A stretch of DNA of 64,000 bases from Escherichia coli (GTDB taxonomy: Bacteria; Pseudomonadota; Gammaproteobacteria; Enterobacterales; Enterobacteriaceae): the NCBI RefSeq assembly GCF_003334385.1, contig NZ_QOWN01000003.1; one strand, given 5' to 3'. The position numbers were made by a program, and so were the translations under genes. This document shows, piece by piece, positions 1 through 64,000 of the stretch. The notes under the pieces were generated by a model. That model worked only from the letters and a program-made list of their open reading frames with translations, searched no databases and was not told where the DNA came from. How positions within the stretch are numbered: the stretch's first letter is position 1; every line of letters starts with the position of its first letter.

Positions 1-22991: not shown

Positions 22992-23639
22992 TTACACCTC
23001 TTCGGCGGCAGATAGCGGCCAGCCTCCCAGACGTTTCCAGCGGTTGACGATTTCACAAAACAGCACAGCAGTGCGTTCGGTGTCGTACAGCGCGGAGTGC
23101 GCCTGGGTGCTGTCGAAGTCCATGCCAGCGGTCTGGCAAGCCTTTGACAATACGGTTTGTCCGAGTGCCAGCCCGGCCAGTGCAGCAGTGTCAAAAGTGG
23201 CGAAAGGGTGGAACGGGTTACGTTTCAGTGAGGCGCGTTCTGCGGCGGCCATCATAAAGCTGTGATCAAAATTGGCATTGTGCGCCACCATAATGGCGCG
23301 GTTACAGCCGCTCGCTTTAATACCTTTACGTACAACTTTAAAAATTTCGTGCAGCGCCTCGTATTCGCTGACCGCGCCGCGATCGGGATCGTTCGGGTCA
23401 ATGCCGTTGAAGGCGAGGGCTTCTGGTTGCAAATTTGCGCCGACAAATGGTTCGACGTGGAAATGTAATGTGGTGTCCGGCATCAGCCAGCCTTGTTCAT
23501 CCATTTTCAGGGTGATGGCGGCAATCTCAAGCAGCGCATCGGTTTTGGCGTTAAATCCGGCTGTTTCAACATCGATCACAACAGGATAAAAACCACGAAA
23601 ACGGTCGCACAGACCGGTAAGTTGAGCGTTATCGGACAT
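22992..23639 (-). CDS. rnt: ribonuclease T
   Basis: 215 aa; DEDD exonuclease motif (VVIDVETAG). Confidence 0.95.
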
Positions 23640-23741
23640 CTGATTCTCTTAATACGGATAAATTGCAGCGCGCATTATGACAAATATTACTTGTCGATGC
23701 AGTAAAGATGCGGGCGCGATGAGTTCACGCCCGGCAGGAGA

Positions 23742-24149
23742 TTAGTTGCCCAGACCGCGACCGGCGTCTTTCTCTTCGATTAACTCAATTTTGTAACCGT
23801 CCGGATCTTCCACAAACGCGATAACCGTAGTACCGCCTTTTACCGGACCCGCTTCACGGGTCACGTTACCCCCGTTTTGACGGATTTTTTCGCACGCTTC
23901 AGCGGCGTTATCTACGCTAAGCGCGATGTGACCATAAGCAGTGCCGAGTTCGTATTTATCCACGCCCCAGTTGTAGGTCAGTTCAATCACCGCTTCTTCG
24001 GTTTCCGGGCCGTAGCCAACAAACGCCAGTGAGTATTTGTATTCCGGGTTTTCGCTGGTACGCAGCAGTTTCATGCCCAGCACTTTGGTATAAAAATCGA
24101 TGGAGCGTTGCAAATCGCCAACGCGCAGCATGGTATGAAGAAGACGCAT
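23742..24149 (-). CDS. gloA: glyoxalase I (lactoylglutathione lyase)
   Basis: 135 aa, [21 protein letters not shown]-terminus. Confidence 0.95.
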
Positions 24150-24229
24150 CTTTTTATCCTCAAAATGGCTAACAGATTCAAAATGTTGTTTTAGTATAGC
24201 GGCGGCTTTACGCCGCTCGCAATGTTGGA

Positions 24230-25327
24230 TTACAACGTCGGGTAATCGGTATAGCCTTCCGCGCCGCCACCGTAGAAACTTTCGGCACGCTGTGGGTTAA
24301 GCTCAGCTTTGCGCTGCAAGCGGGCGACCAGATCCGGGTTCGCAATCCAGTCACGACCAAATGCCACCGCATCAATTAACCCTTTGCCGATCAGCGTTTC
24401 AGCTTTTTCTACTGTGTATGCACCTGCGCCGATAATCGGACCGTGGAAACGGGCGCGTACTTTTTCGCGGAACGCATCAGTATACGGTTCACCCCCCGCC
24501 CAATCTGGTTCTGACATATGCAGATAAGCAATGCCGCGTTTACCCAGTTGTTCAATCAGATACAGTGCATCGGCTTCTTCATTCGGGCCGTTATCTGTGT
24601 TCTGGAAAGTACCGATTGGTGAAACGCGAATGCCAATGCGATCGGCACCCCATTCTTCAATCCCGGCATCGACCACTTCCAGTACCAAACGTGCGCGATT
24701 TTCCACGCTGCCGCCGTACTGATCGGTACGATGGTTTGAAGAAGGAGAAAGGAACTGATGCAGCAAATAACCGTGAGCAGAGTGGAGCTCTACCAGATCA
24801 AAACCGGCTTCACGCGCGTTAGCAATGGCCTGACGGAAATCATTGACGATACCTGGAATCTCTTCCAGTTCAAGCGCACGCGGCATGGATGTTTCAACAC
24901 GGATCGCCTGACCATTTTCATCGCGCAGAGAAGTACGTGTTCCCGCGCTAAGTGCTGAAGGCGCTACCGGTGCCTGACCGCCAGGTTGCAGGCTGGCGTG
25001 AGAAATGCGTCCGGTGTGCCACAGCTGCACGGCCATATGACCATTTTCAGCATGAACGCCAGCGGTGATTTTTTTCCATGCGGCAATTTGCTCTGGACTA
25101 TGGATGCCAGGCGCACCTGCATATCCTTTTGCCTGGGCAGAAATTTGCGTGGCTTCACTAATAATCAAACCGGCACTGGCACGTTGGCGATAGTATTCCG
25201 CCATCAACGGGGTAGGAATGTCACCCGGTTCAATACTGCGCAGACGCGTCAGCGGTGCCATAAAAATACGGTTTGCCGCCGTGATCGCGCCCACTTTCAG
25301 TGGGGAATACAGTTTTTCAGATGACAT
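24230..25327 (-). CDS. nemA: N-ethylmaleimide reductase (Old Yellow Enzyme family)
   Basis: 365 aa OYE-like flavoprotein; downstream of nemR on the same strand. Confidence 0.95.
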
Positions 25328-25363
25328 AAAGGCTCCCGGTCGTCTGGTGATAAAAAATGCCTG

Positions 25364-25963
25364 CTAAACGGCAGGCGTCGCAATAATGTTTTTTACATGG
25401 GCCAGCGCGTTTTCCAGTGGCTCGAAACTGCGCGAAATTTTGGCCTGCAGATTCGCGCCAAGCCACAGTGCGTAAAGCACTTGTGCCTGTTGCAGCGGTT
25501 CGCCACAAAAGGTTAAACAATGGTTCTCACGGCCATTTTCCAGCGCCTGAGAGAGCAGGGCGATCACGCCGCGAGCACCTTTATCCATCGCGCTGCGCAT
25601 ATCTTCTGACAGATCGCACACTTCGGCAGAGAGTTTTACTGTCAGGCAACCACTGATGGTTCCATGTTGGCAAAACTGGTTCAGTGTTTGCTGGTAATAA
25701 GCCAGTATGCGGTCGCGGTAGTTACCTTCGCCGGATTGCAGCAACTCAGTCAGTCGCTGGTGATATGCGGCGTAATGACGCTCAAGCATGGCAACGCCAA
25801 ACGCTTCTTTAGAGCGAAAGTAGTGATAGAAGGACCCTTTCGGCACTTCAGCGGTTTTTAGTAATTCGCTTAGCCCCATCCCGGTGAATCCACGTTGCAG
25901 GCAAAGTTGCTCGCCCGTCGCCAGGAGATGTTCGCGAGTATCATGTTCGGTGTGTTTGTTCAT
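25364..25963 (-). CDS. nemR: TetR-family repressor NemR
   Basis: 199 aa; TetR HTH near N-terminus; palindromic operator immediately upstream. Confidence 0.9.
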   Translation of the reverse strand: MNKHTEHDTREHLLATGEQLCLQRGFTGMGLSELLKTAEVPKGSFYHYFRSKEAFGVAMLERHYAAYHQRLTELLQSGEGNYRDRILAYYQQTLNQFCQHGTISGCLTVKLSAEVCDLSEDMRSAMDKGARGVIALLSQALENGRENHCLTFCGEPLQQAQVLYALWLGANLQAKISRSFEPLENALAHVKNIIATPAV

Positions 25964-25977
25964 GCGTTGGAGTGTAG

Positions 25978-25993
25978 TAGACCAGTCGGTCTA
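25978..25993. promoter_or_regulatory. NemR-box-like inverted repeat in nemR promoter
   Basis: TAGACC-AGTC-GGTCTA, perfect 6-bp arms, 15 bp upstream of the nemR start; a second repeat CAAAGT-TGCT-ACTTTG at 26001-26016. Confidence 0.65.
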
Positions 25994-26065
25994 GTGCAAG
26001 CAAAGTTGCTACTTTGGACATTAACAGCTTCAATAATGGTAATAATCTTATCTGAGGAGGGCGAA

Positions 26066-26305
26066 GTGGCGGAGCAATTAGAGTTCTTTCCCGTCCAGAG
26101 CCCGTGCCGGGGAATTTGCCAGTCTGACGAACGCGGGTTTTGTCGCGGCTGTTTTCGTAGTCGTGATGAGCGTTTTAACTGGAATAAAATGAGCGATGGC
26201 GAAAAACAAGAGGTGCTGCGCCTTTGTCGGCAGCGATTAATGCGCAAATTACGCGCAAATAAGCCAGCGTCATCAGACGAACCGGAGCAACCATCACTCT
26301 TTTGA
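26066..26305 (+). CDS. ydhL: DUF1289-family small Cys-rich protein YdhL
   Basis: 79 codons from GTG at 26066 with GAGGAGG RBS; CxGxC...CxGC motifs; the track ORF 25895.. is an upstream extension. Confidence 0.7.
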   Translation: MAEQLEFFPVQSPCRGICQSDERGFCRGCFRSRDERFNWNKMSDGEKQEVLRLCRQRLMRKLRANKPASSDEPEQPSLF

Positions 26306-26353
26306 ACCTAATCTTGCGTATACTCCTCTCATATCTGATAAGAGGAAGCGATT

Positions 26354-27250
26354 ATGGTTCAGCGTATTACTATTGCGCCGCAAGGCCCGGAGTTTTCCCG
26401 TTTTGTGATGGGCTACTGGCGATTGATGGACTGGAATATGTCCGCCCGCCAGCTGGTCAGTTTTATTGAAGAGCATCTGGATCTCGGCGTGACCACCGTG
26501 GACCATGCTGATATTTATGGTGGCTATCAGTGCGAAGCGGCGTTTGGCGAGGCACTGAAACTGGCACCTCACCTGCGTGAACGGATGGAAATCGTCAGTA
26601 AATGCGGTATCGCGACGACCGCGCGTGAAGAAAACGTCATTGGTCATTACATCACTGACCGCGATCACATCATTAAGAGCGCCGAACAGTCGCTAATTAA
26701 TCTCGCGACCGATCATCTGGATTTGCTGTTAATCCACCGACCAGACCCGTTAATGGATGCCGATGAAGTGGCGGACGCGTTCAAACATCTGCATCAGAGC
26801 GGCAAAGTGCGTCATTTTGGCGTATCGAACTTTACGCCTGCGCAATTTGCCCTGTTGCAATCACGTCTGCCGTTTACCCTTGCCACTAATCAGGTGGAAA
26901 TATCCCCGGTGCATCAGCCGTTACTGCTGGATGGCACGCTCGACCAACTACAACAACTGCGTGTTCGTCCGATGGCGTGGTCCTGCCTTGGTGGTGGTCG
27001 TCTGTTTAATGATGATTATTTCCAGCCGCTGCGTGATGAACTGGCTGTGGTGGCAGAGGAGTTAAACGCGGGCTCGATTGAACAGGTGGTTTACGCCTGG
27101 GTATTACGTTTACCATCGCAGCCGCTGCCAATTATCGGTTCAGGTAAAATTGAGCGCGTACGGGCAGCTGTCGAAGCAGAAACACTGAAAATGACCCGTC
27201 AACAATGGTTTCGTATCCGTAAAGCGGCACTGGGGTACGACGTACCGTAA
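26354..27250 (+). CDS. ydhF: aldo-keto reductase YdhF
   Basis: 298 aa AKR-like ORF. Confidence 0.9.
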   Translation: MVQRITIAPQGPEFSRFVMGYWRLMDWNMSARQLVSFIEEHLDLGVTTVDHADIYGGYQCEAAFGEALKLAPHLRERMEIVSKCGIATTAREENVIGHYITDRDHIIKSAEQSLINLATDHLDLLLIHRPDPLMDADEVADAFKHLHQSGKVRHFGVSNFTPAQFALLQSRLPFTLATNQVEISPVHQPLLLDGTLDQLQQLRVRPMAWSCLGGGRLFNDDYFQPLRDELAVVAEELNAGSIEQVVYAWVLRLPSQPLPIIGSGKIERVRAAVEAETLKMTRQQWFRIRKAALGYDVP

Positions 27251-27330
27251 GCACTTTTAGGAATAGCCGCCGTTCAAAAATGTGTCACTGGTTTACACTT
27301 ATTCAGGAATGCACAATGAACGGAGGTCCT

Positions 27331-27852
27331 ATGAAACGTTTTAGTCTGGCTATTCTGGCGCTGGTTGTTGCAACCGGCGCACAAGCTGCCAGTGAAAAAG
27401 TCGAGATGAACCTCGTCACGTCGCAAGGGGTAGGGCAGTCAATTGGTAGCGTCACCATTACTGAAACCGATAAAGGTCTGGAGTTTTCGCCCGATCTGAA
27501 AGCATTACCCCCCGGTGAACATGGCTTCCATATTCATGCCAAAGGAAGCTGCCAGCCAGCCACCAAAGATGGCAAAGCCAGCGCCGCGGAATCCGCAGGC
27601 GGGCATCTTGATCCACAAAATACCGGTAAACATGAAGGGCCAGAAGGTGCCGGGCATTTAGGCGATCTGCCTGCACTGGTCGTCAATAATGACGGCAAAG
27701 CTACCGATGCCGTCATCGCGCCTCGTCTGAAATCACTGGATGAAATCAAAGACAAAGCGCTGATGGTCCACGTTGGCGGCGATAATATGTCCGATCAACC
27801 TAAACCGCTGGGCGGTGGCGGTGAACGCTATGCCTGTGGTGTAATTAAGTAA
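27331..27852 (+). CDS. sodC: periplasmic Cu,Zn superoxide dismutase
   Basis: 173 aa from MKRFSLAILALVVATGAQA signal peptide; His-rich Cu/Zn ligands (GFHIHAKG...GGHLDPQ). Confidence 0.9.
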   Translation: MKRFSLAILALVVATGAQAASEKVEMNLVTSQGVGQSIGSVTITETDKGLEFSPDLKALPPGEHGFHIHAKGSCQPATKDGKASAAESAGGHLDPQNTGKHEGPEGAGHLGDLPALVVNNDGKATDAVIAPRLKSLDEIKDKALMVHVGGDNMSDQPKPLGGGGERYACGVIK

Positions 27853-29865
27853 TTAAGAGGCCAGCGTACCTTGCGGTGGTGCTTGCTCAAGTTGCGAAAG
27901 CGAGCAGTACAGCCGCCAGACAATTGCCGCCAGCTCACGGGCGGCAGGTTGATGATGACGGGCAAGGCTGTCGCAAATCCGCTGTAATTCTTCAAGTGTG
28001 GCCGCCAGTGATTTTTGCTGAACGCCACGCTCACTCATCACTCCCCGCAACAGTGAAATACAGTTATCCCGTACTCGCGATAACGGATCGGAACGCGATT
28101 CCCAGTCGCGCAATTGCCAGACAACATGAGAACAGTTCAGCAGCACTACACCCCAGCGTAATAACCAACGGCGAGCCAGCGCATCCTGGCTGTTACTCAA
28201 CTGACTGACGTGATGATAAGTGAGCGATTCAAATTCGCTTTCACTCAGTGTTGGATGGCGGCTTAGCTGATCGACAAAATCCCGGCGCAGCGCGCGAATA
28301 TGGCGGCGGCTTTTACGAGCATCCGATCCTGGACGCAGAATGGCGAACTCTAACCACGCCAACGCGACGCCAACGATTTTTGCCAGATTCTCGTTAAGAA
28401 AATCAGCAAAATCATACACCGGGGGATTAGTGACAGCGATAAAAGAACCCATAAAAACAATCAGTTGCCCCCACAATGCGGCAAATTTTGGCATCTGCAA
28501 TTTAAGAAGCTGCATTGTCGCCAGCAGTGGAAAGAGAAACAGTAAAAATTGCCACAGATCGCTAATCTGGACCATCAGACCAAATTTGACCACAAAGCTG
28601 AATAGCGAAAGTAACACCAGCGTGCGCATCAGAAGTGACAACGACTTAAACGGTGCTGCGACGGCGGAGTAGAGTACGCAGCTAATTGCTGCCAGCGTTA
28701 ATGCATTGGCACCGGCATCCCATTGCGAAGCAATACTCCATGCGCCAATCATCATCAACGTACAAAATGTACGCAGCCCGCTCCACATAGCTTCGGCGTT
28801 ATCGGTATGACGAGCCAGGCCGGATGTCCGTGGGAGTCTGGTATGATCATCTACACCGCTTTGCAGACGATGTAATTCCTGACTACTTTGCAGATAAAGG
28901 CGGCAAAAATAACGTAGTCGCTGCCAGAAGGCGACGTGCCGATAGTCGGCGACGTTGGTCGGGCGTAGCGGGGCGATAATACGTGCGACGGTGTAAACAT
29001 CTGTTTGCGAACTGGCGAGCGCCGTCAGCAACTGTTCGAGAATTTCTCGTGTGGCACCTGGCGGTGAGGGCCAGTTGAGCAACATACGTCGCAGGCTGGA
29101 GATGACACTGGTCATACGTAATTGCTGGTGGAGCAGCGCATTAAGGCGCGCGTTTTGCTGGCGAAAACGATAGTGGCTCCAGAAAGCCTGGATACGCAGC
29201 AAATTCATGGTCAGTATCTGCCCAATCACCCCTTCATGTGCTGCACGAATGGCATCGGTTGTTTCAGGCTGCCAGAGTAAACTGGCATGTTCCAGTAATC
29301 GGGCGTGCATGTTTTTCAATGCGGTTAAAAGGGCAGTAGCATCGGAACTGCTCGGCAGGATCATCATCATCATGCCGCCGCACAAAATACCGACTATTAC
29401 CTCGCAAACGCGCGCCTGAGCGATATCCCACAGCTGGCTGGCCTCAGTAATATTAACCATCGGAAAGGCGATGATGGCAGCCGTGTAGCCCGCCAGTTGA
29501 AATGCATACGCGACGTTATTCGTGAAGTGCGCACAGGCCCAGGTACAAAAGCCAAGCCACGCCGACATGCTCAATAGAAAAAACCACGGCTCATTGAGCG
29601 TATGCCCGGCAAGAAGCAGTGCCGCAATGGCTCCGAGCAAACTGCCAGCGATGCGTCCGAGGCTTTTGCTGATAACACCGCCAACGGTGGGAAAGCTAAC
29701 CACTGCAGCCGAGGTCATCGCCCAATAGGGTTCATCCAGATTTAAATAATAGGCAACCGTCAGCGCCAGACACATGGCAATGGTATTGCGTAACGCATAA
29801 CGCCATTGCGCCAGCGTGGCCCTGAACCAGGGCAAATTGCGCAAGGACCATGACGATGCGTTCAT
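27853..29865 (-). CDS. ydhK: FUSC-family (AaeB-like) inner membrane efflux component YdhK
   Basis: 670 aa; start overlaps ydhJ stop by 1 nt. Confidence 0.85.
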
Positions 29866-30722
29866 TATTGACCTACGGCAATGCTACAGGTGGTGCCCGA
29901 CACCAACGTGACATCGCCTGGGACTTTATCCAGCGCAAAGCGGACGGGAACGCGTTGGGCGAGTCGAACCCAGGGGACGTTAGGTTTAACATCCGGAATA
30001 AGGCTTGAGTCACTTTCAACGCTCTGATCATAAATCGCCCGACCGATACTGGAAACGTGACCCTGTAACGTTTTGTTATCACTATAGAGGGTAATTTGTG
30101 CTGGTGCACCTTCGCGGATATGGCGCAACTTGGTTTCTTCAAAATAACCAATGACGTAAAACGAGTGGCTGTCGACAAGGGCAAACAGCGGTTTCCCGGT
30201 ATCAGCGTAATCGCCGATGCGGGTAGTAAGGTTAGTCACCCATCCACTCACCGGGGCGCGAATTTCCGTTTGCGCCAGTTGCCATTGTGCCTGTTTCAGC
30301 GTCGCCTGTGCGGCATCAACACTGGCCTGCATCGCTTTAACATTGAGGTTAGCGGTATCGAGTTCTTCGGCAGAAATAAAATTTTGTGAGAGATGACGAC
30401 GACGATTCGCTTCGTTATTGGCTTTTGCGAGGTCAGATTGCGCTTTCGCCAGCTGAGCCTGTGCGTTCAGCTCGGCGATCTGAAAGGGCGTTTTATCGAT
30501 CGTGAGCAGAAGATCCCCCGCGTTAACCAGCTGGTTGTCTTTTATATTCAGCTCAACAATACGTCCCGACACCTGTGGGGTGATAGAAACCTGTTCTGCG
30601 CGTATTTTCCCGTCGCGTGTCCACGGAGATTGCATGTAATAATTCCACAGCCACCATCCGGCAAGAACCGCAACTACCGCTACAATGATTGTTGAGAAAT
30701 ACTTAATTGTTTTAATTGACAT
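29865..30722 (-). CDS. ydhJ: HlyD-family membrane fusion protein YdhJ (AaeA-like)
   Basis: 285 aa from MSIKTIKYF; track ORF 29865..30764 is extended upstream. Confidence 0.85.
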
Positions 30723-30724
30723 AG

Positions 30725-30961
30725 TTACCACGCAATCAGTATTGCCAGAGCAAGGCAAACGCAAATCGCAAACAGCGATAAATCCATTAACAAGGGATGC
30801 CAGATGTCACCGGCGTAGATCCAGCCACGAAGCAGGCGGTGTACGACAAGCCAGATGACGAATCCAAACGCGAATGCTTTGAAAAACGGAGGAAAGTAGA
30901 CGGACGCACCGAACACCAGATCTTGTAAGGGCAATCCTGTTGCATTGAGCATAAACTTCAC
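30725..30961 (-). CDS. ydhI: DUF1656 small membrane protein YdhI (AaeX-like)
   Basis: 78 aa, two predicted TM helices; first gene of ydhIJK, divergent from slyA. Confidence 0.75.
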
Positions 30962-31133
30962 AAAGTAGATTCCTTTACGACCGAATATATTGCGTTAGAT
31001 TAATAAATATTCTTTAAGTGCGAAAAATTTACGCGCAATTTCTGAAAAATATGTCTGACGGTAACCAAATGCAGCAATACATTTGTTTTAGCAATACAAT
31101 TGCTGCACACTATTCTAAAAGCCGCATAATATC

Positions 31134-31145
31134 TTAGCAAGCTAA
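31134..31145. promoter_or_regulatory. SlyA-binding palindrome upstream of slyA
   Basis: Perfect 12-bp palindrome TTAGCAAGCTAA ending 11 bp before the slyA ATG; related repeat AGCAAT-ACA-ATTGCT at 31090-31104. Confidence 0.65.
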
Positions 31146-31155
31146 TTATAAGGAG

Positions 31156-31596
31156 ATGAAATTGGAATCGCCACTAGGTTCTGATCTGGCACGGTTGGTG
31201 CGCATATGGCGTGCTCTGATAGACCATCGCCTGAAACCGCTGGAGTTAACACAAACCCATTGGGTTACGTTACACAATATCCATCAGTTACCTCCAGACC
31301 AGTCGCAAATTCAACTGGCAAAAGCGATTGGCATCGAGCAGCCATCACTGGTCCGTACTCTGGACCAACTGGAAGAAAAAGGGTTAATTTCGCGTCAAAC
31401 TTGTGCCAGCGATCGTCGGGCTAAACGTATTAAACTGACGGAAAAGGCAGAGCCGCTGATCAGCGAAATGGAAGCTGTTATTAACAAAACCCGCGCGGAA
31501 ATATTACATGGCATCTCCGCAGAGGAACTGGAGCAACTGATTACGCTCATCGCAAAACTTGAGCATAATATCATTGAGTTACAGGCCAAAGGGTGA
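31156..31596 (+). CDS. slyA: MarR-family transcriptional regulator SlyA
   Basis: 146 aa from ATG (alternative TTG at 31162 gives 144 aa); winged-helix MarR fold sequence. Confidence 0.95.
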
Positions 31597-31642
31597 AATG
31601 AAGGGGGCGTGTGGTCAGTAACCTGACCACACGCAAACTTAT

Positions 31643-32110
31643 TTAGCGCGGAGAAACGGTCACCTGACTGCCATTGCTGGCCAGTACGACACGTTGGCCC
31701 GGAGAGAAACGAGTGTTGCCTTGTTTCTGTACCACCATGATGGTATTACCATCGTCTTTACGAATTTCCAGCTCGACACCCTGCGTTTTGTTCATTGCAC
31801 TCTGTACGCCCTGACCAGCTACGCCACCTGCAACAGCGCCTGCTGCAGTAGCCAGAGAACGCCCGGTTCCGCCACCAACAGTATTCCCCAGGAAACCACC
31901 AAGAACAGCACCGCCAATTGCACCGATAACGTTGGAATCATCACCGCCCTGAATCTGTACCGGACGTACGTTAACGATGGTGCCATAGCTGACATTCTGT
32001 ACTTGTTTCGCTTCAGAAGCGGTATAAACATCCCCTGACAGGGTGTCGTTATTAACACAACCGACAAGAGACAGACCTACCATTGAAACAACCAATACGC
32101 GTTTAATCAT
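31643..32110 (-). CDS. slyB: outer membrane lipoprotein SlyB
   Basis: 155 aa, lipobox LVGC, Gly-rich region. Confidence 0.9.
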   Translation of the reverse strand: MIKRVLVVSMVGLSLVGCVNNDTLSGDVYTASEAKQVQNVSYGTIVNVRPVQIQGGDDSNVIGAIGGAVLGGFLGNTVGGGTGRSLATAAGAVAGGVAGQGVQSAMNKTQGVELEIRKDDGNTIMVVQKQGNTRFSPGQRVVLASNGSQVTVSPR

Positions 32111-32383
32111 TGAAAAATCTCCTGTTCACCATGAAACGCCACGCAAGCATCCCTCATGGTCAAAGTATATGGCATATGTGAATCCATGGTTACATGTTCT
32201 ACCAAATATGAGCAAATCATAATGAAAGTAGGATCAACCAATTATAAACAAAACATTCATGATGATTATTGATTTGAAGATAATGTTTTACTACCAACGG
32301 TAAAAATCGGTCATTCCGCATGGTATTCACGAAAAGTTTATGTTTGAGTGGTGCGCAAACGTCAGATTGAAAAAGGATGAACT

Positions 32384-33493
32384 ATGAAATCGGGCCGCTT
32401 TATTGGCGTTATGTCAGGCACCAGCCTTGATGGTGTTGATGTTGTGTTGGCGACAATTGATGAACACCGGGTCGCACAGCTGGCAAGTTTGAGTTGGCCG
32501 ATCCCGGTATCTCTGAAACAGGCTGTACTGGATATTTGCCAGGGCCAGCAGCTTACACTTTCGCAGTTTGGACAGCTTGATACTCAACTCGGGCGACTTT
32601 TTGCTGATGCGGTCAATGCCTTGCTTAAGGAACAAAATCTGCAGGCAAGAGATATAGTTGCGATCGGTTGTCACGGTCAAACCGTCTGGCATGAACCGAC
32701 GGGCGTGGCACCACACACTTTACAGATTGGCGATAACAATCAAATTGTGGCACGCACCGGAATTACGGTTGTCGGTGATTTTCGCCGTCGCGATATTGCC
32801 TTGGGAGGACAAGGCGCACCGCTGGTACCTGCGTTCCATCATGCGCTGCTGGCTCACCCAACCGAGCGACGAATGGTGCTCAATATTGGCGGCATCGCCA
32901 ATCTGTCACTGCTCATTCCTGGGCAGCCGGTTGGGGGCTACGATACCGGTCCTGGTAACATGCTGATGGATGCCTGGATCTGGCGTCAGGCCGGTAAACC
33001 TTACGATAAAGATGCCGAGTGGGCACGGGCGGGTAAAGTTATTCTCCCACTGCTGCAAAATATGCTCAGCGACCCGTATTTCTCGCAACCTGCACCGAAA
33101 AGCACCGGACGCGAATACTTTAACTATGGTTGGCTGGAGCGCCATTTGCGCCATTTTCCGGGTGTTGATCCCCGAGATGTGCAGGCGACACTGGCAGAAC
33201 TCACCGCCGTGACCATTTCTGAACAAGTTTTGTTGAGCGGTGGCTGCGAACGATTGATGGTATGTGGTGGAGGTAGTCGTAATCCGCTACTCATGGCGCG
33301 TCTGGCGGCATTACTGCCAGGCACAGAAGTCACCACCACCGATGCCGTTGGCATTAGTGGCGATGACATGGAAGCATTGGCTTTCGCCTGGCTTGCCTGG
33401 CGGACGCTGGCGGGATTACCAGGAAATCTGCCTTCCGTCACTGGCGCAAGCCAGGAGACGGTACTGGGGGCTATTTTCCCCGCTAACCCGTGA
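32384..33493 (+). CDS. anmK: anhydro-N-acetylmuramic acid kinase
   Basis: 369 aa, [21 protein letters not shown]-terminus. Confidence 0.9.
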
Positions 33494-33590
33494 TATCAGA
33501 GTTAACTGAATTTTTCTTACCGCGTCTGCCGTTACACTTGGAACGTTAGGGAGGGCGTATTGCCCTCCAGACCAGGAAAGTCTTCGGGAT

Positions 33591-33920
33591 ATGACTATGA
33601 AAAAACTGTTAATTATCATTTTGCCGGTCCTTCTCTCCGGCTGTAGCGCCTTTAATCAGCTGGTTGAGCGCATGCAAATCGATACGCTGGAATACCAGTG
33701 TGATGAAAAACCGTTGACGGTCAAACTGAATAATCCGCGCCAGGAGGTCAGTTTTGTTTACGATAATCAACTACTGCATCTCAAACAGGGCATTTCAGCC
33801 TCTGGCGCGCGTTACACTGACGGAATCTATGTTTTCTGGTCGAAAGGCGATGAAGCGACTGTCTATAAACGCGACCGCATCGTCTTGAATAACTGTCAGT
33901 TACAAAATCCACAGCGTTGA
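33591..33920 (+). CDS. mliC: membrane-bound lysozyme inhibitor of C-type lysozyme
   Basis: 109 aa lipoprotein (LLSGC lipobox). Confidence 0.85.
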
Positions 33921-33978
33921 GATTTTTCCAGGGGCGGCGCACAATAGCGTCACCCACTGACAATCCGTAAAGAAAACC

Positions 33979-34635
33979 ATGTCTGATAACGACGAATTGC
34001 AGCAAATCGCGCATCTGCGCCGTGAATACACCAAAGGCGGGTTACGCCGCCGCGATCTTCCCGCCGATCCATTAACCCTTTTTGAACGTTGGCTCTCTCA
34101 GGCTTGTGAAGCCAAACTGGCGGACCCTACCGCGATGGTGGTCGCTACCGTGGATGAACATGGTCAGCCTTATCAGCGCATCGTTTTACTCAAACATTAC
34201 GACGAAAAAGGCATGGTGTTTTACACCAACCTCGGCAGCCGTAAAGCACATCAAATCGAAAATAATCCGCGCGTTAGCCTGCTGTTCCCGTGGCATACCC
34301 TTGAGCGCCAGGTGATGGTGATCGGTAAAGCAGAACGACTTTCGACTCTCGAAGTGATGAAATATTTTCATAGCCGCCCGCGTGATAGCCAGATTGGTGC
34401 ATGGGTTTCGAAGCAGTCCAGTCGCATTTCTGCCCGCGGTATCCTTGAAAGTAAATTCCTGGAGCTGAAGCAGAAGTTTCAACAGGGCGAAGTGCCATTG
34501 CCGAGCTTTTGGGGCGGTTTTCGCGTCAGCCTTGAACAGATTGAGTTCTGGCAGGGTGGTGAGCATCGCCTGCATGACCGCTTTTTGTACCAGCGTGAAA
34601 ATGATGCGTGGAAGATTGATCGTCTTGCACCCTGA
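33979..34635 (+). CDS. pdxH: pyridoxine/pyridoxamine 5'-phosphate oxidase
   Basis: 218 aa; first gene of pdxH-tyrS-pdxY cluster. Confidence 0.95.
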
Positions 34636-34763
34636 AAAGATGCAAAAATCTTGCTTTAATCGCTGGTACTCCTGATTCTGGCACTTTATTCTATGTCTCT
34701 TTCGCATCTGGCGAAAAGTCGTGTACCGGCAAAGGTGCAGTCGTTATATACATGGAGATTTTG

Positions 34764-36038
34764 ATGGCAAGCAGTAACTTGATTAAACAATTGCAAGAGC
34801 GGGGGCTGGTAGCCCAGGTGACGGACGAGGAAGCGTTAGCAGAGCGACTGGCGCAAGGCCCGATCGCGCTCTATTGCGGCTTCGATCCTACCGCTGACAG
34901 CTTGCATTTGGGGCATCTTGTTCCATTGTTATGCCTGAAACGCTTCCAGCAGGCGGGCCACAAGCCGGTTGCGCTGGTAGGCGGCGCGACGGGTCTGATT
35001 GGCGACCCGAGCTTCAAAGCTGCCGAGCGTAAGCTGAACACCGAAGAAACTGTTCAGGAGTGGGTGGACAAAATCCGTAAGCAGGTTGCCCCGTTCCTCG
35101 ATTTCGACTGTGGAGAAAACTCTGCTATCGCGGCGAACAACTATGACTGGTTCGGCAATATGAATGTGCTGACCTTCCTGCGCGATATTGGCAAACACTT
35201 CTCCGTTAACCAGATGATCAACAAAGAAGCGGTTAAGCAGCGTCTCAACCGTGAAGATCAGGGGATTTCGTTCACTGAGTTTTCCTACAACCTGTTGCAG
35301 GGTTATGACTTCGCCTGTCTGAACAAACAGTACGGTGTGGTGCTGCAAATTGGTGGTTCTGACCAGTGGGGTAACATCACTTCTGGTATCGACCTGACCC
35401 GTCGTCTGCATCAGAATCAGGTGTTTGGCCTGACCGTTCCGCTGATCACTAAAGCAGATGGCACCAAATTTGGTAAAACTGAAGGCGGCGCAGTCTGGTT
35501 GGATCCGAAGAAAACCAGCCCGTACAAATTCTACCAGTTCTGGATCAACACTGCGGATGCCGACGTTTACCGCTTCCTGAAGTTCTTCACCTTTATGAGC
35601 ATTGAAGAGATCAACGCCCTGGAAGAAGAAGATAAAAACAGCGGTAAAGCACCGCGCGCCCAGTATGTACTGGCGGAGCAGGTGACTCGTCTGGTTCACG
35701 GTGAAGAAGGTTTACAGGCGGCAAAACGTATTACCGAATGCCTGTTCAGCGGTTCTTTGAGTGCGCTGAGTGAAGCGGACTTCGAACAGCTGGCGCAGGA
35801 CGGCGTACCGATGGTTGAGATGGAAAAGGGCGCAGACCTGATGCAGGCACTGGTCGATTCTGAACTGCAACCTTCCCGTGGTCAGGCACGTAAAACTATC
35901 GCCTCCAATGCCATCACCATTAACGGTGAAAAACAGTCCGATCCTGAATACTTCTTTAAAGAAGAAGATCGTCTGTTTGGTCGTTTTACCTTACTGCGTC
36001 GCGGTAAAAAGAATTACTGTCTGATTTGCTGGAAATAA
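34764..36038 (+). CDS. tyrS: tyrosyl-tRNA synthetase
   Basis: 424 aa from [10 protein letters not shown]; HIGH (HLGH) and KFGKT class I motifs; track start 34752 is 4 codons upstream. Confidence 0.95.
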
Positions 36039-36053
36039 TGCATTAAGTGGAAA

Positions 36054-36086
36054 GGGGGAGTGAGAAATCACTCCCCCTGGTTTTTA
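36054..36086 (+). terminator. intrinsic terminator/attenuator between tyrS and pdxY
   Basis: GGGGGAGTGA-GAAA-TCACTCCCCC followed by TGGTTTTTA; pdxY starts 11 nt later. Confidence 0.6.
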
Positions 36087-36096
36087 TACAGGGAAC

Positions 36097-36960
36097 ATGA
36101 TGAAAAATATTCTCGCTATCCAGTCTCACGTTGTTTATGGTCATGCGGGTAACAGTGCGGCAGAGTTTCCGATGCGCCGCCTGGGCGCGAACGTCTGGCC
36201 GCTGAACACCGTTCAATTTTCTAATCACACCCAATACGGCAAATGGACTGGCTGCGTGATGCCGCCCAGCCATTTAACCGAAATTGTGCAAGGCATTGCC
36301 GCCATTGATAAATTACACACCTGTGATGCCGTATTAAGTGGCTATCTGGGATCGGCGGAGCAGGGTGAACATATCCTCGGTATCGTCCGTCAGGTGAAAG
36401 CCGCGAATCCGCAGGCGAAATATTTTTGCGATCCGGTAATGGGTCATCCGGAAAAAGGCTGTATCGTTGCACCGGGTGTCGCAGAGTTTCATGTGCGGCA
36501 CGGTTTGCCTGCCAGCGATATCATTGCGCCAAATCTGGTTGAGCTGGAAATACTCTGTGAGCATGCGGTAAATAACGTCGAAGAAGCGGTTCTGGCAGCG
36601 CGCGAACTCATTGCGCAAGGGCCACAAATTGTGTTGGTTAAACACCTGGCGCGAGCTGGCTACAGCCGTGACCGTTTTGAAATGCTGCTGGTCACCGCCG
36701 ATGAAGCCTGGCATATCAGCCGTCCGCTGGTGGATTTTGGTATGCGCCAGCCGGTAGGTGTTGGTGATGTGACGAGCGGTTTACTGCTGGTGAAACTGCT
36801 TCAGGGGGCAACGCTGCAGGAGGCGCTGGAACATGTGACCGCTGCAGTCTACGAAATCATGGTGACCACCAAAGCAATGCAGGAATATGAGCTGCAAGTG
36901 GTGGCTGCTCAGGATCGTATTGCCAAACCAGAACATTACTTCAGCGCAACAAAGCTCTGA
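36097..36960 (+). CDS. pdxY: pyridoxal kinase 2
   Basis: 287 aa ribokinase-like PL kinase. Confidence 0.9.
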
Positions 36961-36972
36961 AATATCTCATTT

Positions 36973-36996
36973 CGGCCCACAACGACCTGTGGGCCG
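36973..36996. terminator. hairpin between convergent pdxY and gstA
   Basis: CGGCCCAC-N8-GTGGGCCG stem-loop. Confidence 0.45.
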
Positions 36997-37003
36997 ATGG
37001 CTA

Positions 37004-37609
37004 TTACTTTAAGCCTTCCGCTGACAGCGCGTCTTGTACTTCCGGACGTTCAGCCATACGTTGCATAAATGCTGCAATGTGCTCTAACCCTTCCAGATTC
37101 AGTTTCACCGCGTATGCCCAGCGCAGAACCGTAAACAGATAGGCATCAGCAATTGTAAATCTTTGCCCGCAGATCCAGTGCTCATCCTTCAGTGCCTCGT
37201 TCACATATTGCAGCTTCTTCTCCAGCTGCGCGCGAACTGTCGGTTTGTACTCTTCCGGTGTATCAGGGCGAAACAGAGGTGTGAAACCTTTATGCAGCTC
37301 GGTGGCGATGTAATTCAGCCATTCGATGGTTTTATAGCGGGAAATACTGTTTACCGGTGCCAGCAACTGGCGGTCGGGGACGCTGTCGGCAAGATACTGC
37401 ATAATCGCTACGCCTTCCGTCAGCAAAGTACCGTCATCCAGCAGCAATGCAGGCACCTGCCCCTTAGGGTTAACGGCAAAGTAATCGTCACCGTTTTCGA
37501 GACGTTTTTTCATTAAATCCACACTGACGAGGGTAAAATCCTTTCCGCTCTCACGCAGGGTGATATGGGAAGCGAGAGAGCAGGCACCCGGTTTGTAGAA
37601 CAATTTCAT
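37004..37609 (-). CDS. gstA: glutathione S-transferase
   Basis: 201 aa, [17 protein letters not shown]-terminus. Confidence 0.9.
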
Positions 37610-37670
37610 CGGTAACTCCTTTTGTCTGTGGTTTAAAGTATGGTAGTGCGTTGCTGAACAAAAAAAAAGC

Positions 37671-37701
37671 CGCTAACGAAAAGTTAGCGGCTTGTAAAAG
37701 A
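37671..37701 (-). terminator. intrinsic terminator downstream of dtpA
   Basis: GCCGCTAAC-GAAAA-GTTAGCGGC stem preceded on plus strand by A8 (U8 on the dtpA transcript). Confidence 0.6.
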
Positions 37702-37714
37702 GTTTCCCTGAATT

Positions 37715-39217
37715 TTACGCTACGGCTGCTTTCGCCGCTTTGTCTGCAGCGTCATCCTGCGTCATGCGGTGCAGTTTCGGCGCGGTCAGCAGCATCAGTA
37801 CTGCAATAACGGCAGTAGCGACACCAATCTGCAAGAATACGCGACCATAGACTTCCAGTGACATCAGCGGATCGGTAACGTTATCCGGCACAGCCATCAT
37901 ACCCGCAACATAACCACCAATCAGGTTTGCACCGGCAGTGGTCAGGAACCAGCTACCCATAATGAAGCCCATCAGACGCTGCGGAACGAGTTGAGCAACC
38001 ATTGCCAGACCCAGACCAGAGATCATCAGTTCCCCGATGCTCTGCAGGCCATAGCTTGCGACCAGCCAGCTTACAGACACGATACCAGCGTCAGACGCGA
38101 ATTTCGCACCCAGCGGCAGAATCAGGAACGCACCAGAACACATCACCATGCCGATTGCAAACTTGGTTGGCATCGGCAGGGTATCGCCCATCTTGTTATA
38201 GATAGCGGCCAGAATCGGACTACCGATGATGATCCAGAACGGGTTCAGTGCCTGATACTGCTCAGGTTCTACGGCCAGACCCAGAATGGAGTGCTCAACG
38301 TTACGAATCGCAAAGAAGTTCAGTGACGTTGGCATCTGGCTGTACAGCACGAAGAAGATAATGGCTTCGAGCATCAGGATGAAGGCAACGATCATTTTAC
38401 GACGCGCAGCACCTTTCATCGCGAAGGCTTCTTTACCGAAGATAACCACGATACCGAAGGCAACAACGCCCAGCGCCATACGCGCAACTTCCTGATTGTG
38501 CAGCAGCCAGGTGGCGATAGCGATCAGTGCCACAACACCAATAATGGTCAGCAGCAGGTTACGGTAGTTGATAGGCTCGAAGTCTGGTTTTGAACCGTAC
38601 TGTTTAACCCAGCGTTGGCAGAAGGCGAAGTTAACGATAGTGATCAGCAGGCCTACAACGCTCAACGCAAACGCAACACTCCAGCCGTATTTCGCGGCCA
38701 GCCACGGCGTAGCAATCATAGAGAAGAAAGAGCCGATGTTGACGGACATGTAGTACATGGTGAATGCACCGTCCAGACGCGGGTCGTTTTTCTCATAGCA
38801 TGTAGAAAGCAGAGAAGACGGGTTAGCTTTAAACAGGCCGTTACCGACCGCAATAGCCGCCATACCCATATAAACGATACCGGCGTCGTGACCAGACCAG
38901 GCAACCAGAGCATAACCAATCGCCAGCACAATAGCGCCGAGCATAATTACGCGTTTAGTACCCAGTACCTTGTCACCTAACCAGCCGCCGATAGCGACCA
39001 GACCATAAACCAGGGCACTAAAGGAAGAGAAAAGGGTGATTGAATCCGCTTCAGACATACCCAGTTGTTTAACCAGGTAAACAGCCATAATTCCTTGTAG
39101 GCCGTAATAACCAAAACGTTCCCATAACTCAATCGAGAAGATGAGATAGAACGCCTTCGGTTGTTTGAAAGCGTTCAAACTGACGCTTTCAGTTGGTTTT
39201 TGGTTTGCAGTGGACAC
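37715..39217 (-). CDS. dtpA: proton-dependent di/tripeptide permease DtpA (POT family)
   Basis: 500 aa polytopic ORF, GTG start; 610-bp upstream regulatory region. Confidence 0.9.
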
Positions 39218-39801
39218 TTTTACCTCTTTTTTTACATCCCATATTAACGGGGGTGCTTTCTCGCGTTATGTATAAAAAACATACGCGCAATTGTTATAGT
39301 GGGAGGGGAAACGGCAGGTAATGTTCACTATCTTGCACTTTCAGACAAGTCCTTTGTAATAATCTGTTACATATAACTGAGGCGGGGAATTCAACCATTC
39401 CGGGAAATGTTATCCAGCGTTAAATTTTTCAAAAAACGTAACGGCAGATTTTTTCACTGCACTGAGAGGGGGGTGATGGCTTAACGGCGATATGTTCTGC
39501 TATTTAGCGTTTTTACTAGTGAGATAGTCCAGTTTCTGAAAAATAGCCAGTGTAATGTTTTGTAGGTCAATATTTGTTGCGTGTGTAAATTTAAATGATT
39601 TTAACCTGATTCTTGCAATGTTTTTACATTGCGACAGCATCGTGATCTTGATCACGAATGAATAGAAAATTTCGCTATTAAAAAAACAATTAACCTGCAT
39701 TTTTGGTTATCCGCAAACGGATTACCTGATGATAACGCTAAGCAATGGCATCATTGACGTTAAAAAGATGTTTTAAAAGAGGATAAAGAAAGGTTATCAA
39801 T

Positions 39802-39829
39802 GGGGTAATCGGTGTTACCCCTTTTCTTC
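39802..39829. terminator. hairpin at nth 3' end
   Basis: GGGGTAA-TCGGTG-TTACCCC with T-run on plus strand overlapping the nth stop codon. Confidence 0.4.
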
Positions 39830-40463
39830 AGATGTCAACTTTCTCTTTGTATTCACAAAGATCTTCAATAATACAAGAGCCACAGCGGGGCTTGCGGGCA
39901 ATGCAGGTATAACGCCCGTGCAGGATCAACCAATGGTGGCAGTCGACTTTAAACTCTGCTGGAACCACTTTCAGTAGCTTTTCTTCTACCTGTTCGACGT
40001 TTTTCCCCGGCGCAAATTGAGTACGATTACAAACGCGGAAAATGTGCGTGTCGACAGCAATAGTCGGCCAGCCGAATGCAGTGTTTAATACGACGTTGGC
40101 TGTTTTACGACCTACGCCGGGCAGGGCTTCAAGCGCAGCACGATCTTCCGGAACCTCGCCATTATGCTGCTCCAGCAAGATACGGCAGGTTTTGATGATA
40201 TTTTCTGCTTTGCTGTTATAAAGCCCAATCGTTTTGATATAGGTTTTCACCCCTTCAACGCCCAGTTCAAGCATCGCTGCAGGCGTATTCGCCACCGGGT
40301 AGAGTTTCGCCGTCGCCTTATTAACACTGACATCGGTCGCCTGAGCGGAAAGCAGTACGGCAATCAGCAATTCAAAAGGCGAACTGAAATTAAGCTCGGT
40401 GGTGGGATGAGGATTGTTCTCACGCAGGCGAGTGAGGATCTCCAGGCGTTTTGCTTTATTCAT
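39828..40463 (-). CDS. nth: endonuclease III
   Basis: 211 aa; C-terminal 4Fe-4S motif CxxxxxxCxxCxxxxxC; last gene of the rsx-nth cluster. Confidence 0.95.
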   Translation of the reverse strand: MNKAKRLEILTRLRENNPHPTTELNFSSPFELLIAVLLSAQATDVSVNKATAKLYPVANTPAAMLELGVEGVKTYIKTIGLYNSKAENIIKTCRILLEQHNGEVPEDRAALEALPGVGRKTANVVLNTAFGWPTIAVDTHIFRVCNRTQFAPGKNVEQVEEKLLKVVPAEFKVDCHHWLILHGRYTCIARKPRCGSCIIEDLCEYKEKVDI

Positions 40464-41158
40464 CAGACATTCCCTGTTTCACCGTTTGGCAATGCACGTT
40501 CTGCAGCTGCTTCAGCACGGCGCTTTTTCATTCTTTCATCAATCAGGTATTTTCCTGCCAGCATCAGTCCCAGGCCAATAAATGCACCTGGTGGCAGCAT
40601 CGCCAGCAGGAAAGGGGAGTCGGTGTGGAAAATCTCCACGCGTAATACTTTTGCCCAGCTACCTAACAGCGCATCTGCACCGTCAAACAATGTGCCATTG
40701 CCGATAATTTCGCGTAGTGAACCCAGCACGAACATGGCGCAGGTTGCGCCCATACCAATTGAAAAGCCGTCCAGTGCCGAAAGCGCCGGACCTTTTTTGG
40801 CGGCGAAGGCTTCAGCGCGGCCCACAACGATACAGTTAGTGACAATCAGCGGAATAAAAATCCCTAATGATTGATACAGGCCAAAGGCGTAGGCGTTGAT
40901 CAGCATCTGTACAGCGCTGACCACCGAGGCGATGATCATCACGTAAATGGGAATGCGGATCTCGGCTGGCGTCCAGTGACGCAGCGTCGAAATGGTCAGG
41001 TTGGTCAGCGTCAGTACCAGCGTAGTCGCAAGTCCTAAACCCAGAGCGTTAGTGGCAGTGGACGTGACCGCCAACAGAGGACAAAGGCCGAGCAACTGGA
41101 CCAGCGCAGAGTTGTTTTTCCACAACCCCTGAACAATAACGTCTTTAATTTCGCTCAC
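40463..41158 (-). CDS. rsxE: Rnf/Rsx complex subunit E
   Basis: 231 aa membrane ORF; 1-nt overlap with nth. Confidence 0.9.
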
Positions 41159-41161
41159 GCT

Positions 41162-41782
41162 TTATTCTCCACAGGCAGGAAGTTGAGAAAGTTGTGCCGG
41201 TAACGTCTGAGCGTACAATCCGGCGCGTTTTACCGCATTAACCACCGCGCGGGGAGTAATCGTCGCGCCGGTGAACTGGTCGAAATCACCACCATCTTTC
41301 TTCACCGCCCAGTGCGCATCATCTGCACCACTGATTTTTTTACCCGCAAAATGGGTGATCCAGTCAGAAAGGCGCAGTTCGATTTTATCGCCAAGCCCTG
41401 GCGTTTCGTGGTGCTCTGTCACGCGCGTGCCAAGTACCGTGCCGTTAAAATCGGCTCCCACCAGCAGCTGAATCGCACCGGAATAGCCATCTGGCGCGGT
41501 TGCTTCCAGAACGGCGGCTACCGGTTTGTCATCCTGTTTGGCGATGTAAACCCGATGCTCACCTTTACCTAACTCTGGCGCAGTTACCAGATAGCAACTC
41601 TGTGCCAGCGCATTGTTATAGCGTTCGGCTGGCAGCACCTGATCAAATAACGCCTTTTGTTGCAGACTGGCCTGTTCAGCAATCGTCGTTTTGGTCATCT
41701 GGTTGATGGCCGCAGTTAACCCTGTTGAACCCGCTGCAAATAGCGCCAACGTAATGCCGTGTTTTCGGATAGTTTTCAGCAT
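41162..41782 (-). CDS. rsxG: Rnf/Rsx complex subunit G (FMN-binding)
   Basis: 206 aa. Confidence 0.9.
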
Positions 41783-41785
41783 GGT

Positions 41786-42844
41786 TTACCCTTTGCGATG
41801 GCCGTAGACGCGCGGACGCGTGTAGTAATCGATCAGAGGAACCGTGATGTTCGCCAGCAGGACGGCAAAAGCCACGCCGTCAGGATAGCCGCCGAAACTG
41901 CGGATCAACCAGACTAATAAGCCCGCAAGCGCGCCGAAAATAAGACGACCACGATTGGTCGTAGAAGCGGTAACCGGGTCAGTCAAAATAAAGAATGCGC
42001 CGAGCATGGTCGCTCCAGACAGCAGATGAATTTGCGGTGCTGCCAGTGTTTCTGGTGAGAACAACCAGCCCAACATTGCGCATAACGCCAGCGTTACTAA
42101 GAAGCTGAGGGGAATATGCCAGCGAATCGCTTTCTGCCATAGCAACCATACGCCGCCAGCCAGCCAGGCGAGATTTACCCATTGCCAACCAGCGCCCGCC
42201 AGAATACCGCTGTAGATCGGATATTGCATAATCTGTTCAACCGAATGACCGGCACGGACAGAGGTTTTAAATGTATCCAGCGGTGTCGCCTGACTAATGC
42301 CATCAATACCTAAGCGTAGTGTGTTCATATCACCACCACTGGCGGTATGACCGCTAAAAATAACCTGGATGGCGTCGATAAAACCAGGGATGTTGACCGC
42401 AATTTCATGTGGCGGTAACCAGCTGGTCATCTGCACGGGGAAGGAGATCAGTAAGACCACATAACCAATCATTGCCGGATTAAACGGGTTTTGTCCCAGA
42501 CCGCCATACAACTGTTTAGCGATGATCACCGCAAACACCGTACCCAGCACGACCATCCACCATGGCGCGAGGGGGGGAATACTTACCGCCAGCAATAAGC
42601 CTGTCAGCAATGCTGAGTTATCTTTCAACGTTGCGGCTACCGACTGCTTGCGTAGTTTGAGTACGAGAGCTTCGGCTAACAGAGCACTAACCGATGCCAA
42701 CAGGATCTGAACGAGAGTACCCCAACCAAAAAACCACAGTTGCGCTGCGATTCCTGGCACGGCTGCGAGCAACACCAACAGCATAATGCGCGATGTCTGG
42801 CGCTGGTTATGGGTATAAGGGGAGCTAGCTATTCTGAATACCAT
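41786..42844 (-). CDS. rsxD: Rnf/Rsx complex subunit D
   Basis: 352 aa polytopic membrane ORF. Confidence 0.9.
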
Positions 42845-45637
<2,793 letters not shown>

Positions 45638-45638
<1 letters not shown>

Positions 45639-46219
45639 TACAACTTCACCAAACCACTAAAGCCCATAAAGGCCAGAGACATAAGACCTGCGGTAATTAA
45701 CGCAATGGCATTACCGCGAAAAGGTGCCGGGACATCAGCCACAGCAAGGCGTTCGCGGATGGCGGCGAAGAGCACCATCACCAGCGAGAAACCGACAGCG
45801 GCGGAAAAACCGTACAGCGCCGACTGCAAGAAATTGTGCCCGAGATTGATATTCAGCAACGCCACGCCGAGCACTGCACAGTTGGTGGTGATAAGCGGCA
45901 AAAAAATCCCCAGCAGACGGTAAAGCACCGGGCTGGTTTTGCGCACCACCATCTCGGTGAACTGCACGACCACAGCAATCACCAGAATAAATGCCAGGGT
46001 GCGCAGGTAAATCAGATTAAGTGGGATCAAAATCCACGTATCGATAAGCCAGGCGCAAATAGACGCTAGCGTCATCACAAACGTTGTTGCCAGCCCCATG
46101 CCCATCGCGGTTTCCAGTTTTTTGGAAACCCCCATAAACGGACAGAGACCGAGAAACTTGACCAGTACAAAGTTATTGACCAGTACAGTTCCGACAAACA
46201 GTAACAGGTAGTCAGTCAT
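45638..46219 (-). CDS. rsxA: Rnf/Rsx complex subunit A
   Basis: 193 aa membrane ORF, first gene of rsxABCDGE-nth. Confidence 0.9.
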
Positions 46220-46295
46220 TTTTCGGCCTGAAATAAAAAAGCCGCCTATTATCCGTTAATCCAGAGCAGGCGACAACAGGTTAACTGTAAGGTTA

Positions 46296-46736
46296 TTACG
46301 GATTCACAAACGTCGCTTTTACCCGCGACGAGCGTTTGAAATAGGGGACGATCAATGCGGTTGCCAACAAAGTAAACAGCAACTGGCGAACGGCTATGCC
46401 ATCTTCCACGGGTGAAAAAGCGAATGCTTTTACTGCCAGCAATACGGAAATAAGCAGCCAGATAATATAGTGTTTAGGAACACAACGCCGACGTTTAAAG
46501 AAAGCGATGGTCAACCACAGTGTGTAATACCACAAGGCGATAGCGGTAATAAAAGAAACGCCCCATAAGATTTGTGTCGTCAGTGCTTGTCCGCCGAGCG
46601 TTTGAAATGTTTGCGGAGAAGATAACGCAGCGGTATACAGCAACAACGCCAGCGTCGTACTCAACAGAGCGACTAAAAGCCAGGCCAACGGGCCAAGCAA
46701 CCAGCCTCCAATACGTTGTGGCGTTGTGGTGGTCAT
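46296..46736 (-). CDS. ydgK: inner membrane protein YdgK
   Basis: 146 aa from MTTTTPQRIGGW; track ORF extended 8 codons upstream. Confidence 0.75.
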   Translation of the reverse strand: MTTTTPQRIGGWLLGPLAWLLVALLSTTLALLLYTAALSSPQTFQTLGGQALTTQILWGVSFITAIALWYYTLWLTIAFFKRRRCVPKHYIIWLLISVLLAVKAFAFSPVEDGIAVRQLLFTLLATALIVPYFKRSSRVKATFVNP

Positions 46737-46821
46737 AGGTTCTCCAGAATAGCGACGCAAACAGGCAAATCTAATTTTAGGGGCGTTATTATAAGGCTTT
46801 TATAACCGATCGCTACTTTCT

Positions 46822-47037
46822 TTATTGGACATAGTGCCAGACGGACTTCGGTACCTGGCCGAGGTCAAACAAACGCCCGCCAGAAACCAGCTCTGCGCGA
46901 CGGTGATCGGCAGCACGATACATATTGATCAGTTCCTGATCGTCCGTCAGGGTGTAATTAAGATGGTCGTAGAGTTTTTCCAGACTTTCGAGTGAACTGA
47001 TTTTGCGAAATTTTAATAAGTAGTCCTGAACAGTCAT
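46822..47037 (-). CDS. cnu: Hha-family nucleoid-associated protein Cnu (YdgT)
   Basis: 71 aa, [26 protein letters not shown]. Confidence 0.85.
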
Positions 47038-47309
47038 AAAAGGTCCATAAAATAATTAATACCAAAGGGGTAGGTATTATTAGTGATGATAAAATTTCAC
47101 CAAAAGTGAACGCTTGTGTTATTACAATAATAAGAATGCGCTGATGGCAAATATTCAGGGATGAAAAACTGCTCTGAAAAGAGTAACGCGCTTTACTATC
47201 CCTGACAATCACCAACAACATCGAACAAGATAATAAATTCCTGGTTTAATATCCGACAAGTGAAAACATGCACCCGGACGGGCAGCATGTCGCTCCACAA
47301 GTGCAGAGC

Positions 47310-47435
47310 TTACTTGTGTTGTACCGAAGCACTCTGTTCAGGTGGCTGATAGTTGTCAATGTGACTCGCCACGCCAAGAAGAATGACTGAAACGACAAGA
47401 ACGATCCAACCTGTTAATTCAATAAGACGATTCAT
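47310..47435 (-). CDS. blr: 41-aa small membrane protein Blr
   Basis: Internal Met of track ORF 47310..47510: MNRLIELTGWIVLVVSVILLGVASHIDNYQPPEQSASVQHK, single TM helix. Confidence 0.6.
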   Translation of the reverse strand: MNRLIELTGWIVLVVSVILLGVASHIDNYQPPEQSASVQHK

Positions 47436-47677
47436 TACAGCCCACATCTCTCTTGATTGATCCATTAACTTCAGGGGGTAAATGTTACTTAGCAATAATA
47501 GCTCCAGCAAGATTTTTACTGAGGTTTTTGCGATATTTAGCTTTTGTCGTTGGAAAATTCGCTATTTTTTTGACTTAAGTTAAACAACATCCCTTATTGC
47601 TGGCAGGTTATTAAACTGTTGAGCGTGGGTAAAGGATAGTGTCAAATAGCCATCATACTTCAATGAGAGGCAATGAC

Positions 47678-48718
47678 ATGAGCGACAACATCCGTGTTGG
47701 GTTGATTGGGTATGGTTATGCGAGCAAAACCTTCCATGCGCCCCTGATTGCGGGCACGCCCGGGCTGGAACTGGCGGTAATCTCCAGCAGTGATGAAACA
47801 AAAGTAAAAGCCGACTGGCCAACGGTTACGGTTGTCTCTGAGCCGAAGCATCTGTTTAACGATCCCAACATAGACCTGATTGTCATTCCTACACCCAACG
47901 ATACCCATTTCCCGTTAGCCAAAGCGGCGCTTGAGGCGGGTAAACATGTGGTCGTTGATAAACCCTTTACCGTGACACTGTCACAAGCGCGAGAGCTGGA
48001 TGCGCTGGCAAAAAGCCTGGGGCGTGTGCTGTCTGTATTCCATAACCGTCGCTGGGATAGCGATTTCTTGACGCTAAAAGGTTTACTCGCGGAAGGCGTG
48101 CTGGGTGAAGTTGCTTACTTTGAGTCTCATTTTGACCGCTTCCGTCCGCAGGTGCGCGATCGTTGGCGTGAACAGGGCGGCCCAGGCAGCGGTATCTGGT
48201 ACGATTTAGCACCACATCTTCTTGATCAGGCCATTACGCTTTTTGGTTTACCGGTCAGCATGACGGTAGATTTGGCACAGTTACGGCCCGGAGCGCAGTC
48301 GACCGATTATTTCCACGCCATCTTGTCCTATCCACAGCGGCGAGTCATTTTACACGGTACCATGCTGGCAGCCGCTGAGTCAGCACGGTATATCGTGCAT
48401 GGATCCCGAGGCAGTTATGTGAAATATGGCCTCGATCCACAGGAAGAACGTCTGAAAAATGGCGAGCGTCTACCGCAGGAAGACTGGGGCTACGATATGC
48501 GTGATGGCGTACTTACCCGCGTGGAAGGTGAGGAACGTGTCGAAGAAACGCTGTTGACGGTGCCTGGGAATTATCCGGCTTACTATGCGGCTATTCGTGA
48601 TGCGTTAAATGGCGATGGTGAAAATCCGGTTCCGGCAAGCCAGGCAATCCAGGTAATGGAGTTGATTGAGCTGGGCATCGAATCCGCCAAACATCGCGCG
48701 ACTTTGTGCCTTGCATGA
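47678..48718 (+). CDS. ydgJ: Gfo/Idh/MocA-family oxidoreductase YdgJ
   Basis: 346 aa from MSDNIRVGLIGYGYASK (Rossmann motif); track ORF begins 13 codons upstream. Confidence 0.85.
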   Translation: MSDNIRVGLIGYGYASKTFHAPLIAGTPGLELAVISSSDETKVKADWPTVTVVSEPKHLFNDPNIDLIVIPTPNDTHFPLAKAALEAGKHVVVDKPFTVTLSQARELDALAKSLGRVLSVFHNRRWDSDFLTLKGLLAEGVLGEVAYFESHFDRFRPQVRDRWREQGGPGSGIWYDLAPHLLDQAITLFGLPVSMTVDLAQLRPGAQSTDYFHAILSYPQRRVILHGTMLAAAESARYIVHGSRGSYVKYGLDPQEERLKNGERLPQEDWGYDMRDGVLTRVEGEERVEETLLTVPGNYPAYYAAIRDALNGDGENPVPASQAIQVMELIELGIESAKHRATLCLA

Positions 48719-48750
48719 AAAATGGATGGTGCATTTGCACCATCCATTTT
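48719..48750. terminator. bidirectional terminator between convergent ydgJ and add
   Basis: AATGGATGGTGCA-TT-TGCACCATCCATT perfect 13-bp stem flanked by A-run and T-run. Confidence 0.55.
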
Positions 48751-48751
48751 G

Positions 48752-49753
48752 TTACTTCGCGGCGACTTTTTCTCGCAGTGCGCGTTTTTCCTCAGCGCTG
48801 AGGAAAGCCATTTCCAGACCATTAATCTGTGCCTGGCGGATTTGCTCGCGGGATAACCCAGCAGCTGGCGCGGCAACGGTATATTCGTGAATGATATCCA
48901 CTCCCTGTACGCCGGGATCGTCAGTGTTAATGCTGGCACGAATGCCATGCTCAAGGAACGTTTTCAGCGGATGTGCAGCCAGCTCTGCTACGGTGCTGGT
49001 CTGAATATTGGAGGTCAGACAGGATTCAATACCAATTTGTTGCTCGGCGAGAAAATCCATCAGCGCCCGATCTTCAATGGCTTTTACGCCATGTCCAATA
49101 CGCTCCGCACCCAGTTCACGAATCGCCTGCCAGATGCTTTCCGGCCCGGCAGCTTCGCCTGCATGGACGGTAATATGCCAGCCCGCATCACGCGCGCGGT
49201 TGAAGTGAGAAAGGAACAGACTTCCCGGGAAACCAAGTTCATCACCGGCTAAATCAAGTGCGGTAATCTGGTCACGGTGGGCTAAAAAGGCCTCCAGCTC
49301 TTGCTGACAGGCGGCTTCGCCGAAGGTCCGGCTCATAATGCCGATAAGCTTCGCCTGCACACCAAAGGTGCGGCAACCTTCACGTACGCCATCGATCACC
49401 GCTTCGACAACACCCGCTACAGGCAGCTGATGTGCCATTGCCATGTAGCCTGGTGAAAAACGCAGCTCGACATAGTGCAGGCCGTGACGGGCTGCATCTT
49501 CAATGTTTTCAAATGCCACGCGGCGACAGGCATCAAGAGAGGCGAGAACTTTAACGCCCCAGTCAAGTTTGGTCAGAAAGCTCACCAGATCGGGTTCGTT
49601 GGCAATGACCTGAACGTGGGGAATCAGTGTTTCCAGGGATTGTGCAGGAAGCGAGATATTATACTGGCGGCCAAGTTCAAGAATGGTCTGGGGACGAATG
49701 TTGCCATCAAGGTGGCGATGGATATCAGTTAATGGCAGGGTGGTATCAATCAT
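48752..49753 (-). CDS. add: adenosine deaminase
   Basis: 333 aa; N-terminal metal-binding HxH region (DIHRHLDG). Confidence 0.95.
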
Positions 49754-49856
49754 GGTCGCACTCTTTTTCTGGATATAAAAGTGCGCACCATTATAAAAAC
49801 AAAGCAGGGTAAAAATCCACGATTGCGCAACGATTTTTTACGTTGCGCAATTGGGG

Positions 49857-64000: not shown

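Follow-up and report, generated by a model that had tools for sequence, protein, structure and literature searches.

The nemR and ydhL genes lie back to back in the window, that is, the whole stretch of E. coli DNA analyzed here (64 kb), whose numbering is used throughout. A 1.1-kb query around the spacer between them matched all 5426 complete E. coli genomes. In the RefSeq annotation of a strain identical to the window over this query, gloA, nemA, and nemR, encoded by the minus strand, are followed in order by ydhL, ydhF, and sodC, encoded by the plus strand. The list of open reading frames and this annotation agree on nemR (25364–25963, minus strand), which encodes a TetR-family repressor of 199 amino acids. 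The ydhL gene (26066–26305, plus strand) encodes a 79–amino acid DUF1289 protein. Its GTG start is taken from RefSeq, and orthologs detected by tblastn share this start codon, which reads ATG in E. albertii and Superficieibacter.

The intergenic spacer is 102 bp long and holds two inverted repeats, which were pointed out in the initial annotation as lying between nemR and the GTG-initiated ydhL and which we confirmed in the sequence. IR1 (TAGACC-AGTC-GGTCTA) is located at 25978–25993 and IR2 (CAAAGT-TGCT-ACTTTG) at 26001–26016; in each, perfect 6-bp arms flank a 4-nt spacer. They are indeed close neighbors, but the gap between them is 7 nt (25994–26000) and not 8 bp as first given. For comparison, NemR was scanned for in one genome per species, which yielded 80 loci. 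The ydhL gene adjoins nemR in 19 of these, so that 20 sequences, including the window, represent the arrangement studied here.

The NemR box and the nemR promoter

The sequence of IR1, TAGACCGACTGGTCTA, is printed as an exact 16-mer, in the nemR orientation, in the RutR ChIP-chip paper, which places it between genes, at −22.5 relative to ydhM (nemR) (PMC2475637). The dyad TAGACC-N4-GGTCTA matches this 16-mer exactly at 25978–25993, and the distance of its center (25985.5) from the nemR ATG (25963) agrees with the published value. According to a review, the NemR-binding site is within the nemRA promoter, its mutation derepresses the operon, and RutR is also bound in this upstream region but does not regulate it (PMC5297802). 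The nemR promoter was the single target of NemR in gSELEX (PMC5934670). The reading of IR1 as a TetR-type operator for NemR, made in the initial annotation, is thus borne out, and IR1 as a NemR/RutR site is already published. In sequence, in position, and in genomic context, IR1 does not differ from the NemR box of the E. coli nemRA-gloA operon. IR2 does not belong to that box, since its half-site is different and the two repeats are not conserved together. By footprinting, Umezawa et al. (2008, J Bacteriol 190:5890) reportedly showed that NemR binds this palindrome, TAGACCGACTGGTCTA, and named it the NemR box.

The pattern [TC]AGAC-N5-6-GTC[TC][AG] was found just upstream of the nemR homolog in 71 of the 80 loci, from Enterobacterales to Burkholderia. 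IR1 is also part of a longer imperfect palindrome, whose extended fold has a z score of −4.75 and was equaled by 0 of 200 shuffles. The conservation and the fold together place IR1 far beyond chance. The box is not uniform in length: it is 16 bp long in Enterobacterales (TAGACC-N4-GGTCTA), and distant nemR homologs from Burkholderia, Vibrio, Photobacterium, Vogesella, and others (loci L037 to L081) have a 15-bp box, TAGAC-N5-GTCTA (for example, CTAGACGACCGGTCTAA), which sits farther from the start codon.

The transcription start site (TSS) of nemR is the A of the ATG at 25963 on the minus strand, making the transcript leaderless (Kim et al. 2012, supplement to PMC3415461: TSS 1724047, 5′UTR of 0, 15 reads). 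A second supplementary file of the same study includes nemR among genes with a 5′UTR of 0 to 3 nt; leaderless mRNAs are ascribed to 18 E. coli genes in the main text, and the TSS of K. pneumoniae ydhM (nemR) likewise has a 5′UTR of 0 (PMC3415461). The 50-mers that this study gives upstream of the nemR and ydhL TSSs are identical to the window, and nemR of K. pneumoniae has the same promoter and box as that of E. coli.

Judged by its distance from the mapped TSS, TACACT (25971–25976, minus strand; −13 to −8) is the putative −10 element; the orthologs have TAyyAs or TAcagT here. The putative −35 element is TTGCAC (25994–25999, minus strand; −36 to −31), and in all Enterobacterales loci TTGCAy or TTGACC lies directly upstream of the box. 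The two hexamers are separated by 17 bp, and IR1, at −30 to −15, occupies 16 of these 17 bases. The distance from the end of the box to the nemR ATG is also maintained, being 13 to 15 nt in 27 of 29 Enterobacterales loci. A NemR dimer bound to IR1 would block RNA polymerase, probably by steric exclusion at the nemR promoter, and nemRA-gloA would remain autorepressed until electrophiles or HOCl modify the cysteines of NemR. The NemR box is also bound by RutR. In these respects, nemR resembles other autoregulated promoters of the TetR family with the operator in the −35/−10 spacer and a leaderless mRNA, with the regulator as the first gene of the operon. ATTGAAG was considered as the −35 element of a second promoter in the nemR direction and rejected: there is no usable −10 element at 16 to 18 bp, and the mapped TSS disagrees.

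The ydhL promoter

The TSS of ydhL is an A at 26041 on the plus strand, with a leader of 25 nt (supplement to PMC3415461: TSS 1723969, minus strand, 5′UTR of 25, 2 reads in one dataset, upstream 50-mer ending in ...CAATAATGGTA). At the canonical distance from this TSS, TTGCTA (26006–26011; −35 to −30) is followed after 17 bp by TTCAAT (26029–26034; −12 to −7), each of the hexamers matching at four of six positions, with T and not A at −11. In an alignment anchored on this module, TTGC and CTTCAAT alone were invariant, and the surroundings were not conserved. Of the 20 sequences with ydhL adjoining nemR, 19 have the full arrangement, TTGCnn-N17-TTCAAT, without deviation; the 20th, Shimwellia, reads CTTCACT. 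A Shine-Dalgarno sequence, GAGGAGGG, can be read at 26054–26061, and its AGGAG is kept in most orthologs. Transcription of ydhL would therefore proceed from this −35/−10 pair, starting at 26041 and producing a leader with a strong Shine-Dalgarno sequence. The comparative footprint provides ydhL, a gene of unknown function, with a well-supported promoter, TTGCnn-N17-(C)TTCAAT.

A consensus promoter scan detected neither the nemR nor the ydhL promoter in the spacer. We rejected this result as evidence that there is no promoter, since both mapped promoters are below the thresholds of the scan. Reading ACTT...TCAAT as a σE promoter was also rejected, as its spacing does not fit and its −35 part lacks conservation. 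RNA polymerase probably uses exactly the hexamers given above at both genes.

Several other features of this region can be mentioned. The C at −13 in the −10 region of ydhL (CTTCAAT, 26028–26034) is fixed. A C at this position is associated with σS promoters, and sodC, located downstream, is σS dependent. An AT-rich sequence, CAATAATGGTAATAATCTTATC (26031–26052), spans the ydhL TSS and is not conserved outside Escherichia and Citrobacter. By eye, it is loosely similar to a Fur box, with ~13 of 19 positions shared with the consensus GATAATGATAATCATTATC. Just outside IR2, within the ydhL promoter spacer, ~1000 E. coli genomes carry A26018G.

The second inverted repeat

The −35 hexamers of nemR and ydhL point away from each other and are 6 bp apart. 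The six central bases of IR2 are the ydhL −35 hexamer itself, and the center of the repeat lies at −32.5 when counted from the ydhL TSS and at −45.5 when counted from the nemR TSS. The arms would thus consist of the 5 bp on either side of this hexamer, namely the linker to the nemR −35 element and the first bases of the ydhL promoter spacer. IR2 had been proposed as possibly controlling ydhL; this holds only in a trivial sense, as its center is the ydhL −35 element, and a separate regulator site is not supported.

Palindromes of this size are common by chance. The 64-kb window contains 30 perfect 6-4-6 repeats and 294 perfect repeats with 6-bp arms and spacers of 0 to 10, or ~0.46 per 100 bp. 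In a Markov-1 simulation of the 102-bp spacer, the probability of at least one perfect repeat with 6-bp arms was 0.18, and that of the exact 6-4-6 geometry was 0.024. The IR2 hairpin has a z score of −1.75, and its fold was equaled by 12 of 200 shuffles. IR2 does not exceed chance expectation.

The folding data also bear on the possibility that IR2 acts as a nucleic acid structure, either a hairpin in a leader RNA or a DNA cruciform. A 6-bp stem with a 4-nt loop can form (−4.1 kcal/mol as DNA), but this stem is weak and no better than its shuffled versions. IR2 is located upstream of both mapped TSSs and is present in neither mRNA, which excludes a role as RNA on current data. An Rfam scan returned nothing relevant, the arms show no covariation, and the sole arm variant observed (see below) is uncompensated. 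A structural function of IR2 is barely conceivable.

The half-sites of the NemR box (TAGACC) and IR2 (CAAAGT) share two of six positions, in agreement with the initial impression that IR2 is not obviously the same motif as IR1. Comparison by eye with the PurR, marbox, RutR, and NemR motifs gave no match, and there is no likeness to the RutR consensus TTGACCAnnTGGTCAA (PMC2475637). When up to one mismatch was allowed, the IR2 motif occurred as a single copy in the 64-kb window. IR2 might still be a secondary, low-affinity site for NemR (or RutR), with one extended operator covering both repeats and co-regulating ydhL. Binding of dimers in pairs is known for some TetR-family repressors, and IR2 has the same 6-4-6 geometry as the NemR box located 7 bp away. 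The dissimilar half-sites stand against such a site, as does the single target of NemR in gSELEX (PMC5934670); the arrangement in other genera, presented in the next section, bears on it further.

In the searchable literature, we found no regulators other than NemR and RutR on the spacer; the only other site reported near ydhL is an intragenic σ54 site in nemR. This published site, IA14 (CTGGTTCAGTGTTTGCT, 25676–25692, plus strand; PMC4591121), is antisense to nemR and directed toward ydhL. It was considered as an identity for IR2 and dismissed, as it is located elsewhere.

Comparison of the spacer across species

At the positions equivalent to the IR2 arms, all six pairs are formed in E. coli, a divergent E. 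coli, and E. albertii. The other 17 sequences form 0 to 3 of the six pairs, with a mean of ~1.6 versus 1.5 expected by chance. Exact IR2 arms were found at only two of the 80 scanned loci, those of divergent E. coli (L002) and E. albertii (L003). Other genera therefore do not conserve IR2 despite conserving the ydhL promoter, and the complementarity of its arms would have arisen by happenstance, in Escherichia only.

The nemR and ydhL −35 hexamers are separated by as few as 3 and as many as 85 nt, and the linkers are unrelated. Each promoter is therefore a module in its own right, and the position of the NemR box with respect to the ydhL promoter is not fixed. As judged from these alignments, this argues against conserved control of ydhL by NemR and against a conserved composite operator. 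The sequence adjoining the box is unrelated across genera and the distance from the box to the ydhL promoter varies by 82 nt; such variation rules out conservation of a two-site operator or of ydhL control by NemR. Considering also the half-site and gSELEX data, we regard a secondary NemR or RutR site at IR2 as extremely unlikely. In many TetR systems, one operator region serves both divergent genes. Here, the divergent ydhL promoter forms its own module, whose distance from the NemR box varies, which makes shared control by NemR unlikely.

Extra palindromes unrelated to IR2 are present in 5 of the 17 orthologous spacers from outside Escherichia, at ~0.3 per 100 bp, in keeping with the base rate of 0.46. 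The Siccibacter spacer contains GGCAGG-N7-CCTGCC, which is also centered near the ydhL −35 element; TGCAAG-N4-CTTGCA in Enterobacter sp. BIGb0383 is built of both −35 hexamers; and Pluralibacter has CGATTCGCGAATCG. The spacer resembles back-to-back divergent σ70 promoters whose −35 elements give rise to an incidental dyad, with TTGC and GCAA words on opposite strands making palindromes. The E. coli palindrome is centered on one of the −35 elements, that of ydhL, and not between the two.

The E. albertii intergenic spacer is 222 nt long compared to 102 nt in the window, with ~120 nt between the ydhL −10 element and the start codon. As judged by the ERIC1R and ERIC2 primer sequences, this insertion in the ydhL leader (…CGCTCACCTCAGCCACTTACTTTAGTAAGCTCCTGGGGATTCA…) is similar to the ERIC/IRU repeat.

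Variation within E. coli

The stretch 25990–26015 is exact in 5229 of the 5426 E. coli genomes (~96%). The variants resolved over this stretch were A26002G and T25995C, and ~80 further variant genomes fall outside these counts. A26002G, present in 24 genomes from diverse hosts, breaks one pair of the IR2 arms without a compensating change at 26015. T25995C, found in 92 genomes, converts the nemR −35 element from TTGCAC to TTGCGC. IR2 thus shows good but incomplete conservation in a species of low divergence, and no covariation supports a constraint on the dyad. E. coli, a divergent E. coli, and E. albertii all retain IR2 unbroken, with variation in the bases immediately to its right. This, together with the high proportion of exact matches, is compatible with mild constraint, partly explained by the nemR and ydhL −35 hexamers located there. 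A 30-mer carrying the flank variant of L002, for which a guessed sequence was used, had no match in complete E. coli genomes.

These data have to be weighed against the possibility that IR2 is an Escherichia-specific operator for an unidentified dimeric transcription factor, which would repress ydhL by occluding its −35 element and might also modulate nemR. A perfect 6-4-6 dyad positioned over a core promoter element, retained in the three Escherichia sequences amid varying neighbors and exact in ~96% of E. coli genomes, speaks in favor of such an operator. However, the dyad is absent from other genera, is of a kind that arises frequently by chance, has a single copy in 64 kb, and carries the uncompensated arm change in 24 genomes. 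In addition, the literature examined reports only NemR and RutR on this spacer, RutR having the IR1 16-mer as its site (PMC5297802, PMC5934670, PMC2475637). We consider an operator of this kind very unlikely. The more specific version, a recently evolved Escherichia operator for an unknown dimeric regulator that represses YdhL and possibly couples ydhL to nemR, is likewise very unlikely. If it were true, a new operator would repress a small Cys-rich DUF1289 protein.

A 16-nt direct repeat, TGCA(G/A)GCAAAGTTGCT, is present at 25896–25911 and 25995–26010, 99 bp apart, with 15 of 16 positions identical. One copy is in the nemR codons for EQLCLQ, and the other extends across the nemR −35 element and the left part of IR2. 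In E. coli FDAARGOS_1258, a deletion junction lies within this 16-nt repeat, consistent with loss of the intervening 99 bp. The deletion removes the 5′ end of nemR, its promoter, and the NemR box, and nemR is annotated as a pseudogene in this strain. In two other strains, USDA-ARS-USMARC-51688 and Z1323CEC0011, IS1A interrupts the matched nemR-ydhL-ydhF stretch; the annotation of one of the two splits the DUF1289 gene into two parts.

Discussion

Overall, the nemR/ydhL spacer very probably consists of two independent back-to-back promoters of the σ70 type, one of them with a known operator, IR2 being a fortuitous palindrome. The proposal of the initial annotation that IR2 could be the site of a second regulator finds no support, given the lack of arm conservation outside Escherichia, the chance-level frequency of such repeats, the uncompensated arm substitution, and the two of six positions shared with the NemR half-site. 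A fortuitous palindrome is the most likely reading of IR2, and it appears that no protein uses it as a dyad site. Most likely, the region as a whole is ordinary, combining a published operator with a chance palindrome. The useful outcome is a negative one: the apparent second operator is cleared up as the ydhL −35 element with lineage-specific flanks. Since the NemR box and the ydhL promoter do not keep a conserved position relative to each other, nemR and ydhL are best treated as independently controlled neighbors.

One observation concerning the function of ydhL can be added. An ASKA overexpression screen identified ydhL as one of the genes conferring resistance to both H2O2 and HOCl (PMC8228696). 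This phenotype is of interest for a gene located beside the HOCl-sensing nemR, although the two promoters appear to be independent.

Follow-up and report, generated by a model that had tools for sequence, protein, structure and literature searches.

The slyA–ydhIJK locus is very probably an ancestral enteric unit of the MarR type with the regulator beside its pump, in which SlyA represses both its own gene and the ydhIJK operon and aromatic carboxylates derepress the exporter. The arrangement, the binding of SlyA and its regulation of the locus are already published: Curran et al. 2017 (PMC5797941) and Will et al. 2019 and 2025 (PMC6401476, PMC12506092) studied the same locus as here, and with the published K-12 locus it shares an identical sequence, the 200-bp fragment, the TTAGCAAGCTAA and TTAGATTAATAA sites and the divergent arrangement. 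We infer that SlyA represses in E. coli too, and likewise which box would serve which promoter.

The analysed window is a 64,000-nt stretch of E. coli DNA (contig NZ_QOWN01000003.1), in which a 4-kb stretch carrying slyA and ydhIJK matches E. coli K-12 MG1655 with 100% identity and was found in 5426 of 5426 complete E. coli genomes. ORFs and RefSeq annotation place ydhI, ydhJ, ydhK and slyA where the original prediction had put them, with the genes for a DUF1656 protein (ydhI), an HlyD-type adaptor (ydhJ) and a FUSC-family protein (ydhK) all divergent from slyA (Table 1). The gap from ydhI to the ATG of ydhJ is 2 nt, and the ydhJ stop codon overlaps the ATG of ydhK by 1 nt (TAATG); the three genes would be translated from a single, tightly coupled transcript. 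The hairpin found beyond slyA is likely the terminator between slyA and slyB. Thus the regulator gene adjoins efflux genes and the control region is common to both, as in MarR-type regulator/efflux units, and among Enterobacterales ydhI/ydhJ adjoin slyA divergently in 90 of the 107 loci in which this neighbourhood could be decided.

Table 1. Genes, candidate SlyA boxes and candidate promoters of the slyA–ydhIJK locus (window positions)
Feature	Position	Strand	Description	Basis
ydhK	27853..29865	-	670-aa inner-membrane FUSC/ArAE-family transporter, last gene of the operon	ORF and RefSeq annotation
ydhJ	29865..30722	-	285-aa HlyD-type periplasmic adaptor (membrane fusion protein)	RefSeq annotation
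ydhI	30725..30961	-	78-aa two-helix membrane protein, DUF1656/AaeX-like, first gene of the operon, GTG start	annotation
slyA–ydhI divergent control region	30962..31161	.	200 bp	annotation
SlyA-like box C, TTAGATTAATAA	30995..31006	.	TTA-N6-TAA; 9/12 to consensus on the other strand	
candidate sigma-E-type promoter for ydhI	30995..31021	-	GCACTT-N16-TCTAA, overlaps box C	
SlyA-like box B, TTAGCAATACAA	31088..31099	+	9/12 to consensus; overlaps AGCAATACAATTGCT	
candidate sigma-70 promoter towards ydhI	31112..31140	-	-35 TTGCTA, 17-nt spacer, -10 TAGAAT; 9/12	
candidate slyA -10	31125..31130	+	CATAAT in E. coli, TATAAT in most Enterobacteriaceae; conserved in alignments	
SlyA operator A, exact consensus TTAGCAAGCTAA	31134..31145	+	centre 22 bp upstream of the slyA UUG	
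slyA	31162..31596	+	144-aa MarR-family winged-helix regulator, UUG start	annotation
hairpin	31607..31634	+	12-bp stem, 8 G-C pairs, between convergent slyA/slyB	terminator scan

The regulator is a full-length match to the curated NCBIfam equivalog NF002926 (277.4 bits, cut-off 120, over residues 3–145 of a 146-aa ORF), and RefSeq annotates the gene as slyA. The spacer had been given as 194 bp on the assumption of an ATG start at 31156, and this figure has to be corrected: annotation and published work (PMC3173223) place the slyA start at a UUG at 31162, which is supported by experiment and limits expression, and therefore the spacer spans 30962–31161 and measures 200 bp. In Erwiniaceae the slyA start is an ATG one base closer, and the ‘ATG’ of GGAGATG is thereby out of frame. 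The spacer has a G+C content of 31.5%, compared with 50.8% for the window, and is at least 99% identical in 5406 of the 5426 E. coli genomes. Alignments across Enterobacteriaceae divide it into a slyA-proximal part of ∼95 bp that is kept and a ydhI-proximal part of ∼100 bp that is hypervariable and genus-specific.

The predicted SlyA box TTAGCAAGCTAA is indeed an exact consensus. It occurs once in the window, where 0.02 copies are expected; with two mismatches allowed, the SlyA pattern showed no enrichment in the window (4 found, 5.0 expected), so that the weight rests on the exact match and its position. Among 116 other Enterobacterales loci, 62 carry the exact sequence and 106 have [TC]TAG-N4-CTAA at an equal distance to the slyA start, including species without ydhIJK. 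Variation falls mainly in the central 4 bases (TTAG-N4-CTAA), the pattern expected of a dyad protein site. Since operator A is kept where ydhIJK is absent, its primary job may be slyA autoregulation, with pump control second, which we count against the main explanation. An exact and positionally conserved pseudo-palindrome is thus accompanied by two 9/12 boxes (B and C), and a SlyA dimer would occupy the 200-bp spacer with operator A as the main site and the two boxes as weaker ones. Binding itself is known from the literature: EMSA of this spacer had been suggested as a check, and E. coli SlyA shifts the 200-bp slyA–ydhI fragment with a Kd(app) of about 50–100 nM, the candidate sites named being TTAGCAAGCTAA, 22 bp, and TTAGATTAATAA, 161 bp upstream of slyA (PMC5797941).

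The promoters of slyA and ydhI can be placed only provisionally in E. coli, from sequence and its conservation. The -35 of the candidate sigma-70 promoter towards ydhI sits inside operator A, and its complement, ATTCTAAAAT, is nearly invariant in alignments of Enterobacteriaceae; if used, this promoter would imply a leader of ∼144 nt. The candidate slyA -10 ends 3 nt upstream of operator A and would put the transcription start inside it; no good -35 was found for this element. A sigma-70 scan gave fewer promoter-like sites in the region than in shuffles (2 versus 5.1), and therefore the assignments rest on conservation and not on the scan. Box C lies ∼40 bp upstream of the ydhI start, within the genus-specific, non-conserved half of the spacer. 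The sigma-E-type candidate that overlaps it was considered because ydhIJK is reported among sigma-E-dependent start sites, with RNA up 20-fold on sigma-E induction (PMC7075262). The window holds 6 matches to the sigma-E pattern where 5.7 are expected, so the match by pattern alone, being at chance level, was rejected and serves only as a literature-motivated lead. As ydhIJK is also driven by sigma-E, SlyA is not its sole input.

The prediction that SlyA controls both itself and the pump agrees with published data of several kinds besides EMSA. In vitro, Salmonella SlyA repressed ydhI about 19-fold and slyA about 5.3-fold, with relief by salicylate, and footprinting located a SlyA site near the ydhI -35; for Salmonella SlyA the effect of salicylate is documented by footprinting and a co-crystal as well as by in vitro transcription (PMC6401476). 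In RNA-seq, ydhIJK is listed as SlyA-repressed (PMC12506092), and loss of the SlyA orthologue KvrA in Klebsiella raised YdhJ by 45-fold to >100-fold (bioRxiv 10.1101/845925). In the mechanism we propose, bound SlyA would lower transcription of slyA and ydhIJK, and salicylate-like aromatic carboxylates would bind SlyA and take it off the DNA, by which the pump would be derepressed. YdhIJK would then export aromatic carboxylic acids, fusaric acid being the one shown, in Salmonella, where ydhIJK confers tolerance to it: the mutant grows late in 30 µg/ml, and a slyA mutant grows better (PMC6401476). The statement that the substrate is unknown is thus outdated with regard to fusaric acid in Salmonella, and stands for the physiological substrate, which is still undefined (PMC12506092). 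A literature search for export of aromatic carboxylates by ydhIJK found no E. coli data, the fusaric-acid tolerance being that of Salmonella.

The pump proteins bear out the predicted resemblance to aaeXAB, as AaeX, AaeA and AaeB are the top NCBIfam models for all three. YdhK matches Pfam FUSC (PF04632) over residues 20–661 and 658 of 660 model positions (E = 3e-139), and its best NCBIfam match is AaeB, with 119.3 bits against a cut-off of 870. YdhJ carries HlyD_D23, Biotin_lipoyl_2 and HlyD_3 domains and one N-terminal membrane helix (hydrophobic segment at residues 8–26), and matches AaeA at 243.4 bits (cut-off 400), followed by MdtN and EmrA. YdhI has two hydrophobic segments and a DUF1656 domain (PF07869, E = 1.8e-14), with a weak match to AaeX (21.4 bits, cut-off 82). 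These scores lie far under the NCBIfam equivalog cut-offs, so that YdhI, YdhJ and YdhK are not AaeXAB orthologues by this measure and are regarded as paralogues. YdhIJK would accordingly comprise an exporter (YdhK), a periplasmic adaptor (YdhJ) and a small membrane protein (YdhI) of the AaeXAB type. The gene order is that of AaeXAB (yhcRQP, the p-hydroxybenzoate efflux system of E. coli): a DUF1656 protein gene comes first, and an HlyD-type adaptor gene lies directly upstream of the FUSC/ArAE transporter gene. Control differs, since aaeXAB is under the divergent LysR-type AaeR, not a MarR-type protein. Both operons are without a gene for an outer-membrane factor; for ydhIJK, annotation gives none in the operon or among its neighbours (sodC, ydhF, slyA, slyB and anmK). 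Thus the description of the module as tripartite holds for three genes arranged like aaeXAB, but not for a tripartite pump in the usual sense; TolC might serve it in trans. Both systems handle aromatic carboxylates, with identities of 34.1% for YdhJ/AaeA and 21.1% for YdhK/AaeB (PMC12506092).

Sequence searches found no solved structure of the FUSC family, and a single-sequence search of solved structures with YdhK returned no match. An AF2 model of YdhK (pLDDT 80.5) was closest, in a Foldseek search of solved folds, to the plant ALMT anion channels (probability 1.00), with TM-scores of 0.44–0.51 normalised to the ALMT chain over about 370 aligned columns, 14–16% identity and modest E-values (best 3.8e-3). 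A 27-sequence YdhK profile against solved structures hit only GmALMT12, in the first membrane domain and at a non-significant E = 0.87. From the model, YdhK may have an ALMT-like channel architecture. It shares with the ALMT/QUAC channels (AtALMT1, AtALMT9, GmALMT12) an action on organic acid anions; however, ALMTs act without a periplasmic adaptor, and a single ALMT chain accounts for no more than about half of YdhK, which would therefore be a fused two-module protein. Its halves have no detectable sequence similarity, and an internal duplication was rejected after profile–profile comparison of the halves gave no signal (probability 0.6%).

The sign of control in E. coli K-12 could be the opposite of that proposed above, with SlyA as an activator or anti-silencer that displaces H-NS from the AT-rich spacer and raises slyA and ydhIJK. 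Overproduction of SlyA increased ydhIJK 2.2-fold and slyA 3-fold, and the ydhIJK region was H-NS-associated in one dataset. Deletion of slyA caused no change in a chemostat, but SlyA could not be detected under those conditions (PMC5797941). The sole K-12 expression data thus point the opposite way from our main explanation, and the literature sets a 2.2-fold increase on SlyA overproduction in E. coli against strong repression in Salmonella and Klebsiella. Anti-silencing also agrees with the low G+C content of the spacer and with its genus-specific ydhI-proximal half, by which the wiring could differ from that of Salmonella. Moreover, E. coli slyA is reported as positively autoregulated in the title of Corbett et al. 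2007, which runs against repression; however, the same title gives slyA expression as independent of H-NS, against anti-silencing. The K-12 effect is small and was seen on overproduction only. In Salmonella and Klebsiella, which share the conserved slyA-proximal block with E. coli, the pump is strongly derepressed once the regulator is lost, and operator A has the position of a repressor site, covering a candidate -35 and following closely on the conserved TATAAT. On balance, activation by anti-silencing appears unlikely. It is scarcely credible that the motif matches are incidental in an AT-rich spacer and that ydhIJK is a sigma-E envelope-stress operon merely beside slyA. The sigma-E start site with its 20-fold response and the lack of enrichment of the two-mismatch pattern would fit such a reading, but the exact 12-mer, with its very low expectation, has a fixed position across families, slyA and ydhIJ adjoin in most decidable loci, and direct SlyA binding and regulation are demonstrated in published work by EMSA and in vitro transcription.

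The second palindrome of the original prediction, AGCAAT-ACA-ATTGCT (AGCAATACAATTGCT, 31090–31104; 0.25 expected in the window at ≤1 mismatch), is present and overlaps box B, but as a ‘SlyA-box palindrome’ it stands only in part, as its dyad symmetry is not kept outside Escherichia. It belongs to a larger repeat set, TGCAGCAAT-N20-ATTGCTGCA at 31070–31107, with a direct repeat AGCAATACA at 31073 and 31090. The sequence block here is kept as GGCAATAYAAATGCT, but the perfect dyad occurs in only 3 of the 116 other Enterobacterales loci, essentially only in Escherichia, and in 46 of the 56 sequences of an alignment its two central bases do not pair. We counted three candidate helices on this 56-sequence alignment with a shuffle control, and a conserved hairpin or dyad was rejected: only 64–78% of cells pair in the three helices, and the pair-count measures (both-side changes, further pair types) were not above the control. 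It is improbable that the palindrome serves a regulator other than SlyA, or forms a hairpin in a long slyA or ydhI leader RNA, instead of being a SlyA site, even if Enterobacteriaceae strongly conserve the block around it, CATTTGTTTT..AATAYAAATGCTGCACACT, other species show alternative inverted repeats, some two-sided variation (17 cells) was reached by 0 of 500 shuffles, and the third helix pairs 77.7% of cells. Against it, besides the pairing results, an Rfam scan of the whole window gave no family in or near slyA–ydhIJK, the block holds the 9/12 box, and footprinting in Salmonella found a 75%-identical SlyA site in the slyA–ydhI spacer.

Possible, although we hold it doubtful, is a reading in which one invariant operator gates two overlapping divergent promoters, YdhK is ALMT-like and the locus works as a feedback valve. 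The ydhI promoter TTGCTA-N17-TAGAAT would have its -35 in the box and the slyA TATAAT promoter would start in it; YdhK would serve as a conduit for organic anions, fused and ALMT-like, instead of as a conventional antiporter; and the endogenous aromatic-acid substrate of the pump would also be the natural ligand of SlyA. The Escherichia-specific ydhI-proximal half, with box C and the sigma-E-type promoter, might then explain the apparently different responses of E. coli and Salmonella.

The locus is close to marRAB/emrRAB-type units, in which a small winged-helix dimer binds palindromic operators of its own promoter region and controls efflux, and in which phenolic or aromatic acids, salicylate among them, release the dimer. 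It differs from them in that slyA is transcribed divergently from the pump and is not the first gene of the operon, in that the SlyA operator is kept even where the pump is lost, and in that SlyA has gained a large second role as H-NS counter-silencer (PMC6401476, PMC5797941). Because arrangement, binding and regulation are all published, their rediscovery adds no novelty; what merits further work is the compound that YdhIJK exports physiologically, the sign of SlyA control in E. coli with its promoter logic, and the way in which FUSC-family proteins carry out transport. Regulators of the SlyA/RovA type govern virulence genes in Salmonella, Yersinia, Klebsiella and E. coli, and the pump linked to them is regarded as their original target and as a hint to their natural ligand.

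The stretch 27700-31700 matched E. coli K-12 MG1655 at 100% identity and was present in 5426 of the 5426 complete E. coli genomes searched; gene coordinates are those of the RefSeq annotation carried over to window numbering. The domain assignments of the original prediction were borne out by Pfam: YdhK is a FUSC protein (PF04632, 3e-139), YdhJ carries HlyD_D23, Biotin_lipoyl_2 and HlyD_3, and YdhI is DUF1656 (1.8e-14). SlyA scored 277 bits against the cut-off of 120 of the curated NCBIfam SlyA model. The gap between ydhI and ydhJ is 2 nt and ydhJ overlaps ydhK by one base (TAATG), and such tight packing fits one translationally coupled ydhIJK transcript. At the other border of ydhK, the stop codons of the convergent sodC and ydhK touch (TAA/TTA) with zero intergenic bases, which leaves no room for a terminator, thus each transcript must end within the other gene. 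Between the convergent slyA and slyB lies a G+C-rich hairpin with a 12-bp stem, probably a shared bidirectional terminator. Rfam matches were also found outside the locus (see the table).

Coordinates of genes, SlyA boxes and other features in the window
Feature	Coordinates	Strand	Basis or remark
sodC	27331-27852	+	RefSeq annotation
sodC/ydhK stop codons	27850-27855		touching
ydhK	27853-29865	-	RefSeq annotation
ydhJ	29865-30722	-	RefSeq annotation
ydhI	30725-30961	-	RefSeq annotation
SlyA-like box C, TTAGATTAATAA	30995-31006	other strand	9/12; fits TTA-N6-TAA
Sigma-E-like GCACTT-N16-TCTAA	31021..30995	-	overlaps box C
SlyA-like box, TTAGCAATACAA	31088-31099		9/12; overlaps predicted palindrome
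Predicted palindrome, AGCAATACAATTGCT	31090-31104
SlyA box, exact TTAGCAAGCTAA	31134-31145		consensus scan
Conserved 31-nt block, TTAGCAAGCTAATTATAAGGAGATGAAATTG	31134-31164		operator, Shine-Dalgarno, slyA UUG
slyA	31162-31596	+	RefSeq annotation
slyA/slyB hairpin	31607-31634
slyB	31643-32110	-	RefSeq annotation
HPnc0260	5198-5360		Rfam
tRNA	5325-5398	-	Rfam
tRNA	5406-5479	-	Rfam
sRNA STnc550	14071-14461		Rfam

The claimed likeness to aaeXAB, whose architecture is the same as that of ydhIJK, also held: the top NCBIfam matches of YdhI, YdhJ and YdhK were AaeX, AaeA and AaeB. These models are the best but score far under their orthologue cut-offs (21/82, 243/400 and 119/870 bits, respectively), hence ydhIJK is a paralogue of aaeXAB. 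The module is tripartite in the sense of three genes, not of a pump with its own outer-membrane factor gene, since none is annotated by RefSeq within or flanking the operon. By sequence, YdhK matched no solved structure, and the solved set yielded none for the FUSC family. An AlphaFold model built with 27 orthologues (pLDDT 80.5, pTM 0.70) has two bundles of membrane helices with a helical soluble domain after each, and its closest solved folds are the plant organic-anion channels ALMT1 and ALMT9 (Foldseek probability 1.00; TM-score, normalised to the ALMT chain, 0.44-0.51), with a single ALMT chain spanning ∼370 aligned columns, roughly half of YdhK. No sequence similarity was detectable between the two halves of YdhK. 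The model suggests, and does not prove, that YdhK may be a fused two-module organic-anion conduit.

The 194-bp spacer originally proposed between slyA and ydhI rested on an ATG at 31156; slyA is annotated from TTG 31162, so that the spacer (30962-31161) is 200 bp and is the same 200-bp fragment as in the published gel shift. The UUG start limits SlyA synthesis by experiment (PMC3173223), and the longer ORF aligns to the NCBIfam SlyA model from its residue 3 onwards. Erwiniaceae have an ATG start one base nearer, so that the ‘ATG’ inside GGAGATG falls out of frame.

Both motifs of the original prediction are present in the spacer, and scanning with the published SlyA consensus returned three boxes. 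The operator TTAGCAAGCTAA has a single exact occurrence (chance expectation 0.02); its enrichment is gone once two mismatches are allowed, and weight is therefore placed on the exact match and its position. Around AGCAATACAATTGCT lies a larger repeat set, TGCAGCAAT-N20-ATTGCTGCA with a direct repeat of AGCAATACA. Among the loci listed, the perfect form of this palindrome occurs in only 3 of 116 others; in the rest the block reads GGCAATAYAAATGCT. When three alternative inverted repeats were counted in a 56-sequence alignment, 64-78% of cells were paired, the central pair of the predicted palindrome was unpaired in 46/56 sequences, and neither pair-count nor pair-type measures rose above the shuffle control; a conserved dyad or RNA hairpin was rejected. 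What is conserved is the sequence of the block, which would most economically be read as a weaker SlyA box.

Binding and control are already known from published work. E. coli SlyA shifts the MG1655 200-bp amplicon with Kd(app) ∼50-100 nM, and candidate sites were placed 22 bp (TTAGCAAGCTAA) and 161 bp (TTAGATTAATAA) upstream of slyA (Curran et al. 2017, PMC5797941). Salmonella SlyA represses ydhI ∼19-fold and slyA ∼5.3-fold in vitro, repression is relieved by 2 mM salicylate, and near the ydhI -35 a salicylate-sensitive footprint covers 12 bp that share 75% identity with the consensus (Will et al. 2019, PMC6401476). In fusaric acid a ydhIJK mutant grows late and a slyA mutant grows better (PMC6401476). 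ydhIJK was among the SlyA-repressed genes in RNA-seq, whose authors state that the physiological substrate of YdhIJK is not yet identified (Will et al. 2025, PMC12506092), and YdhJ rises 45-fold to >100-fold in Klebsiella without the SlyA orthologue KvrA (bioRxiv 10.1101/845925). The proposed binding, expression and susceptibility checks have therefore been published, for the most part in species other than E. coli, except for the EMSA, which used E. coli SlyA. With small corrections the observation holds, and SlyA control of both slyA and the pump is supported.

A promoter scan of the spacer, not significant by itself, gave TTGCTA-N17-TAGAAT on the minus strand, with its -35 within the consensus box and a nearly invariant -10. 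On the plus strand, the aligned loci show TATAAT (CATAAT in E. coli) 3 nt upstream of that box, which would place a candidate slyA transcription start within the operator. One bound SlyA dimer could block both candidate promoters. A sigma-E-dependent start site has also been reported for ydhIJK, with RNA up 20-fold on sigma-E induction (PMC7075262), and a sigma-E-like pattern, no commoner than chance in the window, lies upstream of ydhI. The sole expression data in E. coli K-12 are that SlyA overproduction raises ydhIJK 2.2-fold, and that slyA deletion has no effect under conditions in which SlyA is undetectable (PMC5797941). This rise, together with the AT-rich spacer (31.5% G+C) and an H-NS association flagged in one dataset (PMC5797941), keeps anti-silencing by SlyA a live minority reading in E. 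coli, beside repression.

We compared at least 120 Enterobacterales loci, one per species, collected through a conserved motif in the slyA coding sequence so that the spacer itself played no part in the selection. Among the loci listed, ydhI and/or ydhJ divergently adjoin slyA in 90 of the 107 with a long enough flank, and the 17 clear absences fall in Pectobacteriaceae, some Erwiniaceae and Morganellaceae. Only fragments of decaying ydhJ/ydhK remain in Pantoea stewartii (L013), Kosakonia oryziphila (L078) and Kluyvera genomosp. 3 (L086). In some clinical E. coli strains (NZ_CP091756.1 and NZ_CM128543.1) the match to the locus is split in two around an IS3-family transposase, and the adaptor gene is annotated in two fragments, one as an HlyD-family protein and the other as a biotin/lipoyl-binding protein. 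This is consistent with an interrupted ydhJ, which would make the pump dispensable in those lineages.

Within E. coli, the spacer is ≥99% identical in 5406/5426 genomes. Among Enterobacteriaceae its slyA-proximal ∼95 bp are nearly invariant, and TTAGCAAGCTAATTATAAGGAGATGAAATTG is essentially fixed across all sampled genera; between genera the ydhI-proximal ∼100 bp cannot be aligned save for the ydhI ribosome-binding site, in agreement with the published description (PMC6401476). In these Enterobacteriaceae (among loci L002-L121), TTAGCAAGCTAATTATAAGGAGATGAAATTG is conserved more strongly than the downstream slyA coding sequence. In Erwiniaceae loci (e.g. L021, L044, L070 and L075), an operator variant, CTAGCAAGCTAA, sits ∼20-40 nt upstream of slyA inside a longer palindrome of 18 bp, GCTTGATAGCTAGCAAGC, which is nearly perfect and is absent from Enterobacteriaceae.

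Among the loci listed, every Enterobacteriaceae locus but three has the exact operator, with its centre 22 bp from the start codon, and those three differ by one mismatch each; the operator is absent from Providencia, Moellerella and P. stewartii, the last having lost the SlyA box upstream of slyA as well as an intact pump. Variation falls in the central four bases and the outer TTAG/CTAA arms are kept, as predicted for a dyad protein site. In Yersiniaceae, Erwiniaceae and Pectobacteriaceae the operator reads [TC]TAG-N4-CTAA at unchanged distance, also in species without ydhIJK. Read from sequence, this conservation says that the operator would primarily serve slyA autoregulation, with control of the pump a secondary role.

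Follow-up and report, generated by a model that had tools for sequence, protein, structure and literature searches.

The 610 bp that separate nth from dtpA in Escherichia coli are very likely the cis-regulatory region of dtpA, made up of a single weak sigma-70 promoter, a structured leader and a distal array of protein sites. The core of this control, namely the proximal promoter with its OmpR site, is already known. The covarying hairpin of the dtpA leader is undescribed, and the 387 bp of indel-free conservation, which extend to -385 and include both a CRP-type palindrome and an Lrp-like site, look undescribed as well. The accessible literature treats the proximal ~200 bp and makes no mention of the conservation and spacing to -385 or of the leader hairpins, and no nth-dtpA feature is named in the literature that was searched. 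These undescribed aspects, the distal conservation and the covarying hairpin, are of moderate specialist interest and directly testable.

The window, as we call the whole stretch of 64,000 nucleotides that was analyzed, is the reverse complement of the corresponding E. coli K-12 MG1655 sequence (MG1655 genome coordinate = 1751986 - window coordinate). An 810-bp query around the gap was 100% identical to MG1655 and was found in 5,424 of 5,426 complete E. coli genomes at an identity of at least 95%. The gap itself occupies 39218-39827, which is exactly 610 bp (MG1655 1712159-1712768), and lies between two genes:

39828-40463, minus strand: nth, with its stop codon TGA at 39830-39828

37715-39217, minus strand: dtpA (tppB/ydgR), with a GTG start

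The product of dtpA is the main proton-driven importer of di- and tripeptides in E. coli and a route of drug uptake. In NC_000913.3, the curated MG1655 record, no feature is annotated in the gap. The initial annotation had described it as the largest non-coding stretch of the window, bounded by the nth 3' hairpin and the dtpA GTG, and as AT-rich. The size and the borders are correct: the gap ranks first among the 54 intergenic gaps of the window (the second has 390 bp, the median is 101 bp), the hairpin lies at 39802-39821 and dtpA starts at 39217. Its GC content of 36.9% against 50.8% for the window and a mean of 41.3% among the remaining gaps of 100 bp or more makes it AT-rich, though only slightly beyond usual intergenic DNA. 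The gap is large, yet no new gene annotation is needed for it.

The tppB/ydgR (dtpA) promoter is said to have been found OmpR-dependent by Goh, Siino and Igo in 2004. We back-calculated the dtpA start site from the offsets in two independent ChIP-exo tables (OmpR and GadX) and obtained 39313-39315. A consensus promoter scan of the gap gave no match and missed the actual dtpA promoter as well; therefore a conservation-aware -35/-10 scan was written and applied to both strands of 64 distinct orthologous regions. The only dtpA-direction promoter-like pair that proved to be conserved was TTGTCT-17 bp-AACATT, present in 91% of the 64 species, and this pair fits the back-calculated start site exactly. 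The elements of the core are as follows:

39313-39348, minus strand: core sigma-70 promoter, with -35 TTGTCT at 39348-39343, a 17-bp spacer, -10 AACATT at 39325-39320 and the start near 39313

39352-39371, minus strand: invariant OmpR-type site TGTAACAGATTATTACAAAG, which abuts the -35 and lies within the published OmpR peak

The OmpR peak was reported by ChIP-exo at NC_000913.2 1710621-1710680, with its center at -46.5 from the start (Seo et al. 2017); after addition of 1976, which converts NC_000913.2 coordinates to the current genome version, it covers window positions 39330-39389. As for the class of OmpR-activated sigma-70 promoters, the dtpA promoter has a -35/-10 pair with its start site and, according to the published peak, OmpR occupancy beside the -35. 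It has also been reported that a promoter fusion from -201 to +15 is strongly reduced in activity in an ompR deletion strain and repressed when the OmpR level is high. Transcription would thus start at one deliberately weak sigma-70 promoter, about 96 nt before the GTG, and OmpR bound directly upstream of the -35 would activate it.

The promoter of dtpA is known to be mutated repeatedly in cells that live on the peptides of dead cells in long-term stationary phase. In an evolution experiment of 1,200 days in stationary phase, three cultures acquired an A->T substitution in the nth/dtpA intergenic region (+503/-108), with which the level of dtpA mRNA rose about 23-fold. Both offsets point to the same window position, 39325, which is the first base of the -10, so that AACATT becomes TACATT.

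Two minor observations belong to this part of the locus. In one long-term stationary-phase culture most of the clones with the dtpA promoter mutation also carried a V46F change in gstA (37004-37609), which may be hitch-hiking of a neighboring mutation. On the plus strand, an antisense ORF of 12 codons (MFTILHFQTSPL, 39321-39359) begins opposite the -10 region and ends opposite the OmpR site; it is open in all 59 non-Escherichia sequences, has no good SD and is probably a by-product of the invariant promoter DNA.

Downstream of the start site lies the leader, with the following parts:

39218-39312, minus strand: dtpA 5' leader of about 96 nt, comprising a C/U-rich 5' stretch, hairpins 1 and 2, an A-run and the SD

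within 39218-39312, minus strand: the invariant, C/U-rich 5' stretch CCGUUUCCCCUCCCA

39262-39287, minus strand: hairpin 1, in which the sequence varies and the pairing is kept

39238-39251, minus strand: hairpin 2, near-invariant with its loop included

39223-39226, minus strand: the SD, GAGG, with the A-run before it

Both hairpins were predicted in essentially all of 65 distinct leaders from about 65 Enterobacteriaceae species. RNAalifold missed hairpin 1 on MAFFT alignments, and the explicit structure was counted instead. In hairpin 1, both sides are changed in five of the nine pairs and 88% of the cells pair; pooling the two hairpins gives 92%, against 33-43% with the partners slid, and none of 500 shuffles reached 92%. 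With regard to the class of riboswitches and other cis-regulatory leaders, the dtpA leader shows conserved secondary structure with covariation. A U-run follows neither hairpin, so that they are probably no attenuators. The idea of a leader in the initial annotation is partly borne out: the leader is short, about 96 nt, yet it has the two conserved hairpins.

The hairpins and the A-rich stretch next to the SD would be a likely substrate of post-transcriptional control, and dtpA is reported to be repressed post-transcriptionally by GcvB with Hfq. Two particular pairings were tried and rejected. An anti-SD pairing CCUC:GAGG has a mean probability of 0.76, but it is not claimed here because composition-matched shuffled 5' segments do equally well. 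Pairing of GcvB with the leader, with the duplex restricted to R1 (unrestricted duplex prediction was meaningless), placed the best site in the early dtpA coding sequence and did not exceed shuffles.

An out-of-frame upstream ATG (ATGGGATGT..., 39242-39189, minus strand) lies within hairpin 2, and its frame overlaps the dtpA start; it is not present in Salmonella (ACGGGGCGT), and thus a conserved upstream ORF is unlikely. The dtpA coding sequence carries an 11-bp inverted repeat within its first 50 nt (39165-39192). It is terminator-like on the antisense (plus) strand, where TTGGTTTTTG follows, and would form a hairpin of the mRNA just past the start codon; one of its pairs is broken by a synonymous change in Citrobacter.

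How far upstream of the promoter does the functional DNA extend? To answer this question we compared 80 orthologous loci from more than 20 Enterobacteriaceae genera. In all 80 the upstream neighbor of dtpA is nth, and in about 70 the gap measures 570-640 bp. Conservation of gap length alone is weak evidence, because the neighboring dtpA-gstA gap (37610-37714) keeps its length fairly steady too, within about 10% in most species; the near-absence of indels over 387 bp is a stronger signal. The conservation profile, which the initial annotation had proposed as a check, is patchy, yet it reaches far upstream, to -385. Over 480 bp the distance of the anchor blocks to the dtpA start codon varies by 1-3 nt among about 70 species, which represent more than 20 genera. 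In the 387 bp upstream of the start (39314-39700; 71 sequences) the gap fraction is 0.005, at least 90% conservation is reached by 123 of 387 columns, and there are invariant blocks of 10-16 nt; the segment 39560-39610 is poorly conserved. The remaining 127 bp have a gap fraction of 0.27, a mean identity to E. coli of 0.33 and 2 columns with at least 90% conservation. From nth toward the promoter, the main stretches are:

39701-39827 (127 bp): variable nth-proximal spacer, in which alignment between genera fails

39680-39697, minus strand: outermost conserved block, CAGGTTAAT-n2-TTTTTTT, at about -385, where the conserved unit ends upstream

39485-39564, minus strand: conserved blocks ACAAAACATTACAC, TTTTTCAGA, CTATATCACT and AGCAGAACATATCGCC, about -172 to -251

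39405-39427, minus strand: conserved block AAATTTAACGCTGGATAACATTT, about -92 to -114

We place the functional unit between about 39700 and the start codon because conservation stops there and because Kosakonia keeps the unit length of ~480 bp. The DNA on the nth side of about 39700 is variable and holds only the nth 3' hairpin.

These figures also bear on the notion that the distal half is a mere AT-rich spacer, or silenced DNA of the H-NS type, with no sequence-specific function. The GC content is low here (31-37% over 39500-39800), and the nth-ydgR gap is a standard 'neutral' landing pad for chromosomal insertions (Kuhlman & Cox 2010; genomic MPRA libraries of Urtecho et al.). The number of highly conserved columns, the almost complete lack of indels and the invariant blocks nevertheless make such a spacer very improbable, and the truly variable part is confined to the 127 bp that adjoin nth. 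On the contrary, sequence and spacing are both strongly constrained over the distal 300 bp, with a CRP-type palindrome as the clearest candidate site, and the distal conservation is best explained by an array of protein-binding sites, probably a phased one. As to the phasing, the strongest short-range period of the conservation profile is 33.4 bp (a raw peak), and a periodicity of 10-11 bp is only nominally significant (p about 0.025 under a lenient null); the two periods are no more than suggestive.

The most conserved distal element and its neighbor are the following:

39641-39656: CRP-type palindrome CGTGATCAAGATCACG, centered at -335.5 from the start

39663-39677: Lrp-consensus-like site, TAGAAAATTTCGCTA when read on the plus strand, which overlaps the invariant AAATTTCTAT block, at about -357

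In 59 distinct sequences the GTGA and GATCAC cores of the palindrome are essentially invariant, and most genera read TGTGATCnnGATCAC, the idealized CRP site. The palindrome is a near-consensus match to TGTGA-N6-TCACA, the CRP consensus. An FNR site was ruled out because the flanking bases are G...C, as in CRP-type sites, instead of T...A; readings as a matS or SlmA site were ruled out on spacing. A match to the locus in a CRP ChIP-exo supplement turned out to belong to a list of transcription-unit ends and to be no CRP peak. Inside the palindrome lie two GATC (Dam) sites, which begin at 39644 and 39650; the gap has no others. The Lrp-like site sits 7-15 bp from the palindrome. For YAGHAWATTWTDCTR, the Lrp SELEX consensus, the site at 39663-39677 is the sole match with at most one mismatch in 64 kb, where 0.63 matches are expected per whole window and about 0.006 per 610 bp; the conserved region has no further match to this consensus. 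From these matches we infer CRP as the candidate protein at the palindrome and Lrp at 39663-39677.

Just downstream of the palindrome (39612-39640, minus strand) most genera have GATAAC-n5-ATGTTA and then GTT 11 bp past GTTA. This motif resembles a T-N11-A site of the LysR type (YdcI?) or a direct repeat of the ArcA/OmpR type, and it is degenerate in E. coli.

The position of the palindrome is not that of a CRP-dependent promoter, for which -41.5, -61.5, -71.5 or similar would be usual, and its distance from these canonical activating positions speaks to some extent against a protein-site array too. Could CRP serve a second, distal dtpA promoter instead? Its transcripts would begin near 39607 or 39587 with leaders of about 300-400 nt, and the conserved upstream blocks would then be elements of the RNA. 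The near-consensus palindrome, conserved in 59 distinct sequences, would suit it, as would some AT-rich -10-like hexamers seen in the alignment 25-35 bp downstream, but we consider such a promoter improbable. In this interval no -35/-10 pair oriented toward dtpA is conserved, and the scan of 64 species found no conserved promoter at a CRP-suitable distance from the palindrome on either strand. Moreover, 39560-39610 is conserved poorly, conserved RNA structure is absent on both strands, the fusion from -201 to +15 is already active and OmpR-dependent, and the selected up-mutation falls in the proximal -10.

The array of protein sites, our preferred reading, gains from published regulator data. 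A GadX ChIP-exo peak (NC_000913.2 1710534-1710554) lies at -151 from the dtpA start:

39456-39476: GadX ChIP-exo peak from the published table, in converted coordinates

Leu-Lrp and GadX are listed among the repressors of dtpA, and YdcI is a reported binder upstream of it. The multiple regulator sites that the initial annotation had supposed are therefore supported by the OmpR and GadX ChIP-exo peaks, by the reports on Lrp and YdcI and by the invariant blocks out to -385. A simpler layout, with one promoter close to dtpA and nothing else protected, is right as to the promoter, which is single, and wrong as to the rest, as protected and conserved sites lie far upstream. We suggest that the 387 bp upstream of the start are a fixed-geometry protein-site array, and not spacer, RNA or coding sequence, whose members would be the GadX peak at -151, the CRP-type palindrome at -335, the Lrp-like site at about -357 and the further conserved blocks. 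Such an array would probably form a phased or looped nucleoprotein complex that tunes the promoter output to amino-acid supply, carbon source, pH and anaerobiosis. The borders of the gap, the place of the promoter, the published OmpR and GadX occupancy, the conservation with its fixed spacing, the leader hairpins and the lack of any conserved ORF or RNA structure are established; which proteins occupy the distal blocks, as well as the phasing or looping, is inferred.

Another possibility is a hidden gene in the gap, either a small RNA on the plus strand that ends at 39802-39828 or a small protein. The relevant features are:

39802-39821, minus strand: nth 3' hairpin, directly past the nth stop, -10.5 kcal/mol, z -1.5

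39500-39700, minus strand: ORF of 66 aa, present in E. coli

The U-run of the hairpin (TTTTCTTC) is on the plus strand, opposite nth, and the nth strand continues with AUUGAUAAC; the nth strand thus has no U-run, and an intrinsic terminator of nth is not formed here. On the plus strand the same hairpin precedes TTTTCTTC, and the fold of 39696-39830 is slightly more stable than that of shuffled sequences (z -1.8), as an RNA ending there might show. In other genera, however, the hairpins at the nth 3' position are unrelated in sequence and length and the plus-strand U-run is absent, while the variable spacer cannot be aligned between genera. A search of 38900-40100 against Rfam at a permissive threshold returned nothing below E = 0.8 and nothing near the gathering score of a family. 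The consensus scan found no promoter-like site for such an RNA. Conserved RNA structure was not detected on either strand of the 395 bp upstream of the promoter by sliding RNAalifold, which was judged by the structure conservation index only (at most 0.24 per 100-nt window), since its z-scores were meaningless with a control variance close to zero. A small regulatory RNA with its own promoter and terminator, or with conserved sequence, structure or family membership, was accordingly not found. There is no entry for dtpA in the MPRA supplement and none for a dtpA transcript end in the portion of the 3'-end atlas available to us.

The ORF of 66 aa exists in E. coli, but it contains stops in Citrobacter, Salmonella, Klebsiella, Enterobacter and others, and we agree with its earlier description as unconvincing because of these stops. 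No frame in the upstream region is open across the species on either strand, and the antisense 12-codon ORF in the invariant promoter DNA is the sole short ORF whose start and length are conserved; a small protein maintained in relatives is thus not seen. Together with the empty gap in NC_000913.3 and the lack of any named nth-dtpA feature in the literature searched, this makes a separate gene for a small RNA or a small protein highly unlikely. The unannotated small RNA that the initial annotation had offered is not supported: it has no Rfam match, no conserved structure and no second conserved dtpA-direction promoter, and 39701-39827 cannot be aligned between genera.

It is useful to set the cis-regulatory region of dtpA beside known systems. 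The tppB/ydgR OmpR promoter is the same locus, with the OmpR peak centered at -46.5, the weak -10 and the OmpR dependence. The ompF gene has OmpR sites F1-F3 and a distal site F4 at about -360, with looping assisted by IHF. Like ompF, dtpA is controlled by OmpR, is activated at low OmpR and repressed at high OmpR, and has functional DNA several hundred bp upstream; on our reading of the sequence, OmpR-like half-sites containing ACAT recur in dtpA at about -11, -97, -247 and -310. Unlike in ompF, a fusion that lacks the distal region was already repressed at high OmpR, the sole reported OmpR ChIP-exo peak of dtpA is proximal, and its most conserved distal element is of the CRP type and not of the OmpR type. 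The Lrp arrays of ilvIH, gltBDF and dadAX offer a second parallel. As in these, dtpA has Lrp as a listed regulator, one strong consensus match in a conserved block and a long upstream region of fixed geometry, in which the strongest short-range period of the conservation profile, a suggestive one, is about 33 bp; the dtpA region has one consensus-matching site only. Structured leaders such as that of rpoS, or those of dppA and oppA, which are targeted by sRNA, resemble the dtpA leader in its conserved hairpins, its A-rich stretch before the SD and its published GcvB/Hfq control; they differ in that the dtpA leader belongs to no Rfam family and that its anti-SD and GcvB pairings are not above shuffles.

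The pap switch, governed by Dam and Lrp, is resembled insofar as the Lrp-like site of dtpA lies near a palindrome with two GATC, and this is a resemblance only. In contrast to pap, dtpA lacks two separated sets of GATC and Lrp sites and a PapI-like factor, and the literature search gave no support for a switch of this kind at dtpA. It is hardly more than a speculation that the indel-free upstream region acts as a higher-order nucleoprotein switch dependent on geometry, in which CRP (-335) and Lrp (about -357) bring the DNA to the OmpR promoter by looping or wrapping and the Dam sites could make occupancy sensitive to methylation. If this were true, expression of dtpA might be heterogeneous or heritable, and insertions into the nth-ydgR landing pad may disturb dtpA regulation. 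In any case the 'neutral' insertion site used for reporter libraries is not functionally empty.

Some loci depart from the usual gap lengths. In nine loci, among them one of Kosakonia quasisacchari and one of Phytobacter, the nth-dtpA gap reaches about 1,060-1,185 bp. In Kosakonia quasisacchari, the sole one of these inspected, the extra DNA holds an open frame of 160 codons on the opposite strand, apparently encoding a hydrophobic membrane protein; the upstream dtpA blocks A2-A5 are degenerate there, and the length of the ~480-bp dtpA-proximal unit is maintained. Intestinirhabdus alba has a gap of 735 bp, about 125 bp above the usual. The dtpA-gstA gap shows a bimodal distribution of lengths among the 80 loci, mostly 98-117 bp, with 139-166 bp in about 14 species.

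Follow-up and report, generated by a model that had tools for sequence, protein, structure and literature searches.

The gene blr lies on the minus strand at 47310..47435 of the window, by which we mean the whole stretch of 64,000 nucleotides analysed here. Read from the sequence, the Open Reading Frame (ORF) starts with the ATG at 47435 and covers 126 nt, which is 41 codons plus a TAA stop at 47310-47312 (MNRLIELTGWIVLVVSVILLGVASHIDNYQPPEQSASVQHK). In an E. coli genome with 100% identity, exactly these coordinates carry the RefSeq CDS blr (WP_001300888.1, "division septum protein Blr"); RefSeq annotates the gene in the same way in identical genomes and in K-12, and the CDS belongs to the families NF033231 and PF24673. 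A stretch of 701 nt around blr shows 100% identity to many E. coli chromosomes and was found in 5425 of 5426 complete E. coli genomes. Compared with Blr of E. coli K-12 (b4409, UniProt P56976), which is the same gene, there is no difference: the DNA is the same (zero differences across the 311 nt compared, CDS included), and so are the position between ydgJ and cnu and the 41-aa CDS. In the annotation of the window and of K-12, blr is placed between the divergent ydgJ and the downstream genes cnu/ydgT, ydgK and rsxA. The mechanical ORF list over-extends two of these genes, ydgJ (GTG 47639, plus strand, 359 aa, versus the annotated ATG 47678, 346 aa) and ydgK (TTG 46760, minus strand, 154 aa, versus the annotated start 46736, 146 aa).

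The same list reports a minus-strand ORF of 66 aa at 47310..47510, which begins with a TTG at 47510 and encloses blr. The first-pass annotation had described 47310-47435 as blr, with 41 codons, nested inside this longer call. The exact match to the annotated CDS and the family HMM scores given below bear out the identification, and the ORF from TTG bears out the nesting. In databases, this E. coli sequence is carried as a protein of 41, 45, 51, 61 and 66 aa. Codons are numbered here from the annotated ATG at 47435, which is codon 0.

An ORF of 41 codons is by itself not beyond chance, because 27 ORFs of at least 20 aa in the mechanical list overlap this 1.8 kb. We judged blr to be a real gene because of its conservation, namely the family HMM scores, 80 orthologous loci and a coding signature. 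The NCBIfam equivalog NF033231 (small_Blr) matches with 91.8 bits (cut-off 40) over model positions 1-40 of 40, and Pfam PF24673 (Blr_divisome) with 87.1 bits over model positions 1-41 of 41, covering residues 26-66 of the 66-aa ORF. The only other NCBIfam match to the blr peptide was KPN_two_small, which is sub-threshold (14 bits, cut-off 33).

Using one genome per GTDB species, the orthologue scan recovered loci from 80 species of Enterobacteriaceae, including Escherichia, Salmonella, Citrobacter, Enterobacter, Lelliottia, Leclercia, Kosakonia, Phytobacter, Kluyvera, Pseudocitrobacter and others. Divergent ydgJ adjoins blr upstream in all 78 loci compared for synteny, and cnu follows downstream in 66 of them. 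Thirteen residues are invariant in 78 of 78 loci and are all present in the window (R3, E6, G9, W10, A23 and H25-I-D-N-Y-Q-P-P32); this count leaves out the loci L005, L065 and L071, where the HIDNYQPP motif deviates (HIDNYHPP twice, QIDTYQPP once). The protein alignment gives the same invariant columns, except that the tryptophan is nearly invariant (one cysteine, in P0036). Despite these 13 invariant residues, the third codon positions of blr vary freely across the 78 loci, and the combination of the two indicates purifying selection on the protein. An intergenic ORF that encodes nothing might be proposed from the abundance of short ORFs in this region and from the weak Shine-Dalgarno (SD) sequence at both candidate starts. 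However, invariant residues with freely varying third positions over 78 species speak against it, as do the conserved synteny, the curated family models, and the published genetics and localisation (PMC2794547, PMC7648144, PMC10470546). We rejected the chance ORF on this conservation pattern and regard its probability as practically nil.

The encoded peptide contains a single transmembrane segment, located at 47370..47426 on the minus strand (residues 4-22 of the 41-aa form, LIELTGWIVLVVSVILLGV), with a Kyte-Doolittle maximum of 2.46 in a 19-residue window. In the hydrophobicity scan, a second hydrophobic segment was absent from both the 41-aa and the 45-aa forms, in agreement with the single helix noticed at first reading. 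A search of PDB sequences returned no solved relative of the peptide. The transmembrane segment is followed by the juxtamembrane motif HIDNYQPP (47340..47363, minus strand; residues 25-32), all eight residues of which are unchanged in the 78 loci while third codon positions vary. With the topology and the divisome role taken from the literature, Blr would be a bitopic inner-membrane peptide consisting of a short cytoplasmic N-terminus (NRLIEL), one transmembrane helix and a periplasmic tail that starts with HIDNYQPP. The periplasmic HIDNYQPP and the N-terminal NRxIELxGW are the obvious candidates for interaction surfaces.

According to the account in PMC2794547 (citing Wong 2000), Blr was found as an unannotated 41-aa protein that gives intrinsic beta-lactam resistance, and its loss is reported to raise beta-lactam susceptibility. 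Septal localisation of Blr is cited in PMC7648144, PMC10470546 and PMC2794547. In bacterial two-hybrid (BACTH) assays, as summarized in PMC7648144 (citing Karimova 2012), Blr interacts with 7 of 12 divisome proteins; that paper, which describes DrpB, cautions that some of the many BACTH partners of Blr are possibly false positives. Blr is thought to stabilise the divisome under stress, as stated in PMC10470546. Moreover, it is cleaved by the intramembrane protease RseP both in vivo and in vitro (PMC10470546). Other small single-pass proteins of the E. coli inner membrane that modulate larger complexes, such as MgrB, AcrZ, YmgF and DrpB, resemble Blr in size (under about 50-70 aa), in having one transmembrane helix and in binding larger membrane proteins; gene callers often overlook them or give them a wrong start (PMC12350097, PMC10723866, PMC7648144). 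However, no sequence relationship was detected, and Blr has its own invariant HIDNYQPP motif.

Upstream of blr, 150 nt were aligned from 33 species, and two conserved blocks, cTTGCyG and TAACAT, were found 17 nt apart. In the window, they correspond to a candidate -35 box TTGCTG at 47505..47510 and a candidate -10 box TAACAT at 47482..47487, both on the minus strand; the -10 box is kept as TANNAT across genera, 31-44 nt before the ATG of codon -4. A pair of the form TTGNNN-N16-18-TANNNT lies 31-44 nt before this conserved ATG in 69 of 78 loci, compared with about 5% of shuffled upstream sequences, and the spacer is 17 nt in 64 loci. The -10 hexamers are TAACAT (52), TAAAAT (5), TACTAT (5), TAAGAT (5) and others, including TAATAT. 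Only positions 3 and 4 vary, which would be the behaviour of a sigma-70 -10 box. The blr boxes were not flagged by the consensus promoter scan, because the -35 box fits only 3 of 6 positions, and the promoter was instead recovered by phylogenetic footprinting. We therefore infer, from conservation of the DNA, that blr has its own sigma-70-type promoter. In E. coli TOK-001 (L086, 452-1432), an IS5-like ISKpn26 element is inserted directly upstream of blr; the -35 box TTGCTG is replaced there and TAACAT is intact.

These blocks bear directly on the 66-aa ORF, because its TTG start codon is the TTG of the candidate -35 box and would therefore lie outside the mRNA. Most species have a leader of 33 or 39 nt, a length at which the -10 box contributes an in-frame TAA that ends the ORF. 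The long ORF is open in E. coli because a 34-nt leader puts this TAA out of frame, and the frame then runs back to the TTG of the -35 box. The 25-codon extension is interrupted by in-frame stops in Leclercia, Silvania, locus L030 and the Escherichia species other than E. coli; frameshifts break it in C. koseri, Lelliottia V86_10, C. amalonaticus and Pseudenterobacter, and 9 loci have AAG in place of ATG. The 66-aa form is the longest ORF at the locus, and automatic pipelines have deposited exactly this sequence on 303 contigs. However, its start codon belongs to the -35 element of a promoter pair that is kept from genus to genus, its frame is closed by the -10 box in most species, its extension is not conserved even inside Escherichia, codon -3 is TGA in 400 E. 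coli genomes, and the HMMs match only residues 26/27 to 66. That the ORF from TTG 47510 is a real gene is thus hardly credible, and the earlier view of the 66-aa call as spurious is upheld by the coincidence of the TTG with the -35 box and by the stops, frameshifts and AAG codons in the extension. The comparison with orthologues supported the first-pass annotation, with one caveat: the 25-codon extension as a whole, whose conservation would have refuted it, is not conserved, but its last four codons, MWAV, are.

Downstream, the terminator scan flagged a hairpin with a U tract at 47263..47289 on the minus strand, 21 nt after the blr stop codon. The region 47245-47312 (minus strand) folds with -25.8 kcal/mol (z = -3.45), and none of 200 shuffled sequences folds as well. 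This hairpin and U tract fit a monocistronic unit of roughly 200 nt, in which blr would be transcribed alone from the promoter at 47505-47510/47482-47487 to the hairpin at 47263-47289. An Rfam scan by E-value over 45000-50000 gave no match at the blr locus on either strand, and two sub-threshold matches elsewhere. One of them, at 48698-48756 (plus strand) in the 3' end of ydgJ, is to the Salmonella sRNA STnc390 (23.3 bits, E = 0.1; gathering score 50) and is probably due to chance. As a whole, the locus is best explained as the known gene blr, a monocistronic unit encoding a small inner-membrane divisome protein, and we hold this explanation with high confidence.

Between the candidate promoter and the coding region lies a conserved 5'-UTR block at 47458..47469 on the minus strand (TTAATGGATCAA in the window, TTTATGGATAAA in other genera, the majority form). 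It holds the ATG at 47465, from which a 51-aa protein (MDQSREMWAV...) could be read. PGAP annotates starts of this kind in many genomes of Salmonella and Citrobacter, with 53 aa in Enterobacter, and entries of 51 and 53 aa are common in databases; moreover, the ATG GAT block is conserved widely, and 34 of the 57 loci that carry it have an open frame leading from it into blr. However, AAG replaces ATG in 9 of these 57 loci, a stop precedes codon -4 in 10, and the frame is shifted in 4; the block is thus kept as nucleotides, independent of reading frame. All other Escherichia species carry a TAG at codon -5, directly before the next ATG, and the intervening residues are radically variable. The ATG at 47465 would also stand about 7-10 nt from the inferred 5' end of the mRNA, without an SD of its own. 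In the alignment, the block falls on the strong SDs AGGGAG/AAGGAG of Kosakonia, Phytobacter and Pseudescherichia (-7 to -8 kcal/mol), although the 12-18 nt between it and the conserved ATG are a long spacing for an SD. We rejected the 51-aa start, a very improbable one, since the block is kept as nucleotides and its frame is broken in many loci; the block itself is probably a degenerate ribosome-binding element.

A different assignment of the upstream blocks, with TAACAT as the -35 box and the ATGGAT block as the -10 box, was also rejected. The variants of TAACAT keep T1, A2, A5 and T6, which is a -10 signature, and no acceptable hexamer exists 16-18 nt further on. In Citrobacter koseri NCTC10786 (L008, about 1471-1500), the 51-aa database entry P0013 (MNQSKKMSSV...) corresponds to a reading from ATA, since the ATGGAT block is put out of frame there by one additional A; this suggests that P0013 is a mis-started entry.

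The remaining question is which of two ATG codons starts blr, the annotated one at 47435 (41 aa) or a second one at 47445..47447 (minus strand), which is codon -4 and gives in frame a 45-aa product, MWAV-MNRL... Generally, the upstream codon is the conserved one: codon -4 is ATG in 80 of 81 sequences, while codon 0 is ATG in only 30 of 81 and is ATT, ATC, ATA, TTC, TTT, GTC or TTG in the remaining 51. Codon -4 is accordingly the sole possible start in 50 of 81 sequences, and in Kluyvera ascorbata the TTG at codon 0 could in principle start too. Codon -1 always encodes V, I or L, with all synonymous codons used. Across codons -3 to -1, entropy is low at second positions and high at third positions, as in coding sequence, and this pattern ends sharply upstream of codon -4. 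Between two C. amalonaticus lineages the start is swapped: one has AAG at -4 and ATG at 0, the other ATG at -4 and ATC at 0. Because ATG is found at codon -4 in 80 of 81 sequences and at codon 0 in 30 of 81, and because the codons between them are coding-like, we take codon -4 to be the family-wide start. The ATG at 47447, giving the 45-aa form, is accordingly the ancestral start of the family, and it may still be used in this K-12-type strain.

For E. coli itself, other observations favour the annotated ATG. Among 5401 complete E. coli genomes, 400 (O157:H7 and a small number of others) read ATG TGA GTT GTA ATG in this region, with a stop at codon -3; they keep an intact 41-aa ORF, which is annotated blr. 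The annotated start is viable in E. coli because the stop leaves these 400 genomes with the 41-aa ORF only. The stop is nevertheless not decisive either way, since O157 could still use the codon -4 ATG through start-stop re-initiation. For example, in E. coli O157 644-PT8 and YZMc3-1 (L084 and L085), at the equivalent of 47436-47447 in the window, a one-codon start-stop mini-ORF ends 6 nt before the blr ATG; this mini-ORF may feed re-initiation or may simply mark the loss of the ancestral start. Moreover, codon -3 is TGG in Escherichia, encoding an atypical tryptophan, while other genera have S, T or A. Through this TGG the leader gains GAUGUGG, a weak SD-like element that precedes the annotated ATG by 6 nt. 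When RBS spacing was checked, the annotated ATG had -3.5 kcal/mol at 6 nt and the codon -4 ATG -3.1 kcal/mol at 12 nt, both of which are weak. Folding of the inferred leader gave no structure signal (z = 0.15) and does not separate the two ATGs. Nothing informative on blr was found in the supplements to PIRT-Seq, to the Stringer preprint or to the Salmonella proteoform paper. Both family models, Pfam and NCBIfam, start with the curated Met.

On these comparative data, we take the annotated ATG at 47435, with its 41-aa product, to be a functional start in E. coli, and we lean towards it as the main start there. The proposal that the main product of this strain is instead the 45-aa form from ATG 47447, with the curated start and both family models four residues short, is a strong competitor that we consider somewhat less probable. 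It draws on the near-universal ATG at codon -4, which is intact and in frame in the window, on the non-ATG codons at position 0 in 51 of 81 sequences, on the constrained codons -3 to -1 and on the start swap in C. amalonaticus. A strong SD is also present 9-12 nt before the codon -4 ATG in Kosakonia, Phytobacter and Pseudescherichia, and the 45-aa form of this exact E. coli sequence has already been deposited on 21 contigs. Against it stand the 400 genomes with the stop at codon -3, the radical tryptophan at that codon in Escherichia, and the SD-like block of the codon -4 ATG, which in E. coli is weak and 12 nt away. The 41-aa peptide named as the product by the first-pass annotation is accordingly accepted and viable in E. 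coli, but it need not be the sole product in this strain, where ATG 47447 is intact and in frame.

A broader form of the proposal can be stated for the family. The true N-terminus of the family would be M-x-x-(V/I), and K-12-type E. coli would make the 45-aa form alone or beside the 41-aa form. Escherichia would then be in the middle of a start-codon shift, completed in the O157 clade by the TGA at codon -3, and the reference annotation as well as the Pfam and NCBIfam models would lack the first four residues. We put this forward tentatively, as an account that falls a little short of an even chance, and keep ATG 47435 as the preferred main start in E. coli.

In summary, blr is already known, and the sole new element is a start conserved across the family four codons upstream of the curated one. 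The practical value lies in annotation: the comparative data explain the long forms in databases as artefacts that read through blr's own promoter, and the conserved family start differs from the curated start. The known biology of Blr is unchanged by this, although a four-residue cytoplasmic extension could matter for Blr constructs and tags.
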